The notes beneath the pieces are model-generated. The model searched no databases and had not been told where the DNA came from. It saw nothing but the letters and a program-made list of their open reading frames with translations. Shown here one piece after another: positions 1-64,000 of a DNA stretch of 64,000 nucleotides. How positions within the stretch are numbered: position 1 is the stretch's first letter; every line of letters starts with the position of its first letter. The position numbers and the translations under genes were made by a program. This DNA is from a virus (Duplodnaviria > Caudoviricetes), in the IMG/VR virus record IMGVR_UViG_3300023179_000070, positions 1-64,000 of that record; one strand, written 5' to 3'.

Positions 1-213
1 CGCAAGTTAATACGCTTTCAACGAATTTAGCTGCGACTGGAAGTACGCTTGTAACGAATCTTGCTTCGACTGGTAGTTCGTTACAATCGCAAGTTAATAC
101 GCTTTCAACGAATTTAGCTGCGACTGGAAGTACGCTTGTAACGAATCTTGCTTCGACTGGTAGTTCGTTACAATCGCAAGTTAATACGCTTTCAACGAAT
201 TTAGCTGCGACTG
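1..213 (+). repeat. perfect 87-bp (29-codon) tandem repeat, at least 2.4 copies
   Basis: Units start at 1, 88 and 175 with identical sequence cgcaagttaatacgctttcaacgaatttagctgcgactgg... Confidence 0.95.
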
Positions 214-992
214 GTAATACTCTAAGTTCTAATATTAATTCATTGAGTGGAACACTTACTTCTACTTATGCTACAATAGTAAATTTAGCTTCTACGGGTT
301 CAACTTTAAATAAAAAAATAGATGATCTTAGTGGAGTATCTGTTCTTACTTATGGAGATCAATTAATTTTAGGTAATAAAACTTTTAATGGTAATACAAC
401 AATTAATAATTTATTTGTTACTGGTACTCAAACTATTGTAAATACAACAAATTTTAGCGTTCAAAGTCCTTATCTTCTTTTAAATCTTACTGGAGGAGCA
501 GTTGATGGTGGAATTTTCTTTGTTACTGGAGCGGGATTAACTGGACTAAATGATAGTGGTCCAATTATAGGCTTTGATCATAGTAATAAATTTAAATTTG
601 GCATAAGTACAAGAAATAGTGATCTTTCACCTTTATCTGATATTGCATCTGTACAAAATATTATAGCTTATAGTGGAGTAGCAGATAATAAATTTGCAAC
701 AATAATTAATTTAAACACAACGGGTTCAAATCTTCAAAATCAAATAAATACAATATTATCTAATCAACAAATATTTACAACATCATTAACACCTGGTAGT
801 GATGCTTATCAAATAAATTATCCAATACCTTTTAATTTAATACCTAAAATTCAAGCTACATTAGAAGTTCCAGGGAATATATTGTATAATTTAACTATAA
901 GTAATATTAACATGACAGGTTATACAGGTTTATTATCTGATGATTTAACTGAAAATGGTGCAAAAATACATACTTTTGCAAGCATACAGTAA
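3..992 (+). CDS. tail fibre-like protein, 5'-truncated by window edge
   Basis: The frame of ORF 243..992 stays open back to position 3 (QVNTLSTNLAATGSTLVTNLASTGSSLQS repeats); GDQLILGNKTF fibre motif shared with the next gene. Confidence 0.7.
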   Translation, partial: QVNTLSTNLAATGSTLVTNLASTGSSLQSQVNTLSTNLAATGSTLVTNLASTGSSLQSQVNTLSTNLAATGNTLSSNINSLSGTLTSTYATIVNLASTGSTLNKKIDDLSGVSVLTYGDQLILGNKTFNGNTTINNLFVTGTQTIVNTTNFSVQSPYLLLNLTGGAVDGGIFFVTGAGLTGLNDSGPIIGFDHSNKFKFGISTRNSDLSPLSDIASVQNIIAYSGVADNKFATIINLNTTGSNLQNQINTILSNQQIFTTSLTPGSDAYQINYPIPFNLIPKIQATLEVPGNILYNLTISNINMTGYTGLLSDDLTENGAKIHTFASIQ

Positions 993-1001
993 TACTATTA
1001 A

Positions 1002-1008
1002 GTGTAAT
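1002..1008 (+). promoter_or_regulatory. GTGTAAT putative phage late-promoter motif
   Basis: Same heptamer recurs in intergenic DNA before many structural genes. Confidence 0.6.
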
Positions 1009-1076
1009 TTTATTAGATTCTTTAGTTCGCCTTTAAAAGCGACAACTTAGCGCAAGCTAATAAAAAGAATAAGGAT

Positions 1077-3083
1077 ATGGCAAATATATTTAAGGCTAAA
1101 ACTTTAGTAGGTAAAAGTGGGATTTTTTCTCAAGAAGTAATTGCCCCTAATCTCGTTTATAATACTGGAAATCAAACTATATCTGGAATCAAAACTTTTG
1201 TTTCTCGCCCAACTGTAAATGGCACAGGAGTTTTGTTGAGCGGTGAAGCAGCAAGTCTTCCAATTACTATCGTTTATACTACTGGTAATCAAACTATTTC
1301 TGGTAATAAAAGTTTTGTTAATAATCTTGAAGTTCAAGGAACTGGTATTTTTAATGCTTTAGATTTAAGTAATATTAGTCAATTTGATTTCTCTGGAACA
1401 AATATTAGTTTAATAAATGGAAATGTTAATATTTCTGGAGGAACACTTTATATTTCTGGAAATCCAGTATTAACAATTTTACCAACTACAATTGTTTATA
1501 CTACGGGTAATCAAACTATATCAGGAACTAAAACTTTTTCAGCAAATACATATTTTCAAAATGATATTATTGTAACTGGAAATGCAAGAATATCAGGCGC
1601 AAGTTATTTTAATGATAATGTATACATAACAGGCAATTTAAGTGTTGGAGGTAATATAAATAACCCAACTTTAGTTTTGACAAAAAATAAACAAACTATA
1701 AGTGGAGATAAAACTTTTGCAGATATAGTTTCTCTTAATGCTTATATTGGAAATGGATATGATAGTTCTAATCTTGATTATCGTTTAAATATTGGTGGAA
1801 ATATAGATGAAAACGTAGGAATTCAAATAGATAGTTATGGAATAAATCCACCTCAAATTTTAATGAGAAGAGCTAGAGGAATACCTACTGGTCTTTCTGG
1901 AGTATTAAAAGATGATGTTTTATTTAATTTACAAGCAAGAGGTTATGTTTCTGGTTTAAACGCATATTCTCAAAATAGTAGAGCGGCTGTAAGATTATTA
2001 GCTGCAGAGGATTGGGTTGCAAGAGCAGGTTATACTGGCCAAGGAACTTATATTTTATTTAGAACAACTAATACTGGTAGTGGCCTAGCTATGGATAAAG
2101 TTATAATTGGAACTAGCGGACTTAATGTTTTAGATGGAAATATTTATGTAAGTGGAAATCAAGTATTAACTGGAATAGATCTAAGTCCTTACGCAACAAA
2201 TACAAATCTTATTGCAACTGGAAATACTTTAAATCAAAAAATAGATAATTTAAGTGGTACATCAGTTCTTGTATATGGAAATCAAATTATTTCTGGAAAT
2301 AAAACTTTTATAAATAATATAAATATTTCTGGTACAGGTATTTTTAATGCTTTAGACTTAAATAATATTGATGTACTAAGTATTTCTGGAGTCGATATCA
2401 ATATTAATAATGGAAATATTATTTCTAATGGAACAATAAATGGTACTAATCTAGTTTATAATACTGGTTCTCAAGATGTTTCTGGAATTAAAAATTTTAG
2501 CAATAGGCCAACAGTAAATGGCACAGGAATTTTGTTAAGTGGGGAAGTAGCTAATTTACCTTCAACGATAGTATATACAACAGGTAACCAAACTATAAGT
2601 GGATATAAAACTTTTAATGATGCTTCTGGAATAAATCTTACTAATGGAACATATAGAATTAATAATATTCCATATAATACATTTACAATAAACTTTTTAA
2701 GTAGTAATGCAAATTTAAGCACTGGTCATAATTATATTAGTAATGTTGGTGCAGGATATCAAAGTAGTGCAACAGATAGACTTATTCCAGTGATGGATAA
2801 TTGCACTGCCAGAAAAGCTTCAATAAGTTTATTAAATGCAGGAGCAGGTAATAATGTGGTTGGAATTACTGGGTACTTTATTAATACATCTTCAATTCCA
2901 CCTCAAACTGGAATAATAAATGCTTCAATTTCTGCTACTGTAGGTAGTACTCAATTTAGTTATACTGGAACTTTTGCTACTCCAATTAATATTTCAGTTG
3001 GAGATAATGTAACATGCTCTTTATTTAGCAATAATACAGCAACAAATGTTAGAACATCTGCGACAATATATTGTTATAATTAA
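1077..3083 (+). CDS. tail fibre protein with VYTTGNQTISGxKTF repeats
   Basis: About 7 copies of the (V)YxTGNQTISGxKTF motif; internal duplication of NLVYNTG...RPTVNGTG.LLSGE; G/T/S/N-rich. Confidence 0.75.
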   Translation: MANIFKAKTLVGKSGIFSQEVIAPNLVYNTGNQTISGIKTFVSRPTVNGTGVLLSGEAASLPITIVYTTGNQTISGNKSFVNNLEVQGTGIFNALDLSNISQFDFSGTNISLINGNVNISGGTLYISGNPVLTILPTTIVYTTGNQTISGTKTFSANTYFQNDIIVTGNARISGASYFNDNVYITGNLSVGGNINNPTLVLTKNKQTISGDKTFADIVSLNAYIGNGYDSSNLDYRLNIGGNIDENVGIQIDSYGINPPQILMRRARGIPTGLSGVLKDDVLFNLQARGYVSGLNAYSQNSRAAVRLLAAEDWVARAGYTGQGTYILFRTTNTGSGLAMDKVIIGTSGLNVLDGNIYVSGNQVLTGIDLSPYATNTNLIATGNTLNQKIDNLSGTSVLVYGNQIISGNKTFINNINISGTGIFNALDLNNIDVLSISGVDININNGNIISNGTINGTNLVYNTGSQDVSGIKNFSNRPTVNGTGILLSGEVANLPSTIVYTTGNQTISGYKTFNDASGINLTNGTYRINNIPYNTFTINFLSSNANLSTGHNYISNVGAGYQSSATDRLIPVMDNCTARKASISLLNAGAGNNVVGITGYFINTSSIPPQTGIINASISATVGSTQFSYTGTFATPINISVGDNVTCSLFSNNTATNVRTSATIYCYN

Positions 3084-3129
3084 TTAAAATTAATTTGAAA
3101 TTAATATTACATTTTATTATTATAATAAA

Positions 3130-3939
3130 ATGTCTGAAAAGCAAGTATTTTTTATTTCTGGCCTTCCTAGATCAGGCTCTACATTACTTTGTAATATTTT
3201 AGCTCAAAATCCAGAGTTTTTTGTTACTAAAGCTACTAGTGGTTGTGTTGAAGTACTATTTTCTATTAGAAATCAATGGGATAGAATAATAGAACATCAA
3301 GCAGAAGGAATAAATAGAAATCAATTAAAAAATGTATTGAAAGGATCTTTAAATTCTTATTATTTAACAAATAAAAATATTATATTTGACAAAGGGCGCG
3401 GATGGTTATCTATGATAGAAACTCTTGAATTTGCTTTAGATAAAAAAGTAAAACTAATTTGCACAGTAAGAAATATAAATGAAATTCTTGCATCTTTTGA
3501 AGGATTATGGCGTAATACAACTGGTCAAAGTCAATGGAATATAGAGCAAAATAATTATGAAAAATCTCTTACAGTTAAAGGTAGATGCGAGCTTTGGAGT
3601 GAAGCTGGTCAACCTCTTGGTTCTGCTTTTAATAGATTAAAAGATGCAATTGATAGAGGGCACAAAGATAGATTATTTTTCATGGAATTTGATAATTTAA
3701 CAACTTATCCAAAAGAAACTATTAAAAATATTTATGATTTTCTTGGTTTAGAGTATTATAATCATAATTTTGATAATGTTATACAAGTTACAAAAGAAGA
3801 TGACGATAATATACATAGAATCAAAGATCTTCATACAATTCGATCAGTTGTAAAACCAGTGCCACTAAAAGCATATCAAATACTTGGAGAAGTTGCTGAT
3901 AAATATGCAAATTTAGAATTTTGGCGTAATTTAAAATGA
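3130..3939 (+). CDS. sulfotransferase family protein
   Basis: N-terminal PAPS-binding motif ISGLPRSGSTLL; VRN...LAS second motif. Confidence 0.85.
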   Translation: MSEKQVFFISGLPRSGSTLLCNILAQNPEFFVTKATSGCVEVLFSIRNQWDRIIEHQAEGINRNQLKNVLKGSLNSYYLTNKNIIFDKGRGWLSMIETLEFALDKKVKLICTVRNINEILASFEGLWRNTTGQSQWNIEQNNYEKSLTVKGRCELWSEAGQPLGSAFNRLKDAIDRGHKDRLFFMEFDNLTTYPKETIKNIYDFLGLEYYNHNFDNVIQVTKEDDDNIHRIKDLHTIRSVVKPVPLKAYQILGEVADKYANLEFWRNLK

Positions 3940-4802
3940 AAACTATAGTATTTTTTTTACAAGGTGGTATAGGTAAACATATAGCAGCAACTGCTGTAGT
4001 CGAAAATATAACCAAAAATTATCCAGATAGAAAATTGATTGTAATATGCCCATATCCAGAAGTTTTTCTTAATAATCCATTTATTTATAGAATTTATAGA
4101 TCAAATACTGCTCAATATTTTTATGAAGATTTTATAAAAAATAAAGATGTAATATTCTTAGGTAACGAAGTATATCAGTCTCATGCATATGTAGTAGAAA
4201 AAAAACATTTAATTGAAGCATGGTGCAATATGTTTGGATTAAAATATACTGGAGAAAATCCCAGATTATTTTTAAACTATCCAGAAGTTATAGATGTTGC
4301 TAAAAAATATAATAAAAATAAACCATTATTACTTCTTCAAACTAATGGAGGAGGAGATGGAAATCATTACAATTGGGCTAGAGATTTACCAGAATTTTTA
4401 GTTAAAGATTTAATAAATAAATTAAAAGATAATTATCATATATACCATATTGCACGAAATGATCAAATTTCATATGAACATACAGAAAAAGTTAGCGCTC
4501 ATTGGAGAGAAATTTTTTGTCTGATTAGCTTAAGTCAAAAACGATTATTTATAGATTCTTTTGCTCAACATGCATCTGCTGCCCTTAGTCTACCTTCGAC
4601 TGTTTGTTGGATAAGCACTAATCCAGATCATTTAGGGTATAATATACATAAAAATATACTAGCAAAAGATCATGCCAAAATATTTACTCATAATATAGAT
4701 GGAATTGTTATGGAAAAGGAGTTTGCTGGATTACCCCATCAATGCAATTACAATATATTACAAGCTTTTAATAAAGAAGAAATACTATCAACTTTGCTTT
4801 AA
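3936..4802 (+). CDS. GT9-like (heptosyltransferase-type) glycosyltransferase
   Basis: GGIGK N-terminal loop, NNPFI, IDSFAQHASAAL motif. Confidence 0.7.
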   Translation: MKTIVFFLQGGIGKHIAATAVVENITKNYPDRKLIVICPYPEVFLNNPFIYRIYRSNTAQYFYEDFIKNKDVIFLGNEVYQSHAYVVEKKHLIEAWCNMFGLKYTGENPRLFLNYPEVIDVAKKYNKNKPLLLLQTNGGGDGNHYNWARDLPEFLVKDLINKLKDNYHIYHIARNDQISYEHTEKVSAHWREIFCLISLSQKRLFIDSFAQHASAALSLPSTVCWISTNPDHLGYNIHKNILAKDHAKIFTHNIDGIVMEKEFAGLPHQCNYNILQAFNKEEILSTLL

Positions 4803-4817
4803 ATTATTATATTTAAA

Positions 4818-4824
4818 GTGTAAT
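4818..4824 (+). promoter_or_regulatory. GTGTAAT motif, 7 nt before ATG (leaderless)
   Basis: GTGTAAT-TTAAGGT-ATG at 4832. Confidence 0.6.
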
Positions 4825-4831
4825 TTAAGGT

Positions 4832-5341
4832 ATGATCATTAATACTGTAACATCTATTGCACAAGAAATATATGAAGAAATAGGCGAACCATCAGATTTA
4901 AGTATAGCTGCTATCGCTGCATGGGTAAGAAGAAATATTGGTGGTTTAGGCAATTTATTGAATAATTCTTACTCAATTGATGATACAACTCTAGAAATAG
5001 CTCCTAAACTTGCTGATATAGAAAAATATATACTTAAAAAAATGTATTCAATTTACTTTTTTGATATTAAAATTAAAAGTACTGGAAGTTTAGCAATAAA
5101 TGATTATGTTGTTATAAAAGATGATATTGCTAGTGTCCAAAAATTAAATAAAAATGAAGTATTAAGAAATTTCTATATGATACGTAAACAAGAGTACGAA
5201 GAATTAAAGCAATTAGTTTATCAATATAAACTTAATAACTCTTCCCCATTACAAGTAGCTGGTGATGATACAGAAGCTGGCAACTATAAATTTGAGAAAG
5301 AGCCATTATATTATATCAGAACGATTTACTATGCGTCATAA
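4832..5341 (+). CDS. putative head-tail adaptor
   Basis: First of four neck-sized genes preceding the tail tube; assigned by synteny only. Confidence 0.4.
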   Translation: MIINTVTSIAQEIYEEIGEPSDLSIAAIAAWVRRNIGGLGNLLNNSYSIDDTTLEIAPKLADIEKYILKKMYSIYFFDIKIKSTGSLAINDYVVIKDDIASVQKLNKNEVLRNFYMIRKQEYEELKQLVYQYKLNNSSPLQVAGDDTEAGNYKFEKEPLYYIRTIYYAS

Positions 5342-5343
5342 TT

Positions 5344-5784
5344 ATGAGCTATATTCCTTCAGATGTTGCAGCTGGATTTTCTCAGGAATATGATCAATTT
5401 TTTGATTATTTTTCAAGAGAATTTGTAGTACACAAAGATCCAATACAAGTTATTAATCAAGTTCAAAGTCCAACTTTATATGGATATGGTGGTGCATCTG
5501 ATCCAGTAAATTATACCTATATACCTGTAACAGGAGTTTTTAGAGGAAGAATATATTATAATAACGCAAGAGATGTAGATGCTGTTAATAGTGAATTAAA
5601 ATTGGTTTTTGCACGAGGAGATGTCACATTAAAAGTCAAACAACCAGCAAGAGATTTTATAGCAAATGGAAGAACTTTAAAAGTAGAATTTGATGGAAAA
5701 TCATGGAATGTTATTACTGAAGACGTTACTAAAGTATATTTGGATAAAAAATATTATATTTATGGATTAGAACAGGCAAAATAA
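5344..5784 (+). CDS. putative head-closure (stopper) protein
   Basis: Size, beta-rich C-terminus (KVEFDGKSWNV) and position. Confidence 0.4.
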   Translation: MSYIPSDVAAGFSQEYDQFFDYFSREFVVHKDPIQVINQVQSPTLYGYGGASDPVNYTYIPVTGVFRGRIYYNNARDVDAVNSELKLVFARGDVTLKVKQPARDFIANGRTLKVEFDGKSWNVITEDVTKVYLDKKYYIYGLEQAK

Positions 5785-5785
5785 T

Positions 5786-6373
5786 ATGGCAAGTAAAATT
5801 AATTTTAATCAAGTTAAAAAAGAAATTTCAAATAATTATAAAAGAGCTATTGAACGACAAGGACTCAGTTTAGCTAGAGAAATTTTAGAAGAAAATAAAA
5901 ATAAATATATTGACGAAATTGAAAATCATCCAGTGTCTAAAGAACTACAAGAGGGACCAGAAGGAGAAAATTTAAGTGATACTTTAGATGGAAAAGAAAA
6001 TTTATTCGCTTTCATTGGTTTTGATGTTAATAGAAAACCAGTTAAAGAATTAACCGATTTTATAAAAGACAATACTTCTTTAGATAGAAAATCTATTTTT
6101 GACGAGGAAAAACTTGAATTAAAATTCAACGTTACTACTCCTTCATTAGATGAAATAAAATCTGCAACTCCATTACCATTTGAAGGTGGAATAAGCTGGG
6201 TTAAGGGAATTGAAGATGGAATTTCTGGTTTTGGTTACTATGTTTATGGAATGTTCAAACAAAGCAGATCTAAACATGGTATACAATCTAAAAATAAAGT
6301 TAGATCTCTTAACTATAGACCAGTAAAATATATGAGTGAATTATATAATAAATTCATAAAAAATTTAAAATAA
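5786..6373 (+). CDS. putative neck/tail-completion protein
   Basis: Synteny; WVKGIEDG motif and basic C-terminus resemble HK97 gp10-type proteins. Confidence 0.4.
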   Translation: MASKINFNQVKKEISNNYKRAIERQGLSLAREILEENKNKYIDEIENHPVSKELQEGPEGENLSDTLDGKENLFAFIGFDVNRKPVKELTDFIKDNTSLDRKSIFDEEKLELKFNVTTPSLDEIKSATPLPFEGGISWVKGIEDGISGFGYYVYGMFKQSRSKHGIQSKNKVRSLNYRPVKYMSELYNKFIKNLK

Positions 6374-6374
6374 T

Positions 6375-7247
6375 ATGCTACCACAATACGACAATATATT
6401 AATGACTAGTATGCTTTTTTGGTTAGATAATAAAATCTTAACCAAAGGACAAGCTTATACAAATTATCAAAGCGTATTTTATCCTGTTCCAAATATGTAT
6501 TATGGATATTATACTTATGGCGCACCATTTAAACAGATGGTGATAGATTGTTCTGTAAGTGGGGCTAATATTATAAGTGGAGTATATGTAAGTGGAGTTT
6601 TCACTACCCCAGGACAAGGAACTTTAAGTGGCATAAATGCTCAAGAAGGCCAATTATATTTTAGTCAACCAATTACTAATCCTACTATAGCTTTAAGTGG
6701 AAATTATGCAGTTAAAGATTTTAATGTATATTTAACTAGCAAACCAGAAGAATTTTTATTATTTGAAACTGCATATGAGGTAAATCCAAAAACATATCAA
6801 AATCCAACTGGATTACCAATTAATGCTAATACGTATCCTATTATATATTTAAAATATCAAGGTGGCAAAAATAAACCATTTGCATTTGGTGGCATGGACC
6901 AAACTGTTAGTAATGTAAGAGCAATTATTATGGCTGATAGCGTATTTAATTTAGATGCTGTAACAAGTATAATGAAAGACTCTGTACGTCAAAATGTGCC
7001 ATTATTATATCCAGAAGATATGCCATTTAATTCATTAGGAAGTATTATTGATCCAGAAGGATGTTTTAATTATATTGAGCATATTACTGGTAAAATTGTT
7101 GATTATGATTATTCATATATTAATGATGTAAATGTTAGTAAAACTGATACAAGATTATTACAAGGTACAAATAGCTTAAATAGACATGTATATTCAGCTT
7201 TTGTTGATTTTGAAATAATTAAAAATAGACACCCTAGACAAGAATAA
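6375..7247 (+). CDS. putative tail terminator protein
   Basis: Immediately precedes the tail tube; YPIIYL and C-terminal FVDFEI pattern. Confidence 0.45.
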   Translation: MLPQYDNILMTSMLFWLDNKILTKGQAYTNYQSVFYPVPNMYYGYYTYGAPFKQMVIDCSVSGANIISGVYVSGVFTTPGQGTLSGINAQEGQLYFSQPITNPTIALSGNYAVKDFNVYLTSKPEEFLLFETAYEVNPKTYQNPTGLPINANTYPIIYLKYQGGKNKPFAFGGMDQTVSNVRAIIMADSVFNLDAVTSIMKDSVRQNVPLLYPEDMPFNSLGSIIDPEGCFNYIEHITGKIVDYDYSYINDVNVSKTDTRLLQGTNSLNRHVYSAFVDFEIIKNRHPRQE

Positions 7248-7274
7248 AAAAATAAGAAAAAAATAAAAAATAAG

Positions 7275-7281
7275 GTGTAAT
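7275..7281 (+). promoter_or_regulatory. GTGTAAT motif upstream of tail tube gene
   Basis: Recurrent motif, followed by a GGAGA RBS before ATG 7306. Confidence 0.6.
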
Positions 7282-7305
7282 AACAATAAATGGAGAACAA
7301 ATAAT

Positions 7306-8457
7306 ATGGCAAGAAATCGTATAATTTATCAATCTGAAGCTTTATATGCTGGTCCATCACCAGCCACAGGTTTTCACTTAACTTCTGGAGCCAACATTCC
7401 TTGGGTTGGACCAACTGGAAATTCTTTAATTAATCAACTTCAAAGAATCCAAACAGCTAATTATAGCTTTTCAGTAGATCGTACTGATGTAAATCAATTT
7501 GGTCAATTAGCAGCTATTGATCGTGTTATCTTAACAAATCCAACAGTTAATCTTGATTTTAGTTATGTTTTAGCAAATCTTGCTAATGAAAATAATTTAG
7601 GATTTACAATTACTACAGCTACTGGTGGTGGTGGCGTAGAAGTTTCTGCTATTTCTGGAATTCTAAATGGAACACAAGACGAAAGAAATTATTTTATACG
7701 CACAGTGCCAGAAGGTAATGATGCGGTAAATTATTCAGATACAACAAGTAGCAACAATGGTGTTATTGGAATTGGAAATGGATTTATTAGTTCTTATGCA
7801 ACAGAAGGTTCTGTAGGAAACTTCCCAACCACAACAATTAAAGTTGAAGGTTTGAATATGAATTTCCAAAAAGGCTTGAGCGGAAATTATGTTCCAGCAG
7901 TTAATCCAACAGATGGTTCTGCATTATCAAATTACTACCAATTGCCACTCACAGTCCAAAATATGGGAACAAGTAGCGCAAGTGGAATTAGCGCTTTGCG
8001 CCCAGGAGATATTACTCTAACAATACCTCAAACAACTGGTGGTGGAGCAGATACTACAACAATGAATATTCAAAGCTACAGTCTAACATTTGATTTGGCT
8101 CGTACTCCAATTCAAAAATTGGGAAGTAGATTTGCATTCACAAGACCAATTAATTTCCCACTCTCTGTAAATCTAAGTGTTGATGCACAAGTTACAGATA
8201 TTATTACTGGAAATATTGCTGATCTAGTTTGTGATGATTCAACAACTTACACCCCAATTATAACAATTAAAGAGCCTGCTTGTGATAAAACAACAGCAAA
8301 AACAGTTGCTCAATATAAATTAAAAGGTGCCAAGTTAAATAGTCAAGAGTTTAGTTCTGATATCGGTAAGAATAAGACAGTAACTCTAACATTTAGCGCT
8401 CAAGTTGGAGGCCCACAAGATACACTTCGTGGATTATATATTAGCGGATTAGTTTAA
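7306..8457 (+). CDS. major tail tube protein
   Basis: Strong RBS, own terminator, beta-strand-rich, located upstream of chaperones and tape measure. Confidence 0.7.
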   Translation: MARNRIIYQSEALYAGPSPATGFHLTSGANIPWVGPTGNSLINQLQRIQTANYSFSVDRTDVNQFGQLAAIDRVILTNPTVNLDFSYVLANLANENNLGFTITTATGGGGVEVSAISGILNGTQDERNYFIRTVPEGNDAVNYSDTTSSNNGVIGIGNGFISSYATEGSVGNFPTTTIKVEGLNMNFQKGLSGNYVPAVNPTDGSALSNYYQLPLTVQNMGTSSASGISALRPGDITLTIPQTTGGGADTTTMNIQSYSLTFDLARTPIQKLGSRFAFTRPINFPLSVNLSVDAQVTDIITGNIADLVCDDSTTYTPIITIKEPACDKTTAKTVAQYKLKGAKLNSQEFSSDIGKNKTVTLTFSAQVGGPQDTLRGLYISGLV

Positions 8458-8477
8458 TATATAATTTAGTTAAAATT

Positions 8478-8511
8478 AAAATAACCCTCGCTTATGCGGG
8501 GGTTATTTTTT
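8478..8511 (+). terminator. intrinsic terminator
   Basis: AAAATAACCCTCGC-TTAT-GCGGGGGTTATTTTTT hairpin with U tract. Confidence 0.85.
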
Positions 8512-8512
8512 G

Positions 8513-8519
8513 GTGTAAT
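8513..8519 (+). promoter_or_regulatory. GTGTAAT motif restarting transcription right after the terminator
   Basis: Recurrent motif. Confidence 0.6.
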
Positions 8520-8557
8520 AGATTGTAGGTTAAAGGTTAAAATAAAGGTAAAAGATT

Positions 8558-8782
8558 ATGGAAAATGATCCTATAAAAGATATTACTCTTTTTCAGATAA
8601 AGAGAAAAATTACAAATATATATAAGAATTTCTTTTTTATTCTTGAAGATTTAAGTGATTCTGGATATAATATAAATGATGAAACTTATCAAAAAATTCG
8701 TAAAAGAGTACTCGATAATGCTAATGATGCAGTAAGAGAGATCGAAGAAAGTTTCAGTAAAATTAATATAACATTAAAATGA
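8558..8782 (+). CDS. hypothetical protein (tail module)
   Basis: 74-aa ORF, ATGA overlap with next gene. Confidence 0.7.
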   Translation: MENDPIKDITLFQIKRKITNIYKNFFFILEDLSDSGYNINDETYQKIRKRVLDNANDAVREIEESFSKINITLK

Positions 8783-9054
8783 AATCTAAAAGATTAAATT
8801 ATAATTTTCCTATAGATGAAATAATTGAAGGAAATCTTTCTGTTCAAAGTATTCAAAAAAGTTTAAAAGATAATTTTGGAATCTTGAAACCAAGTTTGAC
8901 AACATTTAAAAATCCTAATTTTATTAAAAATTATCAAAATTGGGATGATAATAAAAAACATCAATTTATTAAAACAATTGGTGGGGTAGTTTACTATGGT
9001 AAAATCAAAAATTATTTACAAGATTTAATTAATAATAATGGAGAAAAAATATGA
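8779..9054 (+). CDS. hypothetical protein
   Basis: 91-aa ORF with ATGA overlaps on both sides. Confidence 0.65.
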   Translation: MKSKRLNYNFPIDEIIEGNLSVQSIQKSLKDNFGILKPSLTTFKNPNFIKNYQNWDDNKKHQFIKTIGGVVYYGKIKNYLQDLINNNGEKI

Positions 9055-9800
9055 AAACAATGTTTGAATTTGATATCTATCAAGAAAAAGAAATTGAAAA
9101 AGTAGATGTTTCTACTAATGAAAAAGGTGAAGAAGTAAAGATAACTTCTAAAGTTAAAACTACAATTCCAGTTAAACTAGGGATTAAAAAACCAACAAGA
9201 AGTCTTTTTGATGAAGCCGAATTGTTTTATGGAGTTAGACTTTCAGAAGGTATTAAAGCTGGATTATTGACTCGCGCACTACTTGCTAAAAGATTTAATA
9301 ATGATGGCGGAGTTCTAAGTGACGAAGAGCAAAAAGAGTATAATGATCTATATGTAGATTTTTTTAATCTTCAGGGCGATTTTCAAAAATTATCAATTAA
9401 AGAAGAGGCTATACGTTCACCAGAAGAGAAGAAAGAAGTTCAAAATATCATAGAAAAAATGACTGCAGCCAGAGAAAGATTACAAAAGTATGAGATGGCT
9501 CAAGCAAATCTATTTGAACAAACTGCAGAAAATAGGGCTAGAAATAAAACTATTATGTGGTGGGTACTTCAACTTAGTCTTATTGAAGGCGAAGATAAAA
9601 AGTTGAAAGAATTATTTACAGGTAATTCTTATGAAGAAAAACTTAAAAAATATGATGAAATTGAAGAATCTGATAATGTTCTAGAAAAAACAGCATTACA
9701 AAAACTACTTTATTTAATTAGTTTTTGGTATATTGGAAGAGCTGCAACTCAAGAAGAATTTGAAAAACTTTTGAATTTAATGCAAAAAAGTGATAAATAA
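9051..9800 (+). CDS. putative tail assembly chaperone
   Basis: Charged helical protein between tail tube and tape measure. Confidence 0.5.
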   Translation: MKTMFEFDIYQEKEIEKVDVSTNEKGEEVKITSKVKTTIPVKLGIKKPTRSLFDEAELFYGVRLSEGIKAGLLTRALLAKRFNNDGGVLSDEEQKEYNDLYVDFFNLQGDFQKLSIKEEAIRSPEEKKEVQNIIEKMTAARERLQKYEMAQANLFEQTAENRARNKTIMWWVLQLSLIEGEDKKLKELFTGNSYEEKLKKYDEIEESDNVLEKTALQKLLYLISFWYIGRAATQEEFEKLLNLMQKSDK

Positions 9801-9815
9801 TTAAGGTAAACGTGA

Positions 9816-10826
9816 GTGCAAACTCAAGAAAAAGCTCAATTAAGATTACTTTTTGTTGACATATTAAAGGGTTATAGTTTAGCCTATTATAAAAATAATA
9901 AATTATATTTTAAGCATAATACCAGTTTTGATTCTGGTGATATAGACCATCTTAGGCAGGAATTTATTGAGAAAGCTAAAAAAAACGGCTTACCAACAGA
10001 AATTGAAAAAGAAAAATATTTAATCGGTGAAGAGTTATGGTCAGAAGATAAGAATCAACAAATTAAAAATATAAAATATTCAATATCTGGTTTAAAACAA
10101 ACTAAATCTAAATTATTTAAAAGTGATGATATTAATGAAATAAACAATAAAATTAATGAAGAAAATTTAAAATTAATTGAATTAAATTCTGAAAGAAAAG
10201 AATTATTAGGTTTTACAGTAGAGGATTATGCAAATAAAAAAATTAATGAATATTATATGTTTAATACATTGCATAAGGATAAAAATTTAAAAGAAAAGTT
10301 CTTTTCTGAAGAGCAGTTTGATGAATTAGAGAATAAAGACTTATCTGATATATTAAATATATATAATAATATTAATAAAAATTTTATAGAAAACAATCTT
10401 AAAAAGATCGCTCTGTCTTCTTATTATCTTAGTTTGTATAATTTATGCTCAGATAGTGCTTATAATTTATATGGAAAACCTATAGTTTATTTAACTTTTT
10501 ATCAAATGGAGGTATTTGGATATGCTAAATACTTTAAAAATGCTTTATCTGAAGCAAAAAATAAGCCAGCTGATGAATATTTTGAAGATCCAGAAAAATT
10601 AATAGAATGGTTAGAAAGTAGTAAAAATGTGGAAGAAGTACTTAATAAAACAGAAGAAAATCACAAAGGAACCGAAGGAGCCATAGCTACTTCTATTGTA
10701 GGTGCTAAAAAAGAAGATTTAGATAAGATCAAAAAAGACGAAAATGGCATTAGTCTACATCAAGAAGCAGAGAAAAAAGGTGGAGTTTTAACTATGCAGG
10801 ATTTAATGAAAATGCATGGAGTTTAA
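9816..10826 (+). CDS. putative tail assembly chaperone 2
   Basis: Directly upstream of tape measure; LTFYQ motif, coiled coil. Confidence 0.45.
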   Translation: MQTQEKAQLRLLFVDILKGYSLAYYKNNKLYFKHNTSFDSGDIDHLRQEFIEKAKKNGLPTEIEKEKYLIGEELWSEDKNQQIKNIKYSISGLKQTKSKLFKSDDINEINNKINEENLKLIELNSERKELLGFTVEDYANKKINEYYMFNTLHKDKNLKEKFFSEEQFDELENKDLSDILNIYNNINKNFIENNLKKIALSSYYLSLYNLCSDSAYNLYGKPIVYLTFYQMEVFGYAKYFKNALSEAKNKPADEYFEDPEKLIEWLESSKNVEEVLNKTEENHKGTEGAIATSIVGAKKEDLDKIKKDENGISLHQEAEKKGGVLTMQDLMKMHGV

Positions 10827-10857
10827 TACCTAATACTATCATAATTAATAATATTTC

Positions 10858-10864
10858 GTGTAAT
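10858..10864 (+). promoter_or_regulatory. GTGTAAT motif upstream of tape measure gene
   Basis: Recurrent motif; AAGGA RBS before ATG 10889. Confidence 0.6.
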
Positions 10865-10888
10865 TCCTTATAGTTAAAGGAATAAGGA

Positions 10889-13800
10889 ATGGCTAAAACT
10901 TCGGCTACAATTTCAGTAGGTGCAGATACAAGGCAGCTCGAAAGAGATATTCAGAGCGCTTTAGCGCGTGATTTTAAATTCAAAGGATTTAGTGAAAAAG
11001 CATTTACTCAACCTCTTGGGCGTATTACTGGGGCTGCTAATGAATTTCAAAAATCATTAGATGCATCAAATGCTCGTGTTATTGCATTCGGAGCCAGTGC
11101 GGGTTTAATATATTCTGTAGAAAAAGCTTTTACATCATTAGTTAAAAGTACAATAGATGTACAAAAATCATTAACTGATATTAATGTTATTTTAAATACT
11201 AATTCGGCTAATTTACAAAGATTTGGAAATAGTTTATTTGATATTGCTAAAAATACAGCTCAATCTTTTGATACAGTAGCCCAAGCTGCAACAGAATTTG
11301 CAAGACAAGGTTTAACATTAGAAGAAACTTTAAAAAGAACAAAAGACGCACTGATATTAACACGTTTAAGCGGTTTAGATACTATTAGTTCTGTAGAAGC
11401 TTTAACTGCTACTCTTAATAGTTTTAATAAAGCGGGTTTAGATTCAACTGCCGTAATTAATAAATTAGCTAATGTTGACGCAGCATTTGCAGTAAGTAGT
11501 GGCGACCTTGCAGAAGCAATTAAACGAGTTGGTTCATCTGCAACTGACGCAGGAGTTAGTTTCGATCAACTATTAGCAATTGTAACAAGCGTGCAGCAAA
11601 CTACTGCTAGAGGTGGGGCAGTCATTGGAAATTCTTTAAAGACTATTTTTACAAGATTAGAAAGAACTTCTGTTTTAGATCAATTAGAGCGATTAGGAAT
11701 TCAAGTAAGAGATACTCAAGATAATACTTTACCAGCAATACAAATTTTAAGTAATTTGGCTAAAACATACGATACCTTAGGAGATGCTCAAAAATCTCAA
11801 ACAGCAGAATTAGTTGGTGGTGTATTTCAAATTAATATTTTAAAAGCAGCTTTAGGGGATTTAAACAAACAATATTCTGTATATAAAAATGCATTAGATA
11901 CAGCTGGATCTTCTACAGATGAAGCTATTATAAGAAATGAAAAATTAAATCAAACATTATCAGCATTAGTAAATAAAACTTTTGTTAACTTAACTAAAGT
12001 GGGTTCTGAGGTAGGAAATATTACATTAGCTCCAACTCTTACAAATACTTTAAATCTATTAAATAAAGGACTAGAATCATTATCTACCGACAGTAATTCA
12101 ACTGGAGGTAAAATAGCGAAAGGAGTATTAGAGGGACTTGGGTCATTTATAAGTGGCCCTGGAGTAGTATTAGTTACTGCAGTTTTTGGAAAATTATTTT
12201 TAAATTTAGCAAAATTTGCTTCTCAATCAATTCAAACATTATTAAATATAAATACTCAAGCAGATCAAAGAGCGCAAATACAAACTAAAATTAATCAAAT
12301 ATTAGCTCAAGAACCTAATTTAATAAGTGCAATATATAATAGACAGATTAGTGTTTTAGATGTAGAGAATAATATTTTACAAATCATTCGCCAACAAACA
12401 TTAGAAAGGGAAAGAGCCGCTGCTGTTTCAGCTGCAGTAACAGAAGGCTTGCTTGTAAGAGGAGTTTCAACAAAAGGCGGAACTTTAAAAGCAAAAAGTG
12501 GAGGATTTATACCTAATTTTAGCGCTTCAGAAATTTATGGAGCATTAGCTGGTGGATATGTACCAGGAAATATTCGTCAAATGAATATACCTGGACAAGG
12601 AAATATAACATACAATACCGCAGAAACAGTTAAAAATTTTCCAGGAATGAGTCAACCAGCTATTATGCCTCCACAAGGAAGTATAGCTGGAAAAAATTAT
12701 CAAAAACAATTTATTGGAGCGCATGGATTTAATCCTTATGCGTCTGGTGGATTTATTCCTAATTTTGCAGATTATATGATTGGCGGAAGAAGATTTTCAG
12801 CTTCTCAAATACCTTATGCAATTAAATCAAAAGTTATAACTTCAGAAGAAGCCCGAGCAGCTGGATATTTAAATACTACAGAAAGAAATCTTTTAAAACA
12901 AAAAGAAAAATCAGGAAGTTATCTTGTTCCTCCTATTTTTTCTAACTCTCCTTTATTAGCATTAAATCGTTATGAAAGAAAACAAGGATATACATTTAAT
13001 ACTCCTAAAGGAAATGTGGATGTTAATTTTCCAGTAATTCCATTTAATCAAAATTCTGCTGGATTTAAGTTAACAGATTTAAGAAAAAATTTAGATAAAG
13101 TTATAGATTCTTCTATTCAAAATTTTGCAACAAGTATTTATAAAACAAGACAACTAAATCCTCCGATTGATTTACCAAAAACAATTGAACAAGCAAAACA
13201 TGAATCTGAAGGACTTGCTGGATCAGTAGAAGGAACAATCGGAGGAATATTTGAGTCTGCTTTTAGATCTGCATTTGGTCGTAGTGTCAAAGCTGGACTT
13301 GGGGGTGGATTTGATGTAGGAAGAATTCCAAGAGATTTAGGTCTATTTTTTCCTGGTGCAATGCCTGGAGTTCCAGGAGATTTTAAAAGTTCTGATAGTG
13401 GTGGTAATAGAAAAAGTATGGCACTTAAAATTTTAAGATCTGAAGGCATGGTTTCAGTTTTAAATTTAATTGGTGGAAAAAATGCAGCTGCAGGATTTAT
13501 TCCTAATTTTACAGCATTAGATAGTGCGATAGGAAGAGAAGTGGCAGCGGGAACATCTATCTCTAGAATAAGAATTGGTAAAGATTCAAGATTAACATCT
13601 TCAGCAAATCCTCTTGGTCTAGGAGTTTATAATACAAAAGATGAACCAATGGGCCTTGGTCAAGGAGTACAAAGATATGGATCTAAAGCTAAAATGGCTG
13701 GTGCAGCAAATGGATTTATTCCAAATTTTGCTAATTCTAATTGGGGATTTTCTGAATATATTAGACCTGATGATCCATTAGCAACTCAAATGAAAGCTAA

Positions 13801-16800
13801 TACAGCAGCTATGGCTGAAAATGCTAGACAACAAAAAATTGCAGCTCAATCTATAAAAGATTTATCTACATCTGCAAATAAAGCTAATAAAGGTTTATCT
13901 CTTACTGGCGATAAGTTTTTACTTTTGTCTGCTTTAGCTCCAGTAATATTATCAACTGCTTCACAATTTGCCCCAAATAATAAAGGATTACAAAGAGGTC
14001 TAAATGCTGCTCAAACAACATTACAATTTGCAGGGCTTGGAGCAGGTATAGGTAGCGTTATTCCTGGCGTAGGAACTGCGATTGGAGGAGGAGTGGGTCT
14101 TGCAGCTGGAGGAGTTCTTGCGGCATATCAATACTTAGAAGATATTAAATCTGAAGATTTCAAAAATAAAATGGCAGAATATGAAAAATTAAAAGATGAA
14201 TTTAATAGTACTCAAAATGCAGTTCAACAACTACTTCCAACTATAGAAGAATATAAAAATGTTCAAATTTCTAATGTAGACGAAATAACTAAAAAAGCAA
14301 GATTAGATTTATTAAGAGATAAAATAATTGAAGTAACTAGTCAATTACCAGAAGAAATTGGTACAAAAATAATAGAAGGTTTTAATGCTGGAGAATTAGA
14401 TAAAATTCCAGATTTAATAAATCAAGGTCTTTTTGGAAAAAGTGCAGAATTAATAGAAAAAGAAGCTGTAACATTTTTAGAAGGACTTAAACTTGAAGGA
14501 CAAAAACCTGGAGACACAGAAAAAATAGCAAAAATATTAACTGGCGGAATTAATCCAGCGACAGGAAGAGGATTTGTTTCTCAATTTTTAGAAACTAAAG
14601 GAGGAAGAGAAAAAGCCTCTGAAATAGTTGATCAATTAGCAGCTTTAAGAAGAGGTCAAACTATATCCATTGGCGGAGTTCAAGTAGGAGGTGGTGGAGG
14701 ACCTATAATTGAAAAGAATATATTTGGTACTCCACAATTAACTAAAGGTGGGGCAGCAAAATTATCAGCAATATTTAGTGCTTTAGATCCAATATATTCT
14801 TCTACAGTAGAAGGACAAAAATATTTTGAAGATATTAAAAATGAAGCAAAAAATATAGCTCTTTCCACGGGTGATGAGAATAAAGTTTTAGATTCTATTA
14901 TTAATAATTTACAAAAGAGATTAGCTTTAAGTCAACAAGCTTTAAAATCAGAAGAAATAAATGTTGTTGACGCAAAAAGTTTTGCAGCATCTTTTGCTAA
15001 AGGTCAATTAACTAGAGAAAAGATAAATAAATATTTAGAACAGCAAGCTAAACTAGAAGAAAATCAACCTGCATATATGATTGGAGCAGAATTTGAAAAT
15101 CTACTAACATCTGTAGATAAAGAAGTATTAAATTTTGAATCAAGAGATAAAATTCAAAAAGATCTTATAAATGGACAAAAAGATTTAGCTAATCAATATC
15201 TAAAAGGTAAAATAGATTATGATGAATATTTAGGCGCCTTAAAAAGTTTGAAAGAAAGTAGTATTTTGTTGGATAAAAGGCAAAGAGGTCAATTATTTGC
15301 AGAAGATTTTAGAACTGGAAGACAAACTCAAAGAGAATCTAGAATATTAAACAAACAAACAAAAATAGGTGATTTTTCACAAGCATTTTTTGATGAATTT
15401 GATAATCGGTCTGAGGATTCTTATCGTCAAGCTCAACTTGGAGCAGCTGATACAGCTAGAACAATTAAAAGCGAGTTTAATAATGCTTTCTTATCTTTTG
15501 CTAATGGAACAGCTACTGCTAGTGATGCATTTACAAAGATGGCTCTTAATATCAGTGATAAAATACAACAGTTGGCTCTTGAATTTAGTACTAATCTTAT
15601 TTTTGGTAAACTTTTCGGTAGTACTAGCAATATATTTGGTGGCGGTGGAGGTGGATTATTTGGAAGTTTATTTGGCAAATCACAAGGTGGATTAATTAAA
15701 GGTTATTCTACTGGAGGACATGTTTTTGGAGGATCAGGAAGTAAAGATGATGTTCCAGCTATGTTAAGTCAAGGAGAGTATGTTGTTAGAAAAAATGCTG
15801 TTAAAAAATATGGTTTAGAATATTTACAAATGCTTAATGAAGGAAAAGTAGATAAAAAGTTTGCTGGAGGCGCTGCTGCTCTTTTAGTTGCAGGGCTTAG
15901 TCAAGCAATAAAAACGAATCCAACTAATAATTCTCCTTTTACAGGTGTTGCTTCATTGATGATTTCTAATAAAAATAAAAATAATAAATTTTTAAAATAT
16001 GGTGGAATAATTCAAGGATTTGCTGAAGGCGGATTTGCAAATTTTGGTAAGGAAATAGGAAGTGGGCAAGCTTTTGGAGTATTTACGGGTTCAACGTTAG
16101 GAATTAGCGAGGCAAGAGCTGGGACCCCAAAAGATGTTGCTCTAGCTAAATATTCAGGTTTAGGATCATCTGCAAAATACAATGGACAACCTGCTAGTTC
16201 AATTCAACAAAAAACATTTAATTCAACTTTCTTACCAGTATTCTCTAGTGCTTATGATCAAACTGCGGCTCAACTCGCGGCTGCCAAAAACGTATCCTCA
16301 ACATCCTCAGTGGCCCCTTTTATTTCAAGATCCAATAGAGAAGAAGAGTTTTTTAAATCTGGTGGAAGAGTCCAAAAATTTGCAGATGGAGGAGAATCTA
16401 AATTTTTAGGAGAAAATGTTTATAGATATAATGATCCTCTTAATCCAACTGGTGGACAAAATATCATTGATCCAAGACTTAGTTTACAAGCGATTCTTGA
16501 TCAAAATAATCCTCAAAATAGAATAAGACAAGAAAGAGAACGAGCTTTATATGATTATTTAAATTATGTTGCTGGAGTTAATGAAAGTAATCGCAGAAGT
16601 TTAGAAGAAAATATTCGCGTAAATCAAGAAATACAAAATCAATATAATACTCAAAAAAGTGCAAAGAGCAGAGGAGCTTATATGTCTTTTGGATTAGGTT
16701 TAGCTTCAGCAGGATTAGGATTTTTAGCAAAAGGAGGAGAAGTTAAAAAATTTGCTTCTGGAGGAAGTAGTGAAGATGATGTTCCAGCTTTACTTATGGG

Positions 16801-17158
16801 TGGAGAATTTGTAATGAAAAAAGAAGCGGTTAATATGTATGGTAAAAAATTCTTTGATGATCTTAACGCTGGAAGAGCTAAAAAATTTGCAGATGGTGGA
16901 GCAGTTAGTAATGTTGTTGATGGAACAGGTTCTACTAATTATTCTCCAACAAGTAATGTAAATGTAACAATTAATTTAAATCAAGAAAATGTAATAAGTG
17001 AAAAAAGTGAAACAAATACAAGCGCGAATAATCAAGAAGAAGCAAAGAGAACTAAAATGCTAGCTGAACAAGTTAAAACTCAAGTAATGAGAGTCATCAC
17101 AGAGCAACAAAGACCAGGTGGTTTATTAAGTAGTTCAGTATATAGTAAAAAACGTTAA
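10889..17158 (+). CDS. tail tape measure protein (TP901-type core)
   Basis: 2089 aa; GAVIGNSLKTIFTRL TMP core; GGFIPNF and KFAxGG repeats; DDVPA.L..GE.V motifs. Confidence 0.9.
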   Translation: MAKTSATISVGADTRQLERDIQSALARDFKFKGFSEKAFTQPLGRITGAANEFQKSLDASNARVIAFGASAGLIYSVEKAFTSLVKSTIDVQKSLTDINVILNTNSANLQRFGNSLFDIAKNTAQSFDTVAQAATEFARQGLTLEETLKRTKDALILTRLSGLDTISSVEALTATLNSFNKAGLDSTAVINKLANVDAAFAVSSGDLAEAIKRVGSSATDAGVSFDQLLAIVTSVQQTTARGGAVIGNSLKTIFTRLERTSVLDQLERLGIQVRDTQDNTLPAIQILSNLAKTYDTLGDAQKSQTAELVGGVFQINILKAALGDLNKQYSVYKNALDTAGSSTDEAIIRNEKLNQTLSALVNKTFVNLTKVGSEVGNITLAPTLTNTLNLLNKGLESLSTDSNSTGGKIAKGVLEGLGSFISGPGVVLVTAVFGKLFLNLAKFASQSIQTLLNINTQADQRAQIQTKINQILAQEPNLISAIYNRQISVLDVENNILQIIRQQTLERERAAAVSAAVTEGLLVRGVSTKGGTLKAKSGGFIPNFSASEIYGALAGGYVPGNIRQMNIPGQGNITYNTAETVKNFPGMSQPAIMPPQGSIAGKNYQKQFIGAHGFNPYASGGFIPNFADYMIGGRRFSASQIPYAIKSKVITSEEARAAGYLNTTERNLLKQKEKSGSYLVPPIFSNSPLLALNRYERKQGYTFNTPKGNVDVNFPVIPFNQNSAGFKLTDLRKNLDKVIDSSIQNFATSIYKTRQLNPPIDLPKTIEQAKHESEGLAGSVEGTIGGIFESAFRSAFGRSVKAGLGGGFDVGRIPRDLGLFFPGAMPGVPGDFKSSDSGGNRKSMALKILRSEGMVSVLNLIGGKNAAAGFIPNFTALDSAIGREVAAGTSISRIRIGKDSRLTSSANPLGLGVYNTKDEPMGLGQGVQRYGSKAKMAGAANGFIPNFANSNWGFSEYIRPDDPLATQMKANTAAMAENARQQKIAAQSIKDLSTSANKANKGLSLTGDKFLLLSALAPVILSTASQFAPNNKGLQRGLNAAQTTLQFAGLGAGIGSVIPGVGTAIGGGVGLAAGGVLAAYQYLEDIKSEDFKNKMAEYEKLKDEFNSTQNAVQQLLPTIEEYKNVQISNVDEITKKARLDLLRDKIIEVTSQLPEEIGTKIIEGFNAGELDKIPDLINQGLFGKSAELIEKEAVTFLEGLKLEGQKPGDTEKIAKILTGGINPATGRGFVSQFLETKGGREKASEIVDQLAALRRGQTISIGGVQVGGGGGPIIEKNIFGTPQLTKGGAAKLSAIFSALDPIYSSTVEGQKYFEDIKNEAKNIALSTGDENKVLDSIINNLQKRLALSQQALKSEEINVVDAKSFAASFAKGQLTREKINKYLEQQAKLEENQPAYMIGAEFENLLTSVDKEVLNFESRDKIQKDLINGQKDLANQYLKGKIDYDEYLGALKSLKESSILLDKRQRGQLFAEDFRTGRQTQRESRILNKQTKIGDFSQAFFDEFDNRSEDSYRQAQLGAADTARTIKSEFNNAFLSFANGTATASDAFTKMALNISDKIQQLALEFSTNLIFGKLFGSTSNIFGGGGGGLFGSLFGKSQGGLIKGYSTGGHVFGGSGSKDDVPAMLSQGEYVVRKNAVKKYGLEYLQMLNEGKVDKKFAGGAAALLVAGLSQAIKTNPTNNSPFTGVASLMISNKNKNNKFLKYGGIIQGFAEGGFANFGKEIGSGQAFGVFTGSTLGISEARAGTPKDVALAKYSGLGSSAKYNGQPASSIQQKTFNSTFLPVFSSAYDQTAAQLAAAKNVSSTSSVAPFISRSNREEEFFKSGGRVQKFADGGESKFLGENVYRYNDPLNPTGGQNIIDPRLSLQAILDQNNPQNRIRQERERALYDYLNYVAGVNESNRRSLEENIRVNQEIQNQYNTQKSAKSRGAYMSFGLGLASAGLGFLAKGGEVKKFASGGSSEDDVPALLMGGEFVMKKEAVNMYGKKFFDDLNAGRAKKFADGGAVSNVVDGTGSTNYSPTSNVNVTINLNQENVISEKSETNTSANNQEEAKRTKMLAEQVKTQVMRVITEQQRPGGLLSSSVYSKKR

Positions 17159-18571
17159 TTATAAAATTAATTTTGCAGAAAAATTAATTAAATCTTTTTC
17201 AGATATAACTTGATTTTTATTTATAGAAGAGTTTTGATTGATATATTGTTTTAAAGTATCTAAAGAATAAGAATATTTAAATAAAAATGTTATATAATCT
17301 TTATCATTTAATAGAGTTTTATATTTTTGATAAAGTTTAAGATTTCCACTGCTTTCAATATAAAACTTTTCATTATCACAAAAATTCGTAATAAATTGTA
17401 TATAAAGAGTACATTGATCATCAATTTCTTCTGCTTTAATAATTTCAGCTTTCAAAATATTTCTATTTTGTAAATAATCTAAATCAATTCTTGAGTCAAT
17501 GTAATTAATTAAATTTTTGTCATAATATCCAATATAATCTTTTTGTATATTATAATTATTATCTAATACTGAATCTGTATTAATATCATCTGATAAACAG
17601 ATAGTTTTATTTATTTCATTTTTTCTTAATAAAGGCAAATATTTCTTAAAGATCATATCATTAATTGATAGTTCTTGATCTAAACTAACCTCAAGGCTTT
17701 CTTTATTGAATAAATAAATATAATTTTGATAGAATATTAATGTTTCATTGTTAACTGATTGCTTGTAAATTTTACCTATATCTAATACTTGATTTGAATA
17801 AAATTCTGAGAATAAATTATTAATATCTTCTTCGTCTTCTTTATCTTTTAAAAATTTATATATTTCAGATTGAACATAATTTAATGGAATAACAGTAATA
17901 TTTAAATTTTCAGATATTTCTACGATATCACTTTCAATAAAAGGTACGGTTAATAACACTGTATTTTCATTAACATCTAACCAATTTTTTTCAATATTTT
18001 CAACAAATAAATTACTTAAGTTCTTATTTTTTAATATACGATTCGATACTTTAGTTAATACAAGAAAAGAATAAATTTCTTTTTGTTTAAAATATTCTTT
18101 ATTTATTAGAAATTTTATATTTAAATAGTCACTACTTCTATAAATTTTATTAAATAGATCGTTTTTGCTTATATTATCTATTTCTGGATATTCACCTTCT
18201 ACTCTAAAATCTTCTTGATTATCATTATTATAATCAATTTCAAATAAAAGATTTTTAAAAAATCCAAGTTTATTATTGATTCTTTTATATGATTCATAAT
18301 TATTTAAAAAATCATATTTAAATATATTTTTAGCTTTATTTTTTAGTAAATTAGAGAAATATTTTGTTTTCTTGGCTCCTTCTAAACTTTCCATTCTATG
18401 TTCGATTATTGGTTCATAATTTTGTAGACCCGTATAATTTTCAATTAATGTATTATCTTCATTTCTTATTTTAATATTATAACTTGGAAATGGTTGATTT
18501 ATATCTATATAATTAGGAATATCTCTTAAAGTCTCCCATTCTAAAGTTAAATTGATATTTTTAATTTTCAT
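17159..18571 (-). CDS. hypothetical protein (probable start 18571)
   Basis: ORF abutting the tail-tip J gene; very N/K/I-rich. Confidence 0.6.
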   Translation of the reverse strand: MKIKNINLTLEWETLRDIPNYIDINQPFPSYNIKIRNEDNTLIENYTGLQNYEPIIEHRMESLEGAKKTKYFSNLLKNKAKNIFKYDFLNNYESYKRINNKLGFFKNLLFEIDYNNDNQEDFRVEGEYPEIDNISKNDLFNKIYRSSDYLNIKFLINKEYFKQKEIYSFLVLTKVSNRILKNKNLSNLFVENIEKNWLDVNENTVLLTVPFIESDIVEISENLNITVIPLNYVQSEIYKFLKDKEDEEDINNLFSEFYSNQVLDIGKIYKQSVNNETLIFYQNYIYLFNKESLEVSLDQELSINDMIFKKYLPLLRKNEINKTICLSDDINTDSVLDNNYNIQKDYIGYYDKNLINYIDSRIDLDYLQNRNILKAEIIKAEEIDDQCTLYIQFITNFCDNEKFYIESSGNLKLYQKYKTLLNDKDYITFLFKYSYSLDTLKQYINQNSSINKNQVISEKDLINFSAKLIL

Positions 18572-18572
18572 T

Positions 18573-21500
18573 TTAATATATATTATATCCTGAAGCAATT
18601 ACTCTATCTAATGTTGCTTGAGTAGTTAAAGAATATAACCCAGTTGCAGCAACAGATCTTTCGCCAATTGAATTTTCAGCAAATACTCTAAAGTAATAGT
18701 TTCCAGTATAATATGGAGTTAAAAATGGAGGTATTGTTCCAGTCGTAAAATATCCAATAGATACTCCAGTATTTAGTAAATTGGATGATATTACATTATA
18801 TAAATATTGCTCTGTGTTGTTACTTATATCAAAATTTGTTCCACTTTTAATATATACATAATATAATGTATTTGATTGATAATTCCCAATTGGTCTAATA
18901 TTATACATTATGCTATTAACACCACCTTGATTACTTGTATAAATAGTTGTGCAATTTGCATCTGCGCAATATGAATTTGAAGTCGGACTTCTAAAAATTC
19001 CACTTAAAAATAAATCTGGAGTTACTGGTGCATTTGGTCTTACTGGAACGTTTACCAAAAGTGCAGCGTTATCAATATCTGCATATTTTTGATCATTATA
19101 TTCTAAAGCATTAACATTAAAAATTGTTGGATCTTTTTCTGTTATATTTAATACTCTATATTTTTTAGGTTTATTTAGATATGATTCTAAATAATATCCT
19201 GGATATGCTTCTCTAGAAGTATTATTAATTGGAGATCTTATGTCTAATCCTCCAGATATACCGCCATATCCAGTAGTAGATATATCTATAGACCAAACTG
19301 TATTTTGAATTAAGCCATATGGCGCATTTAATTGACTTGGGAATGTTAATTTTATATTATTTGAATATATACCAGTTCCACTAGATACTAGACTAATAAG
19401 ATTACTATCAAAATTTATTGATTGAATTTGAGATTTTCTTATAAAAGAACTATTTAATCCTGTAACTCCAGAAGATGTAATATCAAAACCAGTAGCGTAT
19501 AAATCCCCAAGAGATGTTCCTAAATTTAAATTATAAGTAGGTACAAGAACATTAAATTTAAATGAACTATTTACTCCAGTAAGTGCATATAAATTATAAG
19601 GATTATAAGGGGTATCTAATACTACACTTCCAGATGTTAATTCTAGAGTTCTACCTGCATAAACTTGATTTTTTCTATATTGATCATAAATTGATATAAT
19701 ATCTCCTGGTTTTATATAGTTTCCATCAATTCCAACTTGAAAATCTACAAGTTCAGTTTCTGTATTTTCTGTTGCTAAAATCCATCTTCCAGCTCTTCTA
19801 GCTTGATTTTTACTCGTACAACCAAAAGCTGTAATTTCTGTTTCTCTAATTCCATATTTTAGAATTGCATCTTTATTTTCTACATATTCAATAGCTGGCT
19901 TGTAACTATTATTTTCATCATTATATCTTACATATGCTACAGTTTTTCTTGCTTTTTTTGATGCGTCAGAATAATTAAATGAACCATTTATTACATTACT
20001 ATTATTGAATATATATATTGGATCTTTTAAAGAATCTTGAGATACTGTTATTTGCCCAGCAGAATAATATACTATAGCATTAAAAAGACTAGCCATATCA
20101 TTTAAAACTTTATATGCTTCTTCTTTATTTGCTATATATAAATTGCATCTAAATCTTGGTTCTAAGCCACCCATGCCATCTGCAACTAATTGATCACAAT
20201 ATTGTCCAATTTCATATAATGACCATTTATCTGTTAAATTTGAATCTATATATTTTCCTAATCCAAATCTATTATTTGTTAATAAATCATAAAAACACCA
20301 AGCTGGATTATCTGTCCATGCTACTTTAAACTGTCCATTCCATGCTCCACTATATGTTTTTGATATTGGATCATAATTTGTTGGAATTTTAACTTTTAAA
20401 AGTCTAACTTTATAACTTCTTTTGGGGATATCACTAAAATATCTTGCATCGAATTTAGAAAAAACCATAGCTGTATCTGGATAAACAAATCGATCCGAAT
20501 ATACTTGAGTAATGCTGTGAACTTCTGTAGAATTACTTAAGCTACTAGAAACTCCTTCATAAACACTTTTAATCACATCTATCGCCCATCCAATTTGATT
20601 TGGAAATAATTCAAACCATGGACTATTTTCTGCAAAAGGTCTTAAAGTAATTTCATATGTAAAAATCAAAGGATTTGATATTTTTCCTCTGGCCCCAACT
20701 TCATCATAAGAATAATAATTTGATATATATGGCGAATATTTAGATGTATCTAATTGAACAACCTGACCATCTTTTAAAACCCTCCATGTTGCAAATCTAA
20801 ATGATAAATTTTGTCTTTCTACATCTCCAGCATTTGATCCAGTCAATATTTGTTGATATAAAGAATTAACTTTTATATTTACTTTTAAAGCAGAAACATT
20901 TGTATTATATACATAATATCTTTTTGGAGTTAGTATTTGAGTTGCATATGCACTTCCACCGCTTACCAAGTATGCACCATATAATGTTTCTCCTATACTT
21001 TCGGTAACTGATGTTTCTAATGGATATTTATTTATATCAACTTTTTTACCAAAATAGTCTCTTCTATCTTCATAAAGATTTAAATATGGATTATAAATCG
21101 TATGATCATTTGTTTTTTCTCCGTAATTATATTTATAATCAACAAATTGAAAATTATAATAACCTCTAAAATCTGTTATAGGTACATCATCATAAAAAAT
21201 TGATCTTGTTTCTGGATTAGAAATTGTTTGTCCATATGGTTGAAAAGTAACACTAGTATAACCAATATCTCCAGTATTTTTTCCACTAATATTTGGGATA
21301 TAGGTTCCAGATACAAATCCTTCAATTGGTCCCTCACTTATTAAATCTAAAATATTTACTTGTGTTATAGAATTGTAAGCCCTACTATCTCTAAAACTTT
21401 GTGGAACAGCATTTTCTGTTGCTAGCGTTGTACTTGATCTAAATATTGTTTTTAAATCTGGACTATTTAATACAAGGTCATTTTTTTGCGCACCAGTAAT

Positions 21501-21767
21501 AGCTACTCCATTAAATCCAATAATTGGATTTCCAGTTAAAACTGCAATTGGTGTAAAAACTGTATAATAACCACTAGGTCCATAATTGTATTTTATGGTT
21601 GTTCCTCCGAATGGAAGAGTGCTTCCACTAAAAGATAAACAAACAGCTCCACCAGCTAAATCCATAGCTGTACTTTCTGGAAAATTATATCCACAAGCAC
21701 CCATTCCCATATTTCCTGGAAAAAGGAGATATTCTAAACCATCAGCGTATTTATTTGCATTACCCAT
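18573..21767 (-). CDS. tail tip / central fibre protein, lambda gpJ-like
   Basis: DLISEGPIEG, WTDNPAWCFYDLLTNNRFGLG, AFGCTSKNQARRAGRW motifs. Confidence 0.9.
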   Translation of the reverse strand: MGNANKYADGLEYLLFPGNMGMGACGYNFPESTAMDLAGGAVCLSFSGSTLPFGGTTIKYNYGPSGYYTVFTPIAVLTGNPIIGFNGVAITGAQKNDLVLNSPDLKTIFRSSTTLATENAVPQSFRDSRAYNSITQVNILDLISEGPIEGFVSGTYIPNISGKNTGDIGYTSVTFQPYGQTISNPETRSIFYDDVPITDFRGYYNFQFVDYKYNYGEKTNDHTIYNPYLNLYEDRRDYFGKKVDINKYPLETSVTESIGETLYGAYLVSGGSAYATQILTPKRYYVYNTNVSALKVNIKVNSLYQQILTGSNAGDVERQNLSFRFATWRVLKDGQVVQLDTSKYSPYISNYYSYDEVGARGKISNPLIFTYEITLRPFAENSPWFELFPNQIGWAIDVIKSVYEGVSSSLSNSTEVHSITQVYSDRFVYPDTAMVFSKFDARYFSDIPKRSYKVRLLKVKIPTNYDPISKTYSGAWNGQFKVAWTDNPAWCFYDLLTNNRFGLGKYIDSNLTDKWSLYEIGQYCDQLVADGMGGLEPRFRCNLYIANKEEAYKVLNDMASLFNAIVYYSAGQITVSQDSLKDPIYIFNNSNVINGSFNYSDASKKARKTVAYVRYNDENNSYKPAIEYVENKDAILKYGIRETEITAFGCTSKNQARRAGRWILATENTETELVDFQVGIDGNYIKPGDIISIYDQYRKNQVYAGRTLELTSGSVVLDTPYNPYNLYALTGVNSSFKFNVLVPTYNLNLGTSLGDLYATGFDITSSGVTGLNSSFIRKSQIQSINFDSNLISLVSSGTGIYSNNIKLTFPSQLNAPYGLIQNTVWSIDISTTGYGGISGGLDIRSPINNTSREAYPGYYLESYLNKPKKYRVLNITEKDPTIFNVNALEYNDQKYADIDNAALLVNVPVRPNAPVTPDLFLSGIFRSPTSNSYCADANCTTIYTSNQGGVNSIMYNIRPIGNYQSNTLYYVYIKSGTNFDISNNTEQYLYNVISSNLLNTGVSIGYFTTGTIPPFLTPYYTGNYYFRVFAENSIGERSVAATGLYSLTTQATLDRVIASGYNIY

Positions 21768-21768
21768 A

Positions 21769-22548
21769 TTAGAAAGGAAGAGTTTTTAAAGAATCTTGAG
21801 AAGCTAAATAACATTTACTATTGAATAAATATTGATTACTTCCAGTAAAACTTATTTCTAAAGTAGAACTATCATAATTTGCCATATATGCTCTATATAA
21901 AATATCATAACTGCTAAATACATTATTTCCGCCAATAATTAATTCCCCATATCCAACTGGAACTGCTCCACCTTCTCCAACTGTATTTACTGGTCCATTA
22001 AAAAGATAAGATGTTGGTCCACCAGACTCTCCTTCTCCAGCGATAGGATTAACTTGTTGAGCTGTAAAAGGTACACTTGGTGGAGGTTTAGAAAGCAATT
22101 GACTAGTTCCTGCTGCAATTAATCCTAGTCCTGCAAAACCAATTGCAACTGCAGGTAATACAAAAGGCGTAAATACAGCTAAAGCTACTGCGCCAACTAA
22201 AGCAAATGCACCAAGAACAATTTTAGCGATTCCGCCTCCAAAAAATCCACCCGACCCTATAATTGATGGTACAATATCTATTGTTTGTACTTTGCCTTTT
22301 ATATTTAAACAAAATTCAGAATTTTTAATTTCTTCAAGATTTTTAAATTCTTTATTTTCAGTAAATAAATTAGTTTTATCAATTAAGATTTCATATTCAT
22401 ATTCATCTTTATAGTCAATTAACCATTTTCTTAATTTTTTAGTATTAACATCTATAGCTCTAAGAGCTTCAGAGACAGTAGATACATCTAAATCCCAAGA
22501 TTCGCCAATATCTTGCCCTAATTTACCATGTAAATTTACTCTTATCAT
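21769..22548 (-). CDS. tail assembly protein, lambda gpI-like
   Basis: VNLHGKLG N-terminus; SYLFNGPVNTVGEGGAVPVGYG. Confidence 0.88.
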   Translation of the reverse strand: MIRVNLHGKLGQDIGESWDLDVSTVSEALRAIDVNTKKLRKWLIDYKDEYEYEILIDKTNLFTENKEFKNLEEIKNSEFCLNIKGKVQTIDIVPSIIGSGGFFGGGIAKIVLGAFALVGAVALAVFTPFVLPAVAIGFAGLGLIAAGTSQLLSKPPPSVPFTAQQVNPIAGEGESGGPTSYLFNGPVNTVGEGGAVPVGYGELIIGGNNVFSSYDILYRAYMANYDSSTLEISFTGSNQYLFNSKCYLASQDSLKTLPF

Positions 22549-22549
22549 A

Positions 22550-23269
22550 TTATGCCTTTCTATAAACTAGCTCCGTATGCCTCTTATAGAAATTACAATA
22601 ATTTTCTATTTTTGAGAAACTAAGGGTAGGTTGATGTAGTATTCTATCATTTCCCATATAAAGTGCAAAATGTTTTCCTGCATTAGTTTGTAAAATTAAA
22701 ACATCATTTTTTTCTAAAGATTTTTTATTTTCTATTAATTTAAATCCTTTTTTTTCTAAAAAATTTAAAGATAAATTTTTATTAAAAACATTTTGAGCAT
22801 CAATAAAATCTGTATAATGAGTAATTATCGCTGAAATATCTATATTTAATTCATTTTTCAAAAAATCTTTAATTAATGTATAACAATCATATTTTCCTAT
22901 TTGAAAATATCTTCCAATATAAGATTTATTAATATTTATTGGTTCATAAATTTTAAATATCTTTTTATTTATATTATACATTATAATGGGTAAACAAAGA
23001 TTTTCAGAACAAATAATATCTTGTTCACTGAAATTTTCATTATCATTAATATGACTATGATAAATATAAAGAATTTTATCAGAATAATTCTTTATTTTTA
23101 GATAATCTATAGATGATATCATAAAATTTTCTTTTTTATTCGTAGCAATATTTTTGCATGGTATAGATATAAAATTATTATTTTTTAAAACTATAAATCC
23201 ACAAATTTCTTGTGATGAATTTTTTAAAGATTCTTTTATAATAAAATTTTTATTTTTTTTATCTATCAT
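22550..23269 (-). CDS. tail assembly protein, lambda gpK-like (JAB + NlpC/P60); probable start 23269
   Basis: EICG..YHSH..FSEQD JAB motif; DCYTL..HFALY..ILH NlpC/P60 motif. Confidence 0.85.
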   Translation of the reverse strand: MIDKKNKNFIIKESLKNSSQEICGFIVLKNNNFISIPCKNIATNKKENFMISSIDYLKIKNYSDKILYIYHSHINDNENFSEQDIICSENLCLPIIMYNINKKIFKIYEPININKSYIGRYFQIGKYDCYTLIKDFLKNELNIDISAIITHYTDFIDAQNVFNKNLSLNFLEKKGFKLIENKKSLEKNDVLILQTNAGKHFALYMGNDRILHQPTLSFSKIENYCNFYKRHTELVYRKA

Positions 23270-23270
23270 A

Positions 23271-24635
23271 TTAGACTTGTGGTTGATTTGTTCCAGGAAA
23301 TCCACCAAATGGTAAAAATCCATTTAAATAATTTCCTTGATAATCTTTTGGTATACCATGCGCGCGTTCTGATGTAGGGTCTTCTGCTCCAGGTCTTCTT
23401 GGGAAAAGAAATCCTGTATTAAAAGGATCATATTTAAATAAAGAATACTCACCAGAAGAATATAATCTAATAAGTCTAAGAACAAATTGATTATAATCTT
23501 CTCCATTTCTATTTGTTGGCCAAATTACTGGTCTAAATGCTGGATTTTTTAACCATCTTGATCTACAAGAAGAAATACTTTTGGCGCATGAATCTCCTAC
23601 CCAATAATTAATGTTTGGAGGAGCATTAAATACATTTGATGTATGATTATTAATACATACATAATAAAATTTTAATCCATTATTTTCTAAATAAATGAAA
23701 TCTCCAGAAACATAATTTCCACTTTGTTGCCATAAACCAGAATTACCTAAACCACCACTTATACGAAATATTGCGCCCGTGCTAGTTCCAGTTGTTGCAA
23801 AAACTCCACCAATAAATAATTGATCATTAGCTGTTGCAACTGGAGGAGCAGTTTGTAAACCTCTAATTGTTACTGGATTAGTAGTATTAGCATAAATTCC
23901 ACTATGTAAATATGTTAATCTACTATTATACTCATAAAGACATCCTTCCCCTCTATATTGAAATGGACATCTATTTGATAAAATTGTACGAGCTGGTAAA
24001 ACTGCATTTTCAACATCTAAAACAGATGCCAATTGATATTCTATAATATCTCTATTTTCTATTGTTTTTCTATCAATGTAATAAATATCTTTAGGTAGTT
24101 CTATTTCATAAATTCCAGTATTTGGATTATATGGATTAATATTTCCAGAAAAATTTGACCCATCTAAATATTTTAAAAAAGTTTTAATTCTAGTAAATTT
24201 TGCTCCAATAATATCTCCCAAAGATTGAATTTCCATCCTAATATATTTATAAAATGAGTTATAAGAATTATCTGCGGATAAATTAGATATTGATATTTTT
24301 GGAGTAGGTAGTGTTCCAGCAGAAGAATATTCAAATCCTTCTGAAAAAATTGGAAATGGATAATAATAATTACCTTGCCATTTTATAGTACCATAAGGAT
24401 TTGAACTAATATTAAACAAATTATAATCATTATATACTCTGAAAATACTATTACTTATTGGTTGACTATTAGTTGTTGATTGATTTTGGTTATAATTAAT
24501 TATTGATGGGGCAATTTTAGAAAGATCTATTTCATAAAATTGAATTTGCGTAGATGGAGTTAATGAAGCTATTTCTTTATTTAAAGAAGAACTTCCGCTT
24601 ACAACAAGATTATAAATTTCTGAAGAAGTTGGCAT
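23271..24635 (-). CDS. minor tail protein, lambda gpL-like
   Basis: GFE..GTLPTP, CPFQYRGEGC, DSCAKSISSC, PFGGFPG. Confidence 0.88.
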   Translation of the reverse strand: MPTSSEIYNLVVSGSSSLNKEIASLTPSTQIQFYEIDLSKIAPSIINYNQNQSTTNSQPISNSIFRVYNDYNLFNISSNPYGTIKWQGNYYYPFPIFSEGFEYSSAGTLPTPKISISNLSADNSYNSFYKYIRMEIQSLGDIIGAKFTRIKTFLKYLDGSNFSGNINPYNPNTGIYEIELPKDIYYIDRKTIENRDIIEYQLASVLDVENAVLPARTILSNRCPFQYRGEGCLYEYNSRLTYLHSGIYANTTNPVTIRGLQTAPPVATANDQLFIGGVFATTGTSTGAIFRISGGLGNSGLWQQSGNYVSGDFIYLENNGLKFYYVCINNHTSNVFNAPPNINYWVGDSCAKSISSCRSRWLKNPAFRPVIWPTNRNGEDYNQFVLRLIRLYSSGEYSLFKYDPFNTGFLFPRRPGAEDPTSERAHGIPKDYQGNYLNGFLPFGGFPGTNQPQV

Positions 24636-24644
24636 AATTAAAAA

Positions 24645-25193
24645 TTAAATAGGTACTTCTATAAATTTTGCTTCAATTGTATAATTATTATAAGAAATAT
24701 ATGAAGGAGACCATTCTGGACAAATAAATCTTGTGGTTAAATTTGATGAAGATTTTGAAAAAATAGTTGGAATATTATATATGAAACTTTCTTGTCCGTT
24801 TCTTTGTTTTAAAAAATGAAGAATTGAAACTGTTTCTAATTCTGATCGGTTTTCAAATGCTAAATTAAATTCAATTAAGTTATTATTTAAACCATCAACA
24901 ATTCTTTGTTCATATCCATTTCCAAATTTATTAATCTTAATTCTTGGATTAACATTAATTTTAGCATTATATGAGGGTTTCCACCAAAAATTAGGTATTA
25001 AATTTCCATTTAAAATAATATATCCATCCCAATCAACTTGAAGATTAGTAGGAGTTACTGGATTATTCCCTGCTCCTACATTAGAATCAATTATTGAATA
25101 ATAATATTTACTATCACTACCAAGTACTATACTGTACTTATTATAAGTAGTAGACTGGTTCCAAGTCGGAACTGTATCATATATACTAGCCAT
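24645..25193 (-). CDS. distal tail protein, lambda gpM-like, with N-terminal extension
   Basis: FGNGYEQRIVDGLN motif; C-terminal AKFIEV. Confidence 0.85.
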   Translation of the reverse strand: MASIYDTVPTWNQSTTYNKYSIVLGSDSKYYYSIIDSNVGAGNNPVTPTNLQVDWDGYIILNGNLIPNFWWKPSYNAKINVNPRIKINKFGNGYEQRIVDGLNNNLIEFNLAFENRSELETVSILHFLKQRNGQESFIYNIPTIFSKSSSNLTTRFICPEWSPSYISYNNYTIEAKFIEVPI

Positions 25194-25214
25194 ATACCTT
25201 TTACCTCTTATATT

Positions 25215-25236
25215 TTACACTTAAAAGTAGTGTAAT
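25215..25236. promoter_or_regulatory. back-to-back GTGTAA motif pair
   Basis: TTACAC at 25215-25220 (minus) and GTGTAAT at 25230-25236 (plus) between divergent genes. Confidence 0.65.
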
Positions 25237-25244
25237 TATAATTA

Positions 25245-26054
25245 ATGTTTAATGTATATTCTATAGAAAATCAGAACTTTTATCTAAATGATTCTTTAAT
25301 ATCTGGAATCCAAAGTTTAGGAATTAGTTATGATAATAATATAAATCCTTCTATAGCCATCGATAATTCTAATTTGAATTATTTTGTAGGTAAACCAGTT
25401 ACAGCGAATCTTGATTTAGCCTATATATTAAGTTCTAATGATAAATTTATAAGTTATACTGGCTCTAATTCATTTAGTGGTAAAGTTGAGTATGGTAACA
25501 ATTATTTTACATTTTCAAGTGGATATTTAACAAATTACTCTTTAAATTATAAATTTGGTGAATATCCCGAAGTTAATACAAAAAGTTTTATTTTAGGTGA
25601 ACTTGGAAATACTTCTGGTACTTTTTCTTATACTCCAAAAGTTTTAAATAATTTTGATATTGGTGATAATTGTTATGTAGATTTAAATTTAGCGGAAGCA
25701 GATCAAAATAATAGATTAGAATCATTTGGAATAAATATAGATATTCCAAGAGCAACAGTTTATACTATTGGAAATTATTTACCAACAAATGTAATCGTAA
25801 AATATCCAATTTCTATATCTTTAAATTTTCAATTTTCTATGAGTAATTATACTCAAGAAAAAGTAACGAATATTTTTACTGGTATTGCCTCTAGAAATTT
25901 AACTTTAAATTTCAAAAAATATGGCACAAATCAAAACTTGTTATCTTTAAATTTATCAAATCTAATAAATAGTGAAACTCAATTAAGATATAGTACATCT
26001 GATGATGCTAAATTAAATCTCAATTTTCAAACATATATCTTAAGCGGAATATAA
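25245..26054 (+). CDS. tail-tube-like paralogue
   Basis: LESFGINIDIPRATVYTIG..YPISISLNF resembles IQSYSLTFDLARTPIQKLG..FPLSVNLSV of 7306..8457. Confidence 0.5.
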   Translation: MFNVYSIENQNFYLNDSLISGIQSLGISYDNNINPSIAIDNSNLNYFVGKPVTANLDLAYILSSNDKFISYTGSNSFSGKVEYGNNYFTFSSGYLTNYSLNYKFGEYPEVNTKSFILGELGNTSGTFSYTPKVLNNFDIGDNCYVDLNLAEADQNNRLESFGINIDIPRATVYTIGNYLPTNVIVKYPISISLNFQFSMSNYTQEKVTNIFTGIASRNLTLNFKKYGTNQNLLSLNLSNLINSETQLRYSTSDDAKLNLNFQTYILSGI

Positions 26055-26096
26055 AATTAATAGAAATATTATTTATATTATATATAATATTAATAT

Positions 26097-26558
26097 ATGA
26101 CATTTCAAAAATTATTAGATTCTCAGGCATTTTTTAATATTTTTATTAAAAATGATATTTTTTTTAATTCTTTAAAACAAAAATTTCCAGAAATTTTAGC
26201 AGATCTTACTAGTTCTAGAAATAATCCAAATTGTTCATGTAAAAATCGAGTAAAAGCTTATTTGGAATCAAAAATTACTAATGAAGTAAATTATTTTAAC
26301 GATTTAATAAATATTGAAGAAATTAAAAAATTAATATCAGAAAAAAACGAAGAAATTATAAATTCTATTCCATCAAAACTAAGTCATCTTGATCAAATAT
26401 ATAATTTGCATAAAAATAGTGGTGGAAAAATATTTCAAATTGGCAAAACCGAACAAGATTGGGCAAATCTTGCTAAAAAAATAACAGATGAAAGAATCAA
26501 TTTTAAATCTTTTTCTATTATTGAAAAAGAAGATAAATTAGTGGTTTATTTTATTTAA
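26097..26558 (+). CDS. hypothetical protein (NPNCSC motif)
   Basis: 153-aa ORF. Confidence 0.65.
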   Translation: MTFQKLLDSQAFFNIFIKNDIFFNSLKQKFPEILADLTSSRNNPNCSCKNRVKAYLESKITNEVNYFNDLINIEEIKKLISEKNEEIINSIPSKLSHLDQIYNLHKNSGGKIFQIGKTEQDWANLAKKITDERINFKSFSIIEKEDKLVVYFI

Positions 26559-26855
26559 ATGTTTTATCAATTTTTATTGTATTTATTTCTTTGTTTAGCA
26601 GTAACTTATGCTTGGAGTGATACGCAAATCGCTATACCATTTCGTAATTTTATAGCAAAAATACCTTATATTCATAAACCATTACTTTGTCATGAGTGCT
26701 CTAGCTTTTGGATATCTTTAGCTATTAGTTTTTTTATTAATCCATTTGTTGAATTAACTTATCCTTATTTTAGCAATATATTTAGTGCTTTTTGTGGATT
26801 TTTTATTAATCTTTACTTTGTTAGGAATCAACTTGTCAGGTATAAAGATTATTAA
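26559..26855 (+). CDS. small membrane protein with CxxC (DUF1360-like)
   Basis: Hydrophobic segments and LLCHECSSFW. Confidence 0.55.
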   Translation: MFYQFLLYLFLCLAVTYAWSDTQIAIPFRNFIAKIPYIHKPLLCHECSSFWISLAISFFINPFVELTYPYFSNIFSAFCGFFINLYFVRNQLVRYKDY

Positions 26856-27658
26856 TCTTTCACTTTCTTAAGTCTATCAATTAGTTCGAATATTTTAACT
26901 TTTGATATATCTGAAATAGAGTTAATATTCTCTGCATTTTCAAATTTTTCTTTGATAAGCCTTTTTTTAAGACTTTCAAAATTAACACCTTTATCTTTCA
27001 TAACTTTTTCAAGTAATGCTTGAGGGGATGTAGGATTTTCATTAATAGATGAAGAATCATCGATAAGCTTTGCATCCCCTAATTCTTCTTGAGAAACAAT
27101 ATTAATTTTTAAGAAATTACGTACACAACGAACAAATGCTCTATTCTCCGCAATTGCAGCCAAAAAGAATCTAGCAAAACTCTTTGTATTATTTATAGTA
27201 GCGTCAGCAAGAGATTCAAAAACTACTTCTCTTCCTCCAGTTTCATAATTTGGTAGCCAAGTAATCCTACAACTCGTTGCAAAATAGCTTTCAGATGCTG
27301 CTACTACTTTGTATTCTACGCTAGTATAGCCTCTAATTTGAGCTAATTCTTTGATTCCACCTAAAAGTATTAAAAGATCTTTATCTTGGAGCTTTGAAAC
27401 ATCTGTTTCTTGAGTTTTTTGACGATTAGGAACAAGATGTTCTACTTTGACCATCTTGCGCCAATTAATTGTTCCATCATCATTAAATATATAATTAAGA
27501 TTGGTATCTTCAACCAGACCATATTGATTTCTAGTAATCAAGTTTGGAGGTATAACTTTATTTGTAATTTGCTCTTGCTGAATAGCAGTTACTCCTTCGA
27601 ATAACTCTGAACTACCAATTGAAATAGTATTTTCTTCTGATTTAATTTTAGGGCTCAT
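26852..27658 (-). CDS. hypothetical protein, possibly ssDNA-annealing (Rad52/RecT-like)
   Basis: AIAENRAFVRCVR motif resembles annealing proteins; weak. Confidence 0.35.
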   Translation of the reverse strand: MSPKIKSEENTISIGSSELFEGVTAIQQEQITNKVIPPNLITRNQYGLVEDTNLNYIFNDDGTINWRKMVKVEHLVPNRQKTQETDVSKLQDKDLLILLGGIKELAQIRGYTSVEYKVVAASESYFATSCRITWLPNYETGGREVVFESLADATINNTKSFARFFLAAIAENRAFVRCVRNFLKINIVSQEELGDAKLIDDSSSINENPTSPQALLEKVMKDKGVNFESLKKRLIKEKFENAENINSISDISKVKIFELIDRLKKVKD

Positions 27659-27664
27659 TTAGTA

Positions 27665-27693
27665 ATGATACTATACATTGTATATTAAGTCAA
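27665..27693 (-). promoter_or_regulatory. sigma70-type promoter, leaderless
   Basis: TTGACT-17-TATCAT-6-ATG (27658). Confidence 0.7.
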
Positions 27694-28827
27694 CTTAAAA
27701 ATATAGAAATTATCGGCTTCTTTCCAAAATTCTGGATCATCTACTACTTTATCTCCATTTTTATTAATCCAATCATATCTAGAGATAAATTTACCTTCTG
27801 CCCCATATAATGTTCTTGAAGATTTGTAATGAAGATTATTTATATTTTTAATATTAAAATCTTCTTTTGTTTTATGTTTTTTATTTATAATTAAATTATA
27901 GTCGAGATAATCTAATTTAAATTTATTTAAAACTTCTTCAGCCAAAAATGAAAGCAATATATAATTTATAGAATTTATTTTTAATAATTTTACAAAATTA
28001 GGACTATTTTCTTCTTCTATTATATAAATTATTTGATTTATATTGCTTTTGTATTTTTCAATTATTTCCTTTTTAATTGGTTTATTTGTAAATATAATAC
28101 ATTTTTTCTGCTGTAATAATTGTTCTAAAACTATTTCATTAAAGCAGTAATCCATTCTGACGATAGGATTTTCTACTAGAAAATTAGTTAAATTAATATT
28201 ATCTTCTGGAATTATTTCATAGCTTTGTAGATTATAATCAGAACCAAAATTAATTGTTTCTTTATTGTTATTAAATTTAATATTTAAAAGTTTTAATACT
28301 GAATAAGCTATTTCTTCTGGTTTTATATTATTGATACTTTTAGGATTTTCTTCTGCGGAATAAGATGGTTTTTTATCTCTATTAGAAGATATTAATATTT
28401 TATCTTGTTTTTTTGTCCAATATGGGCAAGCATTTTCAATATTGCTATTACTATAAAGTGCTACTATTTTTTTATCATAACCAGAAGCAATATGTACGCC
28501 AAAACTATCTGCACCTAAATGAAGAATTGAATTTTTTATTATATATGCTGCTTGATTTATAGTTGTTTGACCACCTAAAAACGCAGTATTTAAAAATTGT
28601 TTATCATTTTTTGTTCCAATTTGGACAATTTTAATATTATATTCTTCTAAATATGGAATTAATATTTCTAATACTTCTTGCCAATAATCATAATTTTTAG
28701 AATTATATTTACTAAAAGGTTGAAAACATATATATTTTTCTATTGGTAATGGAAAAAATTTTTCATAAATAAAAGGTTTTCCAATTTTAACCCCACAAGA
28801 TGTTGCGTATCTTTCAATTAAATGCAT
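27685..28827 (-). CDS. GT9-like glycosyltransferase
   Basis: IVQIG, HLGADSFGVHIAS motif. Confidence 0.65.
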   Translation of the reverse strand: MHLIERYATSCGVKIGKPFIYEKFFPLPIEKYICFQPFSKYNSKNYDYWQEVLEILIPYLEEYNIKIVQIGTKNDKQFLNTAFLGGQTTINQAAYIIKNSILHLGADSFGVHIASGYDKKIVALYSNSNIENACPYWTKKQDKILISSNRDKKPSYSAEENPKSINNIKPEEIAYSVLKLLNIKFNNNKETINFGSDYNLQSYEIIPEDNINLTNFLVENPIVRMDYCFNEIVLEQLLQQKKCIIFTNKPIKKEIIEKYKSNINQIIYIIEEENSPNFVKLLKINSINYILLSFLAEEVLNKFKLDYLDYNLIINKKHKTKEDFNIKNINNLHYKSSRTLYGAEGKFISRYDWINKNGDKVVDDPEFWKEADNFYIFKLT

Positions 28828-28828
28828 A

Positions 28829-30748
28829 TTAATCCTTTATATTGAATTGTATATTAGTTTTACCATTATGTAAATAATCTAAAAATCTTTGTGTACCTAC
28901 ATGTGGTAAAAATGCTATTTCAAAATAACCTTTATGATCTTGAGATCCTTCTAGCCAAATTAATTGATCCATTTGAGGTATATAATTTAAAAGCCTATGA
29001 ATATGAGGATTTCCATCTAATATTTCAAAATATTCCTGCTTTACAGCAACATAAAGATTATATTCTGGATATTGTTTTTTAATATTTTCGAATAAAGAAG
29101 TAGATAAAAATATATCTCCTATGCTTTCTGGCATTACATATAAAATTCTTTTACCTTTATCATTTTGATCTAATAAGTCTTCAAAATTAATTTTCTTTAA
29201 TTTTTGATTTTCTTGTACGGCTACATTTCTAAAATAATTTTCAATGTCTTGTCTTTTAGCACCCTTTGATAATTCGTTCATCCAATATTTACAACCATCA
29301 TCATTTTGATCAACCTCTTTCATTTTCAAAATATTATGATACATAAATAATAACCATTCAATATTATTTGGAATTTCTGGAATTTGGAAATATGGATCTT
29401 TTTCTTCTTTGCTTTCTGAAATTTTTGACCAATCTATAAATTCTTTGCTATCAATAAATGATTCTATTTGTTTGCATATATTTTCTACACCAAAGTTTTT
29501 AATTGTCCATTCTCTAGCCTTTGCTCCCATTTCTTTTCTTTTTTGAATTGGCATTTTATAAACAATATTTAAATTTTTTGCTATTGACTCTGGAGATGTT
29601 GAAGCTTTAATAAACTCTGTTCCATGTTCTCTATATTCTGACCACTCAAGAGATAATGAATGAGCTTCTTTTTCGCACATTTCTTCTCCACAGCTATAAT
29701 TTGTAACTAATGTAATAAGCTCTGTTAATTTTGCTTCTTGAATTGGTATTTCTTGTCCACCACTAGTAAATGGATGACAGTATATATCCATTAAATTATA
29801 AATTTCATTTAATTTTTCTTCTGATACTCCTAATCCAACGTTTGTAGTTATTTGAGTTTTTTGACTTTTACAAAATCTGCAATTTAAATCTTGACCACTA
29901 AAAGGTTTTACTTCATATTCTCCGCAATTTTTACATACATAAGTAGTTAATATTTCTTGTGGATTTACTCCAATTTCACCAGCTAATTTATGTATGTTCC
30001 AACCTTCTCCCCAATGAGTATGGAGAAGAAGGTATGTATTTTTAATCTCTGGATTTTGTTTTTTCCATAGCGCATATCCTTGAAGCAAATTAGGAACACT
30101 TTTTCTTAATTGATTTCTAAAAACAAAACCTATAACAAATGCATCTGGAGGTATATTATTTCTTTTTCTAAGTTGATTTCTATCAAAATCAGAAAGTCTA
30201 TAAAAATCTTTATTTTCTAATGCTCCATGAAGAGTTTTTACGTGAGGAAATCCAAGTTTATGCAAAGCTTTTGTAGCGAAATCACTCCAAATCCAATAAT
30301 TTTTTACTTTTCTTGCCGCTTGTATTGCCGATTCAAGAATTGGTAAAGAATCTAATGTTGTCCATATAACAGAATTGATTTTATTAAACCAAGGCTTTTC
30401 TATTGCAAAATCTACTCCCCAAATATCTTGGACTGCAATATAAACATCTGGTTTTTCTTCATTAATTACCTTGTCTAAAAGATGTGCTCCATAACTAGCC
30501 ATTCTAGCCAAGTGTGGATCTCTATTTAATTGATCTAATTCTTGTTGAGTATTTGGTAAAGAGCCTACTGTTTTCCAAGGAGTTTTACCAAAATCTGGAT
30601 GATTATAAGTCATCCCACATGCATAGTGTACAATATCGTATTTATTTTTTAAATATAAATTTTTTAATATAGCTCTTGCACTTCTTCCAAAGCCTGTTTT
30701 AGCTAAAGAAAAATCAGTTTGTATTAAAATTTTCTTTTTTCGTTCCAT
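28829..30748 (-). CDS. GT4-type glycosyltransferase with zinc-ribbon insertion and C-terminal GT9-like domain
   Basis: TGFG, RNQLRK, GGQEIPIQEA; CKNC..CRFC insertion; SIGDIFL..NPHI. Confidence 0.75.
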   Translation of the reverse strand: MERKKKILIQTDFSLAKTGFGRSARAILKNLYLKNKYDIVHYACGMTYNHPDFGKTPWKTVGSLPNTQQELDQLNRDPHLARMASYGAHLLDKVINEEKPDVYIAVQDIWGVDFAIEKPWFNKINSVIWTTLDSLPILESAIQAARKVKNYWIWSDFATKALHKLGFPHVKTLHGALENKDFYRLSDFDRNQLRKRNNIPPDAFVIGFVFRNQLRKSVPNLLQGYALWKKQNPEIKNTYLLLHTHWGEGWNIHKLAGEIGVNPQEILTTYVCKNCGEYEVKPFSGQDLNCRFCKSQKTQITTNVGLGVSEEKLNEIYNLMDIYCHPFTSGGQEIPIQEAKLTELITLVTNYSCGEEMCEKEAHSLSLEWSEYREHGTEFIKASTSPESIAKNLNIVYKMPIQKRKEMGAKAREWTIKNFGVENICKQIESFIDSKEFIDWSKISESKEEKDPYFQIPEIPNNIEWLLFMYHNILKMKEVDQNDDGCKYWMNELSKGAKRQDIENYFRNVAVQENQKLKKINFEDLLDQNDKGKRILYVMPESIGDIFLSTSLFENIKKQYPEYNLYVAVKQEYFEILDGNPHIHRLLNYIPQMDQLIWLEGSQDHKGYFEIAFLPHVGTQRFLDYLHNGKTNIQFNIKD

Positions 30749-31290
30749 TACCAGAGTTCGCTGTCTTCTTGGTTATCAGGATTAACTTCTTTAGTATCTT
30801 TTGTTGAATTTTTAGCTTTTTTAATAGCTTCAATTCTTTGAGCTTCAAAAACGGAATTTAAAGAGTAAGTTAAAAATTCTTTTAATAACCTAGCTTCGTT
30901 AAAATAAAATCCAATTAAATATGATTGTTTATTTTCAACATTTTGTTTATCTTCTTTATTGACGCTATATGAAAAACCTACTTGTTTTTCATCTTTAATA
31001 TAAGGCGCAAGTTTAATTTTTGTAATTTGTTTTTCAGAAGTATGATATGCTGAAAACTCTACATTTCTTTCTAGAGCATCAAGAAGTCCAGCCGCTTCTG
31101 TAAGTGAAAATTTAACTTTAACACTTTTATTAGGGTTATTTTGATTTTCTGAAAAAGATCCGATTTTTTTAGCATCGTTCCAAGAACTTTGCTTAATTAA
31201 TGATCCCCATACTGAATTATCTTTAGAATTTACGCTGAAACTACAAGCTGTGCCTGTATTTTTACTATTTGGTTTATAAAATGATATCAT
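30748..31290 (-). CDS. hypothetical protein (possible nucleic-acid binding)
   Basis: 180 aa, acidic tail; upstream TTGACA-17-TAACAT promoter (31299-31327). Confidence 0.6.
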   Translation of the reverse strand: MISFYKPNSKNTGTACSFSVNSKDNSVWGSLIKQSSWNDAKKIGSFSENQNNPNKSVKVKFSLTEAAGLLDALERNVEFSAYHTSEKQITKIKLAPYIKDEKQVGFSYSVNKEDKQNVENKQSYLIGFYFNEARLLKEFLTYSLNSVFEAQRIEAIKKAKNSTKDTKEVNPDNQEDSELW

Positions 31291-31323
31291 ATTAATCTAT
31301 GTTACTAATTATATTTAAAAATG

Positions 31324-33915
31324 TCAATTATTTTTATCTGTCTTTTTTAGATCATTTAATTTCATATAAATTTGATGATCTTGAATAGCTATTAAGTCTC
31401 CAAATACGCAATCATCTCTTTTTGAACCTTTGCAAATAACTATATTTCCTTCTTCAAAAGTCCTGTTATTTAATAATTTATTATTTTCAATATTATCATT
31501 AAATATTAATACGCTAATTGATGATGTTTCGTCTGATATCTTTAATCTTACATATCTAGTTTTCTTTTCATTTTTGGAAACGCCAGTAAATACTTCTTCA
31601 ATTTGACCTACAAACGCTACTTTATTATTTATTGGTTCATCTATAATCTCGCAAATATATTTTAAATTTTCTCTTTTCTCTGAGAAGATTTCCTTAAGAT
31701 CTTTATTATAAGTATATCCTAAAAGTTTCTTTTCGTAATACCAATTTGCAAAACTTTCACTTTTGCTATTTTGATTATAAATTTGTAAATATGGATCATA
31801 TTTACTTTTAATCGTTTTTAATCTTGTATCTTTGATTACTACATGATTTTTTTCATCAGTAAATTTATTTAAATGTTTAATAATCTTAATAAGATCATAA
31901 TCAAATTTTTCTGCGAATGAAATTGCATATTTCTTTTCTTTAGCAGTTAAAATATTCCATAGTTGGGCTTCTAATACGATTTTACTTCTAGATTGATTAA
32001 AACCACTTAATGCTCCAGCTTGTATAAGTGCAGATAATACTCCAATATTAAGATCTGCTTCTTCTGCTGCTTGAAAAATTTCAAATTTATTGGAATACTT
32101 ATTTCTAAAACTATTAAGTTTTTCAATTGATTTATCGCTAATACCTTTAATTGACAACAATCCAAATCGGATGTCTTTTTGTTCAATTGAAAAATCCATT
32201 TCAGATTTAATGATATGAGGAGGAAGTAATTGAATATTAAATTCATGCATTTCTTTTTGAATTTTAGAAATTTCACCAATTGGATCTGGTTCATTTCTGC
32301 TCATTTTTAAAAGAGATAAGAAGAATTGTTGTGGATAATTAAATTTTAGATAAATTGTAACTGCAGCTAAGGCTGCATATGCAAGCGAGTGAGATTTATT
32401 AAATGAATAATTTGCTGAATCTTCCATGATTTTCCATAGAATTTCTCCTACTTCTTTTGGTAGTTTATTTTGTTTTACTTTTTCTTGAATCTTCTTTTGC
32501 CATGCTTTGATTTCTTCGGTTTTCTTTTTACCTACGATTCTTCTTAAAATTTCTGCTTCATCAAGAGTGAACCCAATTTTATGCGCCATTTGCATAAGCT
32601 GTTCTTGGTAAAGCGCAACTCCACCAGTTTGCTTTAAAATATCATCAAAGAATGGATGAATACTTTCATGTTCACCATAATTTGTATATTTAGCATATTT
32701 GTCTACGAATTGAAGTGCTCCAGGTCTAGCTAAAGCAAGAACTCCACTAAGTTCTTCTAGATTTTTCGGTTTTACTTTTTGGCATACTTTAAAATTTGTA
32801 TCTGCTTCAATTTGAAATAGTCCATGAGGCGATTTTAATTCTTGTAAATTTCTATAAATAGATTCATGAGACAAATCAATATCTTGGACTTTGACACCAA
32901 TACTTTTGCAAACGTCATCTACAACAGAAACACTTCTTAATCCAAGAATATCAAGTTTAATATTAAATAAACTAACCCAATTCATATCAAAACTTGAAAC
33001 GGCTTCTTTATCACTTGAAAATTCAGTTGGACATACTTTTTCAAGGTTATTATAAGATAAAAGAACTCCAGAAGGATGAACTCCTTTATTTTTAATTAAA
33101 TCTCTAAGTTTTAAAGCAATTTCATAAACCTCTTTATTTTCATCGCACCATTCTTTAAATTTTTCAATTTCCTCGTAAGCAGTTGTAATATCTTTGACTT
33201 GACCGAATACCTTTGGAATAAGTGAGGAAATATTCGTCATTTCTTCTTCACTTTTTTCCCCTACAATCTTTCCGCACTCTTTAATAAGTAATTTTCCACT
33301 AAGAGTATTAAGAGTTAAAATTTTACTAGTTTTGCCTTTAAATTTAGTCTCAAGATATTCAAGTACTCTATGACGATTATAATAACAAATATCCAAATCA
33401 ACGTCACACATTAATGAACCATCTAAATAGGTTATTCCATCTACAACTTGCTTTTTAGCTCGAATCTTGGATATAAATCTTTCAAAATAAAGGTTATATT
33501 TAACTGGATCAATTCTAGTTACTCCAATAAGATATAAAATTAATGATCCAGCAGCAGAACCTCTACCTAATCCAACTGGAATATCATGAGTTTTACAAAA
33601 GTTAATAACATCCCAAACTAGGAGGATGTAATCAATAAATCCAAGTTCTTTTAATGTTTCTAGCTCATATTTTGCTCGATCAATATATTTCTTATAATCT
33701 AAAGAATTTTTATGAATATTTAAATCTTTAAATCCATTTAAAGCTAAAGCTCTTAAAAAATCATAATTCGATACATCTTCGCTAACATTTAAATGTCTTT
33801 TCGATTCGGCATCAATCGTAAATTCTGGTAATCTAACACCATGCAGCCCAAGATCAACGTCTTGAAATTTTGATGAAAATACTTTATCTTCTAAAATATT
33901 ATTCATCATCTTCAT
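31324..33915 (-). CDS. dnaE: DNA polymerase III alpha catalytic core lacking the PHP domain
   Basis: GRGSAAGSL, LYFERF, DVDLD, KLDILGL, YQEQLM, YSFNKSH, C-terminal OB fold. Confidence 0.92.
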   Translation of the reverse strand: MKMMNNILEDKVFSSKFQDVDLGLHGVRLPEFTIDAESKRHLNVSEDVSNYDFLRALALNGFKDLNIHKNSLDYKKYIDRAKYELETLKELGFIDYILLVWDVINFCKTHDIPVGLGRGSAAGSLILYLIGVTRIDPVKYNLYFERFISKIRAKKQVVDGITYLDGSLMCDVDLDICYYNRHRVLEYLETKFKGKTSKILTLNTLSGKLLIKECGKIVGEKSEEEMTNISSLIPKVFGQVKDITTAYEEIEKFKEWCDENKEVYEIALKLRDLIKNKGVHPSGVLLSYNNLEKVCPTEFSSDKEAVSSFDMNWVSLFNIKLDILGLRSVSVVDDVCKSIGVKVQDIDLSHESIYRNLQELKSPHGLFQIEADTNFKVCQKVKPKNLEELSGVLALARPGALQFVDKYAKYTNYGEHESIHPFFDDILKQTGGVALYQEQLMQMAHKIGFTLDEAEILRRIVGKKKTEEIKAWQKKIQEKVKQNKLPKEVGEILWKIMEDSANYSFNKSHSLAYAALAAVTIYLKFNYPQQFFLSLLKMSRNEPDPIGEISKIQKEMHEFNIQLLPPHIIKSEMDFSIEQKDIRFGLLSIKGISDKSIEKLNSFRNKYSNKFEIFQAAEEADLNIGVLSALIQAGALSGFNQSRSKIVLEAQLWNILTAKEKKYAISFAEKFDYDLIKIIKHLNKFTDEKNHVVIKDTRLKTIKSKYDPYLQIYNQNSKSESFANWYYEKKLLGYTYNKDLKEIFSEKRENLKYICEIIDEPINNKVAFVGQIEEVFTGVSKNEKKTRYVRLKISDETSSISVLIFNDNIENNKLLNNRTFEEGNIVICKGSKRDDCVFGDLIAIQDHQIYMKLNDLKKTDKNN

Positions 33916-34117
33916 CCTTTTGATTTATTTTGTCAATTTCTTTATTAAATTCATTTAATCCTGTTGAAAGAATTTTCATAGAAGCCTTATCCTTCAAAGA
34001 AAAGAAAACATCAGCTTTTCCAGTTTTCTTACCTTTTTGAATAGTAATAAGTAGATATTCTATACCAGAATCATCTAGATTTTGAAGCATATCATAAATA
34101 TTATCTAATGATGCCAT
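33899..34117 (-). CDS. hypothetical protein within the polymerase cluster
   Basis: 72-aa ORF coupled to both neighbours. Confidence 0.65.
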   Translation of the reverse strand: MASLDNIYDMLQNLDDSGIEYLLITIQKGKKTGKADVFFSLKDKASMKILSTGLNEFNKEIDKINQKDEDDE

Positions 34118-34118
34118 A

Positions 34119-34757
34119 TTAAATTTCTACCTGCCATTTCAATTTATTCCATACTTTTAAATTTAAGTCAAGATCATTTATTGCATCATGTAGTTTATCA
34201 TAATCATGTTCAATACCATTTTCTTTACCTAAAGCTGTTAAAGAACTTTTAATACCTTTTTTTCTTGTATGAAAAATCTTGTATTGATATTCAATTAAAC
34301 TTTCTTTTGCATTATATGGGCTTCCATATTTAATACCTCTGGCTATAGTGTTAGTATCAATAAATTTATTAATGAGGTGATGCCAATTACATCCCATATG
34401 CTTATAATATTCTTTAATTAAATAAATATCAAATCCAAGAGTATTATGACCTACGATATAATCTGCATGATCTAACCAATCTTTAATAGTTGGAAATATT
34501 TCTTTAGGATCATGTCCTTCTTTTTGGACTTTTTTATGATCGTATCTTGTTATTCTAGCTGCGTCTTGGCTAATTTTTAAATCTGTTTGCCATTTTAGAT
34601 AAAAATTCTTTTCGTCAACTTTTTTATCACCTTGAACTTTAATCATAGCAATTTGCCAAGGAATATTGTGACAGAAGTTAAGACAAAGATTAAATGTCTC
34701 GCAATCAATAAATACCAAAGTCTTTTTCTTGTTATATCTTAATAAATGCTCATCCAT
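34119..34757 (-). CDS. DEDDh 3'-5' exonuclease (DnaQ/epsilon-like)
   Basis: FIDCET, GHNTLGFD, HDAIND. Confidence 0.88.
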   Translation of the reverse strand: MDEHLLRYNKKKTLVFIDCETFNLCLNFCHNIPWQIAMIKVQGDKKVDEKNFYLKWQTDLKISQDAARITRYDHKKVQKEGHDPKEIFPTIKDWLDHADYIVGHNTLGFDIYLIKEYYKHMGCNWHHLINKFIDTNTIARGIKYGSPYNAKESLIEYQYKIFHTRKKGIKSSLTALGKENGIEHDYDKLHDAINDLDLNLKVWNKLKWQVEI

Positions 34758-35503
34758 TATTTTGTTCCTAAATAACTTTCAAAAGAAAATTCATTACTAG
34801 ACATATGCTCTAATTCTGGTTTATTTAAAATACTTCTATTATTTATACAACGGAATGTAAGATATGTTTTAAAATCTTTTCTTTTATTATAATAAATACT
34901 TTTAGTCTTGTAAAGTTCTAAATTATTTTCTTGAGCATATTTTTCAATTTTGTTTTTAACAATAAGATCAAATGGTAAATCATTATCTTCAATAAAGACT
35001 ATAGGTTTTGTAAAATCAAATTGTGGAATACATATAAAGTTTTTTAAAGCATTATTAAATATAAAAGAATCATAAAATGGAATACAAAGTAATAAATCAT
35101 CTGTCCAGTTTTGTTTAATAGTTTCATAATCAAGCCTTGGTTCATAATAAAAACCAGTTTTTGCTGCTGTACTAAATAATTTAGTTAAAAGCTCATGACC
35201 TTGTTTGTTTCTAAAAAATATAACTATTTTTGAATTTTTCTGGCGAGATTCATCTGTTTTATCATTAATAGACTCCGTGACTGTAACTCTTAATCCATAA
35301 TTTAACTTAATATTATTGTTTTTCGTGTTTGTATACGCCTCAAGAAAAGATGACATATTATCTTCAACTAAAAATATCTCTTTAAGGTTATTTTGTTTGG
35401 CGATTTGAATTATAGAATCTGGATAATCATCTGCTTCATTTTTATCCTCAAGAGTCAAAATAGATCTACCTAATGAATAATGGGATTTAAATAATGGTAT
35501 CAT
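34757..35503 (-). CDS. stand-alone PHP domain of Pol III alpha
   Basis: KSHYSLGRS, GFYYEPRLD; matches the DnaE N-terminus with degenerate metal ligands. Confidence 0.8.
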   Translation of the reverse strand: MIPLFKSHYSLGRSILTLEDKNEADDYPDSIIQIAKQNNLKEIFLVEDNMSSFLEAYTNTKNNNIKLNYGLRVTVTESINDKTDESRQKNSKIVIFFRNKQGHELLTKLFSTAAKTGFYYEPRLDYETIKQNWTDDLLLCIPFYDSFIFNNALKNFICIPQFDFTKPIVFIEDNDLPFDLIVKNKIEKYAQENNLELYKTKSIYYNKRKDFKTYLTFRCINNRSILNKPELEHMSSNEFSFESYLGTK

Positions 35504-35535
35504 TATCTTTAATATAACAACTTTTTAAAAAGTAA

Positions 35536-36498
35536 TCAATCTAAAAATTCATCTTTTGTTTCATCAAGAAAATCATCTTTTTTGATAGGTGTTTGAAATC
35601 TAGGACATCCTTCATATTGTCGAGTTTCTATTTTAAATCCTTTTATATCTTTAAAATTATCTTCTAAACTAGTTTCTATAATTTCATTTTTATCATTAAG
35701 CTTAACGTAATATGTATATGGATCTTTGTATGGACATTTCCATCCTCCGACTTGACACATCCATTTATTTTTTTGATTATCTATTGCAAAATTAGATCTA
35801 GCAGATTCTTCATTAAATTTATTGATATAATCATTAATATGTTCTAAATAATGTTCAAATCCTTTAATTTGATTATCATCAAATGATAATTCTTGGATAG
35901 GTTGTTTTGGAAATCTAAGAAATAAGAATTTTACTATTGGTTTTAATTTTGGCCATAATTTTTTGCTAGCAAGACTATACATCATCGCTTGAATATTAGC
36001 TTCAAGGTCATCACCCCTAAACTTATATTTGGAGCTTTTGTAGTCAATTATATGCATTTCTTTTTTAATTTTAATAGGTTTATCTATAAAACCCTTAATA
36101 TGATATTTAGGTTCTTCATTTACAATATCAAAAGAATATTCTGGTTTAACTATTTCGCCACCTTCACCAAAGAAATCATTTTTAAGCCCAACTAGTATCA
36201 TATCATTTAATAATTTATAATTACTTTCATCTAATTTGACTTTTGCAGCTAATTTTTTGACTAATCTTGAGACTCCTTTATCGCCATCTATAGAATTTTT
36301 CTTGATAATTCTTTTATAGTTTTTAAGATGTCTTTTATTTAATAATAATTCAAAAATAGTATGACAAATCGTACCACGATCACTTCCATCATTAGATCTT
36401 TGTGGAATTTTTAAATGATAATTTAACCAATATGTCCATGAACATGTTTCGAGAGTTTTTATTCTTGAAGCAGATAAAGTTTTATTTTGATGGGTCAT
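35536..36498 (-). CDS. PD-(D/E)XK exonuclease (RecB/Cas4-like)
   Basis: LSAS..C, GTICH, GFID, IIDYKS, Q..MY, C-terminal Cys cluster. Confidence 0.85.
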   Translation of the reverse strand: MTHQNKTLSASRIKTLETCSWTYWLNYHLKIPQRSNDGSDRGTICHTIFELLLNKRHLKNYKRIIKKNSIDGDKGVSRLVKKLAAKVKLDESNYKLLNDMILVGLKNDFFGEGGEIVKPEYSFDIVNEEPKYHIKGFIDKPIKIKKEMHIIDYKSSKYKFRGDDLEANIQAMMYSLASKKLWPKLKPIVKFLFLRFPKQPIQELSFDDNQIKGFEHYLEHINDYINKFNEESARSNFAIDNQKNKWMCQVGGWKCPYKDPYTYYVKLNDKNEIIETSLEDNFKDIKGFKIETRQYEGCPRFQTPIKKDDFLDETKDEFLD

Positions 36499-36528
36499 AA
36501 ATTTTTTTTACCCTTTTTGCTCCACTAT

Positions 36529-37434
36529 TTAGAGATTGTTTTTCCATTGTAAAATTTCTTCTTTGTTCATTTCTCCAAAATCTTTTTTAGTTGGTAAAGC
36601 TATTTTTAATTGTTTATCATCAAAATATCTTTTTAATCTTGAATGAGTTTTTTCTGCGCCAATATTACCCGCGTTATTTTTATTTGAATCATTATTTAAA
36701 CTAATATAAATTTTTTTAATATCAATTCTTAAAAGATAATTTAAAATACCCAAACTAAGACTTGTTCCAAATGTTACTAAAATATTTTTAATTCCAGCTT
36801 GATATAAACTCAACATATCGCCAATACTTTCTACAAGAATAATCTCTTTCTGAGATTGTATGGCTTCTGAATTTAAAAATAATGGATAAAGAAAATCACT
36901 TTTTTCTCCAAGATGTTTCCACTTAATTTTAGAAAGATTTGTAATATCTCTGCCAGAAAATCCTATAATATTATTTTTAATATCAAATATTGGGAAAACG
37001 TATCTGTTTTTCATTTTTCCAGCTTTTCCTACTCCACCTTTAAATTGATCAAGAGTCTCATTATTAATTCCTCTTTTATTCCAATATGAATTATCGTTTT
37101 CTAAATTAGATAAAAGATCCAAATCAAACTTCTTTGTTGATTTAAGAAGTGGTTTGGAAATTTCTTTAGGTTGATGAAATGCAAAATTTTTATCTTTTAA
37201 CCATTCTTTAGCTTTATTCGGATCTTCTAGTTTTAATGTCATTCCCACTAATGAACTAAAATCGCCACTAATATTTTCTTTAAAATCAAACCAATGACCA
37301 GTATCTTTATAAATTTTTAATACAGTGTCATTATCACTATCTCTATAAAGAGGTTTAGCTCTATACTCTTTTCCAAAATCTTTTAACTTATATCCTAAAT
37401 CAGTTAAAATTTGATAAACATTTACTTGATCCAT
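36529..37434 (-). CDS. dnaG: DNA primase (TOPRIM)
   Basis: FPI..GFSGR..KW, LVESIGD, NND..G, KDFGE. Confidence 0.82.
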   Translation of the reverse strand: MDQVNVYQILTDLGYKLKDFGKEYRAKPLYRDSDNDTVLKIYKDTGHWFDFKENISGDFSSLVGMTLKLEDPNKAKEWLKDKNFAFHQPKEISKPLLKSTKKFDLDLLSNLENDNSYWNKRGINNETLDQFKGGVGKAGKMKNRYVFPIFDIKNNIIGFSGRDITNLSKIKWKHLGEKSDFLYPLFLNSEAIQSQKEIILVESIGDMLSLYQAGIKNILVTFGTSLSLGILNYLLRIDIKKIYISLNNDSNKNNAGNIGAEKTHSRLKRYFDDKQLKIALPTKKDFGEMNKEEILQWKNNL

Positions 37435-38078
37435 TCTAATGCCTCGCTTATTATAGGAAATTCTTTAATAAAGATTTTTTTACATTTTTCAGCAATCATT
37501 CTATGTTCTTTTTGAGTATTTTGTTCGGTTCTCAATTCAATATAATGAATCCAACTTCTTAAAGATCCTTTCATATACATTGTAGTTTGAGTGCTCAAAG
37601 GTAATATCATTCTTGCTACTTCTTTTGCTACTCCATTTTCAATCATTGTATCATAACAATGCTGTGAAAGCGATAAAGATTCTACTAGAAGTTCATTAAT
37701 TTTATCATATGCATCAGTATTTGTAGGCATAAGTATCTCTCCTACTTGTCTATTTTTATCTCCTTGCAAACGAAGCTCAACATCTTCAAATTCATTTGCA
37801 ACACTATATCTTTGACTAAACTCTTGAAAGCTAAATGATCTATGCCTAAGAATTTGCGCTGCAATTCCTCTGCTAGTTTTTATTTCAACGCACATATCAA
37901 CAAGTTCAAATGGACTCCAATGCTTATGCTTGATTAAAAATTTTAATAATTTCGGAGCAGTTTCTACATTCATTTGATTAGATGGATTACTAACTCTAGC
38001 ACAAAATGCTACTAAATCTTCTGGATTTTTAATTCCTTTAATTTCTGGTTTTGTAATTGATATTAAATCTACATTCAT
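37422..38078 (-). CDS. thyX: flavin-dependent thymidylate synthase
   Basis: HWSPFE and QILRHRSFSFQEFSQRY ThyX motif. Confidence 0.95.
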   Translation of the reverse strand: MNVDLISITKPEIKGIKNPEDLVAFCARVSNPSNQMNVETAPKLLKFLIKHKHWSPFELVDMCVEIKTSRGIAAQILRHRSFSFQEFSQRYSVANEFEDVELRLQGDKNRQVGEILMPTNTDAYDKINELLVESLSLSQHCYDTMIENGVAKEVARMILPLSTQTTMYMKGSLRSWIHYIELRTEQNTQKEHRMIAEKCKKIFIKEFPIISEALEWIK

Positions 38079-39559
38079 AATAATTCTCCATCATTTGCAT
38101 TTGCATCATTAAGTTCATATTGTTCTCTTTGACGCTCTGCTACATCTGCGAGTGATCCTCTTTCTTCGATATTAAAATTTTGAACATTATAGTTTAGATA
38201 ATTTTGCGACCAGATTTCTTTACCTGTGCAATCTAATCTTCTTACTAAATCTTGATGACCCGCCGCATCTTTTCCTTGGAATCTAGTTTTAGTTGGAATC
38301 AATTTGTGCGTTCCAAATGTTTGACCATCAAGAGTAATTTCATCTAAAGTTTTTCTTCTAAAGATTGCTACGAATGACGCAAACCATTGTAATCTATCTG
38401 AAAGAGAAATTACAGAACTATCATCCACAACTTCTGAACCTTTTCTATTAAAACTTTCGCCAGTTCTATTTAATTGCATAGCTGTAATAATTGGACAATG
38501 AATTTCTTCTGAAATTCTTTTTAATTTATCAATCTTGTCGCCAATAGCTTGATGCTCTGCCCAATTTTGACCCACTTTTTCTCCAGTCAATTTGATATAA
38601 TCATAAGCAATCATAGCTTGATTACCTCTGCCGACTTTAGAAAGATACCATCTACGAATAATAGAGCATACTTGATCAATATTTTTATTTCCTACATGAT
38701 AATGAAAATATTCATATTTCTTGACTTTATCCCAAGCTTCTCTTACTTTTTTTGTCATTTCTTCATTTTTACGCCAATTACCAGTTTCAAGATACCAAAC
38801 TGGAACTCCACTTAAAGACGCAACCATTCTTAATTGAATATCTACTGTTTGCATTTCAGTATCAAGAATAAGAGTTTTAGTTTTGTTTTTAGGATTAATT
38901 GAAGTTTTAAAACAGATATCATTTAACCAAGTTGATTTTCCTTGACCTGGTCTACTTGCAATTGCATAAATATTACCATTTTTTAATCCACCATACATTC
39001 TATTAAATTCGGAATATGGAGTTATCAAGCCAGTATCTTCTTTAGGGCTATTTCCAATTTCTTCAACAAGATCTTCAACTCCTTCAAAAATATTAATTGG
39101 CACATCATTTTCTGAATATGATGATATCTTTTTATTATAAATTTGATCAATTTTACCAATGATCTCATCCATTGAATCTTCGGAGTTTTTATTTACATAT
39201 TCTTTTAATTTATCTGCCGTTTGAGATATTTCTCTACGAACTCTTAATTTAATTAACTCTTTACAAGCGTTCATTGTGGCTTCTTCTGTAATCTGTGAAA
39301 AGCTTAAATTGTCAATATAATCAAATATATTAATTTCGTCTTTGAATGTAATCCCAAGATTCTTAATCTTTTCAGCCAATAAAACTTTATCTACATTTTC
39401 ACCTTTATGCTTAATATTTTTAAATACAGTATATATTGATGAATGAACATCATTATAAAAGTCATTTTCAGTTAAAAATACATCAATATCAGCAAAAAGA
39501 TCTTGATGCCTTAACAAGCCGCTTAATACATGTCTTTCTACTTGAAGAGAGTAAATCAT
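38075..39559 (-). CDS. dnaB: replicative DNA helicase
   Basis: Walker A SRPGQGKS, EMQ, YDYIKL, QLNR; N-terminal DnaB domain. Confidence 0.9.
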   Translation of the reverse strand: MIYSLQVERHVLSGLLRHQDLFADIDVFLTENDFYNDVHSSIYTVFKNIKHKGENVDKVLLAEKIKNLGITFKDEINIFDYIDNLSFSQITEEATMNACKELIKLRVRREISQTADKLKEYVNKNSEDSMDEIIGKIDQIYNKKISSYSENDVPINIFEGVEDLVEEIGNSPKEDTGLITPYSEFNRMYGGLKNGNIYAIASRPGQGKSTWLNDICFKTSINPKNKTKTLILDTEMQTVDIQLRMVASLSGVPVWYLETGNWRKNEEMTKKVREAWDKVKKYEYFHYHVGNKNIDQVCSIIRRWYLSKVGRGNQAMIAYDYIKLTGEKVGQNWAEHQAIGDKIDKLKRISEEIHCPIITAMQLNRTGESFNRKGSEVVDDSSVISLSDRLQWFASFVAIFRRKTLDEITLDGQTFGTHKLIPTKTRFQGKDAAGHQDLVRRLDCTGKEIWSQNYLNYNVQNFNIEERGSLADVAERQREQYELNDANANDGELL

Positions 39560-39568
39560 TCAATATAT

Positions 39569-39604
39569 ATAATACCAGAACAAAAATTAAAAGTCAAGTG
39601 TAAT
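39569..39604. promoter_or_regulatory. abutting divergent promoters: sigma70-type (minus, dnaB) and GTGTAAT (plus)
   Basis: Minus TTGACT-17-TATTAT; plus GTGTAAT 39598-39604, 8 nt before ATG 39613. Confidence 0.6.
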
Positions 39605-39612
39605 ATTAATAT

Positions 39613-40272
39613 ATGCCATGCGCTTTAACATCTAATACAGATTATCCAGGTTATATTAAGGCGATCCTTAAGGAAATCGATGCTGGAAATGATGAAACAT
39701 TAAAAGCTTGTGCTTGCTCTCTTAAAACTCCAGTAACAGATGAAGGATGTCCTATTCTTGATGAAGATGGTAAAGTTGGAGCCTTTCCATTTTGTTGGAC
39801 ACAAAGTGATATTAGTGGGGTTGGAGCTAATACACGCTGGCCAGTAGGTGTGAGTTTAAAGCAAGCTATGAACTTATATTGGAATACTTTAGGATTTAGC
39901 ATAAAAACTAATCCACCTCCTAGATGTGCAGGAATAGGTCCTGGATGCGCTGATATTTTAAATATAGGAGCAAAAGGAATAGATCGAGGCCTTCCAGAAG
40001 GTTTTGCTAAAAAAGAATTAGTATGTTTTCATCCATTACTACTTTTATCTAGTTCAACATCTAGTAGTGTATGTAGTTATAGCTTTCATGTTGAAGACCC
40101 TTGGCCATTTGGATGGATTTATTATCCATATGATGTGCAGAAAATAGTTAAACAAGGCGACAATTATACATTTTACCCTTGCGCAGGTGATTTTTCATTT
40201 AACTGGAGCTACGGTTGCCAAGATTTTTGGAGCATGAATATAGAGAACGAAGGATCTTTAAAATTTACTTAA
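39613..40272 (+). CDS. Cys-rich hypothetical protein inserted antisense in replication module
   Basis: 219 aa, 11 Cys, own GTGTAAT motif. Confidence 0.7.
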   Translation: MPCALTSNTDYPGYIKAILKEIDAGNDETLKACACSLKTPVTDEGCPILDEDGKVGAFPFCWTQSDISGVGANTRWPVGVSLKQAMNLYWNTLGFSIKTNPPPRCAGIGPGCADILNIGAKGIDRGLPEGFAKKELVCFHPLLLLSSSTSSSVCSYSFHVEDPWPFGWIYYPYDVQKIVKQGDNYTFYPCAGDFSFNWSYGCQDFWSMNIENEGSLKFT

Positions 40273-40279
40273 AAAAATA

Positions 40280-40558
40280 TTAATTTTTATCTTCTTGATT
40301 ATCGTCAAAATCGTCTTCTTGATTTTTTCTGGCTATTTGATCTGTAGTTGCTTCTAAATTTAATTGATCTATACTTTGACTCCATGTATTTACATAATAT
40401 AGAAGTGCCATAGCGTTTATTTGATTATCAAATTTCGTAAATACTTGAGGTTCTCCTTTACTTGAAAAATTAAATAATATATATCCTCCAAAACTGCATT
40501 CATCTATTTGCTTTAAAAGAGAGTCTGGTATTTTAAATTTTTTTTTATTAGTCACCAC
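40280..40558 (-). CDS. hypothetical protein
   Basis: GTG start (40558 or 40555); GTGTAAA motif at 40564-40570; acidic tail. Confidence 0.65.
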   Translation of the reverse strand: MVTNKKKFKIPDSLLKQIDECSFGGYILFNFSSKGEPQVFTKFDNQINAMALLYYVNTWSQSIDQLNLEATTDQIARKNQEDDFDDNQEDKN

Positions 40559-40570
40559 AAATTTTTACAC

Positions 40571-40990
40571 TTAAATAATTAAAATTCCACACTTTTCTTC
40601 TATATATTGTGGCGATAGATTTTTCAAGTCATTTTCATAGAGTTCTAAAAATTTAAATCCATTCATTTCTAACCATTTTTCTTTTTTTACATCTCTTTTT
40701 ATACTTTGAAGATATTTTAATCTAGAATTATCATGAAAAAATTTATTGAAGCTTTCATGTTGATTACCCTGTATTTCAACTGCTATTTTTTTTGTTGCAT
40801 TTAATAAATCTACTTTAAGCATGCTTCCATAAACTGGAAATTCTTCATAAACTATATGATTTTTCCAATATGGATAAAAGAATTGCTTGAATTTAAATTG
40901 TAATTTGCTTCTGGATTTTCCAGACCAATCTATTTCGTAGTTTCTTACATTTTTATTAACGAGAGTTCCGTTAATATTTAATAATCTCAT
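40571..40990 (-). CDS. Vsr/DUF559-like PD-(D/E)XK endonuclease
   Basis: VDLL..IAVEIQGNQH..RDVKK. Confidence 0.75.
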   Translation of the reverse strand: MRLLNINGTLVNKNVRNYEIDWSGKSRSKLQFKFKQFFYPYWKNHIVYEEFPVYGSMLKVDLLNATKKIAVEIQGNQHESFNKFFHDNSRLKYLQSIKRDVKKEKWLEMNGFKFLELYENDLKNLSPQYIEEKCGILII

Positions 40991-42129
40991 GATGCAAGAG
41001 TATTAATAAATTTATTATAAAAATAGTCTACGATTGGTTTATTTTCTTCAAGATAGGATCTTAGATTATCTATTCCTTGATGTTGCTTCTTAAGCTCTAG
41101 ATCTACTTTTTTGAGTTCTTCAATAATTTCATCAGAAAAAGTAACCCATGCTCCTTTTGCTGTTGCAAATTCCCAAGCTAAAATTTGATCAATAACTTCA
41201 TATTCTCTCCAAACTGAAGATCCATCTTTACGACCATATTTGATTGGATATTGAATCTTAGAATTCGTAGATTCATTTGTAGATTTTTTAATAACAATTT
41301 TAACATTGTGTCCAATAATCTTATTCTTAACTGGATCATATTTATCATTTGGTTTTTCAAGAATAAGATCTTTATTAAACTTTGGTTCAAATTCGAGAAT
41401 CCAATTAGCAAAATGTAATAGTGCATTTCCACCAGTTGCAGTAGTTTGACGAATATCTTTATTCGCTGCATAGGGATCAAGTTTAATATCAGATCTGACT
41501 TGGCTGATAAAAATAGCCATGTGACCACGCTTCGAAAGTGCAAGAGAAATCTTTTTCATCAACATTGATGATATAACCGCTCCTCCTGCAACTTTTGTGG
41601 CTTCTGTCATGCTTTTTTGAGCATCACCTTTAGTCATCAATCCGTCAACTGAATCAAGAATAAATATATACCTCTTATTCTCATCATTAGATTGAATAAG
41701 ATCTTTCATCAATTCTGAAACTGTTTCAAAAATATTACATTCAAATACAAAACAAGTTCCATCAACCCATTCTTTAGGATTGGTTACAAACTTAATTCCA
41801 GAACGATCCTTAATTTCTTTGCTCAATCTTCCTTCTGCTTTAAAAAGTAAAGCTCTTGAATTATCTACTGATTTAAGAAAGTTTTTTGTTACCTCAAGGG
41901 CTTCTGAAGTTTTGCCTCCTTCATTCATGCCAATAAATCTATGCAAACCTGGGCATAAACCACCACCTGTAGCGATATCCAGGTTTAAACTACCAGTAGA
42001 TACCTTATAATATACTTCATCTTCAAAATTATAATGATCTTCCTTATTGTCTTTCAAGAATGATAACAGTCTATCTGATGCGCTTGGACCAGATGATTCA
42101 ATAATTTCTTCTTTAGGTTTTCTTGCCAT
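40987..42129 (-). CDS. recA: RecA-like recombinase
   Basis: STGSLNLDIATGGG, GMNEGGKT, ILDSV, ISQVR, TGGNALLH. Confidence 0.88.
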   Translation of the reverse strand: MARKPKEEIIESSGPSASDRLLSFLKDNKEDHYNFEDEVYYKVSTGSLNLDIATGGGLCPGLHRFIGMNEGGKTSEALEVTKNFLKSVDNSRALLFKAEGRLSKEIKDRSGIKFVTNPKEWVDGTCFVFECNIFETVSELMKDLIQSNDENKRYIFILDSVDGLMTKGDAQKSMTEATKVAGGAVISSMLMKKISLALSKRGHMAIFISQVRSDIKLDPYAANKDIRQTTATGGNALLHFANWILEFEPKFNKDLILEKPNDKYDPVKNKIIGHNVKIVIKKSTNESTNSKIQYPIKYGRKDGSSVWREYEVIDQILAWEFATAKGAWVTFSDEIIEELKKVDLELKKQHQGIDNLRSYLEENKPIVDYFYNKFINTLAS

Positions 42130-42451
42130 ATCTTATAAATTCTAACAGAGTTTTAGGCTTTTGGCAAATCTTTTTATCATTTTGCACTTTATTTTCTTCT
42201 AATTTTACTGTTTCTGTATTTAAATTTAAATTAAAACTTTCATATTCTTTTAGAATAAAAGCTTTTCCTTCTGCTTTAAGAAACCAAGCTAATGAAGGAG
42301 GTGGACTACCTAATTCTTTAAGATTATCCCAAAAATCAAAAGAATTAAATCTTTTAACTAACTTTTGGGCTATTTTAATCTCTCTTGGCCAATTAATATT
42401 TCCTTTGACAAATTTTTTAACTATAAATTGACAAAGTTTATGATTATGCAT
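42113..42451 (-). CDS. hypothetical protein
   Basis: 112-aa ORF heading the recA operon, with TTGTAA-17-TATTAT promoter. Confidence 0.65.
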   Translation of the reverse strand: MHNHKLCQFIVKKFVKGNINWPREIKIAQKLVKRFNSFDFWDNLKELGSPPPSLAWFLKAEGKAFILKEYESFNLNLNTETVKLEENKVQNDKKICQKPKTLLEFIRYGKKT

Positions 42452-42477
42452 TATTAGTATAATACAATAAATAAATA

Positions 42478-43569
42478 TTAATTACAATCAATTTTTATTC
42501 TTTTTTTCCAAGAATCGGCTATTTCAGATAAGATTGAATCTAAGGATTTTGTTATTTTCCAATTAGGAAAATGTTCTTGAATTTTTGATAAGTCTGATAT
42601 ATAGCAAATATGATCGCCTTCTCGATTTTTTTCCATATATTCATATTTCATTTTTTTGCCAGTTATAGTCTCTATTTTTAAAAATGCTTCTAATATTGAA
42701 CAGCTATTATCCCTACCTCCTCCTAGATTATATACTTCTCCAATTTTTGGAGATTCTATGAAATTCATCATAAAATTAACTACATCTATAGAATGAATGT
42801 TATCTCTAACTTGTTTTCCTTTATATCCATAAATTTTAAATACTCTCTCTTCTAAATTACATTTTATTAAATATGATAAAAATCCATGTAATTCAACCCC
42901 ACTATGATTTGGTCCAGTAAGGCATCCTCCTCTTAAACAGCAGGTTTTCATATTAAAATACTTGCCATATTCTTGAACCATTATATCTGATGCTAGTTTT
43001 GATGCGCCAAAAAGTGAATGTTTGCTATTGTCTATAGAAAAGTTTTCATTAATCCCATTTGTATAATTTACATCTTCATAATCCCATCTTGTTTCTAATT
43101 CTTTTAATTTTATTTGATTTGGTCTATCTCCATATACTTTATTAGTAGACATATGTATAAAAATCACATCTGGACAAAATCTTCTGGAAGCTTCTAGTAA
43201 GTTTAATGTTCCAACTGCATTTGTATCAAAATCTTCGAATGGAATTGTGGCTGCTAAATCATGACTTGGTTGCGCTGCGGTATGGATTATAATGTCTGGT
43301 TTTAATTTTTCTATTAAATTCAATATACCATTTCTATCTCTGATGTCTATTTCGTGATGTATGAAATTTTTATATTTCTTTTGAATTTCTAATTGATTCC
43401 AACGAGTATCTCCATTTGGACCAAAAAATATTGCTCTTTGATTATTATCTATACCATGTACTTCGTAATCTTGTGAATAAAAAAATGCTACAGTTTCGGA
43501 TCCAATTAAACCCGAAGACCCTGTTACTAAAATTTTTTTTTTAAAGTTATTCATTGTTTTTAATATCAT
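42478..43569 (-). CDS. NAD-dependent epimerase (CDP-paratose 2-epimerase-like)
   Basis: GSSGLIG, AAQPSHD, STNKVYG, FGASK, GKQVRD. Confidence 0.8.
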
Positions 43570-44686
43570 TATCTATCATTTTCTTAATAAGATCATCAAA
43601 TGAAATTTTGGGTTTCCAGTTTAATTCTTTTCTAGCTTTATCTGATGTTCCAAGTAAAAGATCTACTTCTGCTGGCCTATAGAATTTTGGATTGATTTGA
43701 ATTAATATTTTCTTGTCCTTGGAAAGATATACTTCATGTTCTTTTTCTCCAATCCATTCACCAATAATCCCAGCATAAGTAAAAGCTTTTTCTGCAAATT
43801 CTCTAATTGTATGAGTTTCATTAGATGAGAAAATATATTCTTTTGGTGTTCCATCGTAATTTAGATTGTATTTATCTTGATTTAACATCATCCAAACACC
43901 TTCTACAAAATCCTCTGCATCACTCCAATCTCTTTTTGCATCTATATTACCTAATTCAAGTGGTTTAAATTCCTTATTATCTTTAATTGCATTATAAATT
44001 CTTGCTACATTTTTTGTAATTTTTCTAGTTACAAACTCTTCACCTCTCCTTGTACCTTCATGATTAAATAACCATCCTTGAATAGCATAAATATTATAAG
44101 ATTCTCTATATACTTTCACTAATTGCCTAGAGGCAGCTTTACTTGCTCCATATGGGCTTCGAGGTTTTAATGGATGATTTTCGTCTTGTGGGGTATATTG
44201 AACATTTCCAAATTCTTCGCTAGATCCAGCTTGATAAAGCCTACAAGATGGTTTATAGAGCCTAATGGCTTCTAAAATATCGAGTACTGCTGTAGAATTA
44301 GTTTGCCAAGTTTGTCTGGCAAAATCCCAACTACTTGCTACAAAGCTTTGAGCTGCAAAATTAATAAAATAATCTGGCTGTAGTTTTTCTACTGTTCTAG
44401 ATATAGCGTGAGAATCAGTTAGATCAAAATTAATAAGATAAAATCTATTTGAATTGATATGTTTAATATTTTCATGATTATAAACACTCAATCTTCTTAC
44501 TCCGCCAAAAATAACATAATCTGTATTTTTGAGTAAAAAATCAACCATATGACTTCCATCTTGACCAGTTACTCCAGTTATTACTATAGTCTTTCTTCCA
44601 TTGATTAATTTACTGGCATCTTCAATATTTAATATATTGGCAGTATCTATTTTTTTACCATAATAGGTTTCTTGAATATTATTCAT
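43547..44686 (-). CDS. gmd: GDP-mannose 4,6-dehydratase
   Basis: [44 protein letters not shown]. Confidence 0.92.
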
Positions 44687-44708
44687 TATATAATAGTATT
44701 AATTTAAT

Positions 44709-45701
44709 TTATTTTTTCCAAAAAGAGTACATATTTTTATCTATTTCATAATTCATATATTCTACTTTTTTATTTGGAAATTGAATATAATATTGGTACA
44801 TTTCAGTTATAAGTTTTTCTAAATCGGTATTATCTTCAAATTTTAGTAAATCTTTAGCTTTTTGATGATCGCAGAATGCATGCACAACTTCTCTTCTTTT
44901 TTCAAGAAAAACAATTTTTGATTTATCAAAACCGAATTTTCTTCCAACATTTAAAACTAATTCGGCTCCATCTTTTATGGTAATTGGTGAATCTGATCCA
45001 ATATTGAAAAAATGATCATCATAATTAGTTAGTAATTTTTCTATTGGATCACATAAAAATTGGCAATCAGAAAAAGCTCTAGTTTGTAATCCATCTCCAA
45101 AGATAGTAATATCTTCGCCAAGTGAAGCTTGTCTAATCCAAATTGCTATTGCATTTCTATATTTATCCCAATAGTTTTGATATTTTGATACTACATTATG
45201 AGGCAATATTGTTGAGTACTTTAATCCGAAATGCTCATAGGCTTCTTTTAGATCCATTTCAATTGCTAATTTTGCTATTCCATATGGATCTTTTGGATTT
45301 CTTGTGTCGCTTTCCTTGAATGGAGGGTTACCATCCCCATAAGTTGCAAAGCTAGAAAAATTAATTAATTTTTTAACATTATGATTTATACAAGCATTTA
45401 TAATGTTAATTGAGCCTACGAGATTATTCTCATAGTTATATTTTCTAATAAAAGGGCTTAAAATTTCTGCTGCATAAGCTGCGCAATGTATCACATAGTC
45501 TGGTTTTTCTATTTCAAATATTTTATTAATCGAATTAGAATCACAAATATCATTTAAATAAAATTTAATATTATCTGGTAGATTTTCCTTAAATCCTCCA
45601 CTTAAATTATCTAAAGAGATAACATTATATTTTTTATCTAAAAAATATCTGGATAAAACACTACCAATCATTCCAGCTCCACCAGTTATTAATATTTTCA
45701 T
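44709..45701 (-). CDS. NAD-dependent sugar epimerase/dehydratase
   Basis: GGAGMIG, YGIAK, GDGLQTR. Confidence 0.85.
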   Translation of the reverse strand: MKILITGGAGMIGSVLSRYFLDKKYNVISLDNLSGGFKENLPDNIKFYLNDICDSNSINKIFEIEKPDYVIHCAAYAAEILSPFIRKYNYENNLVGSINIINACINHNVKKLINFSSFATYGDGNPPFKESDTRNPKDPYGIAKLAIEMDLKEAYEHFGLKYSTILPHNVVSKYQNYWDKYRNAIAIWIRQASLGEDITIFGDGLQTRAFSDCQFLCDPIEKLLTNYDDHFFNIGSDSPITIKDGAELVLNVGRKFGFDKSKIVFLEKRREVVHAFCDHQKAKDLLKFEDNTDLEKLITEMYQYYIQFPNKKVEYMNYEIDKNMYSFWKK

Positions 45702-46228
45702 TTAATATAAGCTATTAAAATATCATTACTTTCTACGCCATTTTCGAAAGTAATTTCATAATTTTGATTAATTTCTTTTAGTTTATTAATTATTTGAGGA
45801 ATGGTCATTTCATAATAACCTTCTCTAACATATCTTAAATCATCAATCATAATAGTGTGATCGTTTCTTTGATGATTATGTATTTGGTTTAATTCTTCAA
45901 TAATTGGAGAAATTTTTTTACCTTTTGCGGTATGATCTCCAGAAAAATGACCATCTAACCAGAAAGTAATCTTATGATTTATATCTTTTGTAATATCCTC
46001 TAGTACTTCAGAGCTATCGCCAAAAAATATTTTAATATTACTATTATTTTTAAATTTCTCTACACAAAAATCATATAATGGCTGAAAAAGCTCGATACTA
46101 TATAATTCTTTAAAATTATATTTTAGAGCTTCTTCTATTCCTTCTCCTTTATATGTACCAGTTTCAACAAATGCTTCTGATCCATTTGAATATTTATGGA
46201 ATAAATCTTGTCTTAATGTTGTTGCCAT
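45698..46228 (-). CDS. putative SAM-dependent methyltransferase
   Basis: FVETGT..G, GDSS, FWLDGH, IDD. Confidence 0.6.
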   Translation of the reverse strand: MATTLRQDLFHKYSNGSEAFVETGTYKGEGIEEALKYNFKELYSIELFQPLYDFCVEKFKNNSNIKIFFGDSSEVLEDITKDINHKITFWLDGHFSGDHTAKGKKISPIIEELNQIHNHQRNDHTIMIDDLRYVREGYYEMTIPQIINKLKEINQNYEITFENGVESNDILIAYIK

Positions 46229-46231
46229 TTA

Positions 46232-47008
46232 TTAATGATAGTTAGATATGTCATTTATTTCAAGATATTTTGTTTTAATATACTCTTTAAATTGTGGGGT
46301 TCCGTGATGTATTGTTGGTATTCGAATATAGTTTAAATTTTCTAGCATTAAAAATATAGCGCAGTATCTTTCAAAAAATCCAGCTTGAATTCTATATTGA
46401 TTATTTTCATCAAACCAATTCCATTTATTTGAAAGTATCATTACATATAACCAATTCATCAATTTAGTATAAATTTCTGTTTTTACAATAAATGCGGAGC
46501 ATAGAGCTATTTCTTTATGCCAATGATCTTCAAGTTTATGATCAGTTTTAAAAAAATAATTATAATCTTTAATAATTTGCTTATAACAATTATAACCATC
46601 TCCACATAATTTATTTCTTTGATTAAGATCCATTAGAATATTTTGATTGTAATCCTTAAGAAGCGTAGAATATTCAAATCCTAAAAGATTATTTGGTTGT
46701 ATATAATTTTCGAAATCTTTATATGGTATTAAAAATTGTATATCATATTGCCCAAACCCTATGTATTCAGATTGAGTATAAATCTGCGGATTTAAAAATA
46801 AATTAAATAAAACTTGTCCTTCTGCATAGCTTTGTGATAATTGAAAATAATTAGGCAAAGAATTTAATTCTAGCTTTTGTAGTTGTTTTCTGATTTTAGA
46901 TTCTCCAAAACCTACTTTTGTAAAAATTTTTATATCATTAGGCATAGAATCTGAAAAAGATTCTTCTACTGTAGAATGATATACGATATAATAATTTAAT
47001 TTTTTCAT
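46232..47008 (-). CDS. putative glycosyltransferase (DUF4422-like)
   Basis: YIGFGQYD, AGFFER. Confidence 0.45.
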   Translation of the reverse strand: MKKLNYYIVYHSTVEESFSDSMPNDIKIFTKVGFGESKIRKQLQKLELNSLPNYFQLSQSYAEGQVLFNLFLNPQIYTQSEYIGFGQYDIQFLIPYKDFENYIQPNNLLGFEYSTLLKDYNQNILMDLNQRNKLCGDGYNCYKQIIKDYNYFFKTDHKLEDHWHKEIALCSAFIVKTEIYTKLMNWLYVMILSNKWNWFDENNQYRIQAGFFERYCAIFLMLENLNYIRIPTIHHGTPQFKEYIKTKYLEINDISNYH

Positions 47009-47736
47009 ATATTATTTATATTATCTAGATAAAATTTTTCGTATGGATATAGATTTGCGTCTGGTATATTTTGAATTACTGGATAATCAAACATTCCTTT
47101 AATTCCATTTGAATTTGTTGAATATTTATGGTCAAACATAAAAGCTCTATTAAATAAGGAATATTTGCCTATTCCTTTTTTCATATTGTCTTGATTTTCA
47201 TTAGAAGATATATTGAGTAAATTTTGAGAAATTATATTTTTGGGATATTGCTTGTATTTATTTATATATCTAAATACCATATCTCCATCTTCTTCTCCAA
47301 CCCCAAGCAATCTTTCATCAAAAAAACCTAATTCTATCATTTGAGTTCTATTAGCTACAAAATGTGACCAGCTTCCATTTATCGTAAATAAATCATTGGT
47401 TAAATTTTCTTCTACATCTTGAAAGAATTTTTTATCAGAAATTTTAACATCATCATTTAATATTAAGATATTATCTTTTGTCGAGTTAATTATAAGATTA
47501 TTCCATAATTTGCTTAATGATCTAAAAGATGTAAATATCATTGGATATACTTTGTCATATTCTGCTAGTAAATTAAGTAATTCTTTTCTATATTTTTGAT
47601 CAAAATCTTCTCTAAGTGAACCATTTATGCATACTATAACTTCTAAATCTGAATTATCTTTGATAAATTTAATTAAAGGTTTAAAATAACTATCAAATCT
47701 TTTATTAAAGGATACAATTCCTATACAATAATTCAT
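47005..47736 (-). CDS. GT2/GT-A glycosyltransferase
   Basis: LILNDD, GFFDER, GEEDGD. Confidence 0.75.
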   Translation of the reverse strand: MNYCIGIVSFNKRFDSYFKPLIKFIKDNSDLEVIVCINGSLREDFDQKYRKELLNLLAEYDKVYPMIFTSFRSLSKLWNNLIINSTKDNILILNDDVKISDKKFFQDVEENLTNDLFTINGSWSHFVANRTQMIELGFFDERLLGVGEEDGDMVFRYINKYKQYPKNIISQNLLNISSNENQDNMKKGIGKYSLFNRAFMFDHKYSTNSNGIKGMFDYPVIQNIPDANLYPYEKFYLDNINNI

Positions 47737-48575
47737 ATTATTGATTTTATTATATTATAGATATTGTATTTTGTAAAGTATATTGTTTTTAGCTCTTGCA
47801 GATTAAATGTATTATTGTTATTTAAGGCATTAAATACTTCATCTACAGTTAAATCTTTTAATTGTATAAAATTATTTTGATCATATATTTGATGAATATT
47901 TGGGCATCCATAATAAATTGGCACAGTACCGCATAAGAAACAATCAAAAAATTTTTCTGTTACGTAATTTTTTTCTCTACTATTTTCTATAGCTACAGAA
48001 TATTGATAATCAATTAAACCATCTTTTTTATCTACAATTTGACCCCTTATTCTTGCGTCAAAAATTGGCCAATTATTTCCATATATATGAAAATTTAAAT
48101 TTGTATTCAAAAGTTCTAATGCAAGTTTTGTTCTTTTTCCATATAGGTAATTATCATTGTTTGGAGTATAACTTGTTGTGAAGCTTAAAAGATGTTTTTT
48201 AGGAAAATTTGTATTTAAAAAATAATTAATATTATTAAAATAAAGCATATGATATAATAAACACGCTGGATGTTCTTGATAAACTTCAATATTTTTAACT
48301 TTATCATCTAATAAAGATAAATCGTGAAAAAATACTTTATTACAATAAACTCCCAATTCTCTGTCCCAATTATTTGACCAACTTGGCTCCATGATAAATC
48401 CAAACGTATTTTCTCTTGAACATTTTTGTTCACAAGTTTTTTTATTAAAAATTACTAAATGAGTATAATCATTTTTGTATGTAATTTCTGGTATTTCATA
48501 ACCAATATAATTAGATATAACTCTATCATAGATAGATTTATCATCTGTCCAATTACAATTAAATTTAATTTTCAA
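47733..48575 (-). CDS. GT10 fucosyltransferase-like protein
   Basis: YSVAIENS..YVTEKFFD..GTVPIYYG. Confidence 0.8.
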   Translation of the reverse strand: MKIKFNCNWTDDKSIYDRVISNYIGYEIPEITYKNDYTHLVIFNKKTCEQKCSRENTFGFIMEPSWSNNWDRELGVYCNKVFFHDLSLLDDKVKNIEVYQEHPACLLYHMLYFNNINYFLNTNFPKKHLLSFTTSYTPNNDNYLYGKRTKLALELLNTNLNFHIYGNNWPIFDARIRGQIVDKKDGLIDYQYSVAIENSREKNYVTEKFFDCFLCGTVPIYYGCPNIHQIYDQNNFIQLKDLTVDEVFNALNNNNTFNLQELKTIYFTKYNIYNIIKSII

Positions 48576-49332
48576 GATTTTTTATATAATAATTATTTAC
48601 AACTGTTGGTCGAATTATACTTTTATCTTCTTGCGCGATTTTAACTTGATTGAGGTATAGGTCTTTATCTTTTGTATCTAATATTGTTACCTCATTGATT
48701 CTTGCGTGTTTTATATGTAAGAAATAAAAATCCATATATTCTTGTTTTATCCCCATTCTTTGTAGTCTATATGCTATATCATTATCTTCTCCACCCCAAA
48801 CAGTAAATCTTTCATCGTAACCACCCATATTTTTTAAAGTTAAAAAATCAACAAGAAAAAATCCACTAGCATCACTCGATCTAATTGTCTCTATTGGCAT
48901 ATTATCTGAATGAGTATAGTTGTTAAAATCAAAAGCGTTGCGATCCGCTGAATCGTACCACCTTGCTGTTAGAAATTTTTCTTTAAAATTAGTATTTTTT
49001 ACATATTCAAGAAAATTATTAAAATCTCTATCTAATGTAAAAATATCAGAATCTAAACAACAAAAAATCTCTGGTTCTTGATTTTTTATTATTAAATCTT
49101 TAATGGCATAATTTATTTTAAATGATCTATAATATTCTAATGATTCTAAATTGATATGATTACTATCATCTGTTAATTTTTCTTTTCCAAAACAATATGG
49201 GAATACTTGCGAAGAGATTCCATTATAATTTAAGAAATTTGAAAGTTTTTTTACTCTATTCAAAGAGAATTTAAAATTTTCTTTTCTTTCTTGAGCATCT
49301 CCCCATGTTAAAATAACAAAAGCTATTTTCAT
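48565..49332 (-). CDS. GT2/GT7-like glycosyltransferase
   Basis: LDSD, GGYDERF..WGGEDND. Confidence 0.75.
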   Translation of the reverse strand: MKIAFVILTWGDAQERKENFKFSLNRVKKLSNFLNYNGISSQVFPYCFGKEKLTDDSNHINLESLEYYRSFKINYAIKDLIIKNQEPEIFCCLDSDIFTLDRDFNNFLEYVKNTNFKEKFLTARWYDSADRNAFDFNNYTHSDNMPIETIRSSDASGFFLVDFLTLKNMGGYDERFTVWGGEDNDIAYRLQRMGIKQEYMDFYFLHIKHARINEVTILDTKDKDLYLNQVKIAQEDKSIIRPTVVNNYYIKNLEN

Positions 49333-50108
49333 TTTACAAAAGGATATTTATTAAAAAAGTAAATCGGTCTGGATACATCATTGGCTTGATCAAGTTGCGT
49401 TGGAAATTTTTCTTCATTTAATTGCGGTAAGTTATCAAATTCATTTTTTCGAACAAATGTTAATTCAAAGTTTTCTGGCATTGTCAAATTATTAAATTTA
49501 CATGTTGAGCTACAGTTATTGTGATGAAAATGAATCGCGTAGTGAGTTTTGTTAATTTTTTCTATCATACGCCATTTTATTTTTTCATAAGGTTCATGAA
49601 GTTCTATCGCTATTTGTTTAAATTTCAATAATTGATTTTCATTAATTGTATTAATCCAAAGATACTCATCTCCTTCTATATCCATTTTTAAAAAAATATT
49701 ATTAAAATCATTTATATAATTATGTAGATTATCTTCATTTTCAGAATTAATGTCAGATATTTGTTTTTTAATAAATTTTATTTTAGGATTATTGGTTGGT
49801 AATTCTTGGATGGAGTGATCAAAAGCCGTGCAGTTTAAGTTATATTTCTGAATAAAAGCTTCTTCAAAAGAAATATCATCTTTTACTCCACAACTTATAA
49901 AACTATCATAATTATTTAAGTCGGCAATAATATAGCCTCCATCATTATCTTTACCAAGTCTAATTTTTGAAAATGGTGATTTATGTATTTCTAAACATTT
50001 TAATGGAAAATCTTCTCTTATATGCTTAAATTTATCAAGTCTAACTATATCTGCAATATCTATTCCCAATTGATTTGCAAATATTATATATTGGTTTGGG
50101 ATTGTCAT
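49329..50108 (-). CDS. FkbM-like methyltransferase
   Basis: RLG...DGGY, SFE, LKMDIEG, IELH. Confidence 0.75.
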   Translation of the reverse strand: MTIPNQYIIFANQLGIDIADIVRLDKFKHIREDFPLKCLEIHKSPFSKIRLGKDNDGGYIIADLNNYDSFISCGVKDDISFEEAFIQKYNLNCTAFDHSIQELPTNNPKIKFIKKQISDINSENEDNLHNYINDFNNIFLKMDIEGDEYLWINTINENQLLKFKQIAIELHEPYEKIKWRMIEKINKTHYAIHFHHNNCSSTCKFNNLTMPENFELTFVRKNEFDNLPQLNEEKFPTQLDQANDVSRPIYFFNKYPFVK

Positions 50109-51073
50109 ATTAAATTATCTATGAAATTTTTTAATTTTTCAAATTCTTTTTGATTGTCTATTATCTCCCTAACTATTTTAGCTGATTGTTCTTGCATATA
50201 ATATCTTAATTCCTTACTTTCCATATAATATAAAATTTTCATTTTAAGGTCAAGTTCTGTGTCGAAAAATAATGCTGTTTTATTTTCTAAGCACCATTGT
50301 TTTAAGCTTTTATTTTCTGAGTAAGCTCTACTTAAAAAGACTGGTCTTCCAGTAGCAAGGCTTTCTATAACAGAATATCCATAACCTTCAAGATGTTTTA
50401 TGTGTATTGTACCAATGCTATTTTTTAAATTTTCAAGCATTTCTGGTCTTGTACATTTATCGCATGGTTGAAATTGCACTTCTTTTATGCTGTTCATAAA
50501 ATTAAAGCAAAATTCATAATCATGTGGAAATCCTGTTTTATAATTATTTATATATGATCCAAAAATATTACCATCACTAACTCCTTGATATTTAAAAAAA
50601 TCATAATTTACTTCTGGTTTATAGTATAAATAATTTAATTGATACTTTAAAGATAGGAGATATCCAGTAAAATCTGCACAAAGATAATTTTTAATAATAG
50701 AAAAATCATAAGCTCCATCCCAATAATCATTTCCACTGTAGGCTACTAATTTACTTGTATTTTTTAAATGTGGATATAATTCATTAAAAATTTCTGGTTG
50801 GGATTCTACGCATGTTAAGAATATTATTTCTGGTTTAATGTCTAAAATTTCTTGTTTTGATAATGTTAAAATATTATCACCAATTTCTTTATTTGCTTTT
50901 TCTTGATTCCAATACGTGTTCCATGCCCATATATTTTTTTTATTTTGCCATCGAACATGATGAGTTGGCTTATATTGATCTGATGGGATAATTAATGTAT
51001 GGCCCATTTTTTTAAATGCAGAAGCCATATTTTGAGTTAAATAAATATGTGTATCTGGCCAAAGTATATTCAC
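50105..51073 (-). CDS. GT-B glycosyltransferase-like protein
   Basis: EGYGYSVIESLATGRPV. Confidence 0.7.
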   Translation of the reverse strand: MNILWPDTHIYLTQNMASAFKKMGHTLIIPSDQYKPTHHVRWQNKKNIWAWNTYWNQEKANKEIGDNILTLSKQEILDIKPEIIFLTCVESQPEIFNELYPHLKNTSKLVAYSGNDYWDGAYDFSIIKNYLCADFTGYLLSLKYQLNYLYYKPEVNYDFFKYQGVSDGNIFGSYINNYKTGFPHDYEFCFNFMNSIKEVQFQPCDKCTRPEMLENLKNSIGTIHIKHLEGYGYSVIESLATGRPVFLSRAYSENKSLKQWCLENKTALFFDTELDLKMKILYYMESKELRYYMQEQSAKIVREIIDNQKEFEKLKNFIDNLI

Positions 51074-51117
51074 TAATTATTTTAGTGAAATTAATAGTTT
51101 TTATCTATATTTTTTAA

Positions 51118-52596
51118 TTAAGAGAGAGAATAGCCATTGGTATCACCATCGCCACCATCTCCACTACCACTGCCACCTCCACCACCACCGCCTCCACCAC
51201 CGCCTCCACCACTAAATGTATTATCATCAGGGAAAACTATAACTGGAGGAGGAATTCCTGGAAAAAATGGACTTAAATCTGGAGCTACATTTATTGGTAT
51301 GTCATGCCCACCTTGTCCTGCTCCATTCGCTGGAGCTGGAATAAGCTCTGGAGCAACTGGAACAACTGTGCTAACTGGAATTTCTGGATTTAAACTAACT
51401 GGAGTAGTTGAAGTTGCTGGAGGAATAATAGAAGCTTGTGCAGCAGCCCATGCAGCATATGCGCTTTTTTGATTATTTTCAAATTCTCTGGCTCTTGCAG
51501 CATATTGTTGCCATATTCCAATTTCTTGAGTCAATCTTGCAATATTTAAATCCATTACTACAATTTTACTATTCCAATATAATCCACCCTCGCCAAATGG
51601 CACAATTAATTGTATATTAAATACTCCACGACCAGAACCAGTTAATCCATATTTAAACCATCCATTACCTTCACTTCGTATCACAGTTGTTCTGTTTGCG
51701 TACCATTCAGAAAGCCATCGAGCATATCTTGCGGCGTTTTGCGCTGCATAAGCTTGCTGTTCCATTAATGTTAAATTCTTATAATATCTTGCTTCCATAT
51801 CTGCAAAAATTAGGGATTTACTTGATACTACTGAATTAAGTGTTGAATTTCCGAAATCACTTGCTAAATTTGAATCCCAATAACTTGTATTTACATCACT
51901 TGCGCTCTGAACTGTATTATCTAATGTAAATTCAAAATTAATTTTATCTTCTCCAAGAAGCAATAAAGTACTTAAACATTCTTTCTTTTCTTGACCATTC
52001 GCTGGCTTATAAGTCATTGTAGCAAAGTCTGCTTTATTTGAACATGTTATAATTTTAGGCCTAATATAAAGTTTGCCTGTTATTGTTTTTTTCTCATTCA
52101 GCGCCATGCCTCTTCCCATTTTTTTATGTGCTGCAAAAATTTCAGATAATTCATTCGCTGCATTTTGACTTCTATACATCGTTCTTTTTGAATAATCAAA
52201 ATATTCTTTTATTTTCTTTTTTATTAACTCTTCTTGTGTTACTTCTAATTCTTTCAACATTCCCTCAATTTCTTCATCCAAAGAGTTATCCATATTTTTT
52301 GCGCATCCATCTTTATGCGTATTATAATATTCTTTAATTTTAGGATCTAAATGAGTTAATTTAGTAATTTTTACATCCCCAACTGTTTTCCATTTCCATT
52401 GAATAGCATCATTAATATCTGAACTTATAAAAGCTTGACTAAATTGAAAATCTAAAGTCCATGTAGCAATTTGAAATTTATCATTTATATATAATGGAGT
52501 ATATGTACAATCACAAGAATTTGCAGATTGAGTTGATATGGTAGATTTTTGATAGGTTTCTAATGGACCTACTATATATTTTCTAGTGTCTGCCAT
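51118..52596 (-). CDS. hypothetical protein with Pro-rich and poly-Gly C-terminus
   Basis: 492 aa; GTGTATA motif 7 nt upstream; Ala-rich helix, Pro-rich linker, long Gly run. Confidence 0.7.
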   Translation of the reverse strand: MADTRKYIVGPLETYQKSTISTQSANSCDCTYTPLYINDKFQIATWTLDFQFSQAFISSDINDAIQWKWKTVGDVKITKLTHLDPKIKEYYNTHKDGCAKNMDNSLDEEIEGMLKELEVTQEELIKKKIKEYFDYSKRTMYRSQNAANELSEIFAAHKKMGRGMALNEKKTITGKLYIRPKIITCSNKADFATMTYKPANGQEKKECLSTLLLLGEDKINFEFTLDNTVQSASDVNTSYWDSNLASDFGNSTLNSVVSSKSLIFADMEARYYKNLTLMEQQAYAAQNAARYARWLSEWYANRTTVIRSEGNGWFKYGLTGSGRGVFNIQLIVPFGEGGLYWNSKIVVMDLNIARLTQEIGIWQQYAARAREFENNQKSAYAAWAAAQASIIPPATSTTPVSLNPEIPVSTVVPVAPELIPAPANGAGQGGHDIPINVAPDLSPFFPGIPPPVIVFPDDNTFSGGGGGGGGGGGGGSGSGDGGDGDTNGYSLS

Positions 52597-52609
52597 ATAA
52601 GTATATACA

Positions 52610-53161
52610 CTATTTTTTAATTAAATTTATAAAATTAACCATTTGATCTTTTGTAAAATCATTTTTCATTACATTAATACAATAACATACAAATTCTACA
52701 TTTCCTTTTATATATCCTATATTCGGATCGATTCTATCTAGGCTTGCTTTTGTAGGAGTTTTTTTAATATCTTCATCGCCACTTGTTCTACTTAGTTCCA
52801 TTTGTATTTTTGTATATGGACAAATCCCATTTTGTTTATCCCAAATTTCTTTTAAATATTCTGTAGTTAAATCTGTTATGTATCCTTTTTGTTTACTTCG
52901 TGATCTAGCTTTATTTGCGTGATACTTAAATGGACTATATTGATCTAACCTATTAGCTTCGTGTCCTTTTAGTAAAGATATATTACCTTTATTTTTTTCT
53001 AGTTTACTTGGATTGTTTTTATAATCTGCTTTTCCAGAGCATTTTAAGCTACAATAAAATTTATTTTGACCAGCTTTTGCTTTTCTTTTATAATCGCTCT
53101 GTCTTATTTCGTGCTCTTTATTGCATTGAGCACAGATTATTTTTGTCTTTTTTATGTTCAT
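52610..53161 (-). CDS. HNH-like endonuclease with N-terminal zinc finger
   Basis: CAQC..FYCSLKC; CPYT..SLDRID...GY..GNV..C..N..K. Confidence 0.7.
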   Translation of the reverse strand: MNIKKTKIICAQCNKEHEIRQSDYKRKAKAGQNKFYCSLKCSGKADYKNNPSKLEKNKGNISLLKGHEANRLDQYSPFKYHANKARSRSKQKGYITDLTTEYLKEIWDKQNGICPYTKIQMELSRTSGDEDIKKTPTKASLDRIDPNIGYIKGNVEFVCYCINVMKNDFTKDQMVNFINLIKK

Positions 53162-53202
53162 ATAAAATTATATATAATATAAATATAATTGTCTAATAAA
53201 AA

Positions 53203-53220
53203 TGCAGACACAGGGATTCG
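53203..53220 (-). pseudogene. tRNA 3'-end remnant
   Basis: CGAAT-CCCTG-TGTCTGC-A has T-loop / 5-nt T-stem / 7-nt acceptor / discriminator spacing; no 5' half nearby. Confidence 0.4.
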
Positions 53221-53226
53221 TTTACT

Positions 53227-53614
53227 TGGACCCGAGAGGAATTGAACCTCTGTCTTTTAAAAATCTAAATTAAAATACTACAAGTTTAGTTCTTTTTGTT
53301 TTTAGCTTTATATAGATAAAGAACAAACATACTTAGCGATTTTATTTTTAATACTTAATATTAATAGAATAAAAAAACTATTAATAATAAGACATCTAAT
53401 TCCGCAACTATCCAATAGATGTGTCAAGGTAGTCACGCTGTAGAACTTAGGCTACAGAAGCGGTCATCTCAACAAGAGGAACTCTTGCAGAGATATGACC
53501 TTTATATTTTGCTGTTTTGGCAGTTAATATAATTGAAACTTTTTAAGGAGTCCTCGATTCAACCTCCACTTGCATTTCAATTTATTTTCTTAAAATCGAA
53601 ACCAGTACGGGCCC
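53227..53614 (-). ncRNA. ssrA: tmRNA
   Basis: 5' GGGCCCGTACTGGTTTCGA; 3' GACAGAGGTTCAATTCCTCTCGGGTCCA; acceptor stem with G3-U pair; TAACT-GCC resume site; tag AKTAKYKGHISARVPLVEMTASVA* at 53521-53447. Confidence 0.92.
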
Positions 53615-53619
53615 AATGT

Positions 53620-53671
53620 TAAAGAACTAACTAATATTACACATTATAAAGCTTTTAATAATTTTTGACAA
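53620..53671 (-). promoter_or_regulatory. tandem tmRNA promoters plus boxA-like element
   Basis: TTGTCA-17-TATAAT directly followed by GTGTAAT-N7-AGTTCTTTAACA. Confidence 0.65.
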
Positions 53672-53686
53672 TCTTTTTTTAAATTA

Positions 53687-54625
53687 TTAATCGCCGCAAT
53701 CTTCCTTATCGTCATAATCATGTTTTGATGTTTTTTGGGCGCAACCCATAAAATTTTCATCATTTACAGTTCCCGAATCTTTTTGAGAATTATTTGAACC
53801 TTTTGTTTCTAATCCGTCTTGGGTAATTGCAACTACTTGATGTACATAATAGGATTCTGTTCCATCTCCATTATTATGAATAAATTCAATTGTATCGCCA
53901 ATTCGTACATCTTCTAAATCACAAAGAAGATTTGTTATTATTTGTTCGCCAGATTTTAGATCTGGGTGCATCGAAGAACCCTTTATTTTAGAAATCTTAA
54001 ATCCTCTTTTTAGTTTAAGTTGCGATCTTCTTGGAAGAGTATTTTGTGGATGGTTTGTTTCTTTATATGGATCGCAATCATTTTTTGAATCTTTTGGTTT
54101 CATATCTTTTGCTGCCTCAGTTAATTCTTTTGTTTGATCTTTATCTGCTAATTCATTACATGATGGACAATCTGCTCCACAATCATGCTCATTTTCGTAA
54201 GATTCTATTCTTGTGTCGTATTGTATTTTTATTTTATATTCAGCTAACATTGCGGCTGGTATATCATCTCCTGTTTCACAATTTACCCATGAATAATTTG
54301 TGAGACATTGATCAAAAGTTGCATCAATATCTTTAATGTCTGGTGGATTTTGATTTTTTGTTATCAATGTTCCTCCGCATGTATTTATGCACGCTTTAGA
54401 ATCTTGATTTGAATTTTTAGGAATAGAATTCTCTATTTTAACTCCAGATTTTTTATCTAAGATAATTTTCGGAGGTAAAACTCCTGAAGTGCCCTGATTT
54501 TTTTTAAGTGTCCAGGGCCCAGGAGGTCTAGATGGAATAGTTTTTAAACCACCAATGCGCTCACCATATATAATTGCATCTGTAGTTATAGTAGTCCATT
54601 TAGTTTTTCTTTTACAACATCCCAT
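53687..54625 (-). CDS. Cys-rich protein with C-terminal S24/S26 (signal-peptidase-like) domain
   Basis: GSSMHP..G, IGDTIEF, YVHQVV, TKGSNN..D; about 13 Cys overall. Confidence 0.65.
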   Translation of the reverse strand: MGCCKRKTKWTTITTDAIIYGERIGGLKTIPSRPPGPWTLKKNQGTSGVLPPKIILDKKSGVKIENSIPKNSNQDSKACINTCGGTLITKNQNPPDIKDIDATFDQCLTNYSWVNCETGDDIPAAMLAEYKIKIQYDTRIESYENEHDCGADCPSCNELADKDQTKELTEAAKDMKPKDSKNDCDPYKETNHPQNTLPRRSQLKLKRGFKISKIKGSSMHPDLKSGEQIITNLLCDLEDVRIGDTIEFIHNNGDGTESYYVHQVVAITQDGLETKGSNNSQKDSGTVNDENFMGCAQKTSKHDYDDKEDCGD

Positions 54626-54632
54626 AGAATTA

Positions 54633-56123
54633 TTAGTCCTTTCCTTTATTTAAAAAGTTTTGTAATTTTCTATATTTTTTATTTTTTATTATAAGTTCTG
54701 GTATATTATTTTTAATAATTTGACGAATTTTATTTGAAATAGTATATCTTGCATTTTTTTTCGCTGCATCTAGTGATGCATTTATATTATTTCCATATCC
54801 TCTACCAATTGCGTTTATATTATAATTAATAATTTCTACATTAGTATTATTAACTTTTCCTTGTGAATTAAAAGAAGTTTCATCATAATTTAAAATTAAA
54901 TTCTCTCTAATATAATAATTTATTTTTTGATCTAAAGCATCATCTGTTCCAAATCCAGAGTATACAATATGAAATTGATTGTGTGTTCCAATTTTTTTAT
55001 TTAATTCTGTTGAAATTAATTCTATTGTAAAATTAGTGTAAGCTGGAATTATTCCATTCCAAGTGCCTGTATTAAATGTTTTATTTCCAGTATATAAACC
55101 TGTATAAAATTTATAAAATAAAGTATCTTTAATTGGTATATTTTGTGTTAAATGTTGATTTTTATCTAATGAAATAAAATTATATATTCCAGTTTTTGGA
55201 AAAATATCTCCACTATAATATTCGCTTCCTAAAGTTAATGCTGGAATTTTAATTCCTGATGAAATTTTTGTATTTATGGTAGTGGTCTTTTTATTAATTG
55301 TATTTATATTGTATACTAATGTATTTTGATATCCAGTATGAATTCCATGGGGAGAAATATAGCATATATTATATTTTTCTCCATTCCCAGTTGATATTAA
55401 AATTATTCCATTCAAATTTTTAGAATTAGTTTGATTTGTATCTAAATAATTATATATTGGCGCAATTTTTGTATCACAAATATATGCATTATATTGCCAA
55501 TTTTGTAAAGAACTTGGATAACTTAAATAAAAACCACTATAACTAGGATTTCCAGGAATTGCTCCAGAAGTATTGGATTTTGTCCATGCTCTATAAAATG
55601 TACTATTTGTAAAATCTAATCCTGTAAAAAATCCTGAAATTAAACTTGGATTATATTTTTGATTATATTCACCTGTTAGTATTTTTGAATTTGAAAAATC
55701 TTTTGTAAAAGTAGCTCTAATAAATGTTTCATTTTTATTTAAATTAGTTATTTTTGGTTTTGTTTTATAAAATTGTTGAAAATAATCATAATTATTTGAA
55801 TAAAAAATATATTCATCTGGAAAAAAATAAGATAATTGTCCAATTAATGGAATTTCTAATTTATAATTTGTATAATTTTTTTTAAATTCTATAGGTATAT
55901 GATAAGTTTGATAACTTTCTGAATTTTTTTTTGATTCAATTTTATTTTTTAAAATAAGTTCTAATTCTGGATTTTTTAAAGTACCTACATTAATTATATC
56001 TAATTTGACATTTTGTAAAGATTTATGTGTTATTTTTTCGTCATCAATAAATTGTGATTCAGAATTTACTTTAAAAGTACTCCCAAATCCTAATTTAATT
56101 AAATCTTGTTTTGAAATTGACAT
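54633..56123 (-). CDS. hypothetical protein, possibly virion-associated
   Basis: 496 aa, TG/SG-rich like the tail proteins; lies downstream of the group I ribozyme. Confidence 0.6.
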   Translation of the reverse strand: MSISKQDLIKLGFGSTFKVNSESQFIDDEKITHKSLQNVKLDIINVGTLKNPELELILKNKIESKKNSESYQTYHIPIEFKKNYTNYKLEIPLIGQLSYFFPDEYIFYSNNYDYFQQFYKTKPKITNLNKNETFIRATFTKDFSNSKILTGEYNQKYNPSLISGFFTGLDFTNSTFYRAWTKSNTSGAIPGNPSYSGFYLSYPSSLQNWQYNAYICDTKIAPIYNYLDTNQTNSKNLNGIILISTGNGEKYNICYISPHGIHTGYQNTLVYNINTINKKTTTINTKISSGIKIPALTLGSEYYSGDIFPKTGIYNFISLDKNQHLTQNIPIKDTLFYKFYTGLYTGNKTFNTGTWNGIIPAYTNFTIELISTELNKKIGTHNQFHIVYSGFGTDDALDQKINYYIRENLILNYDETSFNSQGKVNNTNVEIINYNINAIGRGYGNNINASLDAAKKNARYTISNKIRQIIKNNIPELIIKNKKYRKLQNFLNKGKD

Positions 56124-56195
56124 ACATTTATGTTTAACCTTAACCCACCCACTTCGCCCGTTTTAACTACTAGCTTTTCTGGGGCAGGTCTAAAT

Positions 56196-56425
56196 CATTT
56201 TGTTATCGTTAAATTGTTTATATTTAACATCTTTATATCACTATAAAGTTCAGACTATATCTTCTTACTTTCGTAAGTTTGGGCGCTCGTGGGCAATGTT
56301 ATTGTTGGAACTCAATCGCCTAGTCGTTACACCTTACAACCTATCTTTCCCAGTTGTCTTGGCTCGGTATAATCTATTTTAGATTTCCACCGAATTCACC
56401 CAAAATGGTCATTTATTTAATAAAG
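56196..56425 (-). ncRNA. ORF-less group I intron / ribozyme
   Basis: P GAATTCGGTGGAA, Q ATACCGAGCCAAG, R GTGTAACGACTA, S AAGATATAGTCT; P3 TTTGGGTG/CGCCCAAA; P5, P6, P7.1, P8 (CTTAC-GAAA-GTAAG), P9 and P9.1 hairpins; candidate terminal G at 56196. Confidence 0.85.
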
Positions 56426-56436
56426 AACTATTTTTT

Positions 56437-56463
56437 ATTACACTATTTTTTTATTTGTGTAAT
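56437..56463. promoter_or_regulatory. back-to-back GTGTAAT motif pair
   Basis: Minus 56437-56443 (ribozyme) and plus 56457-56463 (8 nt before ATG 56472). Confidence 0.65.
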
Positions 56464-56471
56464 ATAAATAT

Positions 56472-57050
56472 ATGCCTAATTTATTACCATATAGAGATTA
56501 CAATGAGCACGATGTAATTAATTTATATACTTGCGTGACAGTTGCAAATAAAGGTATATTAGTTAAACCAATAACTTCCCCAAAAGATGATAATGGGACA
56601 GATAACTCTAGCGCTGGTCCATTAAAACTAACTTCTGATGGAGTTGGTGAAAGATTTAAAAATACTATAAGTGATTTATTTGAAATTGTAGGAGAGGTTT
56701 CTCCAGTTGTCAATTATAATGACGTTCCAGGACCAATAGGTATTTTATTGTATGATGTTAGGGATTTAGATGAAAATGGTGAAAAATTAATATATAATCC
56801 ACGAAAAATGGCAGAAAAAAATATAGTTCTTCCAAAAGTTCAAGCGGCACCAATTTTAACTAAAGGAATTATTTTAATAAATGATATAGATACTTTGAGT
56901 AAAACTGGCGGTGGAGGATTACCTTCTATTGGTGCAGCTGCTTATGTTGGTGATGATGGTAGGATAGGAACTGATGGAATAATAGTATTAGGAAAATTTT
57001 TAAGTAAAATAGATCAAAATGGTTACTGTTTGGTTAAATTAAATATTTAA
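56472..57050 (+). CDS. putative capsid decoration/cement-like protein
   Basis: PIGILL, V..LTKG, G..AYVG..G..G..LGKFL pattern typical of head decoration proteins; late motif upstream. Confidence 0.4.
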   Translation: MPNLLPYRDYNEHDVINLYTCVTVANKGILVKPITSPKDDNGTDNSSAGPLKLTSDGVGERFKNTISDLFEIVGEVSPVVNYNDVPGPIGILLYDVRDLDENGEKLIYNPRKMAEKNIVLPKVQAAPILTKGIILINDIDTLSKTGGGGLPSIGAAAYVGDDGRIGTDGIIVLGKFLSKIDQNGYCLVKLNI

Positions 57051-57245
57051 TAAATTTTGACAATCTTTTTTATAAACAAAATTAAATTTAACTCTTGATC
57101 CATTTATATCAGAAATTAGCTGGGGTATTGCGATACATGGATATTGCTCTGGTTCATCATAAATATTCTCATTAGAAATATTATAATGCTTAACACATTT
57201 ATTTGCATAAGCTGACCATCTGGCTTTATTTTTTATAATTTCCAT
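57039..57245 (-). CDS. hypothetical protein (probable start 57245)
   Basis: TTGAAG-17-TATAAT-6-ATG. Confidence 0.6.
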   Translation of the reverse strand: MEIIKNKARWSAYANKCVKHYNISNENIYDEPEQYPCIAIPQLISDINGSRVKFNFVYKKDCQNLLNI

Positions 57246-57265
57246 TAATATATTATAAAAATAAT

Positions 57266-57294
57266 TTGACAAAACTTCAAACTTAATATATTAT
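57266..57294 (+). promoter_or_regulatory. sigma70-type promoter facing an ORF-free structured region
   Basis: TTGACA-17-TATTAT. Confidence 0.7.
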
Positions 57295-57300
57295 AAGTTT

Positions 57301-57625
57301 ACATAGTTCCCAATTAGAGCAGTTTGTTGATGTCAAATAATCAACTATCAATCCTTGAGATAGCAATGTCCTAAGGGCTGACAACTATTAAAACCTTCAT
57401 TTGTACATAATATGGCTAAAGAAGGAAATGTAGCTATAGGCATCGCAGAATGTAGTGATCGAAGCTACCTCTGATCCGTAAGTGCGATGGCCCATTCATC
57501 ACTGAGATCGTGGTGAAATTTGGAGTCAAAAGAAAAGTTGGATTGATAATACCCAACTTCAGATATTTAAAATCTGGAGGTAAAGCCCTTTTGGATATCA
57601 AAGAAAAGTTAAATAATTAGGATAT
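57301..57625 (+). ncRNA. unidentified structured ncRNA candidate
   Basis: No long ORF, raised GC, many helices including a GCAA-capped hairpin and two crossing pairings. Confidence 0.55.
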
Positions 57626-57629
57626 CGTA

Positions 57630-58145
57630 TTAAAACCAAACTTCATTATGTATTATTCTTAATATTTTAATCCAGTCTTTAAGATGTTCTGATATATGTA
57701 TTTTGTCTGAATTTTCAAATCCATTTTTTGCTATATTATAATATATATTTTCTGATGGATAAGCTCTTCTTGCTTTATGTAAGTTTTTATAAAAAAATCC
57801 TAAAAATACTAAAAGTGATTTAGCTGTATCTTCGTCATGTTTGAATTCTAGTATAGATTTTTTAAAAATAGGCTCTCCAATTAAATCATAGAATTTTAAA
57901 CCAACTGCTTCTGAGACATATTCTTTTTCTTCAAATGAATATTTTAAATCTTTACTATATTTTATAATAGTTATTTCTGCAAATACTGGAAAACTTATAT
58001 CAACAATCCCATCTATATCTTCTTCTGAAATTTTATTTAATATTTCTGGCAAACAATCTGGATCTTGGATTAGTAAAAATGCTTTTTCTGGAGATAAGTC
58101 CAATTTTTTAGCAAAGAAATCAATATCTCTTTCAGATACTATCAC
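57630..58145 (-). CDS. hypothetical protein
   Basis: 171 aa; GTG start 7 nt after ATGTAAT variant. Confidence 0.65.
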   Translation of the reverse strand: MIVSERDIDFFAKKLDLSPEKAFLLIQDPDCLPEILNKISEEDIDGIVDISFPVFAEITIIKYSKDLKYSFEEKEYVSEAVGLKFYDLIGEPIFKKSILEFKHDEDTAKSLLVFLGFFYKNLHKARRAYPSENIYYNIAKNGFENSDKIHISEHLKDWIKILRIIHNEVWF

Positions 58146-58152
58146 TAATATT

Positions 58153-58173
58153 ATTACATTTTAAAAGTGTAAT
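58153..58173. promoter_or_regulatory. back-to-back (A/G)TGTAAT motif pair
   Basis: Minus 58153-58159, plus 58167-58173. Confidence 0.55.
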
Positions 58174-58187
58174 TTAGATTAAATATT

Positions 58188-59174
58188 ATGTTTAAATATA
58201 TACTTGGATTATCAGCCTTCTTATTAGCTTCTTGCGCAGCATTCTTTTCAGTTAAAGGAATAGCTCTACTTTTTGCAGCTAGTTTTTGGAGCGTTGGAAT
58301 AATGGCTGGAAGTTTAGAAATAGCAAAATTAGTTAGCGCAAGTTATCTTTATAGATATTGGTCAGTAATACATGATTTACTTAAAAAATATATGCTATCT
58401 GCTACGATATTACTGATGTGCATAACAAGTCTTGGTATTTTTGGTTTTCTTTCTGATGCTTTTCAACGTAATTTTTCTCAATATTCTTTAAACTTAAATA
58501 AAATTCAAAGTTTAAAATCTCAACAAAATTTTTATATTTCTCAAATAGATTTCAATAAAAGCAAATTAAAAGATTTAATTGAATTACAAAAAACATATCA
58601 AACATCTCTAGATAATGCCGTTAAACAAGATGTGACTACAACTAAAACTACTGGCGGTGGATTTTTCAGTTCCGCTAAAACTGAAAAAGTAACAGATATT
58701 AAATTAGTAGAAAGTAAAAATAAAATAGTTGAAGGATCTCAAGTTAATATCAATAACTTATTTTCTCAAATATCTACAGTAACTTCTGATCTTCAAAATT
58801 TAGAAAAACAAAGTCTAGAAAATAGTCAAGAAATAATGAGACTAGAGAGTGATAATACAAAAGGCGAAATTGGTACATTTAAATTTGTAGCTGATGCATT
58901 TGGATTAAAAATAGAAACTGCAGTAAGAATATTTATTATATTAATTGTTATTGTTTTTGATCCATTAGCAGTATGTTTAGTTATAGCTTACAACTCAATT
59001 ATTAAAAAAGTAGAAAATCAAGAATTGCAAAAAACAGAACAAAAAATTAAAAATATTATAGATAAACCATTAGATACTTTTAAAGTATTTTATGAAAATC
59101 TACATAAAAATTTTAAACGTGGTACAAAAATGCAACATAATCCAGAATTAGCTGACCCAAATATCAAGCATTAA
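58188..59174 (+). CDS. membrane protein with long coiled coil
   Basis: Three N-terminal TM segments, coiled coil, C-terminal TM ending FDPLA. Confidence 0.7.
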   Translation: MFKYILGLSAFLLASCAAFFSVKGIALLFAASFWSVGIMAGSLEIAKLVSASYLYRYWSVIHDLLKKYMLSATILLMCITSLGIFGFLSDAFQRNFSQYSLNLNKIQSLKSQQNFYISQIDFNKSKLKDLIELQKTYQTSLDNAVKQDVTTTKTTGGGFFSSAKTEKVTDIKLVESKNKIVEGSQVNINNLFSQISTVTSDLQNLEKQSLENSQEIMRLESDNTKGEIGTFKFVADAFGLKIETAVRIFIILIVIVFDPLAVCLVIAYNSIIKKVENQELQKTEQKIKNIIDKPLDTFKVFYENLHKNFKRGTKMQHNPELADPNIKH

Positions 59175-59350
59175 TATTTTTTAATTTTATAATTTTTAGT
59201 TGTAGGATCTAATTTAAGAACATGAGCTTTAGCTTTTATTAAGCCTTCTTTTGATGGAGGAAAAATTCCATGAAGAAAATTATCACTTTTACTATAAACA
59301 GCGTAATATTTAAGTTGTTTCTTCTTTTTTGTTTTGATTTTCTTTTTCAT
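59171..59350 (-). CDS. small basic protein (59 aa, absent from ORF track)
   Basis: MKKKIKTKKKKQLKYYAVYSKSDNFLHGIFPP...KKY*; fills the gap between neighbours. Confidence 0.55.
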   Translation of the reverse strand: MKKKIKTKKKKQLKYYAVYSKSDNFLHGIFPPSKEGLIKAKAHVLKLDPTTKNYKIKKY

Positions 59351-59561
59351 TTGTAATTTTTGTAAGATGCTCTCTTAGAGAGTCTCTAGCTTTTTCGCAG
59401 AAATCTTGATTTAATTGACCACAACAGTTTTTGAATTTTTTACCAGTATATGGGCAAATTGTATTTCTTGGTACTTTTGGATATATTCTTACTATTGGAC
59501 TGAACTCTGTTGCCCTAGCATATTCAATCGAAGTTAATTTGTCTATATTTTCTTTATTCAT
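59310..59561 (-). CDS. SEC-C motif protein (probable start 59561)
   Basis: RNTICPYTGKKFKNCCG; TTGATT-17-TATAAT-6-ATG. Confidence 0.65.
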   Translation of the reverse strand: MNKENIDKLTSIEYARATEFSPIVRIYPKVPRNTICPYTGKKFKNCCGQLNQDFCEKARDSLREHLTKITNEKENQNKKEETT

Positions 59562-59596
59562 TTTAATATTATAAGGCATTTATTAATTTAAATCAA

Positions 59597-60706
59597 TTAT
59601 TTTCCATGAGCGAATCCTTCATACATGCTATTTGGGCTATTTCTAACAGCTTGTATGGTATTATTCCATAAACCACCGCGCATATCTTGTAAATTCCTGA
59701 AACCAAGATAACTCATAGAGCTTCTCAAACCATTAGTAAAATCATATACAATATCCTCAATAGATTTATTTTCAATAATTGGAATCAAAGTATTATCTCC
59801 TTCGACAAATAAATTCTTTTTGGTTCCATCATATAAATCATAATCTTCTACAACATCTTGGCTAGCCATTCCTCTGTATTTAGCAAATCTTTTACCATCA
59901 ATTTCAATAATATTTTCATCGTCTACAACATCAGACAGTCCAGCGAAAATTCTACCACAAATAACAGCATCGCATCCACTAGCGATAGCTTTTACTAAGT
60001 CTTTTGGATATCTAATGCCACCATCAGCCAGAATACTTGGTCTATGAGATGGGTTAGGTTTGTCTTGTTTAAATAAATCAACTTGAGAAAGTTCCCAATT
60101 CCTCACAGCCTTCCAAGCGTAATAGTTTCCAGTTAGACTTGGACATCCAATTCCAGTTTTAACTTGAGTTAAGCACATAGAACCTGGACCAATCAAATGT
60201 CTAAATCCGTCTGATTTAAGATTAGCTAATCTATAAACGCTTTCTTTCGTTAAAGTATTACCAACTATAACATCTTGTGAAAATCCAGCAGTTTTATACC
60301 ATCTTAAAAAATCTTCTACGTTTTTAGCTAAACCATTAGCTGTATCTAAAAAGTAAACATTAGTAAAAGTACTAGTAGCTCTAATTCTTTCTTCTGCATC
60401 TTTTAAACCAATAGCAGTAACACAAAAATCACTTTCATTTTTAATAATTTTAGCTTTAGCTCTCTGATCATCAACACTCATAAATCTATGCAAAACTCCA
60501 GCTGCACCAAGTTTATTCATTTTAATACAAGATTTAACAGATGATACTGTATCCATAGGAGAAAGAATAATTGGAATTTTGATACTACAATTTCTTGAAA
60601 TTTTAGTAGTAGTATCTACTTCTTTTCTTGAGGTAATATTTGAAAAATTTGGAAGTAATGAAATATCATCATAACTTAAAGCTTCTTTGAATTCTTGTTT
60701 TTGCAT
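59597..60706 (-). CDS. guaB: IMP dehydrogenase / GMP reductase family, no CBS domains
   Basis: SPMDTV, GPGSMCLT, ADGGI, YRGMAS, EG, GLRSSMSY. Confidence 0.8.
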   Translation of the reverse strand: MQKQEFKEALSYDDISLLPNFSNITSRKEVDTTTKISRNCSIKIPIILSPMDTVSSVKSCIKMNKLGAAGVLHRFMSVDDQRAKAKIIKNESDFCVTAIGLKDAEERIRATSTFTNVYFLDTANGLAKNVEDFLRWYKTAGFSQDVIVGNTLTKESVYRLANLKSDGFRHLIGPGSMCLTQVKTGIGCPSLTGNYYAWKAVRNWELSQVDLFKQDKPNPSHRPSILADGGIRYPKDLVKAIASGCDAVICGRIFAGLSDVVDDENIIEIDGKRFAKYRGMASQDVVEDYDLYDGTKKNLFVEGDNTLIPIIENKSIEDIVYDFTNGLRSSMSYLGFRNLQDMRGGLWNNTIQAVRNSPNSMYEGFAHGK

Positions 60707-60784
60707 TTCTTTATATTAAACTATTCTTCTCAAACAATCAAGAAAATAATTGACTTAAAAATAAAAAAGTTTTAATATGTCTTT

Positions 60785-60856
60785 ATGTTTCAAACAGTTG
60801 CATGTATCATAATGGGTATTATAATATCTTTATATTGGCATTTTTCTACAAAATGA
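60785..60856 (+). CDS. small hydrophobic peptide (23 aa)
   Basis: TTGACT-17-TAATAT-6-ATG; MFQTVACIIMGIIISLYWHFSTK*; ATGA overlap with next gene. Confidence 0.5.
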   Translation: MFQTVACIIMGIIISLYWHFSTK

Positions 60857-61266
60857 ATAATAGAATATCATTTATTGAAGCAGCAATTCATACTGCTCAG
60901 ATTTGGTCGAATAGATCAGAAGATCCATATAAAAAAGTTGGAGTATGTATCTTAAATAAAGATGGAAGAGTATTATCTGTTGGATATAATGGTCTTTTAC
61001 CAAAATTTAATATTAAACAAGATTTTTTTAATGACAGAGATAATAGAAGAAAATATATGATTCACGCCGAAATCAATGCATTATCTCTTATAAAAAGAAA
61101 AGATGATCCTTATTTATTAGCTTCTACATTATTACCTTGCTCAAATTGTGCAACAAATATTGTTGCATATGGAGTTAAAAGTGTGGTATACTCAGAAGAA
61201 TATGAAAAGGATTCTACAGCAAAAGAAATATTTAAATTTTATAATATAGAATTAATTAAAATATGA
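60853..61266 (+). CDS. dCMP deaminase (probable start 60853)
   Basis: GYNG, HAEINA, PCSNC. Confidence 0.88.
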   Translation: MNNRISFIEAAIHTAQIWSNRSEDPYKKVGVCILNKDGRVLSVGYNGLLPKFNIKQDFFNDRDNRRKYMIHAEINALSLIKRKDDPYLLASTLLPCSNCATNIVAYGVKSVVYSEEYEKDSTAKEIFKFYNIELIKI

Positions 61267-61751
61267 AATATATAATACTATTATCTTTTATAGCTAATTT
61301 TGCTATTGCACAATCTGGAGTAGTTTATGAAACATATAAAACTACAGGTAGTACTAATGAATCACATGGAACAATTTTTACAAAACCTTTTCAAGAATAT
61401 AATTATGTCAAAACTGCTAGAGGTATAGAAGTTTATGAAACATATAAAACTGGAGGAGGAAATTCAACGAATCAATCTCATGGCACAATATTCTCTAAAC
61501 CTTTTCCAGAGTTTATTATAATTCAAAACAAAATGTATAGAACATATAAAACTGATGCAAGCTCTACAAACCAATCTCATGGAACGATATTCACTAAACC
61601 CTTTGAGTCTAAGGATATTGATGAAAATGTAGATACAAAAAGTTTAAAAGAAAATATACAAACTCAAGTACGAACTCAAGAAATTCATACTGGACAAAAT
61701 TATCCAAAATATGACGGAACTGGAGAAATATCTTATGGAGAAGAAAAATGA
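61263..61751 (+). CDS. exported protein with three internal repeats
   Basis: Signal peptide MKYIILLSFIANFAIA; 3x Y.TYKT...STN(E/Q)SHGTIF.KPF. Confidence 0.7.
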   Translation: MKYIILLSFIANFAIAQSGVVYETYKTTGSTNESHGTIFTKPFQEYNYVKTARGIEVYETYKTGGGNSTNQSHGTIFSKPFPEFIIIQNKMYRTYKTDASSTNQSHGTIFTKPFESKDIDENVDTKSLKENIQTQVRTQEIHTGQNYPKYDGTGEISYGEEK

Positions 61752-62335
61752 TAGGATTAACTGGAGTAGCTAGATCTGGAAAAGATACTTTTTATTCAAT
61801 ACTTCAAAAGTATTTAGAAGAAAAAAATATTAAATCTCAAAGAATTGCTTTGGCAGATAATCTAAAAAAAGAACTTGGAGATTTTACTAAAGAAAAATTT
61901 AAAATAGATTTAAATAAATGTGAGGGTAAGGATAAAGAATTAATTAGACCACTTATGGTTGCTTATGGTAAATGCAGAAGAGTTCAAACAGAAGGAAAAT
62001 ACTGGACATCTTTAGTAGAAACAGAAGTTAAAAATCTTAAAAAAGACAATATTATTCCAATAATTACAGATGTAAGATATATAGAATATAAAGAAGATGA
62101 ATATTCTTGGCTGAAATCACACAATGGTATTCTTATTCATATTTCTAGAAAACTAGACGATGGATCTTTAATTCCTCCAGCTAATATTGAAGAAAAATCT
62201 AATGATAATAAACTTAAAGCTGTTGCAGATTACTCGATTTCTTGGGAAACATGTCAAGATGTTAATTTTTTATATGAACTTATGCAAAAACAATTAAAAA
62301 ATATTTATGAAAAATATATGGAGAATAAAAAATAA
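61748..62335 (+). CDS. deoxynucleoside monophosphate kinase
   Basis: GLTGVARSGKDT, LAD.LK, ITDVRY. Confidence 0.8.
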   Translation: MIGLTGVARSGKDTFYSILQKYLEEKNIKSQRIALADNLKKELGDFTKEKFKIDLNKCEGKDKELIRPLMVAYGKCRRVQTEGKYWTSLVETEVKNLKKDNIIPIITDVRYIEYKEDEYSWLKSHNGILIHISRKLDDGSLIPPANIEEKSNDNKLKAVADYSISWETCQDVNFLYELMQKQLKNIYEKYMENKK

Positions 62336-62337
62336 TT

Positions 62338-62931
62338 ATGAATATAAATATAGACGATAATACTTTAGTAAGAAATATACAAGAAAAAAATGATGAAGAA
62401 TCATTAAAAATGCTTATAAATAAACATTCTGCACTTTGTAATTCTTTGTATAAAAAATACTCAAATCCTATGGTTACATCTGGAGTTCACGTACAAGATG
62501 TAATAGATCAAAAAGATTATATTGTATACAAATCTGCAATGTCTTTTGATCCTTGTAAAAATTCCAAATTCTCAACTTGGTTGTACAATCAAGTAAGATA
62601 TCAATGCCTTAATTGCATGAATGAGAATAGTCATTATTTGACACTTGAAACTGATAAATTAAACTATTTAATAGAAAAAAATACTACTCCACAAAAAGAA
62701 TATAAAAATATTAATGAATATATTTTTAATATCATAGAGTCATGCTCCGATAAAAGAGTAGAAAAAATATTCAAAATGAGATATTTAAATAATACAAATA
62801 AAAAAATGTCTTGGAATAAGATAGCTAAAAAATTAAAGATTAGTACTCAAACTGCTATCAATATTCATAATAAAGCTATCAAACTATTAAAAACGAAAGT
62901 TGAGAGTAAAAATTCTTTTGACAAAATATAA
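62338..62931 (+). CDS. phage RNA polymerase sigma70-family factor
   Basis: FDP.K.SKFSTWLY..VR region 2; C-terminal HTH SWNKIAKKLKISTQTAINIH. Confidence 0.8.
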   Translation: MNINIDDNTLVRNIQEKNDEESLKMLINKHSALCNSLYKKYSNPMVTSGVHVQDVIDQKDYIVYKSAMSFDPCKNSKFSTWLYNQVRYQCLNCMNENSHYLTLETDKLNYLIEKNTTPQKEYKNINEYIFNIIESCSDKRVEKIFKMRYLNNTNKKMSWNKIAKKLKISTQTAINIHNKAIKLLKTKVESKNSFDKI

Positions 62932-62946
62932 TAAAGGAGATACAAT
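62918..62946 (+). promoter_or_regulatory. sigma70-type promoter, leaderless
   Basis: TTGACA-17-TACAAT-6-ATG (62953). Confidence 0.7.
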
Positions 62947-62952
62947 ATAAAA

Positions 62953-63258
62953 ATGAATAATACAAATCAAAATACAAATAAAAATCAAAATGAGCTAGGC
63001 GCTCTTTGGAAGAAGAAAAGTAAAACAGGAATGTCATTTCTATCTGGTTATATTAATGACCATGATGGTCAAAGAATTGATGTTGTAGTTTTTGCTAATA
63101 GTAAAAAGACAAATGAAAAGGCTCCAGATTACAGACTATACGTTTCTAAGCCACTAGATAGTCAAAATAAGACTACAGCTTCAGCTCCAGTAGTAAAAAC
63201 TGCTCCAGCAAGGAAAGCTCAACCAGTTGTTCAAGAGGATGAAGATGACATCCTATGA
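62953..63258 (+). CDS. DUF736-like putative single-stranded DNA-binding protein
   Basis: LGALW, FLSG, APDYR, acidic C-terminal tail EDEDDIL. Confidence 0.65.
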   Translation: MNNTNQNTNKNQNELGALWKKKSKTGMSFLSGYINDHDGQRIDVVVFANSKKTNEKAPDYRLYVSKPLDSQNKTTASAPVVKTAPARKAQPVVQEDEDDIL

Positions 63259-64000
63259 GTTTAGCGTTTAACTTACCAATAAATTCAGTAAGTTTTGGTC
63301 AAGTATCTACATTAATTCTTAGAGAACTATATAATTCTAAGGTTAATGTAGATATTTTACCTATGGGTAATATTGATTTATCTACTCAATCAGATTTAAC
63401 TCAAGAATTCGCTAATTGGTTACAACAATCAATTAATTCTTCTCTTGAAACTTTTAATAGAAAGAATAAATTATTTAAATTATGGCATTTGAATGGTTCA
63501 TTTGAAAGTTTTTCGAATGAACAAGTTTTACTTAGTTTTTATGAATTAGATCAACCAACAAAAATAGAATTAAATATTGTAAAAAATAATAATAAAGTTC
63601 TTTTTTCTTCAAGAGAAACAGTCGAACTATTCAATAGTCTTGGTTGTAATAATGTAGAATATATTCCATTAGCATTTGATAAATATAATTTTAATAGAAT
63701 AGAAAAAACATATTTTACAGATGATAGAATTGTTTTTAATCTAGTAGGTAAACTAGAAAAAAGAAAACATCACCTTAAATTAATTAAACTTTGGGCTAAT
63801 AAATTTGGTAATGATAAAAGATATGCACTTCAATGCTGTATTTTTAATCCATTCATGAAACAAGAGGATCAAAATACTTTATTATCTCAAGTCTTAGAAG
63901 GTAAAAATTATTTCAATATAAATTTCTTACCATTCATGGGGCAAAATAAAATTTACAATGATTATTTAAATAGTGCTAATGTAATTATTGGCATGAGTGG
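63255..64000 (+). CDS. GT4-like glycosyltransferase, 3'-truncated
   Basis: ATG 63255, MSLAFNLPINSVSFGQ..., VGKLEKRK; open to window end. Confidence 0.65.
   Translation, partial: MSLAFNLPINSVSFGQVSTLILRELYNSKVNVDILPMGNIDLSTQSDLTQEFANWLQQSINSSLETFNRKNKLFKLWHLNGSFESFSNEQVLLSFYELDQPTKIELNIVKNNNKVLFSSRETVELFNSLGCNNVEYIPLAFDKYNFNRIEKTYFTDDRIVFNLVGKLEKRKHHLKLIKLWANKFGNDKRYALQCCIFNPFMKQEDQNTLLSQVLEGKNYFNINFLPFMGQNKIYNDYLNSANVIIGMS

Follow-up and report, generated by a model that had tools for sequence, protein, structure and literature searches.

The DNA analysed here, a stretch of 64,000 nucleotides that we call the window, is part of an 82,052-base record of a tailed-phage fragment, which is AT-rich (about 28% GC) and encodes a tape-measure protein, a tail fibre J-like protein, a DnaE-type polymerase and a tmRNA. 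In the divergent gap between a plus-strand ORF for a 192-aa protein (56472-57050) and a minus-strand ORF for a 496-aa protein (54633-56123) lies a group I ribozyme, and the elements of this locus, with the tmRNA gene of the same phage, are as follows.

56457..56463, plus strand: GTGTAAT of the divergent 192-aa gene, 8 nt ahead of its ATG at 56472
56437..56443, minus strand: GTGTAAT, a -10-like element recognised by its motif, putative promoter of the ribozyme
56421..56429, minus strand: AGTTCTTTA, conserved transcript start, with the start itself predicted near 56429 from spacing
56411..56415, minus strand: UAAAU, guide strand of P10, in register with AUUUA at 56195-56191 (5 pairs)
56406..56410, minus strand: GACCA, internal guide and 3' strand of P1 (covariation in 33 loci; MFE and centroid folds)
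56197..56404, minus strand: catalytic core P3-P9.1, including a P7.1/P7.2-like insert, J8/7 and P7 (Rfam, RNAalifold)
56196, minus strand: candidate terminal (omega) G, a conserved base and putative 3' splice site
56136..56195, minus strand: 60-nt spacer ("exon"), a rod hairpin by folding and a predicted circular product
56136..56140, minus strand: AGGUU, substrate strand of P1, with predicted cleavage between 56136 and 56135
54633..56123, minus strand: the 496-aa gene, whose start codon is 12 nt past the predicted cut
53227-53614, minus strand: tmRNA gene, with a GTGTAAT-N7-AGTTCTTTA start and the 14-nt leader AGUUCUUUAACAUU

The plus-strand GTGTAAT of the neighbouring gene confines the space upstream of the ribozyme to about 25 nt. 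The ribozyme matches the Rfam model RF00028 at 56231-56449 on the minus strand over the full length of the model (positions 1-253 of 253), with a score of 58.7 bits (E 3.9e-14) that is above the curated gathering score of 50 bits, and this is the single RF00028 match in the whole phage record. It is a full-length group I ribozyme that interrupts no gene. The minus strand has stops in each of its three frames within 56470-56436, and the N-terminus of the 496-aa protein (MSISK..L.KLG) is conserved and aligned from its first residue in a 14-sequence alignment; since this N-terminus is complete and no upstream frame is open, the ribozyme does not break a coding sequence. A split coding gene, for which there is additionally an in-frame stop at 56165-56163, was rejected on the same grounds. 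What defines a group I intron, namely the interruption of a gene and the joining of its exons into a linear RNA, is not found at the locus. The initial annotation, which had called a free-standing group I core here and proposed a search with group I models, is borne out by that search and by the genomic setting.

Ribozymes of this kind are easily overlooked. A search of the entire window against Rfam with default filters missed the ribozyme and reported the tmRNA alone, and an E-value search of six related loci (68 kb) reported no intron although the ribozyme sequence is present in them; when Rfam was run on seven loci, just the three GC-richer copies were reported. In this comparison, made on the whole window and on loci L002-L007, L043, L098, L120 and L210, AT-rich ribozymes of this type escape default or size-dependent Rfam filters except when the search is confined to a short region. 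Within 55800-56800, RF00028 was the one Rfam family that matched at E-values up to 10. Further along, 57266-57625 is an ORF-free stretch, and an E-value search of 57000-58300 against Rfam gave chance-level rows there (E of at least 1.6).

A search for related loci with the 496-aa protein as a single sequence found nothing; with its alignment, six viral loci carrying a homologue were found, and an exact 20-base core motif is present in five of them. The layout was read in four of these motif-bearing loci and follows an identical order, i.e. divergent gene start, promoter motif, AGTTCTT, ribozyme, a GC-richer stretch of 60-70 nt, and start codon, so that the adjacency of promoter and ribozyme that the initial annotation had proposed to look for in relatives is indeed conserved. 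We also looked for relatives with the intron inside an intact gene, as would befit a relic, and saw none among the relatives read. Pattern scans yielded 10 viral stretches, at least 119 metagenome stretches and at least 120 genome-contig stretches, and the J8/7-P7 motif occurs in 46 of the 118 unique viral and metagenome matches listed and in four of the 120 genome-contig matches listed, among them L210, in which the guide likewise comes first.

Compared with copies in which the downstream protein has 31-44% identity, the core of the window is 80-92% identical, and its spacer and leader are 23-39% identical to those of the same relatives. An RNAalifold consensus of 33 sequences contains 38 pairs in the P3-P9 helices, 20 of them with compensatory changes on both sides, and the letters of J8/7-P7 are invariant among the 33 family loci. 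Judged from these alignments, selection acts on the ribozyme as a folded RNA. One locus of the set, L134, is unusual in carrying an insert with TAGTTCTTTGACA inside the P5 loop of its ribozyme and in lacking the usual AGTTCTTT at its 5' end.

A group I ribozyme recognises its substrate through P1, in which an internal guide pairs with a substrate strand that places a U opposite a G. The initial annotation had correctly described the guide (UAAAU followed by GACCA) and its P10 partner AUUUA, and had observed that an ideal substrate would end in GGUU; such a substrate does exist, and what had been missed is that it lies downstream. The guide GACC (56410-56407) pairs with GGUU at 56139-56136, 60 nt past G56196, so that P1 in the window consists of four contiguous pairs, the last being the U.G; AAAC comes next, which is also the case in the relatives. 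When the 310-nt RNA of the window was folded with ViennaRNA, both the MFE and the centroid structure paired GACC with this GGUU. A second candidate site, GGGUU at 56146-56142, stands in a context less similar to that of the relatives. Because the ..GGUU substrate is downstream of the core, the layout is permuted (guide, core, terminal G, spacer, target), and its order of elements is that of a group I intron circularly permuted by opening the P1 loop.

The five bases ahead of P3 (GACCA in the window) vary between lineages, which allows the site to be followed from one lineage to another. We searched each locus for a downstream 5-mer ending in U opposite the guide G, with at least four contiguous pairs, followed by [A/U/G]A and near a long ORF. 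A G stands at the guide position in 38 of the 46 motif-bearing matches listed, and in 33 of these 38 loci a downstream site was found, 2-29 nt ahead of a start codon; the set of 33 is thus one in which every locus has a downstream match by selection. In all of them, again among the matches listed, the guide-first or STS-type order is found, as it is on one strand of the window. Seven combinations of guide and site occur among the matches listed: GACC with GGUU (4 loci), GAUC with GGUU (1 locus), GGCC with GGCU (14 loci), GGUC with GGCU (5 loci), GGUC with GACU (1 locus), GUCC with GGAU (7 loci) and GGGC with GCCU (1 locus). An eighth, GCCUU with AGGGU, was recognised by eye in L210. Across these combinations the second pair takes all four forms, A-U, G-C, U-A and C-G. 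The loci are related, and therefore these counts are not independent events, and the conservation of the U.G pair is partly by design since the search required the U. The search is also flexible, as guides taken from other classes match in 94 of 311 cases (30%), random guides in 17%, and shuffled upstream regions in 7.7%.

Not every copy with a G at the guide position leads into a gene in this manner. In L080 the site is present and is followed by a terminator-like hairpin, with the gene having its own promoter, and in L119 a C replaces the cleavage-site U, no gene follows, and there is a terminator-like hairpin with a fresh promoter (both read by eye). Processing of an mRNA is therefore not universal in the family, and these terminator-ended copies suggest that the RNA products themselves may matter. 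The other loci in which no site was found are L134, which is incomplete, and L015 and L057, which are GC-rich and offer a different context. In five loci (L002, L006, L016, L115 and L117) a ..UGGUU spanning the terminal G also pairs with the guide over 5 pairs, which may be a competing helix or chance.

As for the beginning of the transcript, the initial annotation had drawn attention to a GTGTAAT-N7 layout common to the ribozyme and the tmRNA gene, and the window has exactly two copies of GTGTAAT-N7-AGTTCTTTA, one at 56421-56443 and one ahead of the tmRNA at 53620-53642, both on the minus strand. The more relaxed GTGTAA[ACT] has 15 sites in the window, and 11 of the 15 are 7-68 nt ahead of an ATG, counting ORFs of at least 60 aa; four sites lie at 7-8 nt from the ATG, a leaderless-type layout. 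The full GTGTAAT precedes the ATG by 7-8 nt in four genes of the window (4818, 25230, 39598 and 56457 (+)), and their mRNAs would be leaderless, provided that GTGTAAT is a -10 element. From this 7-8 nt spacing we infer that the ribozyme RNA starts at the A of AGUUC, near 56429. A scan of 55900-56700 with a sigma-70 consensus gave 0 promoter-like and 0 terminator-like sites, and the putative promoter of the ribozyme is assigned from the GTGTAAT motif itself.

The tmRNA leader with the same start element is kept in all three relatives read (L002, L003 and L007). Immediately 5' of the tmRNA start element of the window there is a sigma-70-like TTGTCA-17-TATAAT, and a free-standing gene for an HNH / endonuclease VII-like protein (52610-53161, minus strand; PHROG 3322, E 7e-25) adjoins the tmRNA. 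In L045 and L130 the first 25 bases of the ribozyme (AGTTCTTTAACATT, the guide and the start of P3) match the tmRNA leader and 5' end of the window (53600-53628, with two single-base gaps, compared by eye). This resemblance suggests an exchange of promoter and leader between ribozyme and tmRNA genes.

Taken together, we consider it likely that the element is a natural group I ribozyme of permuted, "guide-first" order with which the transcript of the 496-aa gene begins, that its cut frees the mRNA, and that the spacer is then closed into a ring. Transcription would start about 7 nt past GTGTAAT, near 56429, and the core P3-P9.1 folds, as the model match and the covariation show. The spacer rod brings GGUU back to the guide GACC, so that P1 forms with the U.G at the cut, as covariation in the family and folding show. 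By the usual chemistry of group I ribozymes, a guanosine cofactor would attack after U56136 and cut between 56136 and 56135, and the mRNA would be freed with an added G and a 12-nt leader that has no Shine-Dalgarno sequence, like the leaderless-type genes of this phage. The 3' OH of U56136 would probably attack after G56196 in turn, and the products would be a 60-nt spacer ring and, at about 234 nt, the free ribozyme. The suggestion in the initial annotation that the ribozyme processes the 5' leader of the 496-aa gene is supported.

One may also consider a ribozyme that only cuts, in which guanosine attack frees the mRNA, the second step is unused and no ring is formed, and the terminal G serves hydrolysis at 56196, folding or something similar. 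In its favour, the in-register P10 numbers just 0-2 pairs in 20 of the 27 unique loci (5 in the window, 8 in L006), and the spacers are unrelated in sequence, which makes a sequence-specific function of a ring unlikely. Against it, the G that the initial annotation had taken as the candidate omega-G is conserved in all 33 loci, where it follows an AAC-containing tail (AACAAAAUG in the window, with small variations). The in-register P10, weak as it is, exceeds cross pairings between loci (mean 2.22 versus 1.47 in the 27 unique loci; permutation p 0.001). Spacer lengths vary little within lineages: the window has 60 nt and the other loci of the 496-aa family have 62-71 nt, and every listed marine locus has exactly 76 nt. 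In other lineages the spacer is 120-143 nt long. All of them are rod-like and leave the substrate tail free; that of the window has a folding energy of -16.3 kcal/mol, and its two ends are free tails. Moreover, a weak P10 is not disqualifying, since an engineered STS construct of the Tetrahymena ribozyme, which has the guide-first order, makes circles with P1 alone being sufficient (PMC10457212). We therefore regard the version without a ring as unlikely, and retain the guide-first ribozyme that both cuts and closes a ring as the preferred reading.

Two further observations concern the spacer. Translation of the ring by rolling circle was rejected as a trait of the family because most spacer lengths are not multiples of 3: the 60 nt of the window are, but among the 23 loci listed most lengths, such as 64, 71, 62, 65, 67 and 76 nt, are not, and of the three that are (66, 123 and 120 nt) only one has a stop-free frame. 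In the marine loci L032, L036, L053, L068, L070, L084 and L125, the first spacer bases, GGUCA, resemble the guide, and when marine spacers are folded in isolation GGUCA pairs with the substrate strand UGGCU, possibly as an alternative helix by which the site is hidden.

A more conventional explanation is an ordinary intron in the 5' untranslated region, in which a tiny upstream exon ending in AGUU would be joined to 56195. The AGUU is 16 nt ahead of the guide and the P10 geometry fits. However, as the initial annotation had already noted, this exon is tiny and mismatched: AGUU offers three contiguous pairs in the window and at most three in all 26 loci compared, and it does not follow the changes of the guide, so that in the GUCC class U.U mismatches result. 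In the upstream 45 nt as a whole, a match of at least four pairs was found in just 1 of the 33 loci. The A of AGUU is furthermore the predicted start of the transcript, and the marine lineage is without the AGUU element entirely. We consider such an intron very improbable. Still harder to credit is a trans-acting role, one of the two that the initial annotation had proposed, in which the released RNA would cleave or trans-splice host or phage RNAs ending in ..GGUU. Its guide is at the 5' end and would be free once the product is released, but guides differ before one and the same gene family (GACC, GAUC, GGUC, GGCC and GUCC), with a cis site matching each change, whereas a conserved target in trans, such as a shared host RNA, would keep the guide fixed; a role in trans is thus unsupported. 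Finally, that this is an inactive remnant left by an intron after the loss of its host gene, as might be thought of a ribozyme that interrupts nothing, is scarcely credible in view of the far higher identity of the core than of the flanking protein, the 20 compensatory pairs, and the presence of the same layout before at least three gene families without detectable similarity.

The guide-first layout heads at least the family of the 496-aa protein, that of a 928-aa protein and that of a 126-aa protein. The 496-aa protein has 60 homologues, and no match to it was found in Pfam or PHROG. Its predicted structure is beta-rich (pLDDT 79.5); Foldseek found no hit for this model at E <= 0.001 in either pdb or BFVD, and VIA-align gave a best Z of 6.0, with weak rows for a CUB-like beta-sandwich. 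The downstream genes of the 928-aa and 126-aa lineages had no family match, and profile comparison showed no similarity between them and the 496-aa family. Behind the 126-aa gene of the marine lineage come a tail-fibre-assembly-like gene and then an 831-aa tail fibre gene. The guide-first ribozyme may accordingly provide a short-leader 5' end for late, probably tail-related, genes.

In nature, group I ribozymes are familiar as introns, and the canonical relatives of this core by sequence are found in Clostridium, Staphylococcus and Vibrio phages and in tRNA-borne copies (L077, L039 and L235). The core is common to these canonical small phage and tRNA introns, which share P3-P4 GGGUGAAUUCGGUGG and J8/7-P7 AAGAUAUAGUC; in contrast to the phage element, the canonical copies reside within genes for a tape-measure protein, terminase or tRNA, and their P1 substrate strand is upstream. 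Lariat-capping ribozymes of the GIR1 type have a core derived from group I, with branching close to its 3' end, in a twin-ribozyme intron and before a homing endonuclease gene; at our locus there was no second ribozyme, no downstream endonuclease gene and no Rfam match of this kind, in a library that may lack GIR1. Another group I ribozyme outside the usual mould, the allosteric one of Clostridioides difficile, reportedly (Lee et al. 2010) has a c-di-GMP-II aptamer directly upstream; here, no other Rfam family matched in 55800-56800, and about 25 nt separate the element from the divergent gene.

Closer in architecture are the permuted intron-exon (PIE) constructs, reportedly described by Puttaraju and Been in 1992. 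Like PIE, the phage element is a circularly permuted group I intron that would back-splice an enclosed segment, but in PIE the break is in a peripheral loop and the intron halves flank the exon, whereas here the break is in the P1 loop, with the whole core upstream and the substrate strand alone downstream.

The nearest engineered parallel is the STS construct, in which guide and ribozyme come first, then an insert and then the target site in one RNA, and the chemistry predicted for the phage element is the same, with a cut after the target U and a joining to the base past the terminal G that yields a ring (PMC10457212). STS is man-made and of the Tetrahymena type, with nothing past the target (PMC10457212), whereas the phage element is natural, has a small-phage-intron-like core with a P7.1/P7.2-like insert, and its RNA runs into the released mRNA.

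Two natural systems are also comparable, both as given in PMC8637638. The coral mitochondrial group I intron ND5-717 is removed by back-splicing, and like it the phage element would be a natural group I precursor of permuted order; ND5-717, however, is a giant intron in a protein gene where back-splicing restores the order of the exons, whereas the phage element is in no gene, has its own putative promoter and is phage-borne. Bacterial circularly permuted group II introns share with it a natural, permuted layout outside genes and RNA rings (predicted in our case), but they belong to another ribozyme class with a branching chemistry and do not abut an ORF (PMC8637638), whereas the phage element ends 12 nt ahead of a start codon. 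In a 2023 survey, the natural circular permutations given are those of hammerhead, twister, 5S rRNA and group II only (PMC10085705). In the literature outside subscription journals we found no natural permuted group I ribozyme of a phage or bacterium; the guide-first or permuted group I layout appeared there in engineered constructs and in one coral mitochondrial intron only.

Whether the locus represents a widespread natural class in phages, i.e. guide-first group I ribozymes that are not introns, that start a transcript, free a near-leaderless mRNA with a newly added G, often of the tail-fibre type, and back-splice the spacer into a small ring, is a proposition that we hold to be evenly balanced. 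The case exposes a gap in annotation, in that long searches with default Rfam filters overlook such copies, and its compact AT-rich ribozymes could be tested as tools for circularisation. If the proposition is true, these phages would carry a natural counterpart of the engineered makers of circular RNA, and the layout used by RNA engineers would have arisen in nature as well. The 5' end of an mRNA would then be made by a ribozyme, which would be a new role for group I, namely defining where an mRNA begins, possibly with small RNA rings being made in infected cells.

What the first reader, a model, noticed from the sequence alone, without database searches (positions are those of the whole stretch)
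57266..57625. Unidentified ~320-nt multi-helix, pseudoknotted RNA under a consensus promoter
Seen: TTGACA-17-TATTAT points into an ORF-free, GC-enriched stretch. Local helices: GTTGAT/ATCAAC, CCTTGAGATA-GCAA-TGTCCTAAGG, CCTTC/GAAGG, CATCGCA/TGCGATG, TTCATCAC/GTGGTGAA, AAGTTGG/CCAACTT, CAGAT/ATCTG. Long-range or crossing pairs: TATCAATCC (57346-54)/GGATTGATA (57540-48), GTAGCT/AGCTAC, GGGCT/AGCCC. No RNase P, SRP, 6S, tRNA or intron signature recognised. Inference: a possibly novel large phage ncRNA or ribozyme, under 1 kb from the orphan group I RNA.
Basis: partly seen in the sequence, partly recalled or inferred. Interest (0 to 1): 0.75.

Follow-up and report, generated by a model that had tools for sequence, protein, structure and literature searches.

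The report
New knotted phage RNA, twin tracts
The gene-free stretch is a real, separately promoted gene for a roughly 315-base, triply knotted non-coding RNA of uncultured lake phages that fits no catalogued RNA family and shows the same purine-rich tract twice; its job is still unknown.

Summary
Window 57301-57615 (+) is a structured non-coding RNA gene behind a TTGACA-17-TAnnAT promoter that is kept in 46 of 46 distinct homologues.

Homologues lie in about 60 IMG/VR phage contigs, in three groups down to about 59% identity. A 79-pair structure with three pseudoknots is 97.2% paired, against 34-47% for slid controls. 45 pairs carry compensatory changes, against 10-16 in the controls.

G-U against A-C counts and the promoter place the RNA on the + strand. 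Rfam 15 gives no match at permissive thresholds.

The RNA is more conserved than the neighbouring gene and than the phage tmRNA. Contigs from four lake or freshwater metatranscriptome studies cover it.

Two exposed tracts with the same core change together in 38 of 38 sequences. No RNA partner was found in the phage. No phage SmpB, Hfq, CsrA or reverse transcriptase was found.

My best reading is a trans-acting scaffold or decoy that docks one partner twice. The function is not shown.

This scan has already met the same family on other genomes. I found no description of it in print.

The parts
57266..57294 (+). sigma-70-type promoter: -35 TTGACA (57266-71), 17-nt spacer, -10 TATTAT (57289-94)
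   Evidence: 11 of 12 matches. TTGACA, 17-nt spacer and TAnnAT are kept in 46 of 46 distinct homologues while the spacer sequence varies.
57301..57615 (+). the RNA gene, about 315 nt. The 5' end is inferred at A57301, 7 nt after the -10. The 3' end is not mapped; conservation stops near 57612-57615.
   Evidence: Block of conservation from ACATAG to GTTAA. CM R1 scores 384.8 bits on window 57298-57623. Metatranscriptome contigs of 4 studies begin at 57312-57320.
57306..57320 (+). P1 hairpin, 57306-09 with 57317-20
   Evidence: 100% of cells paired, 2 of 4 pairs compensatory
57326..57345 (+). P2 hairpin, 57326-31 with 57340-45
   Evidence: 91% paired, 4 of 6 pairs compensatory
57346..57548 (+). 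P3 long-range helix, 57346-54 with 57540-48; it encloses the core
   Evidence: 97% paired, 9 of 9 pairs compensatory
57357..57471 (+). pseudoknot C: GAG 57357-59 with CUC 57469-71, in the loop of P9
   Evidence: 45 of 45 sequences paired at all 3 pairs; one A-U to C-G double change, in 5 group B sequences
57360..57388 (+). P4 (57360-63 with 57385-88) and P4b (57367-69 with 57381-83)
   Evidence: 100% paired. Pair 57367/57383 is C-G in 23 and U-A in 22 sequences.
57373..57590 (+). pseudoknot A: AAGGGCU 57373-79 (in the loop of P4b) with AGCCCUU 57584-90
   Evidence: 95.6% paired, 3 of 7 pairs compensatory. Group C reads GAAGACU/AGUCUUC, one column out of register in the alignment.
57394..57425 (+). 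P6 hairpin, 57394-98 with 57421-25, with a large conserved loop
   Evidence: 95% paired, 3 of 5 pairs compensatory
57430..57468 (+). pseudoknot B: GUAGCU 57430-35 with AGCUAC 57463-68, in the loop of P9
   Evidence: 97.8% paired, 2 of 6 pairs compensatory
57439..57492 (+). P8 (57439-47 with 57483-92, G57490 bulged) enclosing P9a (57450-52 with 57477-79) and P9 (57457-60 with 57473-76)
   Evidence: 98-99% paired. P8 has 3 of 9 and P9 has 3 of 4 pairs compensatory.
57495..57517 (+). P10 hairpin, 57495-502 with 57510-17
   Evidence: 98.5% paired, 7 of 8 pairs compensatory
57522..57539 (+). purine tract 1, GGAGUC-AAAAGAAAAGUU, single-stranded between P10 and the 3' strand of P3
   Evidence: Nearly invariant in 38 of 38 sequences. 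Its Y (57527) changes only together with the Y of tract 2.
57557..57579 (+). P12 hairpin, extended here to 8 pairs (57557-64 with 57572-79), so the GGAG is paired and not a free ribosome-binding site
   Evidence: 95.5% paired, 5 of 8 pairs compensatory
57593..57611 (+). purine tract 2, GGAUAUC-AAAGAAAAGUUA, the single-stranded 3' tail after pseudoknot A
   Evidence: Nearly invariant. C/C in 33 and U/U in 5 of 38 sequences, never mixed.

Best explanation
SHOWN. Window 57301-57615 (+) is a free-standing gene for a non-coding RNA of about 315 nt, read from a host-type sigma-70 promoter. It folds into a compact core: a long-range helix (P3) encloses hairpins P4, P4b, P6, P8, P9 and P10, and three pseudoknots lock them together. 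The family is confined, as far as found, to one clade of uncultured phages (this record: about 27% GC, 82 kb held, 53% complete). It matches no Rfam family.

INFERRED. The RNA acts in trans as a scaffold or decoy. The rigid knotted core holds out two single-stranded purine tracts with the same core (GGA-N2-3-Y-AAA(A)GAAAAGUU), about 71 nt apart. Both tracts dock the same partner, either two copies of it or a dimer. The partner is most likely a host or phage protein that binds A-rich single strands, less likely a pyrimidine-rich host RNA. Early transcription by host polymerase would let the phage capture or redirect that partner. My odds: about 0.9 that it is a real RNA gene of a new family, and about 0.3 for the docking or decoy mechanism.
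For: Structure. 79 pairs in 16 helices are 97.2% paired, against 34.1-46.5% when the partners are slid by 1-3 columns. 45 pairs carry changes on both sides, against 10-16 in the slid controls. 0 of 500 shuffles reach the observed values. The plain MAFFT alignment, not fitted to any structure, gives the same picture: 95.1% against 31-49%, and 37 against 12-18 pairs.

Strand. G-U occurs in 177 cells at 31 pairs, A-C in 22 cells at 8 pairs. The promoter is kept in 46 of 46 sequences.

Selection. RNA identity exceeds that of the adjacent ORF in 21 of 22 loci (medians 93.0% and 82.4%). It exceeds that of the tmRNA in 19 of 19 loci (median 89.7%).

No known family. Rfam gives nothing in the stretch.

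Presence in RNA libraries. Contigs 90-99% alike from 4 of 4 metatranscriptome runs of 4 studies cover the RNA. They begin at 57312-57320, and one has a sequencing adapter directly before 57312.

Twin tracts. They are nearly invariant across groups that are about 60% identical overall, and the one variable base changes in both together (33 C/C, 5 U/U, 0 mixed of 38).

Autonomy. The gene keeps its own promoter in three different neighbourhoods.
Against: No partner is identified. The complement of the tract is nearly absent from phage transcripts: in 5 records the tract word occurs almost only in the sense orientation, 12 extra copies against 1. Pairing with the phage tmRNA is no better than with shuffled sequence. 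No phage Hfq, CsrA or SmpB was found.

The joint C-to-U change rests on 2 or 3 lineages only (L013, L056, group C). Contigs cannot show strand, level or true ends, and RNA libraries can hold DNA. The 3' end and its mode of formation are unknown, and no terminator was found on the + strand.

Alignment A2 was fitted to the model, so its counts lean towards the structure. Sequences within the main group are closely related, so the independent events are fewer than the cell counts suggest.
Confidence: 0.55

Rival explanations
1. It is a ribozyme of a new class, self-processing or acting on another RNA such as the phage tmRNA precursor. The knotted core would be the active site and the invariant junction bases the catalytic residues.
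For: Three pseudoknots and many invariant unpaired bases in the junctions, such as GCAAYG, UAAAAC, GAAAUGUAG and UAAGUGC, are typical of catalytic or ligand-binding cores. The gene sits among other RNA genes, tmRNA and here a group I ribozyme. The 3' end seems to be made without a terminator.
Against: No match to any ribozyme family in Rfam. No joints or shared internal ends appear in the contigs laid (which is weak evidence). The topology lacks the terminal helix of RNase P. Nothing here tests chemistry.
Confidence: 0.15
2. The twin tracts are direct repeats that must stay identical because a polymerase jumps between them. The RNA would be a template or primer: rolling reverse transcription as with the DRT2 ncRNA, or a polypurine, RNase H-resistant primer at a replication origin.
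For: The two tracts bound a unit of about 71 nt and never differ from each other. That identity is what template jumping needs, with no outside partner. The gene lies at a switch of gene orientation and GC skew. The DRT2 precedent, an ncRNA reverse-transcribed into a concatemeric cDNA, I saw in passages of 10.64898/2026.09.22.753630. Its flanking repeats I only recall.
Against: No reverse transcriptase (PF00078) was found in 5 phage records, one of them 100% complete; the control rang in 3 of 14 genomes. The unit length varies by 1-4 nt and carries stops. GC skew here simply follows gene orientation. The gene sits at different genome places in group B.
Confidence: 0.07
3. It is a very divergent member of a known housekeeping or ornate RNA class: RNase P, tmRNA, SRP, 6S, group I, ROOL or GOLLD.
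For: The size, the pseudoknots and the place next to tmRNA are reminiscent. GAGGUAAAGCC (57577-87) looks a little like the RNase P motif GAGGAAAGUCC, which I recall from memory.
Against: Rfam finds nothing at E up to 10 in the window stretch and E up to 1 in groups B and C. ARAGORN finds no tRNA or tmRNA here. The 5' and 3' ends do not pair. The GAGG of the look-alike motif is paired within P12, and the rest forms the 3' strand, not the 5' strand, of a pseudoknot.
Confidence: 0.03
4. It is not a free RNA. It would be the 3' untranslated region or an antisense regulator of the convergent 171-aa gene, a small protein gene, or a DNA element.
For: One RNA-library contig runs on to 57728, into the 3' end of the convergent gene. 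Stop-free stretches of about 60 codons exist on the - strand.
Against: G-U outnumbers A-C by 177 to 22, which favours the + strand. The + strand promoter is invariant. In group B the RNA lies about 4 kb from the 171-aa gene. Indels of 1, 2 and 4 nt between relatives break any frame. Crossing helices with G-U pairs do not fit a DNA cruciform.
Confidence: 0.04

Closest known systems
ROOL (RF03087) and GOLLD (RF01998), large ornate RNAs of phages and prophages
   Same: Both are large, intricately folded, phage-borne non-coding RNAs with no known function. GOLLD, ROOL and OLE form homo-oligomeric RNA-only complexes (abstract of PMC12286853, seen in the listing).
   Different: No match to either covariance model. 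This RNA is about half their size or less, and dense in pseudoknots. It carries twin purine tracts. Oligomer formation is untested; a palindromic word in the P6 loop is only a weak hint.
tmRNA (RF00023), the usual neighbour of this gene
   Same: Both are phage-encoded stable RNAs of 300-400 nt, rich in pseudoknots and read from sigma-70-type promoters. The two genes are divergent neighbours in the main-group and group C loci read (for example L002 and L031), and tmRNA was found in 31 of the 41 loci scanned.
   Different: No tRNA-like domain, no conserved reading frame and no Rfam or ARAGORN match. It is more conserved than the tmRNA in 19 of 19 loci. In group B it lies about 16 kb away from the tmRNA.
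Protein-sponge RNAs such as CsrB/RsmZ, and Hfq-binding A-R-N tracts (recalled)
   Same: This is a 'works like' comparison. Those RNAs display repeated short single-stranded motifs on a structured RNA and so bind several copies of one protein. Each tract here starts with GGA and continues as an A-R-N-like run.
   Different: There are only two sites. Every base of 12-13 is fixed, which degenerate GGA or A-R-N recognition does not need. The core is knotted rather than a row of hairpins. No phage CsrA or Hfq was found, and host proteins could not be tested.
Phage T4 gene 32 translational operator (a pseudoknot followed by an unstructured A/U-rich stretch)
   Same: A pseudoknot is followed directly by an A-rich single strand that nucleates protein binding. 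That a gp32-binding pseudoknot exists I read in passages of PMC10690425; the details I recall.
   Different: That element is a cis leader of an mRNA. This RNA has no downstream gene on its strand before a convergent gene. It is far larger.
DRT2-type ncRNA templates
   Same: A structured ncRNA whose template is copied repeatedly (passages of 10.64898/2026.09.22.753630). Identical direct repeats would allow jumping (recalled).
   Different: No reverse transcriptase lies beside it or anywhere in 5 phage records. The unit length is not kept.

Membership tests
Any Rfam 15 family (4227 models) | Score at or above the family's gathering cut-off, or at least a low E-value, against its covariance model | tested here: not met
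   Gathering scan of the window: only tmRNA, at 53226-53614. E up to 10 on 55900-57900: only the group I RNA at 56231-56449 and a chance snoRNA hit. E up to 1 on the group B and C loci L035, L038 and L072: only tmRNA.
RNase P RNA | Terminal helix P1 joining the 5' and 3' ends, and a P4 pseudoknot built from the conserved regions CR-I and CR-V (features recalled) | tested here: not met
   No helix joins the ends in the covarying structure. No RNase P model matches. The GAGGUAAAGCC look-alike is partly paired in P12 and otherwise forms a 3' strand.
RNase P RNA | Cleaves the 5' leaders of pre-tRNA or pre-tmRNA | not testable with these tools
   Needs an in vitro assay.
tmRNA | tRNA-like domain with acceptor and T arms, and a tag reading frame | tested here: not met
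   ARAGORN finds one tmRNA in the window, at 53227-53614 and not here. No frame is kept between relatives.
Group I intron | Match to RF00028, with P3-P7 pseudoknot and G-binding site | tested here: not met
   RF00028 matches 56231-56449 (-) at 58.7 bits but nothing in 57266-57625.
ROOL / GOLLD | Match to RF03087 or RF01998 | tested here: not met
   No match.
ROOL / GOLLD | Homo-oligomeric RNA-only assembly | not testable with these tools
   Only a weak hint: 22 of 25 distinct P6 loops hold a self-complementary word of 6 nt or more, against about 34% of shuffled loops, and the sequences are related.
CsrB/RsmZ-type sponge | Many GGA motifs in loops that bind CsrA/RsmA | tested here: inconclusive
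   Two conserved single-stranded GGA sites head the tracts. The GGAG at 57576-79 is paired in P12. No phage CsrA was found. The host is unknown.
DRT2-like template ncRNA | Encoded with a reverse transcriptase | tested here: not met
   PF00078 is absent from 5 of 5 phage records, one of them 100% complete; the control rang in 3 of 14 genomes.
Riboswitch or cis leader | A regulated gene downstream on the same strand | tested here: not met
   The next gene, 57630-58145, is convergent. The neighbourhood differs between groups.

The most novel reading that the evidence does not exclude
The RNA is a new kind of RNA-only machine. Either it is a ribozyme of a new class, or it is a self-assembling ornate particle whose knotted core positions two identical purine arms. 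Phages that also carry their own tmRNA would use it early in infection to seize a host factor of translation or RNA surveillance, for example an A-rich-strand binder on the ribosome. In a bolder variant, the identical arms are jump sites that let it hijack a host RNA-templated defence polymerase.
Probability: 0.15. Interest if true: 0.9.

Novelty: categorically new. Interest (0 to 1): 0.68.

Why it matters
Large, highly structured non-coding RNAs without a known job are rare, and in the past they have led to new biochemistry (ribozymes, riboswitches, RNA cages). This one is under stronger purifying selection than the phage's own tmRNA. It has a dense triple-pseudoknot core that covariation already defines. 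Its twin tracts, which change together, give a concrete handle for pull-downs and mutagenesis.

It occurs in a widespread clade of uncultured lake phages, so it probably marks an unrecognised step in how these phages deal with their hosts. The limits are plain: the host is unknown, there is no cultured system, and the function is inferred only.

Tried and rejected
1. Known families. Rfam at permissive thresholds on the window and on groups B and C gave nothing.

2. Phage GenBank records. blastn with 57250-57640 gave no match. tblastn with the DNA polymerase gave only hits below 33% identity, so there is no cultured relative and no host name.

3. Wider homologue hunts. The loose twin-tract pattern found no new member in viral contigs (105 stretches; cmsearch of 66 loci gave only short motif-driven hits).

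4. Cellular homologues. CM R1 was run over 5 genomes and over 151 + 151 genomes of two orders. It gave two weak hits. L281 fell to 5.9 bits on re-scoring. L282 lies inside a 517-aa ORF and lacks the core. Both are chance. So the RNA was not found in the genomes searched, which are only a sample.

5. RNA partner for the tracts. The complement word gave no conserved antisense site in 5 phage records. Duplex energies with the phage tmRNA are no better than with shuffles (38-197 of 200 shuffles do as well).

6. Phage protein partners. SmpB, Hfq, CsrA and RVT_1 gave 0 of 5 records each, and the controls rang. For RegA (PF01818) nothing rang anywhere, the controls included, so that search says nothing.

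7. Neighbours as partners. The 171-aa, 192-aa and 77-aa ORFs have no Pfam or PHROG family. The small ORF travels with the tmRNA, not with this RNA, in group B. The 171-aa gene is 4 kb away in group B.

8. Helix GUU/AAC (57537-39 with 57555-57) shows no compensatory change. The local pairings ACCUU/GAGGU and GAGG/CCUU appeared in scans, but they compete with the better supported P6, P12 and pseudoknot A.

9. Coding. No frame is kept.

10. Four fragmentary relatives (35-67% complete) with the neighbour genes show no R1 hit. This is inconclusive.

11. Read laying. The flanks 57076-57295 and 57736-57999 had no cover in the four runs.

12. P6-loop palindrome. The hint is weak and partly explained by a small inner stem, CAU/AUG, with a variable triloop.

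13. Iterons or repeats in the gap beside the gene: only AT-rich chance repeats.

14. Literature. Four searches and passages of three papers gave no description of this RNA. PMC10690425 lists IMG/VR candidates of only 29-151 nt. Its supplementary files, which I could not open, might hold fragments of this RNA.

Full report
WHAT IS THERE. The window is part of an 82-kb IMG/VR phage record estimated to be 53% complete, with about 27% GC. The stretch 57266-57625 lies between two genes on the minus strand, 57039-57272 and 57630-58145. It stands out by GC content: 0.385-0.390 against 0.21-0.285 in the flanks. The only ORFs in it are of 55 aa or less. A TTGACA-17-TATTAT promoter at 57266-57294 points into it. 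Folding the single sequence says little: the + strand gives -78.7 kcal/mol (z -2.6) and the - strand -77.3 kcal/mol (z -3.0).

NOT A KNOWN FAMILY. The Rfam gathering scan of the whole window finds only the tmRNA at 53226-53614. A permissive scan (E up to 10) of 55900-57900 finds the group I RNA at 56231-56449 (-) and a chance snoRNA hit, and nothing in the stretch. Divergent homologues give nothing either. ARAGORN finds no tRNA or tmRNA here.

HOMOLOGUES. I searched IMG/VR with the neighbouring proteins, which gave 33 loci. Of these, 23 hold the stretch at 88-96% identity, 6 hold it in part, and 4 not at all. Four whole records of the partial loci hold copies at about 68% identity.

A tract pattern found 70 stretches. 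57 of them are true homologues by nhmmer, 12 have no hit and 1 has only the motif. In all, 79 loci carry full-length copies. These collapse to 45 distinct sequences plus the window, and to 38 sequences at under 97% identity. They form a main group (83-94% identity to the window), a group B (about 62%) and a group C (about 59%).

Looser patterns and covariance-model searches added nothing in viral contigs, in the genome-contig hits or in 307 sampled bacterial genomes. The two weak hits were chance.

PROMOTER AND STRAND. All 46 distinct sequences keep TTGACA, a 17-nt spacer and TAnnAT, while the spacer sequence drifts. The -10 ends 7-11 nt before the conserved CATAG, and 7 nt in 32 of the 46. 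This puts the start near A57301.

In the structure below, G-U pairs (177 cells at 31 pairs) far outnumber A-C (22 cells at 8 pairs). So the + strand is 97.2% paired and its mirror on the - strand 92.7%. This count was made on an alignment fitted to the + strand model.

STRUCTURE. I derived helices from the MAFFT alignment A1, built model R1 and realigned 46 sequences as A2. The elements, in window coordinates, are:
- P1: 57306-09 with 57317-20
- P2: 57326-31 with 57340-45
- P3: 57346-54 with 57540-48
- P4: 57360-63 with 57385-88
- P4b: 57367-69 with 57381-83
- P6: 57394-98 with 57421-25
- P8: 57439-47 with 57483-92
- P9a: 57450-52 with 57477-79
- P9: 57457-60 with 57473-76
- P10: 57495-502 with 57510-17
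- P12: 57557-64 with 57572-79
- pseudoknot A: 57373-79 with 57584-90
- pseudoknot B: 57430-35 with 57463-68
- pseudoknot C: 57357-59 with 57469-71

On A1, 74 pairs are 95.1% paired, against 31-49% for slid partners. 37 pairs carry double changes, against 12-18. On A2, 79 pairs are 97.2% paired against 34-47%, with 45 pairs against 10-16. No shuffle out of 500 reaches the observed values.

The loop of P9 (57462-71) is almost wholly used by pseudoknots B and C, so the core is tightly knotted. Pseudoknot C rests on a single compensatory event, in group B. P12 takes in the GGAG of 'CUGGAGGU', so that is not a free ribosome-binding site.

NOT CODING, NOT A LEADER. Relatives differ by indels of 1, 2 and 4 nt inside the stretch, and the open frames shift. 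The next gene on the + strand comes only after a convergent gene.

SELECTION AND CONTEXT. The RNA is more conserved than the adjacent 171-aa gene in 21 of 22 loci (medians 93.0% and 82.4%). It is more conserved than the tmRNA in 19 of 19 loci (median 89.7%).

In the main group and group C the usual order is: 171-aa gene, this RNA, a small divergent ORF, tmRNA. tmRNA was found in 31 of 41 loci scanned. In this window about 3.4 kb lies between the small ORF and the tmRNA. It holds two large ORFs, the group I RNA and a 192-aa ORF.

In group B the RNA lies about 16 kb from the tmRNA, and the small ORF stays with the tmRNA. The RNA gene is therefore an autonomous module. Neighbouring proteins have no Pfam or PHROG family.

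EXPRESSION. 21 runs on record as RNA hold parts of the stretch. I laid four runs from four studies of lake or freshwater metatranscriptomes. All four have contigs 90-99% alike over the RNA. These contigs start at 57312, 57317, 57319 and 57320. None has a loose end upstream except one that carries a sequencing adapter directly before 57312. One contig runs on to 57728. This is weak support for a 5' end just downstream of the promoter. Contigs cannot show strand or level.

THE TWIN TRACTS. GGAGUC-AAAAGAAAAGUU (57522-39) lies between P10 and the 3' strand of P3. GGAUAUC-AAAGAAAAGUUA (57593-611) is the 3' tail after pseudoknot A. Both are almost invariant across all groups. Their one variable base is C in both (33 sequences) or U in both (5 sequences: L013, L056 and three of group C), and never mixed.

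I looked for a partner. The complementary word is nearly absent from the phage genomes in the antisense orientation. The phage tmRNA offers no better pairing than shuffled sequence. The phages encode no SmpB, Hfq, CsrA or reverse transcriptase that HMMs can see.

What remains is a host RNA or protein, or an unrecognised phage protein. An alternative is a mechanism that needs the two copies to be identical in themselves, such as template jumping.

VERDICT. The gene and its fold are well supported. The mechanism is inference. I favour a trans-acting scaffold or decoy that presents one docking site twice. A new ribozyme, or a template or primer role, are the main rivals.

Earlier notes of this scan describe the same family on other genomes and reach the same open end. 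From them I took the leads to test the joint change of the tracts and to look for a third pseudoknot, and I checked both here.

I found no description in print: four full-text searches and passages of PMC10690425, 10.64898/2026.10.21.760802 and 10.64898/2026.09.22.753630. The supplementary lists of PMC10690425 were not open to me and may contain fragments.

Noticed in passing
window 53615-57038, compared with L002 4897-5141: Relative to close relatives, this genome carries about 3.4 kb of extra DNA between the tmRNA gene and the small ORF beside the knotted RNA. The extra DNA holds a 312-aa ORF with a weak S26 peptidase match, a 496-aa ORF, the group I ribozyme and a 192-aa ORF. In L002 the tmRNA promoter lies directly inside the 3' end of the small ORF.
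   Followed up: partly
window 1002, 4818, 7275, 8513, 10858, 25230, 39598, 53636(-), 56437(-), 56457, 58167: GTGTAAT occurs 11 times. That is not more than chance by count (7.7 +/- 2.9). At least 10 of the 11 copies lie within about 75 nt upstream of a gene or RNA gene and in its orientation, often 15-30 nt before a start codon with no Shine-Dalgarno. This looks like a phage-specific promoter. The knotted RNA lacks it and has only the sigma-70-type promoter.
   Followed up: partly
window 57039-57272 (-), probable start at the Met of MEIIKNK: A small ORF of about 68 aa is conserved in the main group and group C (40-90% identity), directly divergent from the RNA. In group B its homologue sits beside the tmRNA instead. 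It has no family.
   Followed up: partly
window 53227-53614 (-) and records G001, G003, G006, G008: These phages carry a one-piece tmRNA with a 24-aa tag ending SVA. No SmpB gene was found in 5 records, one of them complete. They must rely on the host's SmpB.
   Followed up: partly
L002 4001-4896 against window 57250-58145: In L002 the 171-aa gene is 100% identical in DNA to the window, while the adjoining RNA is 96.5% and the tmRNA 95.6% identical. This suggests a recombination boundary at the gene's end.
   Followed up: no
records G000, G001, G006, G007, G008: The 10-nt purine word of the tracts occurs outside the RNA 12 times in the RNA's orientation and once in the opposite one. I take this to be purine loading of coding strands and not target sites; the one extra copy in this window (10290) lies in a + strand ORF.
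   Followed up: partly
window 57402-57407, in the P6 loop: A self-complementary hexamer lies in the loop: UGUACA here, UGUGCA or UGUACA in group C, AAGCUU or UUUAAA in group B. 22 of 25 distinct loops hold such a word, against about 34% of shuffled loops. It could be a kissing-dimer site. It is partly explained by a small inner stem with a variable triloop.
   Followed up: partly
window 54000-62000: Gene orientation and cumulative GC skew switch here, from minus-strand genes on the left to plus-strand genes on the right. This could be a module boundary or a replication origin.
   Followed up: no
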